Below, one piece after another: positions 1 through 64,000 of a stretch of 64,000 nt of DNA. A program made the translations under genes and the position numbers. The stretch covers positions 169,384,001-169,448,000 of the forward strand of contig OX597816.1 in the NCBI GenBank assembly GCA_951406725.2, in the 5' to 3' direction. The DNA comes from Octopus vulgaris (taxonomy: Eukaryota). How positions within the stretch are numbered: the first letter of the stretch is position 1; each line of letters opens with the position of its first letter. Below the pieces are notes generated by a model. That model was not told the DNA's origin. It worked only from the letters and a program-made list of their open reading frames with translations, and did no database searches.

Positions 1-168
1 CTTATTTCGTCTGTCTTTACGTTTAGAGTCCAAATTCTGCCGAAGTCGTCTTTGCCTTTCACCCTTTCGGGGTCGATAAATTAAGTACCAGTTGCTTACT
101 GGAGTTGATCTAATCGACTCGTCCCCTCCCCCAAAACTTCGGGCCTTGTGCCTAGAGTAGAAAAGAAT
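1..168 (+). mobile_element. SINE family C, 3' part
   Basis: Core gcctttcaccctttcggggtcgataaattaagtaccag and tail shared with 21310-21710 and 46872-47912. Confidence 0.8.
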
Positions 169-559
169 TATATCTTTGTAACTACCTGTTTTTTTTCTCT
201 TTGAAACCAGTACTTTAGCTCAAACAATATTCCTATTTCTTTACTGCCCACAAGGGGCTAAACACAGAGAGGACAAACGAGGACAGACAGAGCTCAAACA
301 ATATTCCTATTTCAGCTTCAACTATTTCCCTGTTCCTTCAAAATTGTTATAACAGATTTTTGTTTATGCTATCGCAATGAGATGAGGGTAATAATTGTCT
401 CTAACACACTGACAAGCAAAACTATGCGGGGTGGGATGAGGACAAAGGTTTAAGAGCGCTCAAACTGACCCCAGTATTTCTCCAGAGTGAAAAGTAAAAT
501 TGATCACTGTGGGATTTGAACTCAAAATGTAAAGAACGGGAATAAATGAAATTAATAAT

Positions 560-1152
560 AATATTGGTTTCAAAATTTGGCACAAGGTCAGCGGACTTTC
601 AAGGCCGGTGTGAATCGATTACATCATGTGGAAGCACTCTGTCGGTTACGACGACGAGGGTTCCGGTTGATCCGAATCAACGGAACTGCATGCTCGTGAA
701 ATTAACGTGTAAGTGGCTGAGCACTCCACAGACACGTGCACCCTTAACGTAGTTCTCGGGGATATTCAGCGTGACACAGAGAGTGACAAGGCCGGCCCTT
801 TGAAGTACAGGTACAACAGAAACAGGAAGTAAGAGTCAGAGAAAGTTGTGGTGAAAGAGTACAGCAGGGATCACCACCATCCCCTGCCGGAACCTCGTGG
901 AGCTTTTAGGTGTTTTCGCTCAAAAAACACTCACAAAGCCCGGTCTGGGAATCGAAACCGCGAGTCCGCTGCCCTAACCACTGGGCCATTGCGCTTCCCG
1001 CCGATTACATCAACTCCAGTGCTCGACAGGTACTTGGTTTATCGACCCCGAAAGATGAAAGGCAAAAAATCGACCTTGGCGGGATTTGAACTCAGAACGT
1101 AAATGCTATTAAGATATGATGCTAAGTATTTTGTTCGAAACGCTAAGGATTC
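560..1152 (-). mobile_element. SINE family C interrupted by a family A SINE
   Basis: Reverse complement of family C tail and core on both sides of the 627-1001 insert. Confidence 0.7.
627..1001 (-). mobile_element. tRNA-derived SINE family A
   Basis: Reverse complement of 3579-3980; 11-bp TSD cgattacatca at 616-626 and 1002-1012. Confidence 0.85.
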
Positions 1153-1294
1153 TATCACCTCGTTACCTTCAAAATTAATAATGATTTCAAATTTAGACAC
1201 AAGGCCTGTAAGTTTAGGGGAGGGGGAGAGTCAATTACATCGACTCTAGTGTTCATCTGGCACTTGTTTTATCGACCTCTGAACAGATGAAAGG

Positions 1295-1420
1295 ATTGGG
1301 AAATATACACCGCCGGAAGTTGTTGTTGACAAACAACGGCAGTAATTTTATTCAGCTGAATACACGTCATTGATTGGTTGAAATTATCGAAATACAACAA
1401 ATTTAGCACGAAATAACTTC
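1295..1420 (-). mobile_element. Internal fragment of the 28202-28824 MITE family
   Basis: Matches reverse complement of ~28350-28460. Confidence 0.6.
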
Positions 1421-1930
1421 GTAACTGGTACTTATTTAATCGACCCCGAAAGAATGAAAGGCAAAGTCGACCTCGGTGGAATTTGAACTCAGAAGGTAGC
1501 GACTGGTGAAATATCTATTTCTTTACTACCCACAAGGGGCTAAACACAGAGAGAAAAAACAAGGACAGACAAACGGATTAAGTCGATTATATTGACCCCA
1601 GTGCGTAACTGGTACTTATTTAATCGAACCCGAAGGATGAAAGGCAAAGTCGATCTCGGCAGAATTTGAACTCAGGACGTAGCGGCAGACGAAATACCTA
1701 TTTCTTTACGACCCAAAAGGGGCTAAACAAAGAGAGGATAAACAAGGAAAGACAAATGGATTAAGTTGATTACATCAACCCCAGTGCGTAACTGGTACTT
1801 ATTTAATCGACCCCGAAAGGATGAAAGGCAAATTCAACCTTGGCGGAATTTGAACTCAGAATGTAACGGCAGACGAAATACGGCTACGCATTTCGCCCGG
1901 CGTGCACCGATTCTGTCAGCTCGTCGCCTT
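1421..1930 (-). mobile_element. SINE family C with tandem ~180-190-bp internal units
   Basis: Three successive ggtacttatttaatcga...aaaggcaaa...gaatttgaactcag units. Confidence 0.8.
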
Positions 1931-2154
1931 ATACCGACTCTAGGAATAATATTTATTTCTATTTTCGGAGATTTTATCAGCAGTTTATCTGAAAGGTGGA
2001 ATTTATACAATATTCATATGACAACTAGAAGAATATATGAGCTTTTGGCATCAACATTTACACTGATATCATCAACACAATTTTGGCAAACACTTCATGA
2101 CTAGCCATCAACTATAACTGTAATTTATTCGTTACTTACCAGAAATATTACACA

Positions 2155-2241
<87 letters not shown>

Positions 2242-2263
2242 GTCTATCTATGTATCTATCTAT
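2155..2263. repeat. (ATCT)n microsatellite
   Basis: Direct observation. Confidence 0.95.
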
Positions 2264-2557
2264 CCGTGTTTTCTTTAAATATTTATATCTCTTGAAATTT
2301 TAGCTGGCCAGCTATACTTTCAAGAGATACAAATAATTTAAAGAAAACACGATATATATAGCAATAATAATTCTCTAAAAGAGATATAGACAGTAACTGC
2401 TCGATAACATAAGGGACTAAAGCCATCTGAATATGGCTAGGGACAGGGCAGGGTGGTGTTACTGTTGCATTTAGCCCCAGGCGAACATCGACGTCGCCAG
2501 ATAGGCCCGACACCGTCACGGTGTCCTTTAACCTGCAAAGGGAGATAATTCTCCGAT

Positions 2558-2631
2558 GAAGCGGAAACCACACACGGACCATGGTTTCAAGGTGTATTGC
2601 CTATCGTCAACGTGTGGTAGGCCTCCGCTTC
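2558..2631 (-). ncRNA. Minimal type I hammerhead ribozyme, UUGACGA core
   Basis: CACACG-UUGACGA-U-AGG-CAAUACA-CCU-U-GAAA-CCAUGG-UC-CGUGUG with extended stem I. Confidence 0.75.
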
Positions 2632-2917
2632 CTCGACGAATTCTCACTCTGCAGGATATTCACATATAGATTTTCAAGCAAAATACATTTGCTGATTTCG
2701 AAAATCTGTTCGACAGCAATAATAATTCTCTAAAAGAGATATAGACAGTAACTTCTCGATAACATAAGGGACTAAAGCCATCTGAATATGGCTAGGGACA
2801 GGGAAGGGTGGTGGGGGTGTTACTGTTGCATTTAGCCCCAGGCGAACATCGACGTCGCCAGATAGGCCCAACACCGTCACGGTGTCCTTTAACCTGCAAA
2901 GGGAGATAATTCCCCGA

Positions 2918-2989
2918 TGAAGCGGAAACACACACGGACCATGGTTTCGGTCGTATTGCCTATCGTCAACGTGTGGTAGGCCCCGCTTC
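2918..2989 (-). ncRNA. Minimal hammerhead ribozyme, second tandem copy with altered stem II
   Basis: CACACG-UUGACGA-UAGGCAAUACGACC-GAAA-CCAUGG-UC-CGUGUG. Confidence 0.65.
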
Positions 2990-3067
2990 CTCGACGAATT
3001 CTCACTCTGCAGGATATTCATATAGAAATCTATATATGAATATCCTGCAGAGTGAGAATCCGTCGAG

Positions 3068-3141
3068 GAAGCGGAGGCCTACCACACGTTGACGATAGGC
3101 AATACACCTTGAAACCATGGTCCGTGTGTGGTTTCCGTTTC
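3068..3141 (+). ncRNA. Minimal hammerhead ribozyme, inverted copy
   Basis: Stem I 3083-3088/3123-3128, core 3089-3095, GAAA 3111-3114, CCATGG 3115-3120, predicted cut after 3122. Confidence 0.75.
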
Positions 3142-3578
3142 ATCGGGGAATTATCTCCCTTTGCAGGTTAAAGGACACCGTGACGGTGTCGGGCCTATCT
3201 GGCGACGTCGATGTTCGCCTGGGGCTAAATGCAACAGTAACACCCCCACCACCCTGCCCTGTCCCTAGCCATATTCAGATGGCTTTAGTCCCTTATGTTA
3301 CGATATATATATATATATATATCGTGTTTTGTAATAATATTTTTAACTCCTGAAATTATAGTTGGTGAAATTGATTATACGTACGTTTGCCTATGCAATG
3401 TCCAGGAAGTTTATTCCTCCTTTGTATATCAACTACAGTAAGTCGTTGTGGTATCATATACATGATAAGCGTTTCGTTTGCGCGTTGTTCAGAATGCAAA
3501 TAATACTTTGTGTATAGTATGTTTATGCATACCATGCATAAATACGACCTTTTCACGTAGTACCAATATCATGCTATA

Positions 3579-3980
3579 GTGGAGGCGCAATGGACCAGTG
3601 GTTAGGGCAGCGGACTCGCGGTCATAGGATCGCGGTTTCGATTCCCAGACCGGGCATTGTGAGTGTTTATTGAGCGAAAACACCTAAAAGCTCCACGAGG
3701 TTCCGGCAGGGGATGGTGGTGATCCCTGCTGTACTCATTCACCACAACTTTCTCTCACTCTTACTTCCTGTTTCTGTTGTACCTGTATTTCAAGGGGCCG
3801 GCCTTGTCACACCCTGTGTCACGCTGAATATCCCCAAGAACTACGTTAAGGGTGCACGTGTCTGTGGAGTGCTCAGCCACTTACACGTTAATTTCACGAG
3901 CATGCTGTTCCGTTGATTCGGATCAACCGGAACCCTCATCGTCGTTACCGACGGAGTGCTTCCATTGCTTCCATCCATCC
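3579..3980 (+). mobile_element. tRNA-derived SINE family A, full length
   Basis: A box (tggaccagtggttagg), B box (ggtttcgattccc), (TCCA)n tail, 11-bp TSD atcatgctata. Confidence 0.9.
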
Positions 3981-4244
3981 ATCATGCTATAACTATTTTA
4001 GTATAGCTACTTTAATAGTTTGATATCTCTCACTCGCAACATTTTCGCATCTCAGTAAAAAGAATCCAAAAAACACTGTGGTTTCTTATGCAGTTTAAGT
4101 GCACAAAGTAAAGTTCTTGAGTAAATATGCGGATGATATTGGAAATAATACTGCGTAAGCAACTCCCAAAGGCCACAGGTCACCGTCGTGACAGTAACGA
4201 TAAAAGGAGATACCACTAGTTTCAAACTCAATAATAATTAAAAT

Positions 4245-4487
4245 AATAATGGTTTCAAATTTTGGTACAAGGCCAGCAATTTTAGGGGACAGAAAAAAAA
4301 ATCGATTACATCGACCCCAAAGTTTCACTGATAGTTATTTCACCGACCCCGAAAGGATGAAAGGCAAAGTCAACTTCGGCGGAATCTCGACTCAGAGCGT
4401 AAAACCGGAAGAAATGCCACTAAGAAATTTGTACGGCGTGCTAACGATTCTGCCAGCTGGCCGCCTTAATAACAATGATAATAATAA

Positions 4488-4518
<31 letters not shown>

Positions 4519-4525
4519 AATAATC

Positions 4526-4597
<72 letters not shown>

Positions 4598-4598
4598 T

Positions 4599-4632
<34 letters not shown>

Positions 4633-4652
4633 ATTGATGTTGATGATGATGT

Positions 4653-4687
<35 letters not shown>

Positions 4688-4875
4688 GTTTCAAATTTTT
4701 GCACAAGGTCAGCAATTTTGCGGGAGGGGATGAGTTGAATACATCAACCCCAGTACTCAACTGGTACTTATTTTATCGATCCAGAAAGGATGAAAGGCAA
4801 AGTCGACCTTGGTGGAGTTTGAACTCAGAACGTAAAGACGGAAGAAATGCCGCTAAGCATTTTGCCCATCGTCTT
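4245..4875 (-). mobile_element. Two family C SINE copies separated by a compound (AAT)n(GAT)n microsatellite (4469-4686)
   Basis: Family C reverse complements at ~4250-4468 and ~4687-4875. Confidence 0.8.
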
Positions 4876-5054
4876 AACGAAACTAACGTCCGTGTTTGTA
4901 AATAGTGTTCAAGTACCTCGGTGGTATTTGAACTCATAACATAAAGAGTCCGAAGAAAGGCTGCTGAGCATGTTGTTTGATGTGCTATCAATTCAACAGT
5001 TTCAACTTATTTCACATTGATGCTATGAATATTTTCAATAGTTCCTTTGTCAAT

Positions 5055-5226
5055 AGGCGCAGGAGTGGCTGTGTGGTAAATTGCTTGCTAACCAACCACA
5101 TGGTTCCGGGTTCAGTCCCACTGCGTGGCATCTTGGGCAAGTGTCTCCTGCTATAGCCCCGGGCTGACCAATGCCTTGTGAGTGGATTTGGTAGACGGAA
5201 ACTGAAAGAAGCCTGTCGTATATATG

Positions 5227-5257
<31 letters not shown>

Positions 5258-5471
5258 GTTTGTGTGTCTGTGTTTGTCCCCCTAGCATTGCTTGACAACC
5301 AATGCTGGTGTGATTACGTCCCCGTCACTTAGCGGTTCGGCAAAAGAGACCGATAGAATAAGTACTAGGCTTACAAAGAATAAGTCCCGGGGTCGATTTG
5401 CTCGACTAAAGGTGGTGCTCCAGCATGGCCGCAGTCGAATGACTGAAACAAGTAAAAGAGTAAAAGAGTAA
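5055..5471 (+). mobile_element. tRNA-derived SINE family B with internal (TA)n(TG)n microsatellite
   Basis: Head aggcgcaggagtggctgtgtggtaa, B-box-like ggttcagtccc, (GTAAAAGA)n tail; more than 10 near-identical copies in window. Confidence 0.9.
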
Positions 5472-5705
5472 ATATTGAGGGAAAAGGACTTGATACCGTA
5501 TGTTGTATTTTGTGCACAAAAGGATTAATGGTTACAAGCTACGACCCGTTAATTACTAGTTCACTGCATTTACAATGGCGAGAAGGTGGAAAGAAACGTC
5601 TTTTGGTAACTCGCGTAGAACAAAAATCACCGGTTTGCTTGCCAGTGGCTTCATAGTTTGCTAATTCTTTCTCATTGTTTGTATATCTGTTTGTCCTGCA
5701 CACAC

Positions 5706-5960
5706 ATCATCATCATCATCATCATTGTTCGACCGTGGTCGAGACAATGGAATTTACCATGCTACGCCAGACTTCACGGTTCATCATGGCATTACGGAGG
5801 TCCTGTTGCTGGATGCCTGTATCCCTGGAGATTACATCAGGGTAGGAGAGTGTGCGCCCTCTGGTATTGCGAGTAGATGGCTTCCAGAGGAGAAGAGTAG
5901 AAATTACCTCTTTTTCAGCTCTACAACAATGTCCAGCAAACTGGACTCTCCTACCTTTCA
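5706..5960 (-). mobile_element. RTE-like LINE 3' end with (GAT)n tail
   Basis: Peptide RRVQFAGHCCR...LLLWKP...RGR...AMMNREVWRSMV typical of RTE C-terminus. Confidence 0.75.
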
Positions 5961-6250
5961 CACACGCGCGCGCTTATGAATACATTTACACACAAATACA
6001 AATATACTTTAAGTCTGGTACATCATATAGCCAGCTGAAAAACTTCAGTTAACTAACATCGTTCTTACAATTAGATAACGAAATCTCACACCAAGTTTTA
6101 GTTAACCAAAATTTTTGGAAAACAAAGACGATATAGTTTGTCAGGTAGACAATTAGGAGTGTACCTTATCGTTAAAGACACTGCATGTGACCAATGCTAC
6201 GTCTTATCGGTAAACCACATTCATAGCTGGCCTTAGAAATTTATCAATTA

Positions 6251-6646
6251 CTAGCACTATCGCTTGGCGTTGCTCGTGTTTGTAAGGGAAATAACTATAT
6301 AAGCATTTTTATAGAGTTATAGCCAAAAAATAGCAAAAAATGCATTAAAAATGGAAAAAAAATGATGGTAAATTTTTTTTAAAATCGTTGACTCATCGTA
6401 GACATTTTTGGAGAGTTACTTCCCTTATATAATAGCGAAAAAATGCATTAAAATGGAAAAAAATGATGGTAAATTTTTTTTAAATCGTAGACTCATTGTA
6501 GACGCGCGCTAATACCCAGAAGGGCTCGATATGCATCACGACTATAAGATACCCGGCTTTGGTTAAACTGCACCGCAAAATGTGGGAGTAGTTAGGAATC
6601 TAAATCGTAGGAGACAGACACACAACTTCACTTTTATATATAAAGA
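6251..6646 (-). mobile_element. Non-autonomous Helitron
   Basis: Minus strand starts TC, ends GC-rich hairpin + CTAG, sits between A and T; second copy at 62528-62926. Confidence 0.8.
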
Positions 6647-6694
6647 TGTATAAGAATAAAGGGAATGGAATAACACTGATTATGTGTGTTAATA

Positions 6695-6930
6695 CTGGTT
6701 CCAAATTTTGGCATAACGTCAGCAATTTTAAGGTAATGGTGGTGCATTTTGGAGGAGTAAGTGGATTATATCGACTTCAGTGTGCAGCTGGTACTTATTT
6801 TATCGACCCTGAGAGGATGAAAAGCAAAGTCGACTTCGGTGGAATTTGAACTCTGAACGTAATGACGGACGAAATGCTGCTAAGCATTTTGTCTGGCGTG
6901 CTAACGATTCTGTCAGCCCTCCTCCTTAAC
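6695..6930 (-). mobile_element. SINE family C
   Basis: Reverse complement of family C head and core. Confidence 0.75.
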
Positions 6931-7192
6931 AAATTTGGCCGTCTTCCTAAGCGTACATTACTGATTGGATCCATTGATTTTCCATTTTGAAATGTATAAT
7001 ACACACTTGGCTAAGTTTTCATTATCTACTAAAAAATTGCATTCGCTATTTAAAGACTTGCTAAATTACATATAAGAAAATTTTACATTTTACACACTGC
7101 TAGAGGGTGTATTTTCCCATCTAATTGCAAAGATAATGTCAAGTAAATGTATTTATTGTGCGTGTACGTTTGTCTACGTATATATGGTTGTG

Positions 7193-8542
7193 CATGTATG
7201 TGTGTGTATGCATGTATGTATGTATGTATGTATGTATGTATGTATGTGTGTATGTATGTATGTATGTATGTATTTATGTATGTATGTATGTATGTATGTA
7301 TGTATGTGTGTATGTATGTATGTATGTGTGAATGTATGTATGTATGTATGTATGTATGTATGTATTTATGTATGTATGTATGTATGTATGTATGTATGTA
7401 TGTATGTATGTATGTATGTATGTGTGTATGTATGTATGTGTGAATGTATGTATGTATGTATGTATGTATTTATGTATGTATGTATGTATGTATGTATGTA
7501 TGTATGTGTGAATGTATGTATGTATGTATGTATGTATGTATGTATGTATTTATGTATGTATGTATGTATGTATGTATGTGTGAATGTATGTATGTATGTA
7601 TGTATTTATGTATGTATGTATGTATGTATTTATGTATGTATGTATGTATGTATGTATGTGTGAATGTATGTATGTATGTATGTATGTATGTATGTATGTA
7701 TGTATGTATGTATTTATGTATGTATGTATGTATGTATGTATGTATGTGTGAATGTATGTATGTATGTATGTATGTATGTATGTATGTATGTATGTATGTG
7801 TGAATGTATGTATGTATGTATGTATGTATGTATGTATTTATGTATGTATGTATGTATGTATGTATGTATGTATGTATGTATGTATGTGTGAATGTATGTA
7901 TGTATGTATGTATTTATGTATGTATGTATGTATGTATGTATGTATTTATGTATGTATGTATGTATGTATGTATGTATGTGTGAATGTATGTATGTATGTA
8001 TGTATGTATGTGTGAATGTATGTATGTATGTATGTATGTATGTATGTATGTATGTATGTATGTGTGAATGTATGTATGTATGTATGTATGTATGTGTGAA
8101 TGTATGTATGTATGTATGTATGTATGTATGTATGTGTGAATGTATGTATGTGTGTATGTGTGTATGTGTGAATGTATGTATGTATGTATGTATGCATGTG
8201 TGAATGTATGTATGTATGTATGTATGTATGTATGTGTGAATGTATGTATGTATGTATGTATGTATGTGTGAATGTATGTATATATGTATGTATGTGTGTA
8301 TGTGTGAATGTATGTATGTATGTATGTATGTATGTGTGTATGTGTGAATGTATGTATGTATGTATGTATGTGTGTATGTGTGAATGTATGTATGTATGTA
8401 TGTATGTATGTATGTATGTATGTATGTATGTATGTGTGAATGTATGTATGTATGTATGTATGTATGTATGTATGTGTGAATGTATGTATGTATGTGTGAA
8501 TGTATGTATGTATGTATGTATGTATGTATGTATGTATGTATG

Positions 8543-8571
<29 letters not shown>
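7193..8571. repeat. 1.4-kb (TATG)n array with recurrent TGTGAA and TATTTA variants
   Basis: Direct observation. Confidence 0.95.
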
Positions 8572-8573
<2 letters not shown>

Positions 8574-9399
8574 TTGTGTATATCTACTAAATATGTGGGA
8601 AATTCTGTCAGTGGGTGTGCTTGTAGAGTTGTTAGCTAACTCCTCCTACATTGTTTTATCGATTTTGATGAAACTTGAAACGTGAGTAGAACTCATGTCT
8701 GGAAACCTCGTGGCATACTCAGATATTTGAAAAAAAAAATCGATAATAGGGCCCCTGGCAGGGATCCTTATATATACATCTAATATATTTCATTTTATCA
8801 GCCAAGGGAAATAACCCATTCATCCAGATTTTAACAACCAAGGGAAATAACCCATTTATTTTCCTAAATCATTTGGTATAAATCAAATTGAATATGCTTA
8901 TTTCTTAGTATTTGAACTGCTAGAGTTATTTTCGCAATTTATCCAGTACAACCTTTAAACAATAAATAGTATTACCTAAACAATAGATCCACTTATTTCG
9001 GTTAGTGACTTATTCACGAATATACCAACACTAGCGCCGTTCAGGATAGTATTCTCTGGGAACGCACAAAAGCCCTTTTCAGAGTTATTTACTTTGAATT
9101 GTTATTATTTCATATCCTATTAGCCTGTTATTACGTAACATGCTTCACGATTTTAGTATACATACCTCATTAGTATTTCCTGCTAAGTTCTATATACCCT
9201 GGGAACGCATTAAAACCATTTTCGGGGCTACCTAATTTGAATTCTTACTATTGGGTAACTAATTTCATGTTATTACATAACTGACTTCACAATTTGGGTA
9301 TTGATAACTTATTGGGAATTCCTAAAAGCAAGATCCTATGTAAGACAGTTCGGTATTCTTTGTAAATGCACAAAAACCGTTTTAAGGGTAACATACTTT

Positions 9400-10585
9400 G
9401 TATCAAATGAAAGGATGAGCCTATATGAGCAGAAGACTATGCATGGATATGTTAGTAGAAAGCTCCGTGATGATAGTAACATCGATCATCAAAGCAGTTT
9501 ATCATGGTCCAATAGCCGGATTACTACCCCGCTTTGAAGAGTAAGCGTTTGCAATCTAGGAACATGAAATATCAACCAAGTACCTGATGCACAAAAGAGA
9601 TAGAGATGCAGGAAAAGCCATAAAATGTGACAATCAATGTAGACTAAGTGGAGTTCACACTGATGGTATCATCCACATCATAAGCAGTTGTCCGAAATTA
9701 TCACGGTATGATCTACCGAGGAGACATGACATTGTAGCTAGGACTCTATAATGAAATCCGTAGGAAGGATAATCCCGAGGACAAAGAAATAAGAACCCAC
9801 AATATGGTCGAAGCCATAGCCACTCATAATAAAAAGGAATACTGGTGAGATATACTAGTGAAGACTTCAATAAAATGTAAGCACAGCGTACTGATATAAT
9901 GATTTGGGATGGAGAAGAGAAACTGTGCGCAGGTGTGGAAATTAGCTGCCCAGCGGATGTTAACATAAAGTAATAAAGAGAACAACTATGCTGAATTATT
10001 CAGAAATCTATAGTTACTCTATCGACATTACAAGCTCAGGTTTATACCTGTAATTATTGAGGCCCTGGGATATGTAACTCACTGTCTATAAATACCAATC
10101 CTGAGAAATTACGCTTCACAAATCCAAAATGGAGAAAGCTAATTCGAAGACTACAGATCCAGTCCATCACTAGAACTGTAAAAATCTTCAAAACTTTCCA
10201 GAAGTTTATCATTTAAATATGAGTATATCTAGATATGCAACTATATGCATGAAAATACATACATAAAACATACATACATACATACATACATACATACATA
10301 CATACATACATGCATGCATGCATACATATATACATACATACATACACACACACACATACATACATACATGCATACATACATACATACATGCATACATACA
10401 TACATACATACATACATACATACATACATACATACATACATACATACGTACATACATGCATACATACATACACACGAACAAAAATACCCTACTGATGATG
10501 TTGAAATTCTAATGAAGGAGCCTTGGATCTAAGTTAGAAACCGGTTCTTTCTCTGTGGGCAAGAAAACTTTAAATAATGACATAT
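9400..10585 (+). mobile_element. Decayed R4/Dong-like RLE non-LTR retrotransposon 3' part with (TACA)n inside the 3' UTR
   Basis: HIISSCP, RHDIVA and EISCP motifs in broken frames; homologous to 50955-52565. Confidence 0.75.
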
Positions 10586-10862
10586 ATATATATTCGTAAG
10601 AGTTAGAAGTTTGGAAGCCAACCAACTAAACGATAGTACCCATCCAATATACTGCTGGTAGAGTGCCCAATTATTGATATACAACTGCTGGTTATGGGGT
10701 GGCAATTTTGCAATCGAGTGTCATATATGGGCGGAGGTAAAAAGTGGTTTACTCTTAATTTATACGGCCAAAATGAAATGGAGGGGATACAAAAACGACA
10801 TACATCAGCCGGTAGACATTCTATTATGTATATTTATTCCAAAACAAAAGGGAGTATTATAA

Positions 10863-10909
<47 letters not shown>

Positions 10910-11928
10910 GCACGCACACACACACGCACATATATATATATATAAAAATATTTATATGTGTTTGTGAGAGATTGTGTGTATCTGTAGCTATATCTACGAC
11001 CATAGGGAGCTTGTCTCTTTTTTGTCAACTCATTATGGTAGTGCTTTTGTTGGCTATTGAGTTGTTTTGACTCTTATCTCTAGCAATACTATTGCTGATT
11101 ACTACCCATGTTCACTTTAGTGACGTATATCTTTCTGCCTTTTGGTTGTAAATTGCGAATTGGCCACCCTTGCTATTTATTTGTACACAAATATACACAC
11201 GCACTCGCGCGTGCACACACAACACACTCATACACACATTTCTGTATACATACACATGTATACATACATACATACATACATACATACATACATACATACA
11301 TACATAATCCACCCTATGAATTCCCCACACCCAGCTGTTGCTGAAAAATATTTAGCTATGAGATGATATCAAAATGCTGCCGGTCTTCAGACGGTGCAAC
11401 GCGGTGGTTTCTACTTTCAATGCTAGGTAGCTTTTGTTGTAACTTGATAAATTAAACAAATTGCTTACCGAAGTATTGCAAAACTTTTGACTTAATGTAA
11501 TATGTATATATATATCTATATATTATATACATTTACGCTTACATTTCGTATAATATATTAAAACATCGTATCAGGCAACATAACTTCCATAATCTCATGT
11601 CAGTTCTATGTTATTTCCTAGTTATGTAACCTTTTGCTGATACGTTTGAATGATAAACGAATATTTCTAATGTTTGGAAATGAATTCTTGGTAAGTATAA
11701 TGGGAATCGGAGCAATAATAATTTGATTAAATATTAGTCTGTTGTAGTTATTTATTTATAGGCCAACCTTGCAGACCCATAACCAAAGGCCTTCCTCACT
11801 CTCTGTTATTTTAAAAGGTGATTCTCAGAGGGAGAAAATGTGTTTGGGAGTGTGTATACATACGCGGATATACATATATGTGCGCATGCATGTCGCCTTC
11901 GCTCTCTCTCTCTCTCTCTCTCTCTCTG

Positions 11929-12008
<80 letters not shown>

Positions 12009-12115
12009 CCTGCTCGCTTAGCCAGCGGGGTGGCGTCATTTGAAGGCTAAAACAATGCGAAGCGCATTGTGACCAGCGATGTGTAGCAACATCTGATACC
12101 GTGGTCGGTCACGGT

Positions 12116-12147
<32 letters not shown>

Positions 12148-12157
12148 CTGCATTATG

Positions 12158-12252
<95 letters not shown>

Positions 12253-12309
12253 CATATATGTATGTATTACGTGTACATTTATATGCATATAGTGAAACAT
12301 GTGAGTATA

Positions 12310-13260
12310 TAAATGCATAGCAAAATTATGGAACATATTGCCGGAAGGAGGAGACTGATCCCGTTATTGGAAGAAAATATTTTGCTCACACATACACAAC
12401 ATGGCTTCCGTCCAGGGAAGAGCTGCCTCACACACCTACTACAGGATTATGACTGGGCATTGAAACAACAACTCAACCACTCAACTGTGGACGCAACATA
12501 TCTCAACTTTGCCAAGGCTTTTGACAAAGGTGGCCATGGGATGATCTTGATATCGCTGGAAAACCAGGAAAGTGGCTGCATGACTTCGTAAAAAGCAGAC
12601 GTCAGATAATTGCAGCGAATAATGCTATCTCAGGGGAGGCATCAATTCTAAGCGGAGCCCTTCAAGGAAATGTACTGGGACCACTAATGTTCGTGGTGAC
12701 TCTCTCAGAGATACCCTCGACCATAAAGTCAATCACTCTTACCAGCTATGCTGATGACACAAAAGTATTAAAGGCGGTCAAGGATCGTGATGCCATACTA
12801 AAACTGCAAAAAGACCCAAATGCAATATAAAAATGGGTTGATGAAAATAACATGCACTTCAATGCTGAGCAGTTTCAAGCTTTGTACCATTGGTTCACAG
12901 ACTACATAGGAACAATGAGTAGTGCAATCCCAGAGTCAGAGTTGGTGCGTGATCTAGGAATCCATATGAGTAATGCTGCAACATTCAATGTGTATATTAC
13001 CAAGATGGTAATATACTGTGTAGGCGAGTGATTGGGTGGATTCTAAGATCATTCGGAACCAGGAAAAAGGATATACCATGCTACATCTATGGAAAACTTT
13101 CATTTTCGGTCGTCTGGATTACTGTTCCCAACTGTGGTCACCGCAGAGCGTAAAACTGGTGATGGAACTTGAGACAATCCAGCGCCACTACACACAGAAG
13201 ACTGGCTTGGTGTAAGAGATGAGCGATTGAGAAAGGCTGAAGGAACTAAAAGTTTAGCTC
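12310..13260 (+). mobile_element. Decayed CR1-clade LINE reverse transcriptase
   Basis: QHGFRPGKSCLT, YLNFAKAFD, QGNVLGPLMF, SYADDTK; stops and frameshifts. Confidence 0.85.
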
Positions 13261-13399
13261 CTAACTTTGGAGCCATACCAAAGATTCCAAAGATTCCGCC
13301 TTCTCCATACCAAAGAGTGAAAAAACTATAGAAGGCTTAACTGTTAAAAAAAATATATATCTGCGTCAATATGTCTGAAGAATATTAGAAAATTAAAAA

Positions 13400-14525
13400 A
13401 AAAATTGTTTTTCTCTTATAATGACATAATTTAAAAGAAAGACCGGTTTCGCGTGTAGCTTTTCAAATTTCTTGCGACGTTATGTTTATGTTGAATAGAG
13501 TTTTCGTTATGTTTATGTTTAGGAGAGTTCTAAGTAAGGGAAGATAGTGAGTGATTTCCGGTGTAAGGGAGATAATCGAAAATTTTTTCCTTTCCCTTGG
13601 TGTGAATTTCTCTGTATCAGTATGTTCGGATGGTTGAGTCTGGGCTTGTACTTTTCAATGAAGAATGTTTCCTTGTTTAGTCTAATTTGTGTTGATGATC
13701 CGAAAGCACATTGGTAAAATGGAAAATTAAAAATTGTGGTAGTATTTGCTTTGCGCATTTCTCAATGTGCTCACTAAAAGGTATCATTCTATATTCTGGG
13801 AATGCAATTTGTTGTCGATGCAGTGTGCATCTACGTCTGAGTGATAGTCCCGTGGAACCCACGTAGTCTTGGTGGCAGCCCGAGCATTTTATGACATAAA
13901 TTATGTTTTCAGAGGCACAAGTAAAGTTAGATTTGATCTTGAATTTCTGTCCCTCTTCAAAGAGGAATTCTGATCCTTCTAGCAGGTTAGGGCATGTTGC
14001 ACAGTTCGATCTACCACATTTTTTTACTTTTGCATCCGTAATTACAGAAGACAATTTTGCCTTTGTGAGAATCTTTTTAGGTGATTTAGGCTGTTTGTAG
14101 CTTTTAATGATTTGGTGTATGTTTAGAATTTCCTTTAATTTGGGGTCTTTATGAAGTATTGGTAAATTCTGGGTGATGATGGTGAAGGCTTCTTTGTTTC
14201 TGGGGTTGTATGTAGATATGTAAGGTAGTATTTTCGGGGAAGGTGTGTTGTTGTGTTGAACTTTTCTTAAAGTTTCTATGTTGATTTCTGTTGCACGTCT
14301 GATCCCATCCTCTATGAGTTGAGCTGGGTAATGTCTGTCAATTAGGGTGTTTTTGAGTTCTTGCAGTCTAAAGTTCCTGGTATTTTGTTCTGACACTATT
14401 GTGCATATCCTTCTTGCAAGGTTGAAGGGGATGTTTGTTTTAGTGTGTCTTGGGTGGCATGAATTAAAAAGAAGGTATTGTTTGGCGTCTGTGGCTTTGT
14501 AAAAAATGTCTGTTTCTATTTTAAG
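13400..14525 (-). mobile_element. Penelope-like element 3' part (RT C-terminus, Cys linker, GIY-YIG endonuclease, pLTR)
   Basis: CGRSNCATC and NIIYVIKCSGCHQDYVGST; frameshift near 13720; 5' end abuts (TA)n. Confidence 0.9.
13435..13473 (-). ncRNA. Minimal hammerhead ribozyme, U3-A8 core, in PLE pLTR
   Basis: AAGAAA-(U)-UUGAAAA-GC-UACAC-GC-GAAA-CCGG-UC-UUUCUU. Confidence 0.65.
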
Positions 14526-15034
14526 GTTAATATATATATATATATATATATTTCGTTATAAGATCATAAATCAGAAAAAGAGCATACACTACTTTACACA
14601 TACAAATATATATATACATACATATATATATATATATATCCACACAAACACAAACGTACATTCGCTAACATACACACATGCAAATAGATGTGTGTGTGTG
14701 TTTTTTCTTAAATACTGATGATAAAGAACAATGCAGATAATGTAATCAACTGCTATGCAGACGACGCCTGTTGAGCAGGAACAAGCGTCGACAAGATATC
14801 TTTTGTTCCATAGTGATTCGTCTGCTTCTTTGATAATGGCACAGGAATTGTGAAGAATTCTTTATCTTTCAGATATCACTTTTGTCATTTGGAATTGATT
14901 CCGATTGTTTTACCACCCCCGTCAACGGAAATAACATTTAATAAATAAAGAATTATCTTTTATAGTAATTGATATACCCTCGTTCGAGTGGGTGTATATA
15001 TATATAGATGTGTGTGTGTGCGTGTGTGCGCGTG

Positions 15035-15071
<37 letters not shown>

Positions 15072-15169
15072 GGACGTTATGTTTGTGTGAGTGTGTAGGC
15101 ATGTGCGTGTATATGTGTATGTGTAACTAAAAGTAATGTAAATTATTCCTCTCTTTTGTCAAAACTTTC

Positions 15170-16480
15170 CATCCTACCCTCCACTTCTGCACTATTTCCG
15201 ACCCTCAGTCGCCTTTCTCGACACTTCGGTCAGCATTCATTACTCCACTCTCACCACCTCCATCCACTACAAACACACAGACTCACACTCAAACCTCAAC
15301 TCCTCCTCCCACCCTAAACACACCAAGCTCTCCATCCCCTATTCCCAGTTCCTCCGTCTACGCAGACTCTGCAGTGACAACTATGACTGAGTCTCAGTCT
15401 CAACACATAGCTCGCCACTTCCAGAGCATTTCCATGGACCGTGCCAGAGCACTTCCATGGACCGTGCATCTGCTCTCTTCCCCCGCACCCGCCCGCCGTC
15501 ACCCTTCTCCCGTTCCCTTCACTTACCACCCCACCATCCTACCTCTCTAACGCACTGTTCTCCGAGCCTTCCAGCGCCTCCAGTCCGACCCCTCCACATC
15601 GCACATCTTCCATAACCGACCCCTCCCCTCCTTCAAACGAGCTCACTACCTACGAAACCTCTTGGTCCACTGCTTCTTCCCTAACCCAGCTTCCCAACCC
15701 GGCTCGTTCCCCTGCTCCCGCCCACGCTGCCGCACTTGCCCTTACCTCTCCAACACCACCGTCCTCACAGGCACCCATCATCGACCCTATCATATCACCG
15801 ACTCCTTCACCTGCACTTCTATCAATGTCATCTACTGCATCTCCTGCTCTCTCTGTCCTTCTCTATACATCGGTCAAACGGGACGCCGCTTGGCTGACCG
15901 GTTCGCGGAACACCTCCAAGACATCCGACTCAGCAACCACACCCCGTTCTCACGCCATTTCCGCTCCAACGGTCACTAATTACAACATCTGCTTGTGTTT
16001 AGATTGTCCTTGGACTGGGGCCATCCGGACTCCCGTCTTCGCTGTGAGCAGGGATTAATCTCTCTTCACTCCTTTGCGTAACACGGGCTCAACTCTCCTC
16101 CTCTCTCCTCTCTTTCTCTTATACCTTTACATACACTCACACACACACACACACGTCAATGTCACCAGCCCCTTTCCACACGCACATACACGCTCTCACA
16201 TATACACGCACGCGCACCTTCGTTTTGGGATCACCACTTTATTATCTCCCCTTCTTCCTAGCTCTCCTGTGTGACCCCTCTGTCTGGTATTCGCTATGAT
16301 AGATCACTAGCCTCTAAATCTGTTCTATTTTCTCTCCCTGTTTATTTCTGTGTTCCTTTCTGTCGAAGAGCGTAGGCTCGAAACGTAACAGACTTTCTCA
16401 CACCCGACCGTTAAACTAATAAATTTGTTTGTTGTTTATACACCCGTTTTCGTCTTTTGTTTTTTTTTGTAAATTCTCAC

Positions 16481-16482
<2 letters not shown>
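15170..16482 (+). mobile_element. Penelope-like element 3' part (GIY-YIG) with pLTR, decayed
   Basis: CSRPRCRTC and NVIYCISCSLCPSLYIGQTGRRLADRFAEH; pLTR ends at (TA)n and matches 48317-48690. Confidence 0.9.
16352..16393 (+). ncRNA. Hammerhead-like motif with CUGUNGA core
   Basis: CUUU-CUGUCGA-A-GAGC-GUAG-GCUC-GAAA-CG-UA-ACAG. Confidence 0.55.
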
Positions 16483-16517
<35 letters not shown>

Positions 16518-17218
16518 TTGTGTGTGTGTGTGAGTGTATGTGTATGTGTGTGAGTGTATGTGTGTGTGTGTATACATAAATAGATAGTTATAGATATAGA
16601 TGATTACAACCATGCAAACACTTATATATACATATATTAGTTTATTGTTCCGTTATTGGTAGGATCAAATAAAAAGCATTCCATCCAGTGAGAGATAAAT
16701 ATCATTTAATATGCACAATTTGCAAAAGTTATACATTTACGAAAATAATTTACATCACATTCCGTTGCGCATATACACATATCCATAATACACATATACA
16801 GACACATACATTCATACTCTCACATTCAAACACACTCGCCCCACACACTCACACGTATACACATGTTAGCTAGAATATTATCTGTAACAGAAATAAATAC
16901 TTTATCATGGTGGGTATATGAAAACATGACTGTACAATTTGAAAGTTACTCTTGGCTGATCTTAACTGACAGTCATGATCAGCCAAGAGCGAAATTCACA
17001 ATAGATTGCCATATTTTGAAGTAAATACATAAATAAATATCTAAATATATGTATATATATATACACATTGTTCTATGTATAAAATATACATATATTCATA
17101 CACACACATGCAAACTTATACATATATATTCTCATAGGTATATAGAAATGCATAGATGTACAAATATATATATATATATGTGTGTCTATATATTTGTATG
17201 TATATATATATATATTTG

Positions 17219-17271
<53 letters not shown>

Positions 17272-17294
17272 TTATATATATCTGTATATCTGTA

Positions 17295-17402
<108 letters not shown>

Positions 17403-17879
17403 TGTATTCATGTATATACGTATTCAGAATCTGTTTCTCCTTTTGTTTGACCAAAGCAAAATCAATTTGATTCAATGTTTGGATCGTCGATGCATCCAGA
17501 TTGTTTTCTATATCAGATGTGTGAATATGATATTTGTGATAGTAAGTTCCTGCTGTTTTGCGCCGTTTGAGTGATCTTTTCCGTTACCATGCGAGCCGAC
17601 AATGTCATGCCAAATATTACAATCTGCTCCTACCCTAGCATTGAAGTCTCCCAGCGAAATCTATTTCTCACTTTTATATACTGTGAGGACCTTAATCAGT
17701 CTGGTGTAGAATTGTCTTCGTTCTTCCCTCTGAATAGTTGATTGTTGGGGCATAAGCACTTACCAGAGTAAGAAATTTCTTTTCGTGTAGCGGTATGCGG
17801 AAGCACAGGTGGCTCTCATAAGCAAGGAGAGGATTTTGAGTAAGGTTGTTGAACAGTTTAGTCTTGACAGCATATGTTA

Positions 17880-18376
17880 CTCCGTGATCCCTTCTCTCAT
17901 CTCGAAAGAGTCCAGAAGCTGGCTACCCGCATGGTTCTTGGTCTCAAGAATTTGTCTTATGAAGAAAGGCTGAAGACGCTCGAACTTTTTTCTCTAGAAA
18001 AACGACGACGCCGTGCTGATCTCATTCTTGCTCACAACATCATAAGCGGAAAGTGTAACCTCTCGAAAGAGCTGTTCTTCACTCCTGCTCCAGAGCGTCA
18101 GCTGCGGGGTCATTCCGAAAAGCTCTATCTGCGACGATTTCATCTCAATTGAAGGAGGGGGGCTTTCTCCGTCCGGGTTGCGGATCCGTGAAATAAGCTG
18201 CCGGACAAGATGTTGAAGATGCCGACGACCGCTCAGTTCAAAGTCTCCCTTGACCACAAGTGGCCTGAACTCTTTACATGAACACCACCCTGTACATAAC
18301 TCCATGTCCCCCTACATGACCTTGCTTTTTGCTTTTTGAGCCAAAAAATTAACTAACTTAACTAACTAACTAACTA
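17880..18376 (+). mobile_element. CR1-clade LINE 3' end with (TAAC)n tail
   Basis: LERVQKLATRMV...LSYEERLKTLELFSLEKRRRRADLI...LRGH. Confidence 0.85.
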
Positions 18377-19122
18377 CTGTTACCCCGCTACAAATGTTAC
18401 CAGCCAATCCTGCTACGAAATTTCCTGTTTCGCCGAGACTGGTTTCACTCAGCGCTGCAATATCAATATTTTATCTTTGAAGCTCATGGGCTACAAGCGC
18501 TGTCCTCCTTCCAACTCTCTTCTGAATTTGAAAGCAATTCATTTGGTAGACGAAACTTGCTGAAGATGTTGTTTTGCGGAAAGGAACGAATCAATCTCCG
18601 GCTGAGTGTAGTTTGAACTCACAGGGTACTCAACATCACTTGGCACAGCCTTCACCCGAACTGCCAACAAAATGAAGTAGGCTCTACATTATTGCCCAAC
18701 CGATTAGAAATAGTAATGGAACCTCCTTCAAATAAATCGGACCTCTTAAACGAAAGAATGTTACACTGGATAACGCAGGCGCAGAAAAATATGACGGGAT
18801 TATAACAGCTGGTCTCTTTTGATCGCCTTCTGTTTTATCAGAATTGATCTTATTCTTATGAAAAATGTTATTAACTCTGTTTGGAGGATCTCAGAAAATA
18901 GTTAATATTGTTATGAAATATCTTAAATATTTTAGTGCTGTTACAATGTTTTGCTAATACTATTGAATTAACTATAGCAATAACATTTATCTTCAAAAAA
19001 TATTCTCAAAATTTCCTATTAAATTCCATGAGCCTTGTTTGTATAATCTCCTTGGTATCTGATTCTTTAATTTTCCATCCTAGCACTCATACGCTAACGT
19101 TTATTTTATGGAATATTTGCAA

Positions 19123-19192
<70 letters not shown>

Positions 19193-19324
19193 ATATATAT
19201 ATATATATGTATATCTATATATATATGTATATATATATATATAATATTTACATATATATATATAGCTATATATAAAATATAATAGTTATATATGTATATG
19301 TATGTATATATATATAATATGCAC

Positions 19325-19384
<60 letters not shown>

Positions 19385-20187
19385 TCCTGCTTGATGTATT
19401 GAGGCTCTGAAACCAAGCAATAACTATGCTTCATCCTATTGATTTTATAAGAATCTTATCGTAGAGTTATTTTACTGTTTTTGAACTACCACGTAAGACA
19501 AAATGTGCTTCTACAGTTACTGTAATTTCTAATTTTTCATTTACCTCTCATTTCATGCAGCTTTAATTTCCGAGGAACATGTGATAACTGGATAATTTAT
19601 CTCTTGGATCTGTGAGTGTTAGCGGCATTGGTGGTGGGTGACGTTGCTTTCATTGTTACTAATTTTACGTCATTTCTGTGTCTTTCATGTTTGAGGAGAA
19701 TTGTAGCAATTAGACCGATTTCTCATGACAAAACCAAAATGGCATCAACTGAGCGAATAACTTCTAATCATATGAACAGCTGTTCGTATCTTTGTCTGAA
19801 GTAGAGAGGAAAAAGTAAAATACTTTGAATCCTTTTGCATAAGAGTGCAAGATTCAATGCAAACCACCTACATAAAAGAATTATAAAATGTATTCTTATC
19901 TTTTGTATATATTTTTTTAAAACTTGATACTTTGTTCAAGATTGAATTTCCTTTTCACAGTGGTATAGCTATATTTCTGTAAGTAATTAATATTTAGCGC
20001 AATGCTGTTGTAAGAAACCATAACTATATGAATTACTAAAGCGAAATAGTTGTTTTTGTTTTTTAGCATTTATATCTCACGAAGTGCACCCACGCTCTCT
20101 TGCGCTGATCAATTTCAGTTATATTGTTTGCGACATATTTTCGACTCCCGGTAAAACCAAATTATTTGTTCTTTTACCGCTTTCTGA

Positions 20188-20714
20188 GGATCTTTTCCTT
20201 TTGAACGGCACATGTCAACACAATTTCTAGTTAACTAAACACTTTAAAACTTCGTATACTGGTAGAATGTGTCAAAATAAAACATTTTTTTCTCTTGGCT
20301 TTCTTGATAAAATTGTAATTCGTTTCTTTAACATAGTTTAATTTTTCGAATTTAAACCAAAACTGAGACAACGTCCTGTCACTGACCCTAACCCTAATTT
20401 TTTTCTTAATTGTCAAATTAATTTAACAATTAAGAAAAAAAAATTTAGGGTTAAGGTTAGGGTGAGGTTTAGGGTTAGTGACAGGATGTTTTCTCTGATT
20501 TAGACGCAGCAAATGATTTTAGCTCAATTAGAGGCGATTCATTGGTTAAAATTCGAAAAATTAAACTACGTTAAACAAACGAATTACAATTTTATCAAGA
20601 AAGCCAGGAGAAAAAAATGTTTTATTTTGACACATTCTACCAGTATACGAAGTTTTAAAGTGTTTAGTTAACTAGAAATTGTGTTGACATGTGCCGTTCA
20701 AAAGGAAAAGATCC
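20188..20714. mobile_element. Merlin-type foldback MITE with internal TTAGGG-like repeats
   Basis: ~170-bp TIRs starting GGATCTTTTC; 8-bp TSD ctttctga/ctttctgc. Confidence 0.8.
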
Positions 20715-21309
20715 CTTTCTGCTCTTGAGAAAGTGAAAGCATGTGTAAAACTCAAGGTTATAAGATCTTGGGTTCACTTCCTGAAGCAGGCGGTACATTG
20801 CATACTCAAGTAAGCTACATAATTTCACGTCGTTCCCGGTTACTCAGTTGTTACACCTTAGAAGTTTCTGCTGGGATAAAAGCGAGAGGCCGAGAAAATG
20901 TATTTGGCTACTCACGATCACATAAGCACCCATAGCAATTAGCCGAAGCATGGGACATGCAACCAAGTCACACCCACGGCTGCAGTGTAGCGTTTTAGTC
21001 GAGAAGGTTGAGAGCTTCCTTTTGTAGTATCATCCTATTCTCTCTTGGTATTTTAAAACCAAATGGAACACCGCCGACTTAGTGTGCAGTAAGCCAACAA
21101 TAGTTTATCACACCTACTCCACTAAATCTTAAGACCAACGAGCGATATATATATAAAATGTAAGGCTCGGGTAATATGCTACCACAATGATGTTTCAATC
21201 ATCTATAATTACTTAGTTAAAGCCCTAGGGAAAAACTTGTCACATGTTTTGTTTCTTTTATTTAAAATTGTCTTTTGTACTTAAAAGAAAATCAATATTT
21301 CTCTTCAAG

Positions 21310-21710
21310 AAGGTAGCGAGCTGGCAGAAACGTTAGCACGCAGGGCGAAATGCGTAGCCGTATTTCGTCTGCCGTTACGTTCTGAGTTCAAATTCCGCCA
21401 AGGTCGACATTGCCTTTCATCCTTTCGGGGTCGGTAAATTAAGTACCAGTTACGCACTGGGGTCGATATAATCGACTTAATCCCTTTGTCTGTCCTTGTA
21501 TGTCCTCTCTGTGTTTAGCCCCTTCTGGGTAGAAAAGAAATAGGTATTTCATCTGTCTTTACATTCTAAGTTCAAATTCTGCCAAGGTCGACTTCGCCTT
21601 TCATAATTTCGGAGTCGATAAATTAAGTACCACTTGCGTACTGGGGTCAATCTAATCGACTATCCCCCTCCCCCAAAATTTCGGGCCTTGTGCTTAGAAT
21701 AGAAAACAAT
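21310..21710 (+). mobile_element. SINE family C, two-core copy
   Basis: Head aaggtagcgagctggcagaaacgttagcac; flanking direct repeat caatatttctcttcaa. Confidence 0.85.
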
Positions 21711-22933
21711 ATTTCTCTTCAAAACTCCTGTGATTGACGTAGAACAAGAGACAAGTCGAGTCTGCGACGTGGTTTCAATTTCATCTCGAATCTTTTTCAC
21801 TTTCTTTACACCGCTCTCGCAGTTAGAATCATAAGTGATATTTAGATGATACTTTAAAAATAAACTTCAGAGATATGGGGACAATTTAAAGAACAAAATT
21901 CATAGCCACTAATTATAATTAAACGCATTTACTCAACAGATATAGCATTATTATAGATAAACTATTCAAGTGAATTGAAAAAAAATATACGAAGGAAAGA
22001 AACGAAAAAAAAAAACCCCACTGAATGAAAACAATTTTCAATAGCGATAGATTTTCTACTGTCGATTTGTAGTTTGCCGCAATAACTTCATAGAGAATGG
22101 GAACAAATATCATTTTAATTCAAATGTAAATTATTGAAACGTTTACTTGTTTTATTGAAAATAATCTTTAATGTGATGAAAAATATTTATGATGGTTTAC
22201 TACAAATCTGATTTCTAAGTTATCTTTCCACTATTCTTTGTACAGGTGTTGTTTGCGTCAGCTGCTTGAAAATTCACGGTGAATTCCATTGTTAAAATTG
22301 TCTTTTTACTAGTAGCATTTGTTTTTCATCCCGGCTTCTTTTTGATCAATCTATAAAGTCTTCTGACTTGTCACGTTCAGCGATTCTAGCAGTTTCAAGG
22401 AGATACTTACTTTTATATAGGTTGCTACACTTGTTTGTCAAATGGCATCTGGAAGTGGAAGGTGTGTGTGCACGTAATAGAAGTATGTGAAATCTTCTTC
22501 TGAATCTTTTTATGAGAGAGAAACAGCTTAAGGATCTATAAATTCTTTTGTATGTACTATTGTTATAGAAATTCTTGACAGAATCTCTCGCAGGTGATAA
22601 TAAAGATATTTAATGTTTATAACCGCTCGAGTTAATGTGAAAACAAAATAAATGTCACATTTTGCGGAAGACTCAGAACCACTTTAAAAAAGTAAATGTT
22701 CAGAAAGTTTTGGAATAATTACTTCTAATTTTTCCGACCAGATTCCATCCTGCGCGGGTATTAATGTATATTGTGTTTATATTGATAATATCCAATATAC
22801 TTAACTCTAAAACAATATTGTTCACGTAACTGTAAATAGATACTGCAGAGTAGAAACAGATCATGACGGTAAATGGTGACTGCAGTGTAAAAATGATGAG
22901 TTTTCGTTAGCTTACAGTGATGAATTTCATTTC

Positions 22934-23353
22934 GGATCTTTTCGGTTTGAACGGCAGTTTTTTAAAATAATTTCCACGTAACTAAACACTTTTAAACTTC
23001 GTATACTGGTAGAATGTGTTTATAAAACATCTTTTTCTCTTGGCTTTATTGAGAAAACTCTATAGTTTGTAAGATATTAGTTGTTTTTTTTTCTTCAATT
23101 TCTGCAATTTTAACCAATCAATAACCGTCTATTGAGTTAAAAAGCATTCTGTGCCGTATGAATATGTCCCTCGTTTAAGAAACAGATTGAGTTTATTTAC
23201 ATTTGTGAAGAAAAAAAAGAGACCTTCCCCCCACCCCTAACCCTAACCCTAAAACAGATTGAAATGCAATAGATCGATTCTAGGGTCATAATTATGGGCG
23301 ACAATTTCATATGACACCGCTAGAAAAAACTGCCGTTCAAACCGAAAAGATCC
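22934..23353. mobile_element. Merlin-type MITE
   Basis: TIR GGATCTTTTCGGTTTGAACGGCAGTTTTT; CCCTAA repeats; same family as 31148-31565. Confidence 0.85.
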
Positions 23354-23429
23354 AAAATTTCAAAAGATTTGTAAGGAAGCAGTATCCTGCTGCCTGACAC
23401 TCAACAGTATTTTGTTATTATTATTTAAA

Positions 23430-23870
23430 AGAAGACGGCGTGCTGGCAGAATCGTTAGCACACCGGGCAAAATGTATAGCGATATTTCACCCGTCGCTAC
23501 GTTCAAATTCCTCTGAGGTCGACTTTGCCTTTCAGCCTTTCGGAGTCGATAAATTAAATACCAGTTAAGTATTGGAGTCAATGTTATCGACTATCCCTCT
23601 CCCCTAAATTTCAGGCCTTGTGCCGATAGTAGAAAGAATTATTTACAAGAAGGCGCCGAACTAGTTGAACCTTTAACATGCCGGACAAAATGCTTACGGC
23701 ATTTCGTCCGTCTTTACCTTCTATGCTCAAATTCTGCCGAGGTCGACTTTGCTTTCGTACTTTGGGAATCGATAAAATAAGTAACAATCAAGTACTGGAA
23801 TCAATGTATTTGACTTCTCCCTCCACTCAAAGAATGTTGGGTCTATACCAAAATTCGAAACCGTTACTAT
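23430..23870 (+). mobile_element. Two tandem, diverged family C SINEs
   Basis: Heads near 23433 and 23650. Confidence 0.7.
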
Positions 23871-26229
23871 TGTTTAGAATAGATGACAGAAACCGAGTGC
23901 TCGACACAGTTTTTTCCTGTCTCTTTACACTTTCCGTTCAAATTTTACCTGGAATAAAAAACCAAACATATAATTAAAATTGACTCGATAGACGGCCTAA
24001 TTACAAATCTCTGTTATGAGAGTAGGCGGCTAGAAAATAGTTGGCGCCTCTACGGACAGAGTTATCATGAACATCACGCAAATCTCTTTCACCATCCTTT
24101 AAGATTTACTAATTTGTGTCTAAGTCAACAAATTAATTTATGGCACGAGATTTATATAATGGCAGGGATTTGTTAGAAATGGTAGTATCGGAATAACTAC
24201 ATTAAACACCTAGTTGCTTCTCTCTCTCTCTCTCTTCCATGTTCTGAATTAGCTTTTTCTCAAAGTACTCCTTACCTTCTATTATTTATTCAAATTTGTT
24301 AAAAAAAATTCTAGTTCTCGTCGCTGTTTTGTCAGACCAGTGATTAAAGGTTACTCAACTTTTCTAATTTTTTTTTAAATTAAAGGAATCAAAACTACAT
24401 CAATCATTGTGTCCTGCTCTTTCTGTCGACGGTAGAACGTGATTTAAGAGAGATTTCCCTGCTACTTCTAGCGGGTATGTGGATCGCATAGAGGCTCGGT
24501 AAGTTCGAATATTTAACTAGGTCTGATGAAATCGACATCGTAGCTTCCCTGTCCAGGTTGATCTTTTGTTTAGAGAGAAATCAGTAGTTGTCGTTTTCAA
24601 CTGGATTCTGTTTATTTAGTAAATGATGGCAATTGATTGCGGTGGATAATAGGAATGATAGGACACCAGGTATTTAGTTTTGTTAAAATTGAATTTGCTT
24701 TCGAACCTATTCGAGAGCGGAGGGTAAGCAACGCTTATTCAATGTGATTTATTCAGAAAAGAAAAGAAAAAAAATCTGTAGCTTTTTGCAATAAAATTAT
24801 GGCTTTGTGTCAGTATTAGATAATAATTTGTCCTTGTACTATGATAAAAAAAATCAATGAAATAAATGTTACTCTGATATTAGTTACCCTAACCTGCGCT
24901 CCGATTTATAGCTTCCCACTCGAGTTCTGGCTCTTATTATCGATCACCGTAAGATAAATAGCTAAGTAAAAATACTAAACCTTAGTAGCATCTTTGTTAT
25001 AGTTGTAGACACCAATTAGTTCCGGCTTAAATTTGTAGCCAGCGTATTAACAACGGAAGTCTGACTCTTAATTTTGGAATTTGCCTACTGTTTCTGATAT
25101 CTCCACCTGTTTGCAGTATTTAACAAAACACCACTTTTATTTAACTTTCTTTTAAGCTTTTCAGCTTAAGTATCTGAAAATGTCATAAAAATGCTACTAT
25201 TTATCGTCGGTGATATTTTTGGATTAATGTTATATTTTACATGAATTTTATATTTTTGATGAATTATTTATAGCAACTCCTGTTTATATCACTATTACAA
25301 TACGTTTTCCTTTTATAACTCAATTTGTTATAACAGTTAATGTATTTTGTACGGTTTTGTTTTGTTTTAGTTTTGTTGAAGTTTCTCAAAACATTAAAAC
25401 AACTTAAAACAAATTGTTAACTAATCTCAAAATAGTCGTTTTGCACGCCTGTGTATTACGCTAAATATAAACCACAGTAGTTTATACAGTTGTTTTCAAA
25501 ATTAAATTTCTTTGAAATGCATGTAGAAACAAGATCACTATAGAAGCCAAATAATTCAGTTGAAGTAATGCATGGTGATAAAAATATACTGTATTATGTG
25601 TGAATCTAGAATGGATCTTAGTACGGTGTAATAAACACTTTAAAGACAGATTTTCGAATATAAAATCACTGTCCCTTTGTGAAGAACAAGTTTTAAAGTT
25701 AAAAAAAAAATTACATCTCACCAAATATTATAAAATTGTATAAAAGTATATGATAAGGATTTTAACGCAAACTGAGAAAGTAAACACTTAGACCAACTCG
25801 AATACTACTCTAATTATTTCTTTAAAATTACATTCAGTGTTTATAGTAAACGCTGTAGTGCATAGTTAAACTCAAGAAGACAAATGTATGATATACGATG
25901 CGTGGCATACGATGGATTTCTCGCTTTTTGCCCGCACTGTAACGATTCTGCCACCTCGCCAACTTAAGCTCCCTACAAATTGATTCACTAATTGTATTTC
26001 GATTCTCAATTGATATTCGTGGGAAGAGGATATCAACTTATTGCAACTCTCAATTACTTTTACTATGTATGCTCAAGGACGAAGACGATGTTTTAGTTTG
26101 ACTAATCAGTAATATAATTCATGATGAAAGAGAACGTAGATACTCATATCTTCCATGTGTAACCAGAGCTTGGAGAGAAACAATCGCTTCAACAGGAAGT
26201 GATGCCGCAAAGTACATGAATACTGATTG

Positions 26230-27250
26230 GATCTTGTCACTGTCATTACGACATTAATTTATCAAAATCCACGGGGAGATGAAGATAGTCTTGAAGGCCG
26301 GCTGCACATCTTACTCCACAGTGAAAATCTGGGTGTCAAGTTTTCGGAAAGGGTCATTTCAGATGAACCCCGTCCAGGATGCTGTGCACATCACGATTCT
26401 CGAGAACCGTCTAATTGCTGCTGCATTCATAGTTGAGACTGGCGATTTATACCGCGAAAGAGTTGGCTACATCATCCACATTTTGGACATGAGAAAGCTT
26501 TCTGAAAAATGGGTGTTGAAATGCCTGAACAGAGATGAGAAGCGCATCAGAGTGACGACATCGAAGGCAATTTTGGACCGGTTTGCAGCGGGAGAAGCTG
26601 ATTTCATAGCTCGCTTAGTCACCATGGATGAAGCTTGACTTCATCATTTTGATCTCCATACCAAGCGGTAATCAGTAGAGTAGCGCCACAGCAGTTCATC
26701 AAGTCTCAAGAAATTTCCAGCCTAGAACACAGCTGGAAAGTGTTCTGGGACAAAGATGGCGTGCTCCTCATAAAATACCTGCCAAAGCGTCGCACTATCA
26801 ACGCAGAATACTACATGTCTCTGTTAGACGAACTGTGTGAAGTTTTGAATCAGAAACACCATGAAAAGCTGAGCAGTGGTGTCCTGTTTTTACTGGACAA
26901 TGCACCAGAACACACAGTAATTGAAACTCTACGGGAAAATATGCGACTTTGGCTTCGCATAGGTAGGTCACCCACCTTACTCACCTGGCTTGACCTCCTC
27001 CAAGTATCTTATCTTTCCACAACTTAAGAACCATCTCAAGGGAACGGAATTTCACTCCGATTCGGAAGTGATCGCTGCTACAGGGGCCTGGCAGGAGGCT
27101 GAACCATCCGTGTTCTTTTTTACAGGGCTTAGAAAAACAAAAGTACCGCTGCAATGAGTATGCGAATCTGGGAGGGGAATATGTTGAATCAAATCATAAT
27201 TAACTGATCCTATTGTTTTCTTTTACCCAAAGTCAGGAGCCTCTCAGACA
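26230..27250 (+). mobile_element. Decayed mariner (DD34D) transposon
   Basis: KWV, VTMDEA, FWDKDGV, TINAEYY, LLDNAPEH, HPPYSP-like motif; multiple stops. Confidence 0.85.
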
Positions 27251-28201
27251 CGCGCACACACACACGCACACACACGCACACACACACGCATACACACGCA
27301 TACACACACACACACACAGACCGTGAAGACGGACGAAATGTCACTAAGCATTTTGCCCGGTGTGCTAACGATTCTGCCAGCTCCCCATTTTAATGGGAAG
27401 AATATATAAAGACCATATTTAGCGTTCTAAAATTAATTTTTAAAAATGCATTAACAATATTGTAATATTAAAATGAATTAATTCTGCCTACATTTGCATA
27501 ATACTAGTATCGTACCGGAATATTCGCAAGGTGATGTGATATAAGTTTATATTTCACCTGTTATCTAAGAATGCTTGCGATCTTGTAAGAAAAATGAATT
27601 CTATAAACACTTGCAATACAACGTAAAATCATAATAATGTATGTACTATATCATACTGAACTGAAGGAGCTACCAATATATAAACATACTATACACAATA
27701 CAGTTTTATTTAACATCTATTTACATACATTGTCTTGCTGTAACTGTATATACAAGAACCATAAATTGCTTTTAAATAACTTTGTCTCTTCATGACTATA
27801 ATAAATAAATATGATATATACTTGCAGACTTGTAAGTCTATCAAGCCCATCTATCTTTCTTCCTCTCTCTCCCCACTTCTCTCTCTCTCTCTCTCTCTCT
27901 TTGTTTATCCCTCAGTCTCTATCTCTGTCTCCCTCTCTCCATATACAGAGTCTCTTTTTCGGGTAAAATTTTTGAAGAAAAATCCGACGTATGATACTGC
28001 TTTCAAATTTTGACACAAGGCCAGCAATTTCATTAACAGTGTGGTCCAACGTTTGGAATAATTGTCGAGACTGTAATTGAGTGCTTCTTCTGATTAAAGA
28101 GGATGTTGTGCGCATATGTTTACTTGGTTTTCAGAAGCATTTATGTTTTCATACTTTTCAAAGAAGAAACGTAAGTAAATGCCAAATAAAGAATGCTTTT
28201 C

Positions 28202-28824
28202 GAATCTTTACCTTTTGACCGACAGATTTAAAAATATATGATCTTTTGTAACTAAACACTTTCAAACTTCGGACACTGGTAGTATGTGTCATATAAATCA
28301 TCTTTTACTCTTAGCGTTTTTGAGAAAAGCTTATATTTAGGAAGTTATTTCACGTTAAAGTAGTAGTATTTCGGTAATTTCAACCAATCAATGACGTGTA
28401 TTCAGATGAATAAAATTACTGCTGTTGTTTGTCAACAAGAAATATCGGCGGTGTATTTTTCATTTGTCACTGTTATTTATGACATCATTCGTGTTTTTAT
28501 ACTTTAGGGTTTTAGGGTTAGGGTTTTAGGGTTAGGGTGTTAGGGTTAGGGTGTTAGGGTTAGGATTTTAGGGTTAGGGTTTTAGGGTTAGGGTTTTAGG
28601 GTTAGGGTTAGGGTTTTATGGTTAGCTGAATAAGTCATTGATTGGTTGAAATTACCGAAATACTACAACTTTAACGTGAAAAAACTTCCTAAATATAAGC
28701 TTTTCTCAAAAACGCTAAGAGTAAAAGATGTTTTATATGACACATTCTACAATTGTCCGAAGTTTGAAAGAGTTTAGTTACAAAAAATGATTTTTTAAAT
28801 CTGTCGGTCAAAAGGTAAAGATCC
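28202..28824. mobile_element. Merlin-type foldback MITE carrying a ~120-bp degenerate (TTAGGG)n array
   Basis: ~190-bp TIRs; exact 8-bp TSD tgcttttc; array at 28504-28625. Confidence 0.85.
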
Positions 28825-28923
28825 TGCTTTTCAAACCTTCCATGATAAACGTTGTAAGTTTTGGAAGAATGAAATATAGTGTTTACTACGTAACCACTTA
28901 CAGAATACTAACAATGAAACAAT

Positions 28924-29432
28924 TGTCAAGCAATGCTAGGGGGACAAACACAGACACACAAACACACACACACATACATATATACATATATATATACATA
29001 TATACGACGGGCTTCTTTCAGTTTCCGTCTACCAAATCCACTCACAAGGCATTGGTCGGCTCGGGGCTATAGCAGAAGACACTTTCCCAAGATGCCACGC
29101 AGTAGGACTGAACCCGGAACCATGTGGTTGGTTAGCAAGCTACTTACCACACAACCACTCCTGCGCCTCTGTTAAGGAGTCTTTTATTTTTTTTTACTTG
29201 TTTCAGTCATAAGACAGCGGTCATGCTGGAGTACTGCCGTAAAGAATTTTAGTCGAACGGATCGACGTTAGTACTTATTTATTTTTAAGACTGGTACTTT
29301 TCTATCGATCTCTTTACCTCTAAGTTACGAGCACACCAACATCGGTAGTCAAGCAGTGGTGGACACACACACACGTGCGCGCACACATGCAAACCCACGC
29401 GCACTCACATACACATACAAATACACACACAT

Positions 29433-29479
<47 letters not shown>

Positions 29480-29660
29480 AATACACACATGCAAGACGGA
29501 CCTCTTTCAGTTTCCGTCAACCAAATTCACACACAAGGCTTTGATCAGACCGAGGCTCTAGTAGAAGACACTTAGCAAAGTTGTCACGCAGTGGGATTGA
29601 ACTCAGGACCATGTGGTTAAGAAGCAAACTTCTTACAACATAACCACACTTGCACCTATT
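28924..29660 (-). mobile_element. Two family B SINE copies (28924-29169 partial; 29190-29660 older)
   Basis: Reverse complements of family B. Confidence 0.8.
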
Positions 29661-29953
29661 GTTTAAGATTGCTGAAAGGATGTTGAAAATTTTATGAGAA
29701 AACTGGATGCTGTAAATTTGGAGGCTTTAATTCCCGACATGCAAATTCCTCACAATATATATGCTCCATTAAAGCGGTAAGTTGGCAGAATAGTTAGCGC
29801 GCCGGGCAAAATGGTTAGCGGCATTTCGTCCGTCTTTATGTTCTGAGTTCAAATTCCGCCAAGGTAGACTTTGTTTATCGAGGTCGATAAAATAAGTACC
29901 AGTTGTACACTGGTATCACAGTAGTTGACTTACCCCTGTGCCAAAATGTGAAA

Positions 29954-30064
<111 letters not shown>

Positions 30065-30065
30065 G

Positions 30066-30480
30066 GGGGCTGTGTGGTAAGTAGCTTGCTAACCAACCAC
30101 ATGGTTCCGGGTTCAGTCCCACTGCGTGGCATCTTGGGCAAGTGTCTTCTGCTATAGCCCCCGGCCGACCAATGTCTTGTGAGTGGATATGGTAGACGGA
30201 AATTGAAAGAAGCCTGTCGTACATATGTATATATATATATGTATGTGTGTGTATGTGTTTGTGTGTCTGTGTTTGTCTCCCTAGCATTGCTTGACAACCA
30301 ATGCTGGTGTGTTTACGTCCCCGTCACCTAGCGGTTCGGCAAAAGAGACCGATAGAATAAGTACTGGGCTTACAAAGAATAAGTCCCGGAGTCGATTTGC
30401 TCGACTAAAAGCGGTGCTCCAGCATGGTCGCAGTCAAATGACTGAAACAAGTAAAAGAGTAAAAGAGAGATTAAAAGAGT
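30066..30480 (+). mobile_element. SINE family B
   Basis: Near-identical to 5055-5471. Confidence 0.9.
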
Positions 30481-31147
30481 ATATGCTTCATTTTTAATTT
30501 TCATGTATATTTCACAGAAGAAACTCTTAAAATATTATAAAGCTACTGTAGATCCTCCTGTTTCCATATAACATCTATTTTCATATTAACCTAGAGGAAT
30601 TATATTTACGAAGACCATAAATTGCTTTTAAACGATGGCGTTGTCTCTTCATGACAATGAATTAAATGCCTGCTGGTATATTCGTAAATTAATCTGACGT
30701 GTACATATTCTCGCATTTCGCTTTCCCTGGTTACACCTCTTCTTATTCACATGACGAAACAAGACAATTGACTATATGCTAAAGATTCAAAACTATTAAA
30801 ACCGAAACCACACCGTATAAGTTCTTAACATAGAAAAAGTCCCGGGGAGCTTTATCTTTGGGCGATATGATAGAGTACAATATAATTCATCTTAATCGAA
30901 TATTGTTTACGAAAGAACTTAAGTAAAGTTTATAAACACACTTAAATATCACGAGGCTGCGAAAATGTCTCTACTTAGAAAAGCATTACAAGAAAAATTC
31001 GAATCTTGGAATACTATCGAACGAATATGTCAATGAAATCTATTCAATGAATTAACTCAATAAATTACACACAATAACACATATATATATATATATATAT
31101 AAACTGATTGTGGCAAGAGCAGACGGTCAGCCTCTAGTACAAACAAA

Positions 31148-31565
31148 GGATCTTTTCGGTTTGAACGGCAGTTTTTCTAGCGGTGTCATACGAAATTGTC
31201 ACCCATAATTATGACCCTAGTATCGATCTATTGCATTTCAATCTATTTTAGGGTTAGGGTTAGTTAGGGGTGGGGAAGGATATCTTTTTTTCTTCATAAA
31301 TGTAAATAAACCCAATCTGTTTCTTAAACGAGGGACATATTCATACGGCACAGAATGTTGTTTACCTCAATGGACGTCAGTGATTGGTTGAAATTGCAGA
31401 AATTGAAGAAAAAAACAACAAATATCTTACAAACTATAGAATTTTCTCAATAAAGCCAAGAGAAAAAGATGTTTTATAAACACATTCTAACAGTATACGA
31501 AGTTTTAAAATATTTTAGTTACCTAGAAATTATGTTAAAAACTGCCGTTCAAACCGAAAAGATCC
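31148..31565. mobile_element. Merlin-type MITE
   Basis: GG-initiated 29-bp TIRs; exact 8-bp TSD caaacaaa; TTAGGG repeats at 31248-31270. Confidence 0.9.
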
Positions 31566-32056
31566 CAAACAAACCTTGTATAAAAAATTACTCAGTAATT
31601 AATCAATAAAATGCAGTTTCAGAAGCAGTTTCTTTCATAATGCGATTAAAGACAAAATGCCAATAAGATGAAAGGAAGGATGCAACTTCACGCCGAGAAT
31701 TTCGAGAACTTCAAATGTTGCTTACTATGCGATAATCAAATCTGTAAATAAAACAATTGGAAAAACGTAGTCGAGTACTACAGCTGTTTCAAAAGTATAT
31801 CTTAATTAACATTTTGAATGTCTATCTGAAACAGCTGTTGTGCACGACTCTTCCATTCCTTACATACACACATACACACACACGTATATATACACACACA
31901 TATATACATGTATATATATATATATGCACACATATGTACATATACATATATATATGCCTATATATACATATATATACATATACACACACTCACACACACA
32001 TACATACATACATATATATATATGTAGACATATACATATATACATACATAAATATA

Positions 32057-33296
32057 CAGGGTTTGGACTTATTATGGAAACATGTAGCATCATAGCATCA
32101 TAATTTTGAAATATCTATAAAACCGTCAAAAGCTTGTTTATTTTTATGTGTTTTTTTTAATTTATTATTAGTGTTGCTTAATATGTTTTGCTAAAATTAC
32201 TGTATCTTTTCAGATATTATTAAAAAAAAGGTCATTAAAATTCATTAAAATGACAGATCTATCGGACTTTCGAAGAGGTGAATTTGTCGGTGCTCGTATG
32301 GCAGGCGCGAGCGTAACGAAAACAGCCGAAATGTTTGGTGTATCAAGAAGTACTGTCTCGAAAGTAATGACAGCCTTTGAGAAAGAGGGAAAAACCTCTT
32401 CCTCGCAAGAAAACTCCGGAAGAAAACCAAAACGTTCAGATAGGGAGCGTCGGACTCTCACTCGAATTGTTAGAAGGGATCATAAAAGTACAACACCCAA
32501 ATTGCTGCAGAGCTTAATAACCACCTCGAGAACCCAGTTTCCACAAAACCTGTTCGCTGGAGCTGCACAAAGCCGTATTTCACGAGGGTAGGGCTGCCTT
32601 TAGAGTGGAGTAAAAACCTACTGAATTGGTCCCTAGAGCAGTGGAAGAATGTTGTTTTCTCAGACGAGTCATCCTTTACCTTATTTCCGACCACTGGCCG
32701 AGTATACGCGTGGAAACAGCCAAAACAAGCATTTGACCCAGACGGCTTTCTTCTAACTCTTAAACATAGAAGAGGATCTGTGATGATCTGGGGGAGGGGC
32801 TGTATCTTGGAAATCCGCCGGCTCAATGGTTTCCCTTCATGGCAGAATTAATAGTCAAGGCTATTTAAGCATTTTATCTGATCAAATTCATCCTATGGTT
32901 TCGGAACTGTTTCCAGAGGGAAACGCAATCTTTCATGATGATAATGCACCAATTCACACAGCTAAAGTTGTTACTGAATGGTATGAGGAACATTCTAGTG
33001 AAGTTGAACATCTTATCTGACCACCACAGTGCCAAGATCTCAATATTATTGAACATTTATGGCGCATTTTAGAAAAGCAAGAAAGGAGTCGATATCCTGC
33101 ACCGTCGTCACTACAAGAACTGGAGACAGTTTTAGCTGAAGAATGGACAAAAATTACTTTGGAAAAAGTTCAAACTTTGCACGAGTCCATACCTTATAAA
33201 ATTCAGGCTGCAATTACTGCCAAAAGCAGTCCTCCCCCATATAAATTGAATTTGTTTGAAATTTTAAGGAGCTTCCATTATTTTGTCCAACACCTG
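32057..33296 (+). mobile_element. Full-length decayed Tc1 (DD34E) transposon
   Basis: Imperfect TIRs CAGGGTTTGGAC.../...GTCCAACACCTG with TA TSD; HTH region, FSDES, FHDDNAP, DLNIIE; frameshifted. Confidence 0.9.
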
Positions 33297-33356
<60 letters not shown>

Positions 33357-33378
33357 CTGTGTTGTGTGTGTGTAGATG

Positions 33379-33439
<61 letters not shown>

Positions 33440-33479
33440 TGTCCTTACCCCCAAAAGAGCATATACAAAAATATTAATA

Positions 33480-34931
33480 ACTGATTACTCAATTTTAATT
33501 TATTTTGAGATTTAACCCATTAGAAATAATTAACGAAGCCACACAATTGCATTGGAAAATGCAATCGAAGTGCAAAGACAGTTTAGATACAGAGCTAACC
33601 CCATGACTTATTATCACTCGAATTAGAGATAAATTTAACGACGAAGCAAATCAAGAAAGAGTCAAGAAAACCTGTACGGCGAGCGGGTTGTGTGATAGGA
33701 ATTTCAAAATGGAGTTTGAAGCGCTTTTATTGGAAAAGTTACATTCCAAGAATAGCTCATGCTCTCGATGAAGATGATCCGGATTGAAGGGTGGAGTTTT
33801 GCGAATGGTACTTGGCAAGTTGAGTAGAAAATGCACACCTTCCAACAAAGATTGTTCAGATTGGTGAGGCAACGTTTATATTAAATGCCTCAATTAATCT
33901 CCACAATTTCATCTGGTGTGGACCTGAGAATATGCATGTTAAGGAGTAACATTCTCTTTACTCTTTTACTTGTTTCAGTCATTTGACTGCGGCCATGCTG
34001 GAGCACCGCCTTTAGTCGAGCAAATCGACCCCGGGACTTATTCTTTGTAAGCCCAGTACTTATTCTATCGGTCTCTTTTGCCGAACCGCTAAGTGACGGG
34101 GACGCAAACACACCAGCATCGGCTGTCAAGAAATGCCAGGGGGACAAACACAGACACACAAACACACACACACACATACATATATATATACATATATACG
34201 ACGGGCTTCTTTCAGTTTCCGTCTACCAAATACACTCATAAGGCATTGGTCGGCCCGGGGCTATAGCAGAAGACACTTGCCCAAGATGCCACGCAGTGGG
34301 ACTGAACCCGGAACCATGTGTTTGGTTAGCAAGCTACTTACCACACAGCCACTCCTGCGCCTATTTGTTTAATTTTTCAGGAATAAAACTATGGTGTGGT
34401 TAATCATCAAATGGACTAATTGGATCAGTCTTTTTGTGGTGGTACTGTGGCTGGTGCCTTTTACTTTAACTTGCTGCAACTGTCTGTCATACCAAGCATT
34501 TAAGAGAACATTGAAGATGTAGAATTTATTTCCGGCAAAACAGCTTAACACCAATACTGTAACGTAACGGCCTACCCTGACGAGATTTTATCAAACTGGT
34601 GGATTGGGCAAAGAAGTTACTCATAATACCTTCCGCTCACACCAGACGTCACACCGCTAGGTATTTTTATGGGGAAAGAGTAACTTTACGGCACAAACTG
34701 GCAAAGGTCGTCGAATTGAGAACAGCTATTGAACGAGAATGCGCACAAATATCCAATGAAGCGTTTCTTGATGCTTGCGATTCCAGTGCCTGGACTGGAA
34801 GGCTCATCATCTTCTAAACATAAGAAAAATGTTAAATTGTGTCTGTGAATTTTATTACATTTTGAAATATATTTCAATAAACGCTGACTTTAAAATCATT
34901 CAATGTTTGTATACATTTTGGGGTACCCTTG
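33480..34931 (+). mobile_element. Old Tc1/mariner-superfamily remnant split by a SINE
   Basis: EATFILN...INLHN...ENMH and RSPDVTPL..F.WG-like motifs. Confidence 0.55.
33953..34363 (-). mobile_element. SINE family B
   Basis: Full reverse complement copy. Confidence 0.9.
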
Positions 34932-34951
34932 GATACATACACACTCATGCA

Positions 34952-35318
34952 TACCTACCTACCTACCTACCTACCTACCTACCTACCTACCTACCTACCT
35001 ACCTACCTACCTACCTACCTACCTACCTACCTACCTACCTACCTACCTACCTACCTACCTACCTACCTACCTACCTACCTACCTACCTACCTACATACCT
35101 ACCTACCTACCTACCTACCTACATACATACCTACATACCTACCTACCTACCTACCTACCTACCTACCTACCTACCTACCTACCTACCTACCTACCTACCT
35201 ACCTACCTACCTACCTACCTACCTACCTACCTACCTACCTACCTACCTACCTACCTACCTACCTACATACCTACCTACCTACATACATACATACATACAT
35301 ACTTACATACATACATAC
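34952..35318. repeat. (ACCT)n/(ACAT)n microsatellite
   Basis: Direct observation. Confidence 0.95.
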
Positions 35319-35373
35319 ACAATACATACACATTCGTTTATATAAACACACGCACACATACATACGTAATATA

Positions 35374-35556
35374 CAGGGTGTCCCAGAAGTCGCGCACCAC
35401 CTTATTGATTTAAAAAATCCTTTTTGAATATAAACATAAATGCTCAAATTGAGCAGCCTCTGCAATAAAAAAATGCATCAGTTATAAAAGTAACATGAAT
35501 TGCATGAATTATTTTTATTGAAAACCAGAATGGTGCGCGACTTCTGGGACACCCTG
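35374..35556. mobile_element. 183-bp Tc1/mariner MITE
   Basis: Perfect 26-bp TIR CAGGGTGTCCCAGAAGTCGCGCACCA; TA on both sides. Confidence 0.9.
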
Positions 35557-35659
35557 TATATATATAGATATCAATCGATCTATCCATACATACATACATA
35601 CATATTTACATATGTACGTATGTATGCATGCACTATCTATGTATGTATGGAAGATGTTT

Positions 35660-35974
35660 GTTGTTTTGTTGTTTGTTCCTTCTCGAGCCTTGCCTGGCTC
35701 ATAAGGGACGGTTTCCCGGTTTCTTGGTGTATAGGTTCCCCACCTGGACGGGACGCCGGTCCGTCGCAGGTGAACTCCAAGATGCAGGAGGAAAGAGTGA
35801 GAGAAAGTTTAGGCGAAAGAGTCAGCAGAAGTTTCGCCACTACCTCCTGCCGGAGCCGCGTAGAGCATAGGTGTTTCGCTCATAAACACACACATCACCC
35901 GGTTTGAGATTCGAACCCACGATCCCTCGACCGCGAGTCCACTGCTCTAACCAGTAGGCCATTGTGCATCCACT
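35660..35974 (-). mobile_element. tRNA-derived SINE with a family A-like head and a different body
   Basis: Minus strand gtggatgcacaatggcctactggttagagcagtggactcgcgg...ggttcgaatctc. Confidence 0.7.
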
Positions 35975-36254
35975 ATGGAATATGTGATAGACTTGATAAT
36001 AGTTGAGGTATTCCTTAGCATGAAACAAAGCCTTAATACACAAATATAGAATCTTTATCCACCAATGCGGTGTTGAGCAATCATTGACATCGTTCGATAT
36101 TTACGTGTGTATGTGTGTATGTTTATACATACATGTGTATATATACGTATTGCAATACCAGCGAATTTACTGTCCCTATATTTCAAAGCACGAATGTCGT
36201 TAAGCAAGTGACAATTGAACAAAGAATAAAAGAACACACGCATACACACACACA

Positions 36255-36306
<52 letters not shown>

Positions 36307-36436
36307 CATACATATATATAATATACATATATACATATATATATACATACACATATAATATATATATATATATATAATACACATACAAATATATACATAC
36401 ATACATATACATATATATATGCATATATATATATGC

Positions 36437-36482
<46 letters not shown>

Positions 36483-36821
36483 CGTCAATAATACTTTAAT
36501 TGTTCCACGTCCTGCGTTGCTGTGTTTTTTTCTCCTTTTTTTCCTCTTTTTTTCTGTGTTTTCTTGTTTGGATATATATATATATATAAATAGATGAGTG
36601 TATTTTTATCTTGTTAACAATTAACACGGAAAAATAAATAAATAGTTACCAGGGCAGCAAAAATCTCACAAGTAGAGGTGTTGTAACTCCTTGTTTTTAA
36701 AGGTAGAAACTTCGTGTTTACGTTGAATATTTTGAATAATATATGGATAAATAAATGGTGTTTAACGCAGGTGTAATCAAATATTTCGATTACACCTGCG
36801 TTAAACTCCATTTATTTATTC

Positions 36822-36911
<90 letters not shown>

Positions 36912-36922
36912 ATATATATATG

Positions 36923-37005
<83 letters not shown>

Positions 37006-37147
37006 CATATATATACATATACTAATTATGGAATAACAATTCCGGCGTCACAGGGATTCAAATTAATTGAATTGTTCTCGATAAGAAAATATATGTAATT
37101 TAGAGATAGAAGTCCCCATGCAATTCATCAAATCCTAATATATATCA

Positions 37148-37473
37148 GTGAGGGCGTGTGGCTTAGTGGTTAGGGCATTCGACTCATGATCGTAAGGTTG
37201 TGAGTTCGATTCCCGGCGACGCGTTGTGTCCTTGAGCAAGACACTTTATTTCACGTTGCTCCAGTCCACTCAGCTGGCAAAAATGAGTTGTACTTGTATT
37301 TTCAAAGGGTCAGCCTTGTCACTCTCTGTGTCACGCTGATTATCCCCGAGAACTACGTTAAGGGTACACGTGTCTGTGGAATGCTCAGCCATTTGCACGT
37401 TAATTTCACGAGCAAGCTGTTCCGTTGATCGTATCAGCTGGGACCCTCGTCGTCGTAACCGGCGGAGTCAAGA
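37148..37473 (+). mobile_element. SINE family A variant
   Basis: A/B boxes; TSD aatatatatca/aatatacatca. Confidence 0.85.
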
Positions 37474-37758
37474 AATATACATCACATCATATCATAGAAT
37501 TTTATTTTAATACATACTATGTCAGTTCTAAATTTCTCTCCTACACGTGTTTCATGAGATTTTTTATCATTTTAAAATTTTTTCTCCGTAGATTTCTTTA
37601 TATATCTTTTTATACTTTTTGCTTTTTGTCATTCATTCGTATTTGTTTACATCCACTTTTATCTATAGCATTTATTCGAATATATATTTCTTTGTCACTG
37701 TTTATTTTATCATCACTATATTATATATTCTTTTCATTATTATATTATATTATATTAT

Positions 37759-38157
37759 AGGCGCAGGAGTGGCTGTGTGGTAAGTAGCTTGCTAACCAAC
37801 CACATGGTTCCGGGTTCAGTCCCACTGCGTGGCATCTTGGGCAAGTGTCTTCTGCTATAGCCCCGGGCCGACCAATGCCTTGTGAGTGGATTTGGTAGAC
37901 GGAAACTGAAAGAAGCCTGTCGTATATATGTATATATATATATATGTGTGTGTGTTTGTGTGTCTGTGTTTGTCCCCCTAGCATTGCTTGACAACCGATG
38001 CTGGTGTGTTTACGTCCCCGTCACATAGCGGTTCGGCAAAGAGACCGATAGAATAAGTTCTGGGCTTACAAAGAATAAGTCCCGGGGTCGATTTGCTTGA
38101 CTAAAGGCGGTGCTCCAGCATGGCCGCAGTCAAATGACTGAAACAAGTAAAAGAGTA
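37759..38157 (+). mobile_element. SINE family B
   Basis: Full-length copy. Confidence 0.9.
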
Positions 38158-38387
38158 TAGTTTTCTTCATTCCTACATATCATTAATTTATATATATGTT
38201 CCTAGGGACAAGTCACGTTTGATTTTAGTTTTAAATTTTATAATTCTTAATTAATTAAATTACGTCTTGCACGGCAAGGTTCGGCGAATTTATTTGCACA
38301 TCCGATGGTTTGTTTGTTAGTTACATTCGTAACTGATAAAATATAAGAATATAGGAATAGTCATAGATTTATAAATAAGTTATGGAG

Positions 38388-38484
38388 AGTCCTGATGATT
38401 GGGGTTGCAGTTAAGACATGTTTCTGAAAAAGACTGAGGGTCTCGAGAACGTTAAACGCACCTCACGAAACACGTGTAGGAGAG
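38388..38484 (+). ncRNA. Hammerhead ribozyme candidate with long stem II
   Basis: CTGATGA 38392-38398, ~68-nt hairpin, GAAA 38467-38470, palindrome CACGTG, TA; stem I weak. Confidence 0.5.
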
Positions 38485-38833
38485 AAATTTGGAACTGAAA
38501 TAGTAAGTATTAAAATAAAATTCTATGATATGGTGTGATATATATATTAGGATTTTATGAATTGCATGGGGACTTCTATCTCTAACTTACATATATATAC
38601 ATCACATATATACAGACCGGGCGTTGTGAGTGTTTATTGAGCGAAAACACCTAAAACCTCCACGACGCTCCGGCAGGGGGTAGTGATCCCTGCCGTACTC
38701 TTTCACCACTCTTTCTTCTGTTGGCCTGCTCGCTCAGCCAGCGGGGTGGCGTCATTCTAAGGCTAAAACAATGCGAACGCAGCGATGTGTAACAACATCT
38801 GATGTATATATGTATACATATATATTCATACAC

Positions 38834-38886
<53 letters not shown>

Positions 38887-39320
38887 TCGCCATACTAATA
38901 TGGCATTCTTATAAAAATAAGAAAAAAGCTGTCCGCTTATTAGCTCCATGAGGCCATCGCCTTAAGTTAGCTATTTGATACACAAACTGTATCCATATAA
39001 CCTTCGAACAAGGGAGGTCAGTCGCTCCACACTACTTGACCGGCAGCTATATGTTCGAAGGTTATATGGATACAGTTTGTGTATCAAATAGCTAACTTAA
39101 GGCGATGACCTCATGGAGCTAATAAGCGGACATTTTTTCTTATTTTTATAAGAATGCCATATAAGTATGGCGATAACTATTATTTTCCGGGAACGCTGCC
39201 GCTGTTCTCTTTTAGAGAGACTTAGTTATTTTAATATTTCTATTATTGAAAACAAGTGGATGTATTCCACCGAAACTAGGTAAATAAAACCATCGAACAG
39301 AGATTGTCGGAAGCGACACC

Positions 39321-39389
39321 TACTGGCTGGCTACGCTGCATTGAAAAGGGGCAATACCCTGAAACGCGTCTGTAGCTGCCGGTCAAGTA
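39321..39389 (+). ncRNA. Minimal type I hammerhead ribozyme, U3-A8 core
   Basis: GCUGCA-UUGAAAA-GGGG-CAAUA-CCCU-GAAA-CGCG-UC-UGUAGC; predicted cut after 39370. Confidence 0.8.
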
Positions 39390-39682
39390 GTGTGGAGCGA
39401 CTGACCTCCCTTGTTCGAAGGTTATATGGATACAGTTTGTGTATCAAATAGCTAACTTAAGGCGATGGCCTCATGGAGCTAATAAGCGGACAGCTTTTTT
39501 CTTATTTTTATAAGAATGCCATATTAGTATGGCGATAACTATTATTTTCCGGGAACGCTGCCGCTGTTCTCTTTTAGAGAGACTTAGTTATTTTAATATT
39601 TCTATTATTGAAAACAAGTGGATGTATTCCACCGAAACTAGGTAAATAAAACCATCGAACAGAGATTGTCGGAAGCGACACC

Positions 39683-39751
39683 TACTGGCTGGCTACGCTG
39701 CATTGAAAAGGGGCAATACCCTGAAACGCGTCTGTAGCTGCCGGTCAAGTA
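39683..39751 (+). ncRNA. Minimal type I hammerhead ribozyme, second identical copy
   Basis: Same sequence 362 bp downstream; predicted cut after 39732. Confidence 0.8.
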
Positions 39752-39963
39752 GTGTGGAGCGACTGACCTCCCTTGTTCGAAGGTTATATGGATATAGTTT
39801 GTGTATCAAATAGCTAACTTAAGGCGATGGCCTCATGGAGCTAATAAGCGGACAGCTTTTTCTTATTTTTATAAGAATGCCATATTAGTATGGCGATAAC
39901 TATTATTTTCCGGGAACGCTGCCGCTGTTCTCTTTTAGAGAGACTTAGTTATTTTAATATTTC

Positions 39964-40000
<37 letters not shown>

Positions 40001-40170
40001 TATATATACATATAAATATATATATATATACGTATATATACATATATCTACATGTACATATATATACATGTATGTATATATATATGTGCATATATACATA
40101 CATATATATATATATGTATATATATATATAAATATATATATGTATGTATATATATAAATATATATATATA

Positions 40171-40316
40171 TTGGTAGAAAATTCGAAAGATTTTCTACCA
40201 GTGGCTAACATGCATAAAATAGTCAATAGACAGCATGTTATTCATATGGAAAATTTCTCTTACCCTATATATTTTCTTACCCTATATATATTTTAATATG
40301 ATTTTGAAGAGAGTTA

Positions 40317-40356
<40 letters not shown>

Positions 40357-41043
40357 TTATTCGCTGCCGAATATAAATGCACTTGCGCGGTGGATTTGAA
40401 CACGGATAACAAATTGTTTTATTTGTTCATTAATGTTCGAAATCAAGGTACAGGGGGTAACTATTGAAAATGCTTTTATTTTTCATCCTCTTCGAAATTA
40501 CTCTTAACCGTGGTTTGAACTTAGACTGTTCCTTTTAGCATATAAGGTTAGTGTTACCTCTTTTGTGTATAAAAGTACACTAATTTTATATGAGTAATAT
40601 GTTGTCTATTGACTATTTTATGCATACTAGCCACTGGTAGAAAATTACTCTAATTTTCCTACTCCTGTATATATTTTTAATATGATTTTCGTAATTTTGA
40701 AGAAAGTTGTTACATACATTTTTATTCGCTGCTGACTATATCTGCGCTTGAGCGGTGGATTTGAAAAATTATAATTTATAAAGATGACACATGTGCTGTT
40801 TATTTGTCCCATAATTATACGTTAATTTTAGTGCTCTTGCTAATGAAGAACATAGATAACATATTATTTTATTTGTTCATTAATGTTCGAAACCTAGGTA
40901 AAAGTTGTAACTATTGAAAATATATTTTTCATCCTTTTCGAAATTACTCTTAACCGTGGTTTGGACTTTGACTGTTCCTTTTAGCATGTAAGTTGTCCTG
41001 TTAGGCTCACCTCTTTTGTGTATAAATATATACACTAATTTTA
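40171..41043 (+). mobile_element. Older PLE pLTR-like tandem/inverted element with a decayed hammerhead at 40834-40904
   Basis: Direct repeats about 450 bp apart; inverted arm 40190-40247 vs 40587-40646; TA-flanked. Confidence 0.6.
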
Positions 41044-41052
41044 TATATATAT

Positions 41053-41134
<82 letters not shown>

Positions 41135-41474
41135 ATATATATGCGCGTATGTAGACAAAAAGTTATGTACATATGTTAATATATATAAGTGAACAGATAT
41201 ACTTGCATATATAGTTAGTATTGTATACGCAATTGAGAACATACCAAATGCTTTAGCTCACAGACGCACACACATGCGCACCTGCGCACCTTCGCTCATG
41301 CCGACATATAAATTTGCACAGACATGCAGATATATTGTATTAAACTTTCCTCTGCATTTGTATTATTCAGTTTATATAAACTTCTGCAGTGTTCTTTTTT
41401 TCTTTTCTATTTCTCCAGATATTAATTTAACTGCTATATGGAAAAGACACATTGCAGATTTCAGAAAAAAAAAA

Positions 41475-42309
41475 ATGATGAATTTATCGGAAAAATATAT
41501 TGTGCTAATAATTATATTTCTTGGCCAATACGCAAGGCGTTGCACAGTGAACGAGCAATCATACGAATTTGCAAATATTACAATGGATGGTGATTACATA
41601 ATAGATTTTGTTCTTTCAATCCACGAAGGAAACCGTCCGGATGAAGATACTGTCATCAGCGTTGATAATGTAGTAGCCGTTGAAGCAATAATTTCAGCCA
41701 TCGAATATATTAATGAGGATGCCTCACTTTTGTCTAATGTGTCTCTTGGATATGTGATTCATGACGATTTCAACAGCCCGCAGCAAGTTTCTGCAATAGC
41801 CATGAAGCTGTCACAACGTATCCTGTCGAACAGTTTATTGACTAGTGGGTATCAGCTCTGTCCGAATAAGAGTAATGGTTGTAGTCAATCAGAAGCAAAC
41901 TTTTCCATTGTTACCGAGTCACACTCTTTCAGTAACGTTAACATTACACAAAGCACAAATTCAGACAATAAATTGAGTAATGAAAACGACGTGGAATTTA
42001 GCGAGAAAAATTACTATAATGACGATGCAAAGGATACTTCAATTTCTCAAAAGCCCGTTGTTGCTGTTGTAGGCAGCAGCACGAGCGATACCACAGTAAG
42101 TTTAGCAATGAATTTGCAGCTGCTCGGCATACCCATTGTCGGGTGTATGGCAACAAGTAACGTTTTCCAGCGATGGCTTTATTTTCCAAATTTCATTCGA
42201 GTGGTTCCGTCTGACAAATTTCAAGCCCAAGCAATCTTTGACATCATTGTCTACTTTGAATGGAGCTACATCTTCGTACTTACGTCTAACAATTATTATG
42301 GACTGGAAG
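41475..42309 (+). CDS. First coding exon of a class C GPCR (mGluR/CaSR-like Venus-flytrap domain)
   Basis: Signal peptide, MDGDYII, VEAIISAIEYIN..LLSNVSLGYVIHD, VVAVVGSSTS, FIRVVPSDKFQAQAIFDIIVYFEWSY, YYG; acceptor ttctccag at 41418, donor G|gtaaat at 42309/42310. Confidence 0.9.
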
Positions 42310-42419
42310 GTAAATATGAAAGCAGAATTTACACACGCTTTGCATTAATAAATCAAAATGTTGTTTTTATGTTATGTTATTTAGCAGTGTTTATTTTATT
42401 TCTTATTCTTTTATTGTTA

Positions 42420-42641
42420 TATTTGTTTCAGTCGTTTGACTGCAGCTATACTGGAGCACCGTCTTTAGTCGAACAAATCGCCCCCAGGACTTTGTAAGCC
42501 TAGTACTCAATCTATCGGTCTCTTTTGCTGAACCGCTAAGTTACAGGGACGTAAACATACCAACATCGGTTGTCAAGCGATGGTGGGGGGACAAACATAG
42601 ACACACAAACACACACACACACGCACGCGCGCACACACACG

Positions 42642-42692
<51 letters not shown>

Positions 42693-42790
42693 CCAACAGG
42701 CTTCATTCAGTTTTCGTCTACCAAATCCACTCACAAGGCTTTGGTCGGCCCGACGTTATAGAAGAAGACACTTGCCCAAGGCGCGCCTAC
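42420..42790 (-). mobile_element. SINE family B with internal deletion near the head
   Basis: Reverse complement of family B. Confidence 0.8.
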
Positions 42791-42989
42791 ATTTTGATTA
42801 CATTTTAATAATAAAGATATTCGTTTTTATTAAATTCATAAAAAAAACCTGGCCTCATGAATGTTTACTACAAAACAACTTTTTTTTTTTTTACTTAGGC
42901 TATATTATGTATTAGTTCATTATATTATCTTTGAATAGATATCAAATTATTTTATTAATACTCAACACAACTTAAGTAAACTTTTAAGT

Positions 42990-43860
42990 GAGCAGCTGAA
43001 TTTAGAGGTGGGAGATAATGTTGAGCAAGAGCCAAAGTGTGGATGAACTGCAACTAACACCACCGACGAAAACATTGATCGTATTCACCACATGCTAATG
43101 GATGACAGGCCCTTGACTATACATCAAATATCCAATGCTATTAGCATATCCTATGAGATAGTTGAAAATATTGTGTAAAATGAACTTTGTATGATGAACC
43201 TTTTTGCTCGGTTCATAAGGGCACCAGGTTGATCATGTCACAGGAAAACCTGACATTATTCCAGGCAGATCCAACTGGTTCCCTTGATCGTTTCCTAAGC
43301 CAAGATGAATGTTGGATTTATCACTTTCAGCCAGAGACAATAAGACAATCCATGCAGAGAAAAGAGACAATCTACTCCTCTTCACCTGTTCCAAAGAAGG
43401 CCAAGTTCGTTTCATCTGCAAGGTAGGTGACGGACTCAGTTTTGAGGATGCAAAATACATTGTGCTTATTGACTATCTTCAAAAGGGCCACACCATCAAC
43501 GGAAAGTACTATGCCAACTTGCTGAGGCTGTTACGAAAGGCTATCAAGACCAAAAGCCCTGGAAAACTGACGAAACGAGTCTTGTTTCATTAAGACAATG
43601 CTTCAGTACACAAGTTTTTGGTTTCAGTGGTTGTGTGCGACTGTAGCTTTGAACTGATCGATCGCACTCCAAATTCCTCTGATTTTTCCCTATCTGACTA
43701 TCATCTGTTCCCTAATATGAAAGACCATTTGACTGGGAATCAGTATCGCAATGATGATGACTTCATATCTGCTTGTTGATGACATTTTTAGCAACAGAGT
43801 GAAAGTGTCTCCACCAATGGGATCCAAGCAATGTAACACCGACGGAAGATGTCTGTAGAC
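42990..43860 (+). mobile_element. Decayed mariner transposon
   Basis: SQDECWIYHF, IDYLQKGHTINGKYY, DNA and DYHLFP motifs. Confidence 0.85.
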
Positions 43861-45825
43861 ATCATTATTAATTTGTGGAATATAATGTGTGTTAGGTTAA
43901 TTTATTTAATTAATTTACTTGTTTTTGAAGGTTGTTGTACCCATTGTATTTACTGTACCAGACTCGTTTGTGTATCGTTACATAATTTGATATCTTATAT
44001 CTATTTAAATATCTATCATTAACTAGACTTTATTCATCACAATAAATCTTTTGTATGTTCCTGTCCTTGCGTAGGAGAATCTAAAGGCACGTCTGACTAA
44101 AGATCCTTTGACTGAAATTTCATATACAAATATATTCTTTAACAATATATACTCACACGTTTGTATAGGTGTATACTGGTGAAATATACTTGATGTTTCT
44201 TATCGCAACGTTTATATTAATTGAAAATAGCTTCTTATATTGTTGAACTGTTTATTTAATTAAAAGTTTACTTAAGTTGTGTTGAGTATTAATAAAATAA
44301 TTTGATATCTATTCAAAGATAATATAATGAACTAATACATAATATAGCCTAAGTAAAAAAAAAGTCGTTTTGTAGTAAACATTCATGAGGCCAGGATTTT
44401 TTTATGAATTTAATAAAAACGAATATTTTTATTATTAAAATGTAATCAAAATGTAGGCGCGCCTTGGGCAAGTGGAAAAGCAAGGAAAAACGCAGCAATT
44501 AACCAAATTTTGAAAGGCGCACGAATTAATGGTGTATGAGAGAAAGATACCTCGTTTAGTTCACGCTGCAATTATGTGGTTAGATAAAAAGAGAATGAGC
44601 CCAGAAGCGAACAATTTAGAGAGAAGATACTTATATCAGAGACAATCAAAAGGTTTGCTGCTGACAAATACAGCATCTTTGTAATAGTAAAGATACTTTC
44701 AGAATCAGTAGCCTTGTTGAGTTGGAAGGACCAGAGAAGTTTATACGTTTGATGGCTGGTTATTGTTGTTGTTGCTGCTACTTAGCCCGGAAATCAGTCC
44801 TAAGTAAGCAGATGTATGATTAAAGTCATTTAAGAGTCATGACCATTTCGCTACTTTTTCCCAAGTATGCAACTTTAGGACCAACGCGTTATCTAAAACT
44901 TTGTGTTCTCTGAATTGAAAGTATATGATTTAGCTGCTATTTCTGATAGGTCGATCAACCGCGTAGGCGTTCCCTCTTTGGTCCGTAAAGTTTTTTGTAT
45001 GTGTATACGTTGTAGTAAGACAGCTGTAATCGGGAAGAAGCAGTTGAATGCATGTGTTCAAAGTGGAAATAGCAGCAAACCGGGTAGCAGGTATGGAAAC
45101 GGTAACACCTTTGCAGAAAGTGACTGTGCGAAGCGCAATCTTTTTTTTTTTTTGTCACTCTGACGGCTGTATTGCATATGCAGCAACCATACAACATTAT
45201 GATAGTCATGGTGTGTATAGAAGAAAAATTTCAAGAGTATTTGAAATATTGATATAGATATCGAGGTCATTGCTGTGAATGTTAGAAGTTTGTGTGAGTT
45301 AACACGAATTGTGTGAGATTGAAATTATAGAAGATTATTTCAGAGAGATATAAAGATAGATGTTCTTAATGCACGGCGAGGGTTTGTTGAAAATGCTTAG
45401 ATTCAGCAGATGAATTTAAAAGAATGAGGAAGAATTACTTCGAACCAGAGTGAAAAAAAAATATCGTTGCTGATCTAGATGAGATAGATGATTAATGAGG
45501 AAAGTCGGTCCTACTTACACAAAGGTATTACCTCCCAGGACGAAGCTAGAACACAGAGCGTAGCGTACACAGAAGATATGCTGGCTTGTTGTCAGAAGGT
45601 CAGATTCTTGTGTCTCAGAAAGCAATATGATGTGTTGCTTGCGTGTTGATAAGAAGTGGAAAGTTAGATTGGAATCTAGTGGATTGACTGTACCTCCGTT
45701 TGCGCATAGCAGTAGTTGTCATAAACCAACAACATTCTTAGTATTTTTGTTTCATAAAAAAACAGACGTTTATACAAAATACATTTTGTTTAAGTCTATT
45801 TACAAATATATATATATACACACAC

Positions 45826-46350
45826 ACATATTCAATATAAAATAGTGTACATTTAAACACAAGAGAAAACTACCCTTTAACACTTAATTTTACACGCTAG
45901 CAGAAGCAGCCAAAACGACCAAAAACCACATTTAATAGCAATTTTCGAAGGAAATGAAAAATAAAAACTTTTACCTTGTTATTTTTTGCGGTTATACCGA
46001 GATTTCAAATTTCTTTAGTAAATAAGATAATCTGCTAGGTGAATTTTCATCAGTAACTGGCCTTAACAACTAACTTATAATTCAGAGACAAATAACACGT
46101 GTCCCATCATTATATGTTATAATTTTTCAAAATTCAGCGCGCAGGCTAAGAAAATTGAAACCTAGGTATAATCACAAAAAAAAAAATAAAATAAATAACA
46201 AAGTAAAAGTTTTTTATTTTTCATTTCCTTCGAAAATTGCTATTTAATGTGGTTTTTGTCGTTTTGGCTGCTTCTTCTAGCGTGTAAAATTATCTGTTAA
46301 AGGGTAGTTTTCTCTTGTGTTTAATTGTACACTATTTTATATTGAATATG

Positions 46351-46351
<1 letters not shown>
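45826..46351. mobile_element. Foldback element with ~150-bp inverted arms in microsatellite context
   Basis: 45826-45974 is the reverse complement of 46203-46351. Confidence 0.7.
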
Positions 46352-46398
<47 letters not shown>

Positions 46399-46871
46399 AT
46401 ATATATATATATATATATTGAGAAGTGTTACCGTGTTTATTAGAAGCACCGCATTGGCAGTTGCTTTCTATGACTCATACACGTTTTGCCAGTTAATTTG
46501 TTTCGATAGTAACAAACACGTAGATATTTTTCTTTGTCAGCAAAATTAACTTCGCTTAAAATAATAAGAGCCGGAGTTTAAAAAAAAAGTTAGTTTGATT
46601 AACTTATTCGATGTTGCATTTAATGTGTGCATAATTGTTTCTTACTAGAAAATTACCCCAGGATTCTTAAAAAGTGTTGCAACGTATACTTGTATATTTT
46701 AAAAGTATATTTCTCTTCTCTGATAAATTTCAATTAAGAATGAGCTGATTAAATTCATTCATGGTTTGTTTTGCTTCCACTGACAGCAGAACTGTTGTAG
46801 TACTTCATGTGATTAAAAATCTTGCTGTTCGGAGTGATATTTACATCCTATACAATATTAGTTTGAAATTA

Positions 46872-47912
46872 AGGCAGCGAGCTGGCAGAATCGTTCCCAC
46901 GCCGGGCAAAATGCTTAGCGGTATTTCGTCTACCTTTACGTTCTGAGTTCAAATTCCGCCGAGGTCGACTTTGCTTTTCATCATTTCAGAGTCGATTAAA
47001 TAAGTACCAGTTACGCACTGGGGTCGATATAATCGACTCAACCCGTTTGTCTCCCCTTGTTTGTCCTCTCTGTGTTTAGCCCCTTGTGGGTAGTAAAGAA
47101 ATAGGTATTTCGTCTGCAGTTACGTTCTGAGTTCAAATTCCACCGAGGTCAACTTTGCCTTTCATCTTTTCGGGGTCGATAAATTAAGTACGAGTTACGC
47201 ACTGGGGTCGATGTAATCGACTTAATCTGTTTGTCTGTTCTTGTTTGTCCCCTCTATGTCTAACCCCTTGTGGGTAATAAAGAAATAGTTATTTCGTCTG
47301 TCTTTACGTTCTGAGTTCAAATTCCGCCGAGGTCGACTTTGCCTTTCATCCTTTCGGGTTCGATAAATTAAGTACGATTTACGCACTGATGTCGATTACA
47401 TCGACATAATCCCTTTGTCTGTCCTTGTTTGTCCCCTCTATATTTAGCCCCTTGTGGGCAATAAAGAAATAAGAAACGTTAGCACTCCGGGCGTAATGCT
47501 TAGCGGTATTTCGTTTGTCTAGGGTGGTGTAACTGGCAGAATCGTTAGCACGCCGGGCTAAATGCGTAGCCGTATTTCGTCTGCCGTTACGTTCTGAGTT
47601 CAAATCCCGCCGAGGTCGACTTTGCCTTTCATCCTTTCGAGGTCGATAAATTAAGTACCAGTTATGCATTGGGGTCGATATAATCGACTTAATCAGTTTG
47701 TCTGTCCTTGTTTGTCCTCTCTGTATTTAGCCCCTTGTGGCTAGTAAAGAAATAGGTATTTCGTCTGTCTTTACGTTCTGAGTGCGAAATCCGCCATGGT
47801 CGACTTTGCCTTTCATCTTTTCGGGGTCGATAAATTAAGTACTGAGGTCGACCTAATCGATTGGCTCCCTCTCCAAAAATTTCGGGTTTTGTACATGGAG
47901 TAGAAAAGAATA
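46872..47912 (+). mobile_element. Family C SINE cluster with ~5 tandem core units
   Basis: ~185-bp unit gtatttcgtc...aaagaaatag repeated. Confidence 0.85.
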
Positions 47913-48169
47913 TTAGTTTCAAATGTTGTCACAAGGCCAGCGTTTTCGGTAGCAGTTGTTTGGTGCAAGACGATTATATTGCACTCAGCTGGTACTTATT
48001 TTATTAACTCCTAAAGAATAAAAGGCAAATTCGACCTCAGCAGAATTTGAACTCAGAGCGCGAAGACTAACAAAATGCCGCTAAGCATTATGCCCAGCAT
48101 GCTAATAATTCTGCTAGCTCGCCGCCTTTCGTCTTATTTAATATTAGATTGAGTGTGTATGTATATATA

Positions 48170-49045
<876 letters not shown>

Positions 49046-50429
49046 AAAAAAAGCAAGTATATACATGTACACGTGTGTATATATTTATATATACATATGT
49101 ATGAATATATACATATGTGTGTGTGTGTGTATGCGCGTGTGTGTATGTGTGTTTGTGTGTGTGTGTGCGTGTGTTTATCCATCTAGCTATATTTATCATC
49201 CTTTCAGAAGAATATTATTGACAGTGACTTTGAAGATTCAGCTGGCTTACGTGGCCGAAACTTCGAAGTCACTCTCAATAATACTCTTGTTAAAGAATAA
49301 TATATGTATATTCTACCAAATGTATAGCGTAATTCTTCAATTTAAAATAAAATTGCTTATATTATAACATAAATATTGACATTGTTTTCTCTTATTATTA
49401 TATAATCAAGAGATATTTGTATTGATTTCAACAATATATTCTAATCTATTTGTATTCCTAAATCTCATCCTCTATCGTTTGACCAGTATAAGTTTTGTGT
49501 AAGAGAATACTCATACTCTATGCGCCATTATATTTTACCTATTATGATAAAAACTGTATAGTTATTTATTGACAATATGGTGATGCTGCTGCTGATGTCA
49601 TTAACGAGAGTTTTGAAACTATAGTTAAATCACAGGAGTCTATAGAATTGTTTTCATATGTTCACTATAAGAGCGTATTTATAGATTAGTTGAATGGCAG
49701 ATACTGTCCGATCCCAACACTGTCCTCATCAAAATCTCCCACCAGAAACTTACACTTTATCAGTTTAGCAATAACAGTCTTTAAGTGTACAACATTCTCA
49801 TAAGAGAATTACAAAATCTGAACAAAATTCCCTTGGTATTTTAAAAGGCCTACACGTGTATTTCTTTCTAACATGTCAGTTAAGTTATCTGCAAAAATCT
49901 ACATCTATAGCTGAGCAACGTCTTCCTTTTCGTTGACCCACGAACTAAAGTTGCCATGTATACGGAAAAAAGACAAGCAAAAAAATGATTAAAGCCCTGA
50001 GTATACGTACACAAACACAACGCAAAAGACATTTCTCTCTTCCTTCTTACCTTTATTCCTTCCTTCTTTCTTTCTTTTTAACATTATCCATTCTTTTCTT
50101 TTTAACATCATCCTTGTATATGTTCAGTTCACTGCTGAACGAACGTCTCGATATTTTCTGTCCACCGACCACAGTCAGATGTTTTCCTTGTCCATGTTTG
50201 GATGCCGAAGATTATAACAAAGTTTCCATTTCAGCCTCTACATGGTCTTACCCTCTTTATTTTTTCTAGACGTGGTGTCCATTCTGTCAATTTGTTATTC
50301 CATGTATTGTTCTTTCTTCTAAACAAATGTTCCGCAAAAGACCATTTCAGAGTTTTTATTTTCCAAATGTGACAGCAAAGATCCGCTATGGCTTAGATCG
50401 TGTGGAATAAAACCATCGAAAGAAAACAA

Positions 50430-52565
50430 ACACACTGGAACATTCCACCAGTATTCCTTTTTATTATGAGTGGATATGGCTTCTACCATATTGTGAGCTC
50501 TTATTTCTTTGTCCTCGGGATTATCCATCCGACGGATTTCATTATAGAGTGTCATAGCTACAATATCATGTCTCATCGGTAGATTATACCGTGGTGACAT
50601 TTTCGGACAATTGCTTATGATGTGGGTAATATATTTGGTGTTGACTCCACAATGTCTGTATCGGTCGTCACATTTTGCTGCTTTTCTTGTATCTTTATCC
50701 CTTTTGTGCATCAGGTACTAGGTTGATATTTTCTGTTCCTGGATTTCCAACGTATACTCTTCAAACTGAGAGGCAGTAATCCGGCTGTTGGTCCATGATA
50801 AACTGCTTTGATGATCGATGTTACTATCATCAAGTTTTCTACCAGCGTATCCATGAATAGTCTTCTACTAGAGTAGTCTATCATCTGATGGTACGTTGAG
50901 GTAGAGTCGTGCGACTTCTTTAGGCGTGTATTCTAGGTTATCAGACAAAGAGTATGTATGTCATTATAGAATCGGTTTCTAACCTAGATCCAAGGTTCCT
51001 TCATTGGAATTTCAGCATCAACAACAGGGCATTTTTGTTTGTATGCATGTATGTATGTATTTATGTATGTATGTATGTATGTATGTATGTATGTATGTAT
51101 GTATGTATGTATGTATGTATGCATGTATGTATGCATGCATGCATGCATGCATTCATGTATGTATGTATGTATGTATGTATGTATGTATGTATGTATGTAG
51201 GTAGGTAGGTAGGTAGGTATGTATGTATGTATGTTTCAAGTATGTATTCTAATGCATATAGTTGCATATCTAGACATGCTCATATATATTTAAATGATAA
51301 ACTTCTGGAACGTTTTACAGATTTTTATAGTTCCATTCATGGCTTCGATCTGTAGTTTTGGAATTAGCTTTCTCCATTTTGGATTTTGTAGAAGCCTAAT
51401 TTCTCAAGATTGGTATATAGGTAGTGTGTTACATATCTCAGGGGCCCCAATAATTACAGGTATAAACCTGAACTTGTAATCTGGAAAGCGTAACTGCATA
51501 TTTCTCAATAGTTCAGCATAGGTATTTCCTTCACCGATCTTCAACTTTATGTTAACATCCGCTGGGCAGCTAATTTCTGCAACTGTGAACAGTTTCTCTT
51601 CTCTACCCGAAATCATTATATCAGGTATGTTGTGCTCACATTTTTTGAGGTCTTCACTGTGACATTCCACCAGTATTCCTTCTACCATATTATGGGTTTT
51701 TATTTCTTTGTCCCCGGGAATATCCTTCCGACGGATTTCATTATAGAGTGTCCTTGCTACAACGTCGTCTCATCGGTAAATAATACCATGAGGACATTTT
51801 CGGATAACTGCTTATGATGTTGGTAACATCTTCAGCGAGAACTCCACTAAGTCTGTATCGGTTGTCACATTTTGCTGTTTTTCTGCATCTCTATCCGTTT
51901 TGTGCCTCAAGTACTTGGTTGATATTTGCTGTTCCTGGATTGCAAAAGCATACTCTTCCAATGGTGGGAGGTAATTCAGCTATTGATCCATGATAAACTA
52001 CTTTGGTGATCGATGTTACTATTATCTCCGAGCTTTCTACTAATATATCCATACATAGTCTTCTGCTCATACAGGCTCATCTTTTCATCTGGTGATACGT
52101 TGCGGCAGAGTCGTACGACTTCTTTGAACATGTATTATAGATTATCAGGCACTTGGTTATTCGATACTTGGTGGTTAAAATATGTTGCTGAAAGGATATG
52201 ATGCGACATTCGAAGGTATTTTGGATCGATGTTAAGCCTCTGACGTCTTGCTTTCGTTTTAGGTAAAGGCGGTCTATATCACTGTTTATGTGGAAATTAT
52301 ATGTGCTTGTTAGTAGTTTCCGGGTTTTCAGATCAATGATTCGGATGTCATCAAGCGTCCAGTCACGCTGACCAAATGTTGGTATGAGTACTGGCATATT
52401 GTGGGCTACTGTTTTATTGAATGCAGAGCGTTCTGAGATCCAAATTTTCTTTATTCGGCTGCAATATTCTTTAGTGATACCTATTTTGTTACATGTACCA
52501 TTGCAATATATGCTTTCATCCACCACCAGATACCTATAACATTCCTTGTCAGATAAAGCTGTTTC
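50430..52565 (-). mobile_element. Two decayed R4/Dong-like RLE LINE copies (50430-50955, 50955-52565)
   Basis: RHCG...HIISNCP...MRHDIVA, PDIMI...EISCP, SDIDRLYLKR. Confidence 0.8.
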
Positions 52566-53614
52566 CACAGTGGAAATTTACATAAACTTGTAGTACTGTC
52601 ATCAGCTAGTGTTTGTTTACCCAATTTGGGGTTGTGTACTATCGTAACTCATTATACTACTTTACACAATAAACAACTAGATAATAAAAAATAAACACCA
52701 GTTGACTACACAACAATGTATATAAGATTCCGCAAAAATGACGATTGACAATAGAAACTTCAAACGTGCAAAATAAAATAAAAAGTATCTAAGACCAACA
52801 CACAAAAATATCATTCGCAAAGTAAACCATACAATCTACAAGAATTAACCTTTATATAACTTTCTATAACACAATTCGTCGTTGATGATTGTATTAATTA
52901 TAAAAATATTCCGATGATACTTTGTGATCGACTACAAAGCGCGCGGTAACACGTCTTTATTACCAACATTTTACTTCGAAAATGGTCTTGTGCAAGTCTG
53001 AAAGCGTTAAAGTACTAATGAAATGACAAACGCTATAGTTCCAAGTAAAACTAATTCGGTCTAAAGAAATGTAAAAAGATAACCCTTGGGATAAAAGATT
53101 TAAAACGAAGATACATGCGTATAAATACGTATGTGTGTAAGGGAGAGAGTGTGTGCATGTCTATACTTATATGTACACACACACACCCACACTCGTTCAA
53201 ATACCCCCCCCACACACACAAAGACATTCTATTCATACATGACTTTATATATACACAAACATATACACATACATACATTCATATATATTAAATATAAAAT
53301 GTAATCGAAGGTAAGTCGTTGTAACATAGCTCAGTGTGTTGCGCTTGGGTGCGCTAGACATTGGTGCGAAGACGTATAACTTCTTTATAAGAAATGTATT
53401 CGTTGGTTGTTTGAAGTTCGAAGTTAGGTGGGGGTGTCCTTCAGGAAGTAGGATGTTATTTGACTGCTTGTTATTAGCTTCGTTTGGAAGTGAAGTGTAA
53501 TATCTGAGGTACTGGGTCAGGTAACTGGGTGGTGGGAATGAGAAAGCTGGAAAGGAAGGTATTGCAACGCGAAGTGTACTTGGCAGCATTCAAAGGTGTG
53601 CGTGTATATTTGCG

Positions 53615-53708
<94 letters not shown>

Positions 53709-53791
53709 CAACTAACCAACTATCTGTGTGTATATATATCTATATATCTATATATGTGTGTGTGTTTATTGTGTGTATGAATGTGTGTGTG

Positions 53792-53837
<46 letters not shown>

Positions 53838-53861
53838 CACACTCATATATACATATTCATA

Positions 53862-53902
<41 letters not shown>

Positions 53903-53935
53903 CATATATATGTATATATGTATATATGTATATAC

Positions 53936-54046
<111 letters not shown>

Positions 54047-54284
54047 GATGTATATAATGGCGGATATCTCTCGGATAATTTCTTGATAAGGAGAAGTATT
54101 ATTCAGTGAAGCATGAACCATGAAAGTAGAGGAAGGGGAAATATTAGAATTCCGAAAATTCATATCTTCTCTAATGTCAATAGTAAACCAAACCAGTTGC
54201 TAGCATTGAGGAAATGAAACATATTGGTGATTTAAATTCGATCACACGCTGGTCATGTTTGAGCTCATTCACATAATCGAACAT

Positions 54285-54354
<70 letters not shown>

Positions 54355-54690
54355 ATATCTATGTGTGTGTATATATATATATATGTACATACATGCATAC
54401 ATATATACATACTTACATAAGTATACATATATATATATATATATAAACATGCATATATATATACATATATATATATACATATATATGTATATAAATAAAT
54501 ATATATATATACATATACATACATACATATATATGTATATATATATATATATATACATACATATATATATCCATATATATATGTATATATATATATACAT
54601 ATATATATATATACATATATATATGTATATATATATGTATGTGTATATGTATATATATGTATGTGTATATATATACTTATGTATGTATGG

Positions 54691-54737
<47 letters not shown>

Positions 54738-54876
54738 TATACATACACATGAATTTTTCTTTTTTGTTGTTGCTGTATCTTTGTTCATATTAATAGTACC
54801 CTTTAGCAATACACAGACACACAAAGTCCACATGCATATAATGTAATATAATATAAATAGTGACATTGACACGCAA

Positions 54877-54916
<40 letters not shown>

Positions 54917-55222
54917 TTGGGTTTAGTATGGGTTTCCGTCGTTTGTCGCTGAAGATTCTGTTAGTTAATTAGATCAATAGAATAACCTGCTCTCGAATTA
55001 ATGTTTAAGTGGTTGAGTACTCGATAAAAACGTGTAGCTTTAACGTAATTCTTTAGCAGAACCAACGCAAGACAGCGGAAGGAATTTGTCCAAGATGCCG
55101 CACAGTGATATAGAACTTGATACATCTTGGTTCCGATGTGGTTGTCTCAATCTTTCGGCCATACTGCATCTATATAACGACATATAAAAACATTACGTAA
55201 GCTCTTTCTCCCTCTCTTTATC

Positions 55223-55587
55223 AGGAGTGGCTGTGTGGTAAGTAGCTTGCTTACTAACCACATGGTTCCGGGTTCAGTCCCACTGCGTGGCATCTTGGGC
55301 AAGTGTCTTCTACTATAGCCTCGGGCCGACCAAAGCCTTGTGAGTGGATTTGGTAGACGGAAACTGAAAGAAGCCCGTCATATATATGTATATATATATA
55401 TATGTCTGTGTTTGACAACCGATGATGGTGTGTTTACGTCCCCGTTACTTAGCGGTTCGGCAAAAGAGACCGATAGAATAAGTAGTGGGCTTACAAAGAA
55501 TAAATCTCGGGGTAGATTTACTCGACTAAAGGTGGTGCTCTAGCATGGCCACAGTCAAATGACTGAAACAAGTAAAAGAGTAAAAGA

Positions 55588-55590
<3 letters not shown>
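55223..55590 (+). mobile_element. SINE family B
   Basis: Sequence match to family B. Confidence 0.85.
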
Positions 55591-55618
<28 letters not shown>

Positions 55619-56249
55619 GTGTATGTGTGTGTGTGTATGTGTGTGTGTGTGTGTGTGTGTTTGCGTGTGTGCGTCTATGTGTGTGTGTGCGCGAGTGCGC
55701 TTGCGTGCACACGCGTGTGTGTGCTTGTGTATACTTCACATTCAGATCTGCATACCTACCTATGCGCATGCGCGCTCTAAATTGTGAACGCTCAGCTACT
55801 GAAACGAAAACCTATTTTTATGAATTGCCTAAAGGCATGTGCAGACCAATACGTTTTTGGACTATTTTTTTTATGTTTCTTCACCGATACGTGTTATAAT
55901 TCTTCAAGTGAGGCGATATTTTTTGTACATAAACGTTCGTAATTACAAAAATCCGCCCCCCTCACTCTCCCTGCTAAACCCTGCTAAGAAACGCTCGCAA
56001 AATATTATTAAACTTTCTAGTGAAATTCTCTTATCTTTCCGTAACATATATACTCATGCAGTGAGTTCTAGTTCTCCTGTTTCGTCTACCGAACTTTTAT
56101 ACGAACACACACACACACACAAACACACACGCACACATATATAATTATCGGTATATGTGTCTACATAAGTATGCAGGTGTATATATACATATACACATAC
56201 ATGCATATGTGTAAAATGTATATGTGTATCTCTCTCTCTCTCTCTCTCT

Positions 56250-56333
56250 CTTCTACTATAGCCTCGGGCCGACCAAAGCCTTGTAAGTGGTTTGTTGGTA
56301 GACGGAAATTGAAAGAAGCCCGTCGTACATACA

Positions 56334-56369
<36 letters not shown>

Positions 56370-56612
56370 TGTATGTATGTATGCATGTATGTATGTATGT
56401 ATGTATGTATGTATGAATGTATGTATTTGTGTGTCTCTGTCTCCCCACTATCGGTTGACAACCAACGTTGGTGTATTTACGTCCCCGTAACTTAGCGATA
56501 GAATAAGTACTAGGCTTACAAAAATGAGCCCTGGGATCGATTTGTTCGACTGAAGGCAGTGCTCCATCATGGCCGCCGTGAAACGACTGAAACAAGGAAA
56601 AGAATAAAAGAA
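56250..56612 (+). mobile_element. SINE family B, 5'-truncated
   Basis: Sequence match; internal microsatellite is (TATG)n. Confidence 0.8.
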
Positions 56613-56731
56613 TATATATATATACAGTGATATACATATATTATATATTATATATTACGAAATACGGTCTAATATTATTATACTGAATTTTACTTGTAAG
56701 GTTAGAATAAGAATTTATTCCCTAATATTAT

Positions 56732-56822
<91 letters not shown>

Positions 56823-56854
56823 GTGTGTGTGTGTGTGTGTATGTGTGTATACAC

Positions 56855-57353
56855 AAGGAAAATAGGATAAGGTAGAAAATGCTAAAATAATTTTAGCATG
56901 AAGAACATTTTAGTACTACCTTCAGTCTTTGCGACTTTTTCAACTTGGAGTAAAGCATGAAAACTATTAAATTGTGGAGAAATTAAATTAAATGTTTCCA
57001 TTGTTTTCAAATATGCGGACATTTTCCTTTTTTCTGTCTCTCTCTCACTCTTTTACTTTTGTGAAGGCTTAAACAATCAAAATCCAGAACCAGCATTACT
57101 TCAGATCTGCTACTACCAACCTACCGAGCATTCACAAAAGTAAAAGAGAGAGACAGACAAAATAATGTGAAATGTCCACCTATTTGAAAACTATGGAAAT
57201 GTTTTTTTAAAAAAAACATTTCATTTAATTTTTCGACAATTTGTTTTTCATAATTTACTCTAAGTTGAATAAATCGCAAAGACTAAAACAGGTACTAAAA
57301 TATTCTTCATGATAAAATTATTCTAGCATTTTCTACCTTGTTCTATTTTCCTT
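56855..57353. mobile_element. Old inverted pLTR-like pair, each arm with a decayed UUGAAAA hammerhead
   Basis: Arms 56855-57065 and 57131-57353; motifs at 56909-56948 (-) and 57260-57300 (+). Confidence 0.6.
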
Positions 57354-57513
57354 ATACATTTCAAATTAAATTTCCATATCGAATTGGGTATTTCATCAGG
57401 TGAAAGAATTTCATAGAATGGAGCTTCGCTCCGATGTGTTGGTTGATCCTTGGTAGACTCAAATATGTTCGTTTCAGCAACCAATGTATTTAAAAAAACT
57501 ATATTTAGTTGTG

Positions 57514-58199
<686 letters not shown>

Positions 58200-58217
58200 T
58201 ATATGATATATGATATA

Positions 58218-58606
58218 TACCCGCCGAGCTTAAGCATATTGCTAAGCGGTGGAAAAGAAATAAACCAGGATTCCCTAAGTGATGGCGAGTGAACCGGGAG
58301 AAGCTTAACACGGAATCTCGTCGGCCGCGCCGGTCCTCAAGAGCTGTGGCGCAAGGTTCGTACACGGTCGATCGTTTCACCCTGCTAGGTTCGGAGTCCC
58401 CTCGATCGGAACTGCCAGAGCGGGTGCTAGGCCCGTTTGGAGCCGGAGGCGATCGGCGACGTTCTTCGGTCCGAGAGTCAGGCTGCTCGGAAACGCCGCC
58501 CAAAGCGGGTGGTTAGCTCCATCTAAGGCTAAATACGGTGAGAACTTCGATAGCCGACAAGTACCGCGAGGGAAAGTTGAAAAGAACTTTGGAGAGAGAG
58601 TTCAAG
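58218..58606 (+). pseudogene. 28S rRNA 5' end/D1 fragment
   Basis: acccgccgagcttaagcatat...gcgagtgaa...caagtaccgcgagggaaagttgaaaagaactttggagagagagttcaag. Confidence 0.9.
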
Positions 58607-58612
58607 TCTGCT

Positions 58613-58706
58613 TTCGACTCGGACGAGACTACTCACGGAACTCCAGCATATCACTAAACGAAGGAAAAGCAACCATCCGGGATTCCCTAAGTAACAGCGA
58701 GTGAGC
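58613..58706 (+). pseudogene. Second, more diverged 28S rRNA 5'-end fragment
   Basis: gacgagactac...agcatatcactaaacgaaggaaaag...ggattccctaagtaacagcgagtga. Confidence 0.75.
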
Positions 58707-59473
58707 AATCTGACGGCTGACTGAAAAGAAAAAAAATTAGGAAAAGCCAAAATGTTATTGTGCAGCTTTGTGATGCTAAAGAAACTCTTGATATAGTAAT
58801 TAGCGTAGGAGCTTGAAGGTGGAGTGAGAATACGGCGGAAAAGGAAATGAATTAAATTAATGTAGCGAATACATTTGGGCGGACTTAATATGCAAACAGT
58901 TATCTTAAAAGATCAGAAACTCTTGTAGTTGTGGCAGAGAAGATAAGGAAGAGAAATAAGTTTACATACTATTAAATGTCAAAACAAGTTTCTTCTAGTT
59001 TACAATGTTCATAGTTTTTCCAATTGACATTAATGGGAAGAAACACTTCAAGACTCAAAATAAAATAAAATTACGCTCCTTGTAAAATGTCTGCTTTTAA
59101 GTCTAAAGAAAAATTCAAAGTGTGATTTTTAATATCTTCTTGATTGTGACTGTATTTTTAAATCATTTTCTAAATCGCAAGACGTCTCAAGCAATATGAC
59201 AATTGCAGCTGGTTTTTGCAATCATTTCTTTGCTGTCATTGTTATTTCATTTTTGGCTTCTCTGACATGAGTACATTATGTAACACACATTAACTTTACA
59301 TGTCCGCTTGTATCTAAACCAACGGAATGCTCTTAGCATATTTTTTATGTATGTATGTATGTGTGTATGTATGTATGTATGTATGTATGTATGTATGTAT
59401 GTATGTATGTATGTATGTATGTATGTATGTATGTATGTATGTATGTGTGTGTATGTATGTATGTATGTATGTA

Positions 59474-59530
<57 letters not shown>

Positions 59531-59559
59531 TGTATTTATAAATTCTTCTTTGAAGAAGG

Positions 59560-60548
59560 AGCTGATTTCTAACAAATATACAAAGACCCAGCTTTGAAAT
59601 GTAAATAACGAAAACAATGTCATATTTTAAAACTGAGGAAAGTCTTGCATGGTTTAATTCTTCCGCTTACAGATTGTATTAGTAATGTGCGAGTCAGTTG
59701 GTTGATTTCTTTTTCTGAAAATTCAAGCTTATCCAGACTGATAGTTCAGCATTTACTTACAAAATCTTTCTTAAGCAGACACTTTTCTTGTAGGCTAATT
59801 TTTCAGCTTTATCCTTCGACAATTACGAGTCTATAACTAAATCATTTAACTCTCCTTGAGAAAATTTCTGTGGTACGTCTTCATTTTCAATCGTGAAATC
59901 TGCACTCACTTCGTAATATTTTCTTCAGGAAATACATCTTCGTCAGACATCTGAAGGCAATTTTCTGGTGGCATTAGAATAGGAAGATCCTCATCGTTGT
60001 GTTGTACTGGTCTTCTTGCTGATTCCAAGTTGGGATACACAATCTTATGCTTGGTTTTTACAGTAAACCCACATACATTAACGTTGCAGAAATAACAGCC
60101 CAAGAAATTATCCTTTGGCTCTGTCCATATCATAAGTATTGCTAACGGCATTGCCCTCTTCCTCTTATTTAGCCAATCCCTTAGTCCGTTTGAACAAACT
60201 GAGCAGATTATATGCGGGGCCCAACACTTATCTTGTTCCCCGAGAGAGCAGCCAAAGTACAACTGGTAGATCTTCTTGATTTCACTTGTGATGGCACGTT
60301 GCTGAGCTTTGGTGGTAAATGGATCACAGACATGACAAAATATATCAGGACTGTTCTTGCAATGCCTTGACATAGTCAGAATTTAACTGTATAAGACGTT
60401 TACGTGTAGCGATACTGCTGATGGGAGTTATATACCTCTCTCATCTCATCAGAAAAAATGTGCCTGATTACATTTTTGAAATCTGCGGACAAAACTACAT
60501 ATAAAACACCATATAATATCCCTGATGAAAATTGGCTGTTGACCAGTG
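59560..60548 (-). mobile_element. Chapaev3-like (CMC) DNA transposon 5' part; decayed remainder may extend to ~58740
   Basis: ORF 59906-60373 has C..C...QDKCWAPH..C..C...W...CYFC zinc finger; terminus TAA|CACTGGTCAACAG at 60548. Confidence 0.65.
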
Positions 60549-60644
60549 TTATTATTGATATAAATGTAAATTTGTGATCCGGATATAAAAGCTGAAGGTT
60601 TTGAAGTAGTTGTATGTATGTATGTATGTATGTATGTATGTATG

Positions 60645-60678
<34 letters not shown>

Positions 60679-60782
60679 TGTATGTATGTATGTATGCATG
60701 CATGTATGTATGTATGTATGTATGTATGTATGTATGTATGTATGTATGTATGTATGCATTTTTGTATGTATATATATATACG

Positions 60783-60816
<34 letters not shown>

Positions 60817-60842
60817 TGTATGTATGTATGTATGTATGTATG

Positions 60843-60874
<32 letters not shown>

Positions 60875-61887
60875 CATCTATCAATTTGTCTGTTTGTCTA
60901 TATAACTTTCTGTTCATAACACGCATAGACGCACATACTATGTGTGTGTGAGTTTTTTTGTGTGTGTGTGTGTGTGGGTGAGAGAGAGAGAGAGAGAACA
61001 TGGGTGTACATTATGTGCATGTTACAAGATGCTTCCATTTATCTGCGCAAAAGGTAGAAACTTAAAACTATTTTATTATTTTAGCAAAGGAGTTTTAGCC
61101 CCGAAATATCGAAATATTTGACAAAATGCAAACTTGTCTTCTGGAATTTGCCTCGTATTGTCTTTTAAGTAATTTTAACGTTAAATATCTCACTCGCGCT
61201 ACACTACGCAAATATATGTGTAGGTTTGTATGTACACCCTTGTGTATATTGGTTTTCCTTCATCTATCTTTACACTGACACCGCATACAAAAGCATGCGT
61301 CTGAATTTATGTTCCACATTCCCATCCACGCGTCTGTATTTACGTTCCATACTCACCACACACATACACACACACACATGCACACGTATAATGCTTCCGT
61401 ACGGAATATACATTAAACAAACACATTAACATACATACTCGCATATATTGATATATATTCTGTCTTCTGATCATTGGTGGTCGAATATACGGGTTAAACG
61501 ACAGTTAATGAAAGCCAATAGGCATCTATCGCCAGACAAATCTTCGGAATGTTTGCATCATCCTTAACTTGACCAATAAATACGTGATATATATGTCGAA
61601 GTAATATATCTACAAACTGGCTTTCGTTCTTTGTGATGCGCCCGATGAATATTACCGTATAAATACAAACATCTAAGCGCATAATTACTGTCACTCTCTC
61701 TTTCTCTCGCTCTCTTTTGCTCGCTTTCTCTCTTACGTATACACAAACACGCACACATACATACACACACACATAATACACTCGTACACATATATACTCG
61801 TACTCACCCGCTCTCTCACTCGCTTTTTCTCCCGTTTCCGCATTTAATGATGTTTCACAAGAATGAGCATTAATGTAATATACATAC

Positions 61888-61950
<63 letters not shown>

Positions 61951-62527
61951 TGTGTTTGTGTGTGTATGTGTGCGTGCGTGTGCGTGTGTATGTGAGTGTT
62001 TATATGTGTGATTTGATGAGGGCCGCTTGAAGTTTACGCAGCCAAGCTAGTATTCTTTGATAATATTTATATAATAATTACATCAATATTCAGGTGTCTG
62101 GGCAAATCTAAAATAAAATAGGTGAGTATAGCAGAATATTAGAAAGTAGTGAAAGGCATAAAAGTTCGATTCGATATTAACGCTAACCAAACATTCATGT
62201 ACCGACTCTCATGAAAACTTTCCTAAAAATATATATTAGTCGGGAAATTTTATAAAAAACATTTTAAAGGCATTGAAATACAGCAGAGATGCTATCAATG
62301 AGCACGTTATTAATATATTTTGATGTAGGCATATAAGATATGTGGGCTTTTCTTTTTTTTAAATTGATTCCTGCATATTTCTGATTTATATATTTTTTTC
62401 AGCTACAGAAAGATGAAAAACAAAGCACAGTTGGGCAGACTTCAAATTACAGAGAGATAGAAGTAAATACTGCAAACCATCCTCCATTCCAGTAGCATTT
62501 CTACCAACACTTTTCTCTTAGTAATTA

Positions 62528-62926
62528 CTTGCAGTATCGCCCGGCGTTGCTCGGGTTTGTAAGGGAAATAACTATATAAGCATTTTTAGAGAGTTATAGC
62601 TAAAAGATAGCAAAAAAATGCATTAAAAATGGGAAAAAAATTATGGTAATTTTTTTTTAAATCGTTGACTCATCGTAGACATTTTTAGAGTTACTTCCCT
62701 TATATAATAGCGAAAAAAATGCATTAAAATGGAAAAAAATGATGGTAATTTTTTTTTTTAAATCGTAGACTCATTGTAGACGCGCGATAATACCCAGAAG
62801 GGCTCGATATGAATCACGACTATAAGATACCCGGTTTTGGTTAAACTGCACCGCAAAATGTGGGAGTAGTTAGGAATCTAAATCGTAGGAGACAGACACA
62901 CAACTTCACTTTTATATATATAAAGA
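62528..62926 (-). mobile_element. Non-autonomous Helitron
   Basis: Near-identical to 6251-6646. Confidence 0.8.
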
Positions 62927-63321
62927 TTTCTAACCTAAGCTTATGGTCTCAAAACAAGAACAATATTGACACACAATACCACTTTGATAGATTTAAGATG
63001 GATTCAATACGTTTATGAAAGGTTTCAGAATATTTCTATGACCAAAGCTAGTGCCATATAGGTTTCTTGTTAGTTTTAAGAGAAGCATCAACGTCCATTA
63101 ATTTTCCAGCCTTTCCACAGTAATTAACGAATCTGCTCATGCGAGATTAACTTAATCAAGGGTTACTATTGAAGTTAACACTTTTAATATTTATTCTTTA
63201 ACAGTTGAAGGTTAATAACAGAAGTAAAACTGAATGAAAGAGTTAAAATTCTAAAGGAACACATTCCAGTAAAGGCAGGAATTAAAGGTAAGGTGTAGCA
63301 TGAGAATTAGAAGATAAGAAT

Positions 63322-63487
63322 AGGCGCAGGAGTGGCTGTGTGGTAAGTAGCTTGCTAACCAACCACATGGTTCCGGGTTCAGTCCCACTGCGTGGCATCT
63401 TGGACAAGTGTCTTCTGATATAGCCCCGGGCCGACCAATGCCTTGTGAGTGGATTTGGTAGACGGAAACTGAAAGAAGCCTGTCGTA

Positions 63488-63536
<49 letters not shown>

Positions 63537-63760
63537 ATGTGTTTGTGTGTCTGTGTTTGTCCCCCTAGCATTGCTTGACAACCGATGCTGGTGTGTTTAC
63601 CTGCCCGTTACTTAGCGGTTCGGCAAAAGAGACCGATAGAATAAGTACTAGGCTTACAAAAGAATAAGTCCCGGGGTCGAGTTGCTCGATTTAAGGCAGT
63701 GCTCCAGCATGGCCGCAGTCAAATGACTGAAACAAGCAAAAGAGAGAAAAGAGTAAAGAG
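63322..63760 (+). mobile_element. SINE family B
   Basis: Full-length copy; another head starts at ~63975. Confidence 0.9.
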
Positions 63761-64000
63761 TGGGGGAGTGTTTGCCAGTTGTTCATTCCTAGATCAGCTC
63801 TGATCAAACAGACACATGATCAAAGGCATTTCGTTTAAGACTTGACTGTGTTTAATACTTTTTCAAGCATCGTGTATCAAGCTCTATACTGATGCAATAT
63901 CTTTTAAAACGGGAAGTTATTCATTTGAGTGACAAAGCAAAGTTTTTTCGCGACGGAAAAATACATTATTGCGTAGGCGTAGGAGTGGCTGTGTGGTTTG

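Follow-up and report, generated by a model that had tools for sequence, protein, structure and literature searches.

Within the window, i.e., the whole 64-kb stretch of DNA analysed here, three hammerhead-type motifs lie close together, with cores starting at 2610 and 2969 on the minus strand and at 3089 on the plus strand (Table 1). All three cores read U3-U4-G5-A6-C7-G8-A9 and thus carry the U3·G8 wobble reported by the first-pass annotation. A pattern written from these very motifs and from two further ones at 39 kb gave five matches in the window and none in any of 100 shuffled versions of it. A relaxed generic hammerhead scan returned the same five motifs, with 3 hits in total over 20 shuffled windows. 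The predicted cleavage nucleotides C17 are at 2577, 2937 and 3122, and the two minus-strand sites delimit a cut-to-cut unit of 360 nt (2577-2936), in keeping with the spacing noted earlier. Each motif consists of a helix I of 6 bp, a helix III of 2 bp with a palindromic loop and a GUC triplet; helix I is prolonged into a rod, which folding of the studied unit predicts with P ~0.95, so that the rod-like stem I and palindromic stem III of the initial description are both recovered. The copies are not equivalent. In the middle one, the 3′ strand of helix II is changed and each arm of the rod has single-base gaps; a U·U at positions 10.1/11.1, at the base of helix II, is found in copies 1 and 3. 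Over ~260 nt, pairwise comparison of the copies gives 3-4 mismatches and 5-11 gap columns.

Table 1. Features of the hammerhead repeat locus and of the related loci in the window; offsets (+) are counted along the unit from the cut site.
Feature	Position	Strand	Remark
Left 12-bp direct repeat, likely target-site duplication, ending in (TA)n	2349-2360	+	Longest direct repeat across both junctions
Unit u1, one full unit, 3′ end at +221	2361-2714	-	
44-nt tail, on the tandem arm, absent from the inverted arm	2361-2404	-	Arm ends +221 vs +177
13-nt hairpin, identical in the 39-kb family at the same offset (+198)	2372-2384	-	
Hairpin just upstream of the inverted-arm end point, common to the 39-kb family (+145/+148)	2422-2437	-	
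Hammerhead copy 1, type I; core 2610-2604, 3-bp helix II	2569-2618	-	Predicted cut 3′ of C17 2577
Unit u2, 5′-truncated tandem copy, several private indels	2715-3028	-	
Hammerhead copy 2; core as copy 1, helix II altered to 2 bp	2929-2977	-	C17 2937
Inverted 5′-truncated arm u3, 3′ end at +177	3026-3299	+	Forms the 2760-3300 foldback with u2
Hammerhead copy 3, like copy 1	3081-3130	+	C17 3122; antisense-paired throughout in a read-through transcript (predicted)
Right 12-bp direct repeat, then (TA)n	3300-3311	+	Junction comparison
5′-truncated Penelope-like fragment (RT thumb, CxxC linker, GIY-YIG) beside (TA)n	13434-14525	-	~10 kb from the locus
Homologous 362-nt family, U3-A8 core, same tandem-plus-inverted layout in (TA)n	38880-39969	.	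Comparison locus

Read in the sense of the ribozyme, the inverted arm u3 stands head to head with a minus-strand partial tandem made of u2 and u1. The insertion thus comprises 1.86 tandem units plus an inverted arm of 274 nt, both RNA-sense 3′ ends facing outward and lying 44 nt apart in unit coordinates. The near-perfect palindrome placed earlier at 2757-3300 is borne out at 2760-3300, where the two strands are 96% alike (262 identities, 5 mismatches, 7 gap columns). The direct repeat that encloses the whole structure consists of TA repeat in 9 of its 12 letters, with TA tracts on both sides of the insertion, and is therefore only moderate evidence for a target duplication. This repeat, the 44-nt tail and the U·U of copies 1 and 3 had escaped the first-pass annotation. 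A second locus of the 360-nt family was not found in the 64-kb window.

Since all three copies lie inside this one direct repeat in (TA)n, they represent a single insertion rather than three witnesses, and the U3 that they share counts once. The previous argument that three copies with U3 prove a family trait consequently fails, also because the family turns out to be mixed (see below). As to the private differences of u1, two substitutions are reversed in essentially all contigs of the sequencing runs described below and a 6-nt gap is filled in several; none of the letters peculiar to u2 and u3 occurs among the variants reaching at least 5% in the contigs of four runs. The most economical explanation is three copies that were identical when inserted and have decayed since. 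Of a non-coding repeat of 360 letters that is abundant, the locus is most likely a single, ageing copy.

Three further observations concern the surroundings. Both arms end within a few bases of one unit position (~+265 to +272), in a short AT-rich palindromic stretch (window 3010-3040); this shared stop may be a strong reverse transcriptase (RT) stop, the 5′ end of the RNA or an annealing point. An older inverted repeat of ~55 bp (2257-2360 and 3314-3365, 81% alike) surrounds the insertion, which occupies its TA centre, and 2257-2358 is itself a hairpin of that older unit, of which the window holds no further copy. Finally, two copies of a SINE-like repeat (629-998 and 3581-3964), 96% complementary, are inverted around the locus.

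Kinship with the 39-kb repeat and with retrozymes

The first-pass annotation had described the locus as a second 360-bp hammerhead family, otherwise unrelated in sequence to the one at 39 kb yet matching it in unit size and architecture. It is indeed a 360-nt hammerhead repeat in tandem plus foldback, but a homologue of the 39-kb family: the 360- and 362-nt cut-to-cut units align end to end with z 6.8, or z 5.2 once the ribozyme is removed, and 0 of 500 shuffles reach either score. Loop 2 and the two hairpins of Table 1 are common to both units. The match in size and layout is inherited. At the 39-kb locus the arms end at ~+172 and ~+235, leaving a tail of ~62 nt. The first nucleotide of its inverted arm (38880-39049) falls at +1 to +3 relative to the predicted cut, which is what a ribozyme-cut template would give, although this is a single locus.

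Copies 1 and 3 have the layout of a type I hammerhead, with three helices, the open end at helix I, an A15.1-U16.1 pair and a NUH triplet, whereas copy 2 retains only a 2-bp helix II. On the other hand, the consensus core C3-U4-G5-A6-N-G8-A9 with a Watson-Crick 3-8 pair, as written in PMC7151607, is replaced by the U3·G8 version in 3 of 3 copies. In Rfam, no hammerhead family matched the studied motifs at E values up to 10, and the U3-A8 motif at 39 kb was also missed; descriptor or Rfam searches thus overlook this locus. Matches to miRNA families were rejected, being far below the gathering scores and reflecting only a hairpin.

As regards the unit, it is a tandem non-coding repeat within the ~150-450 bp of retrozymes and contains one type I motif. 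It closes on itself at 354-355 plus 0-1 letters in 4 of 4 runs, and the longest ATG open reading frames round the circle encode 35 amino acids in the sense and 58 in the antisense direction. The circular monomer is predicted to fold at -110.6 kcal/mol with 62% of its nucleotides paired (z -3.7 against 100 shuffles), the self-pairing expected of a retrozyme. Retrozyme repeats are also present in many copies, and here 1160 and 591 contigs match the unit in two DNA-type runs, with summed depths of up to 9e5, a figure that is not a copy number. On these structural grounds we call it a putative retrozyme-type element with a variant motif that departs from the consensus core.

The metazoan non-LTR retrozymes of PMC7229834, e.g., those of mussel with 350-390 bp, are likewise tandem non-coding repeats with one type I hammerhead per unit, and the present element resembles them in its length of 360 nt, its GC content of 46%, its self-paired monomer and a likely target duplication longer than 4 bp. 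The motif HHR_Amex2 of axolotl Rtz353 has the same U·U at the base of helix II and the same 2-bp helix III with a tetraloop (PMC7229834). The locus differs from these retrozymes in its U3·G8 core (C3-C4 in the main subfamily of run X1, see below) and in having an inverted arm and a tail; the word "inverted" is absent from the available text of PMC7229834. Concerning natural cores, U3-A8 (as in the 39-kb family), U4C and U10.1·U11.1 have all been described as tolerated variants (PMC3088659, PMC4209133). The nearest case to an uncompensated U3·G8 comes from a saltern and is cited in PMC7151607; this motif combines U3 and G8 with an insertion of 2 nt. Within the literature searched, mostly texts other than subscription papers and supplements, we found no uncompensated U3·G8 dominating a high-copy repeat subfamily. 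Similarly, searches on octopus and cephalopod hammerheads gave no description of this family, and the main text of a 2026 paper on Octopus vulgaris repeats contains neither "ribozyme" nor "retrozyme". Pattern scans of viral and of metagenome contigs gave no locus.

Core letters across the family

The unit is present in 20 of 24 listed sequencing runs, from 11 studies and 5 organisms, and core letters were taken from four of these runs. Letter shares are summed contig depths, with one DNA-type run per organism (X1 for organism A, X2 for organism B). In X1, the best-matching run and possibly from the source of the window itself, positions 2610 and 2609, i.e., 3 and 4 of the core, change together to C at a depth of 101078/104853 (96%), while the same positions are changed in only 1161/49206 and 1170/53272 (~2%) in X2. 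The depths at which positions 3 and 4 change are the same or almost so, and the canonical C3-U4 combination is thus close to absent in both runs, the linkage between sites being read from these equal depths plus four small contigs. The core depth of X1 is ~1/8 of its peak, so that divergent copies may be under-sampled.

Many other copies likewise have U3·G8, and the family also includes a C3-C4 subfamily. The earlier view of U3 as a family trait is accordingly correct in that it is not the decay of one locus, since U3 makes up ~98% of the core depth in X2, but it does not extend to the whole family, the share in X1 being ~4%. A consensus with C3, which had been named as the outcome speaking against that view, is what X1 displays, always together with C4, whereas U3 dominates X2. 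The odd core pair therefore marks a subfamily and not the family.

Much of the rest of the motif is constant: for G5, A6, G8, A9, helix II, loop 2, GAAA and the triplet, no alternative letter reaches 5% in any of the four runs. Position 7, in contrast, varies freely (U in 49% and 93%). The loop of helix III changes from AU to UA in 69604 of ~97000-102000 (~70%) in X2 and in 13% in X1; this swap consists of two transversions and retains the palindrome needed for a double hammerhead. The studied locus combines both types, being X1-like in the loop and at 2403, 2508 and 2515, and X2-like at U3-U4, 2545, 2658 and 2662. Two of the runs may be RNA by guess, and C3-C4 is the core of the main contig in each (7.6/7.6 and 26.5/30.8). 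One of these contigs, that of X11, is 390 nt long and self-closing, but the same joint occurs in DNA-type runs and the contig thus shows no circle. No RNA run is found among the listed holders of the unit (24 rows). RNA editing was considered as the origin of the core changes and rejected, no signature being seen: 25 of 40 variant rows are transitions, spread across all four kinds.

U3-A8, U3·G8 and C3-G8(C4) cores therefore coexist in related elements. Given that U3-U4 is also found in the 39-kb sister family, parsimony, rather than a tree, places U3·G8 as the older state and C3-C4 as derived. It is conceivable, though we consider it unlikely, that this records a natural compensatory walk at the 3-8 pair, from U3-A8 through the U3·G8 wobble to a C3-G8 pair gained only together with C4, each step being amplified to high copy. 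Were this so, retrozymes would have been selected for a throttled or protein-assisted ribozyme, and U3·G8 would be a functional natural core not described before.

Predicted activity of the ribozyme

Low activity has been reported for all single changes in the CUGA/G8 region (PMC9901934). The literature searched, for PMC9901934 passages of the main text, gave no measured rate for U3·G8. The cleavage triplet is taken up by G5-A6-C7 in the predicted ground state (pairing p 0.97-0.98); in these calculations, restricted to secondary structure, the minimum is more stable than the fold of two monomers by 15.5 kcal/mol and than the double hammerhead by 16.8 kcal/mol. When the transcript of the whole locus is folded, u2 pairs with u3 and u1 is left partnerless; a read-through transcript would thus bury two of the three motifs in a duplex of ~270 bp. 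Together, the low activity of single changes, the predicted competing folds and the u2/u3 pairing suggest that the studied copy is likely silent as a ribozyme.

Insertion footprint and alternative readings

Penelope-like elements insert as partial tandems with an adjacent inverted, 5′-truncated copy, a one-sided tail of 30-40 bp and a bias for (TA)n (Craig et al. 2021, 10.1101/2021.04.23.441226). The locus has the partial tandem, the adjacent inverted 5′-truncated copy and the (TA)n target, and its one-sided extension measures 44 nt. The foldback is thus the usual footprint of a Penelope insertion and not a separate feature. With these elements, including PAc (PMC11167929), the locus further shares the presence of a hammerhead in the repeat; it differs from them in the length of the tail, in an extended rather than minimal hammerhead and in lacking the RT plus GIY-YIG open reading frame of an autonomous Penelope. 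In vitro, a Penelope protein cuts AT-rich DNA and extends both strands, starting at two internal sites on the RNA whose spacing equals the tail; hammerhead mutants still insert (PMC11167929), and Naiad elements spread without hammerheads (Craig et al. 2021). A Penelope link of retrozymes was proposed in PMC7229834 and supported by Li, Clavereau and Pollet 2026 (10.64898/2026.07.22.740005). The latter suggest the same partnership from co-occurrence in vertebrates and homology of terminal repeats, whereas here the basis is the insertion footprint, not homology to a Penelope repeat.

The window itself holds a Penelope-like fragment (Table 1). Searching with this fragment, 105 of 953 candidates match at E values up to 0.001, many of them with RVT_1 and/or GIY-YIG. 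The studied unit has no significant likeness to it, and the 39-kb unit matches it only weakly, over one stretch of low complexity (E 0.01, from a tiny search). Downstream of the fragment, a U3-A8 hammerhead-like motif with a palindromic helix III and one extra base before the core was seen by eye at ~13466-13441; the relaxed generic scan did not pick it up.

Overall, we consider it quite probable that the locus is one insertion of a 360-nt non-LTR retrozyme, that a Penelope-like RT/endonuclease likely placed it in a TA tract, and that this copy self-cuts weakly or not at all. A staggered cut would have left two 3′ ends, which may both have served as primers, reverse transcription starting for each end from its own fixed position inside the RNA (+221 and +177); this two-point comparison covers two loci, the present one and that at 39 kb. 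The two cDNAs would have stopped near +270 and then been joined head to head. As both cDNAs ran through the cut site, we infer that the template was a circle or an uncut multimer. Strong catalysis would not be needed for the spread of the family. Some data fit less well: the direct repeat is mostly TA, the tails (44 and ~62 nt) exceed the published 30-40 bp, the Penelope fragment in the window has no significant match to the unit, and selection on the helix III palindrome, seen in one event, argues that the fold still matters.

How much the hammerhead contributes is a matter on which two readings of the family diverge. U3·G8 could be a working, slow ribozyme, rescued by dimer formation, by loop 1-loop 2 contacts or by the Penelope protein, with the subfamily making 360-nt circles; we regard this as plausible, somewhat short of an even chance, and at the level of the family it is compatible with the Penelope-written insertion preferred here. 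It accounts for a motif in which neither DNA run has a variant of 5% or more except at positions 3, 4 and 7 and in the loop swap, and for the fact that the swap, which keeps the palindrome, separates the locus from the main X2 type while both have U3. Precedents are HHR_Amex2, which cuts as a dimer in spite of the same U·U and 2-bp helix III (PMC7229834), a Penelope hammerhead that needs protein for cutting (PMC11167929) and the saltern core with U3 and G8 (PMC7151607). The low activity of single changes in this region (PMC9901934), the predicted pairing of G5-A6-C7 with the triplet, with active folds 15-17 kcal/mol above the ground state, and the finding that 8 of 9 predicted Xenopus retrozyme dimers remained uncut in vitro (10.64898/2026.07.22.740005) weigh against it. 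Alternatively, the hammerhead of the family may be catalytically dead and kept as a fold or protein-binding handle, tandem transcripts being copied uncut, which we hold to be rather doubtful. Neither main core is canonical, and the insertion of hammerhead mutants and the spread of Naiad point the same way (PMC11167929; Craig et al. 2021), as does the fact that all arm segments here cross the cut site, as opposed to the U3-A8 inverted arm beginning next to it, with one locus for each. Against it, G8, A9, G12-A15.1 and the cleavage triplet are constant, and C4 variants are active enough for viroid infectivity (PMC3088659).

The remaining readings concern what the locus is. That it is the terminal-repeat stump of an autonomous Penelope and not a separate non-autonomous element appears improbable: as a rule, Penelope copies are 5′-truncated and partly tandem and have inverted arms (Craig et al. 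2021), and an origin of retrozymes from repeats of this kind has been proposed (10.64898/2026.07.22.740005), but the unit closes on itself at ~360 nt in every run analysed, has no open reading frame of that kind, and bears a long helix I rod and a helix III instead of the minimal motifs typical of metazoan Penelope repeats (PMC4209133). A later DNA rearrangement or an assembly artefact as the source of the foldback is very improbable. In its favour, assemblies often go wrong at palindromes, the indels of the middle copy are clustered and reach 5% in none of the runs, and the site is the centre of the older inverted repeat; against this, the arms differ from each other (5 mismatches and 7 gap columns), have different fixed ends, and are mirrored at a homologous locus 36 kb away. 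Finally, the foldback as a small-RNA source or editing substrate adopted by the host is hardly to be expected, since the sister locus shows the same layout as an insertion by-product and the miRNA-family matches noted above reflect a hairpin only, even if a read-through transcript would form the ~270 bp duplex on which such a role could rely.

This family makes two questions about animal retrozymes directly testable, namely if their spread depends on the ribozyme and which agent mobilises them. It combines naturally amplified non-canonical cores in one scaffold (U3·G8 and C3-C4, plus U3-A8 in the homologue) with ends that record where RT started and stopped.

Other features of the window include tandem arrays of a dispersed repeat of 183-184 bp at 1420-1881 and 46920-47471, and an isolated 5′ fragment of large-subunit rRNA at 58220-58924 on the plus strand, right after an (AT)n tract. 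An open reading frame at 41274-42497 (plus strand) encodes a receptor ligand-binding domain (PF01094, E 7e-26) and is probably an exon of a class C GPCR-like gene.

Follow-up and report, generated by a model that had tools for sequence, protein, structure and literature searches.

The loops common to two hammerhead ribozyme families of Octopus vulgaris, here called A and B, are best read as the docking module usual in canonical type I hammerheads of animals; a single ancestor probably passed it to both families, and selection for fast self-cleavage has probably preserved it (probability about 0.8). The window, that is, the whole 64,000-nucleotide stretch analyzed here, contains five copies, three of family A and two of family B, and the observed layer of the evidence consists of the motifs, covarying helices, collinear monomers, and an identical insertion layout. 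The A and B ribozymes are new; the loop contact is already known. No published description of either family was found in the text (figures aside) of the literature searched on octopus Penelope elements and hammerheads.

Detection of the hammerheads

A relaxed hammerhead descriptor applied to both strands of the window returned six candidates: three in family A (2571 to 2616 and 2931 to 2975 on the minus strand and 3083 to 3128 on the plus strand), two in family B (39335 to 39376 and 39697 to 39738, plus strand), and one at 43770 to 43830, which was dropped because a covariance model did not recover it. The Rfam hammerhead families RF00163 and RF02275 gave no match at gathering in the window, and no Rfam hammerhead match was obtained in the A or B array even at E values up to 10, the U that opens each core (UUGACGA in A and UUGAAAA in B) being the most likely reason. 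Rfam matches to microRNAs were inverted-repeat hairpins, all below gathering, and were rejected.

Family A

The first copy (3079 to 3130, plus strand; 35.2 bits with a covariance model built from outside sequences) reads, in order, CUAC, CACACG, UUGACGA, UAGG-CAAUACA-CCUU, GAAA, CCAUGG, UC, CGUGUG, and UG. Its parts are as follows: the closing C3079; the bulge UAC (3080 to 3082); helix I (3083 to 3088 with 3123 to 3128); the core UUGACGA (3089 to 3095), with U3·G8; helix II (3096 to 3110), with a U·U base, 3 bp, and the loop CAAUACA (3100 to 3106); GAAA (3111 to 3114); the palindrome ACCAUGGU (3114 to 3121); a predicted cut after C3122; U3129; and the closing G3130. Pairing of C3079 with G3130 was predicted by folding (P = 0.98), and this pair belongs to a 12-bp distal extension of helix I (3068 to 3141, plus strand) that closes a UAC/U internal loop. 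The second copy (2569 to 2620, minus strand; 34.1 bits) has the same ribozyme sequence. The middle copy (2929 to 2979, minus strand; 25.1 bits) has an altered helix II 3' strand, so that at most 2 bp are possible there and folding gave no stable helix II; this copy is possibly impaired.

For loop 2, the 7-nt register CAAUACA folded at -0.5 kcal/mol, compared with +4.1 and +6.8 kcal/mol for 5-nt registers, and the 5-nt CAAUA register was dropped on that ground. Helix II of family A thus has a U·U plus 3 bp instead of about 4 bp with G10.1-C11.1, and its 3-8 pair is U3·G8; all other hammerhead core positions match. A U3·G8 pair is expected to lower hammerhead activity; the term “U3-G8” was not found in the hammerhead literature searched. 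Given U3·G8, the U·U helix II base, and the 7-nt loop 2, family A may cleave slowly or not at all. Its active core does not form in the minimum-energy fold, and the plus-strand copy lies within an arm of a 96% inverted repeat; with the weakening features, this placement means that the copy at 3079 to 3130 may be slow or masked.

Family B

The two B copies, at 39331 to 39378 and, 362 nt downstream, at 39693 to 39740 (both plus strand), each scored 31.1 bits with the same model and read CUAC, GCUGCA, UUGAAAA, and GGGG-CAAUA-CCCU in the 5' half and GAAA, CGCG, UC, UGUAGC, and UG in the 3' half. The first copy comprises CUAC (39331 to 39334), helix I (39335 to 39340 with 39371 to 39376), the core UUGAAAA, helix II (39348 to 39360; 4 bp, with the loop CAAUA at 39352 to 39356), the palindrome ACGCGU (39364 to 39369), a predicted cut after C39370, U39377, and G39378. 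Pairing of C39331 with G39378 was predicted (P = 0.99). The 3-8 pair is U3-A8, a described natural variant, and the other core positions match.

Variation within family B was followed in contigs of four public sequencing runs, three of them deep, aligned to one monomer. The family is multicopy and dispersed, with 1156 to 4279 contigs per run in three runs and joints going back 355 to 361 nt. Variants reaching at least 3% in some run were present at 23 of 361 positions. None lay in the 13 core letters, and the nine loop letters held one variant row versus 0.6 expected by chance, a comparison without power to show whether the loops vary freely; this lone loop variant, A>G at 39333, had frequencies of 4.8%, 0%, and 0.3% in runs X1, X3, and X4, respectively. 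Five helix changes (39338, 39358, 39360, 39379, and 39383) reached 3% or more in two or three of the deep runs, and every one of them preserved pairing. Pair-breaking rows at 39324 and 39327 were single contigs each, and G>A at 39330, which breaks its pair unless linked to 39379, stood at 1.5 to 2.4% in two runs and was dominant in a depth trough of the third. U39360 is private to the window locus: it makes a G·U in the window copies, and about 99% of the family depth (three runs) has C, so that at the level of the family the pair is the canonical G10.1-C11.1.

Family B was present in 20 rows of sequencing runs from 10 studies, and no RNA run was listed among them. Run X14, whose RNA status is a guess, held one 392-nt contig going back 361 nt, which fits a circle or a tandem.

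Loops common to both families

In both families, CUAC and UG flank a 6-bp helix I on its 5' and 3' sides, loop 2 starts with CAAUA, helix III is palindromic, and the cut site is GUC; the three helices are arranged round the core in type I order, with helix I open-ended. The letters quoted in the original prediction for the 3-kb and 39-kb sites, and the 6-bp stem I of both, were thus found in place. Of the internal loop CUAC/UG that it proposed, the letters stand and the extent does not, since the C is predicted to pair with the G in A and B (P = 0.98 and 0.99), which leaves UAC/U. Loop 2 begins with CAAUA in both families as it stated, but the loops are not equal; with 5 nt in B and a predicted 7 nt in A, the last A of the A loop is not the same letter of CAAUA. 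Nor do the stems differ completely, as it had held: helix I is identical at 3 of 12 positions, and one C-G pair is common to A and B. Between the families, all six helix I pairs are kept with 9 of 12 letters changed, and the loop and closing letters are identical at 11 of 11 positions. The flanked A and B ribozymes folded better than 200 of 200 shuffles (z = -4.3 and -3.9), and the sequences ACCAUGGU and ACGCGU are self-complementary, giving a short helix III that allows a dimer.

In the Schistosoma hammerhead, the loops are U1C2C3A4:G5U6A7C8 and CAAAUA, and the contact motif consists of IL1.U1, IL1.C8, and L2.A6, with C8 entering loop 2 opposite L2.C1 and the last A pairing with U1 (PMC2632901). 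In A and B, IL1.U1 corresponds to the lone U, IL1.C8 to the C that ends UAC, and L2.A6 to the final A of loop 2, so the likeness to Schistosoma-type loops proposed earlier is borne out by three contact residues known from a crystal structure (PMC2632901). The U 3' of helix I, the last C of the 5' bulge, and the first C and last A of loop 2 are present in five of five copies, the middle A copy being counted under the 2-bp helix II reading.

The Schistosoma mansoni SM-alpha ribozyme (RF00163, Hammerhead_1) resembles A and B in its 6-bp helix I, the 5' UAC and 3' U of its internal loop, a loop 2 of the form CAA...A, a short palindromic helix III, and the GUC cut site. It differs in the bulge flanks (G/C versus C/G in A and B), the internal loop (4 by 4 versus a predicted 3 by 1), the length of loop 2 (6 nt versus 5 nt in B and 7 nt in A), and the core (C3-G8 versus U3-A8 in B and U3·G8 in A); the Hammerhead_1 consensus loop is CAAAUA, and the Rfam model does not detect A or B. 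The consensus of the amniote intronic type I hammerhead RF02275 (Hammerhead_HH9), UUAC...UA with the loop CAAAAA, likewise places UAC ahead of helix I and U behind it and has a loop 2 of the form CAA..A, but its bulge is flanked by U-A instead of C-G, and HH9 has a longer helix III and single conserved loci, in contrast to the tandem repeats of A and B (PMC6155905, in part). Most metazoan hammerheads are described as type I, with a 6-bp helix I, a 4-bp helix II, conserved interacting loop nucleotides, and a short palindromic helix III working as a dimer, and U3-A8 is also reported among them (PMC4209133). In a squid genome, 235 Hammerhead_1 loci are reported (PMC6962438).

The loops could also have been inherited passively and be no longer under selection, family A especially being an inactive ribozyme carried by DNA-level or enzyme-driven copying. 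U3·G8, the U·U helix II base, the 7-nt loop, and the degraded middle copy of A would all suit such a history, as would the location of the plus-strand copy in one 96% inverted-repeat arm, where it would be masked in read-through RNA, and the report that ribozyme mutations of the Poseidon element did not block insertion in vitro (PMC11167929). We nevertheless consider passive inheritance quite improbable, given the 11 identical loop and closing letters beside a helix I that kept its six pairs through nine letter changes, and given that U10.1·U11.1 and U3-A8 occur in natural hammerheads (PMC3088659), the former also in the axolotl ribozyme HHR_Amex2 (PMC7229834).

Outside motifs and covariance model

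Because at most two independent sequences are available in the window, a covariance test on its two families alone would be powerless and was set aside. Instead, metagenome contigs were scanned with a pattern that fixed UAC and the core and left loop 2 and the 3' side free; UAC conservation in this sample is therefore built in. The scan yielded 118 loci from 2 of the 64 parts of the metagenome collection, comprising a hammerhead-like group of 31 (helix I with 5 or 6 of 6 pairs and helix II with 3 or 4 of 4), 63 controls with a poor helix II, and 24 intermediate loci in neither group. Exactly CUAC/UG occurred in 21 of the 31 motifs and in 0 of the 63 controls, a Watson-Crick pair outside the bulge in 25 versus 19, and U after helix I in 27 versus 14; loop 2 started with CAA in 20 versus 2 and with CAAUA in 6 versus 0. 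The 31 motifs form nine clusters, one of them with 21 members, and Fisher counts on these figures overstate independence. The loop set is not special to A and B and is the commonest set in the outside sample.

Twenty-six of the motifs were aligned; L022, L052, L124, and L090, which lack the loop features and are likely chance matches, were left out, as was L132, whose 3' arm is unclear. The last A of loop 2 was present in 26 of 26 sequences, the first base was C in 22 and U in 4, and the fourth position was C in 10, G in 8, U in 7, and A in 1; within loop 2 the U of CAAUA varies freely, with only the last A fixed. The closing pair was mostly C-G in the outside motifs, with G-C, U·G, and U-A also seen; the 3' part of L035 is shifted by 2 columns in the alignment, and its U-A closing pair was therefore counted as U·G. 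As judged from these sequences, CUAC varies at its first C and CAAUA at its U, and mutating these letters would be a poor test of docking. Two-sided changes were found in 13 of 16 pairs (0 of 500 shuffles), a count inflated by kinship.

A covariance model built from the 26 outside sequences alone ranked the five window copies 1 to 5 of 16 matches, with scores of 35.2, 34.1, 31.1, 31.1, and 25.1 bits (rough E values, 2.4e-7 to 1.8e-4), and the next-best match reached 11.3 bits (E = 1.4). Pattern-only loci reach about 26 bits with this model, the level of the weakest A copy, so the assignment of that copy rests on its identity to its siblings. The 11.3-bit match itself (17640 to 17716, minus strand) carries CUAC, CUGAUUA, and GAAA and is possibly a decayed hammerhead, or chance.

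In viral contigs, 4 of 21 matches were hammerhead-like, too few to count. Three contigs of the viral collection (L006, 12 to 103, minus strand; L009, 53 to 135, plus strand; and L016, 53 to 135, plus strand) hold type I hammerheads with the UAC/U bulge and a long stable helix III, scoring 31.9 to 52.2 bits; the loop module is therefore not confined to animals.

Kinship of A and B

Both insertions are head-to-head and two-armed and lie in (TA)n. Family A has a left arm (2360 to 3024, minus strand) with about 1.9 units of a 355- to 360-nt monomer, ending at monomer position 222 beside (TA)n, and an inverted right arm (3026 to 3300, plus strand) with a partial unit, monomer positions 264 to 177, also ending beside (TA)n. 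Family B has a right arm (39052 to 39969, plus strand) with 2.5 units of a 362-nt monomer, ending at monomer position 238 in (TA)n, and an inverted partial unit as its left arm (38880 to 39049, minus strand), monomer positions 3 to 172, which ends in (TA)n. Phased from the cut site, the monomers measure 360 nt (A) and 362 nt (B). They agree with non-LTR retrozymes as defined in PMC7229834: noncoding tandem units within about 170 to 400 nt, each with one type I hammerhead, and two ribozymes in tandem per family.

The best-conserved block between the families (monomer positions 144 to 219 at 2718 to 2793, minus strand, in A and 147 to 222 at 39517 to 39592, plus strand, in B) contains two small hairpins, the first of which, at 39518 to 39533 in B, matches an A hairpin at 3268 to 3283. 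The arms end at monomer positions 222 and 177 in A and 172 and 238 in B, one arm just 3' of each hairpin.

The original prediction had treated the two families as unrelated; the monomer bodies without the ribozyme contradict this. Their global alignment scored 125, versus about 66 to 72 for dinucleotide and local shuffles, and 0 of 1000 shuffles reached 125 in each of four schemes; among 2438 other window stretches, the best scored 110. Body identity was 55%, compared with 48% for shuffles. The best rotation was 0 (score, 168), and 56 rotations more than 40 nt away reached at most 118. Three body segments were reached in score by 10, 0, and 19 of 1000 shuffles; the strongest, monomer positions 141 to 225, had a z of 5.4, with boundaries set after the alignment had been seen, and the flanking segments had z values of 2.6 and 2.4. 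Spacing from the cut site is equal in A and B within 3 nt.

Separate origins of A and B, with the loop module reached by convergence or acquired twice, as first supposed, would accord with the three common letters of 12 in helix I, the differing core variant, helix III, and loop 2 length, the low body identity (55%), and the absence of an A-B match among the blastn matches listed. Similar monomer lengths in the same phase with the best rotation at 0, three body segments each above shuffles, and agreement in both arm end points and in the (TA)n target speak against it; independent origin is largely refuted by this collinearity, and we regard it as very improbable. Under a second alternative, the families are modular chimeras that share an end block of about 80 nt and a generic ribozyme through use of the same Penelope-like enzyme, the rest being unrelated. 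The concentration of signal in monomer positions 141 to 225 and the reported similarity of retrozymes to Penelope-like pLTRs (bioRxiv 10.64898/2026.07.22.740005) lend this some weight, but both flanking segments still exceed shuffles and the spacing from the cut site is constant within 3 nt, and we hold chimerism to be unlikely. Common descent is preferred, A and B likely being sister non-LTR retrozyme families, distant cousins with U3·G8 and U3-A8 cores. Since they are related, their common loops represent retention from a common ancestor. What survives of the proposed selected L1-L2 interaction is a docking module likely kept by selection; the claim of independent evidence from two unrelated families falls.

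Metazoan non-LTR retrozymes (coral, mussel at 350 to 390 bp, and axolotl at 330/350 bp) resemble A and B in being built of short units in tandem, each with one type I hammerhead, in a GC content of 41 to 46%, and in a highly self-paired predicted circle, and HHR_Amex2 of axolotl shares the U·U helix II base of A; the mussel motifs are reported without most archetypal loop contacts, which A and B keep (PMC7229834). The A and B insertions, known from DNA, are two-armed and inverted, unlike those retrozymes. The minimal hammerheads of Penelope-like pLTRs share the U3-A8 core with B and the palindromic helix III and opposite-strand neighbors with both families, but their helix II is long, helix I short, and loop 1 poorly defined, in contrast to the canonical sizes and loops of A and B, and A and B have no open reading frame (ORF) between copies (PMC4209133). 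No reverse transcriptase plus GIY-YIG ORF was found between the arms, both insertions being bounded by (TA)n, and neither a reverse transcriptase family nor a Penelope-like ORF was found in the 8 of 39 ORFs that were scanned.

Proposed mechanism

By analogy with the Schistosoma structure, the C of UAC would flip into loop 2 and face the first C there, and the loop's last A would form a reverse Hoogsteen pair with the lone U 3' of helix I; this docking would hold helices I and II parallel, allowing the core to cut after GUC at a physiological Mg2+ concentration. The C/G flanking the bulge would simply close it, and the interior of loop 2 would be free in length (5, 6, or 7 nt) and sequence. The 2-bp palindromic helix III would be completed by pairing of two ribozymes of a tandem transcript; in folding, the palindromes paired between two molecules (-11.2 and -7.5 kcal/mol) and gave no hairpin within one. 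Released monomers may circularize, and the predicted unit circles are highly self-paired (-110.6 and -121.2, versus -88 and -85 for shuffles). Monomer RNAs could then be reinserted into (TA)n by a Penelope-like reverse transcriptase acting in trans, starting near the two common hairpins. Internal initiation with extension of both strands is reported for a Penelope-like enzyme (PMC11167929), and kinship of retrozymes with pLTRs, which they resemble, has been argued (bioRxiv 10.64898/2026.07.22.740005).

A further scheme is put forward tentatively, as a conjecture that we would not expect to hold in full: one docking module, retained through deep divergence and tolerating a 5- or 7-nt loop 2, might prop up an active hammerhead with a U3·G8 wobble core and a U·U base of helix II, and the 80-nt two-hairpin block might be the site where a Penelope-like reverse transcriptase starts twice per RNA circle, thus writing two-armed insertions.

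Other features of the window

A near-perfect hairpin of about 90 nt (2262 to 2352; -41.8 kcal/mol as folded) adjoins the family A insertion on its left, and the terminal motif of this hairpin recurs inverted at about 3320 to 3332 on the right; small MITE-like elements may thus flank the (TA)n that holds the insertion. The insertion is bracketed by a 335-nt inverted pair (629 to 963 and 3630 to 3964; 96% complementary), probably two young SINE copies; a tRNA-like head was noted by eye before 3630 to 3964, where ARAGORN found no tRNA. The family B array is followed, about 1.2 kb downstream, by a 434-codon open frame (41193 to 42497, plus strand) with an ANF_receptor ligand-binding domain (PF01094; E = 8.8e-26), probably a receptor gene exon.

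A second short-unit repeat family forms tandem arrays of a 183- to 184-nt unit in opposite orientations (1420 to 1881 and 46920 to 47471), in which neither the descriptor nor the covariance model found a hammerhead. A eukaryotic large-subunit rRNA fragment (58220 to 58924, plus strand; 190.7 bits) directly follows an (AT)n run; the match is good only over the first 400 nt or so, a second short rRNA-like piece comes after, and the whole looks like a dispersed rRNA pseudogene. An array of 14-nt units containing TTAGGG (28504 to 28609) is an interstitial telomere-like repeat.

Implications

The loop match is textbook material, and for annotation it matters as confirmation that the A and B repeats are real canonical hammerheads missed by Rfam. 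The A and B pair provides ready constructs for asking how loop 2 length and weak cores are tolerated, and the common end block hints at a sequence that a Penelope-like enzyme may read when copying retrozymes.
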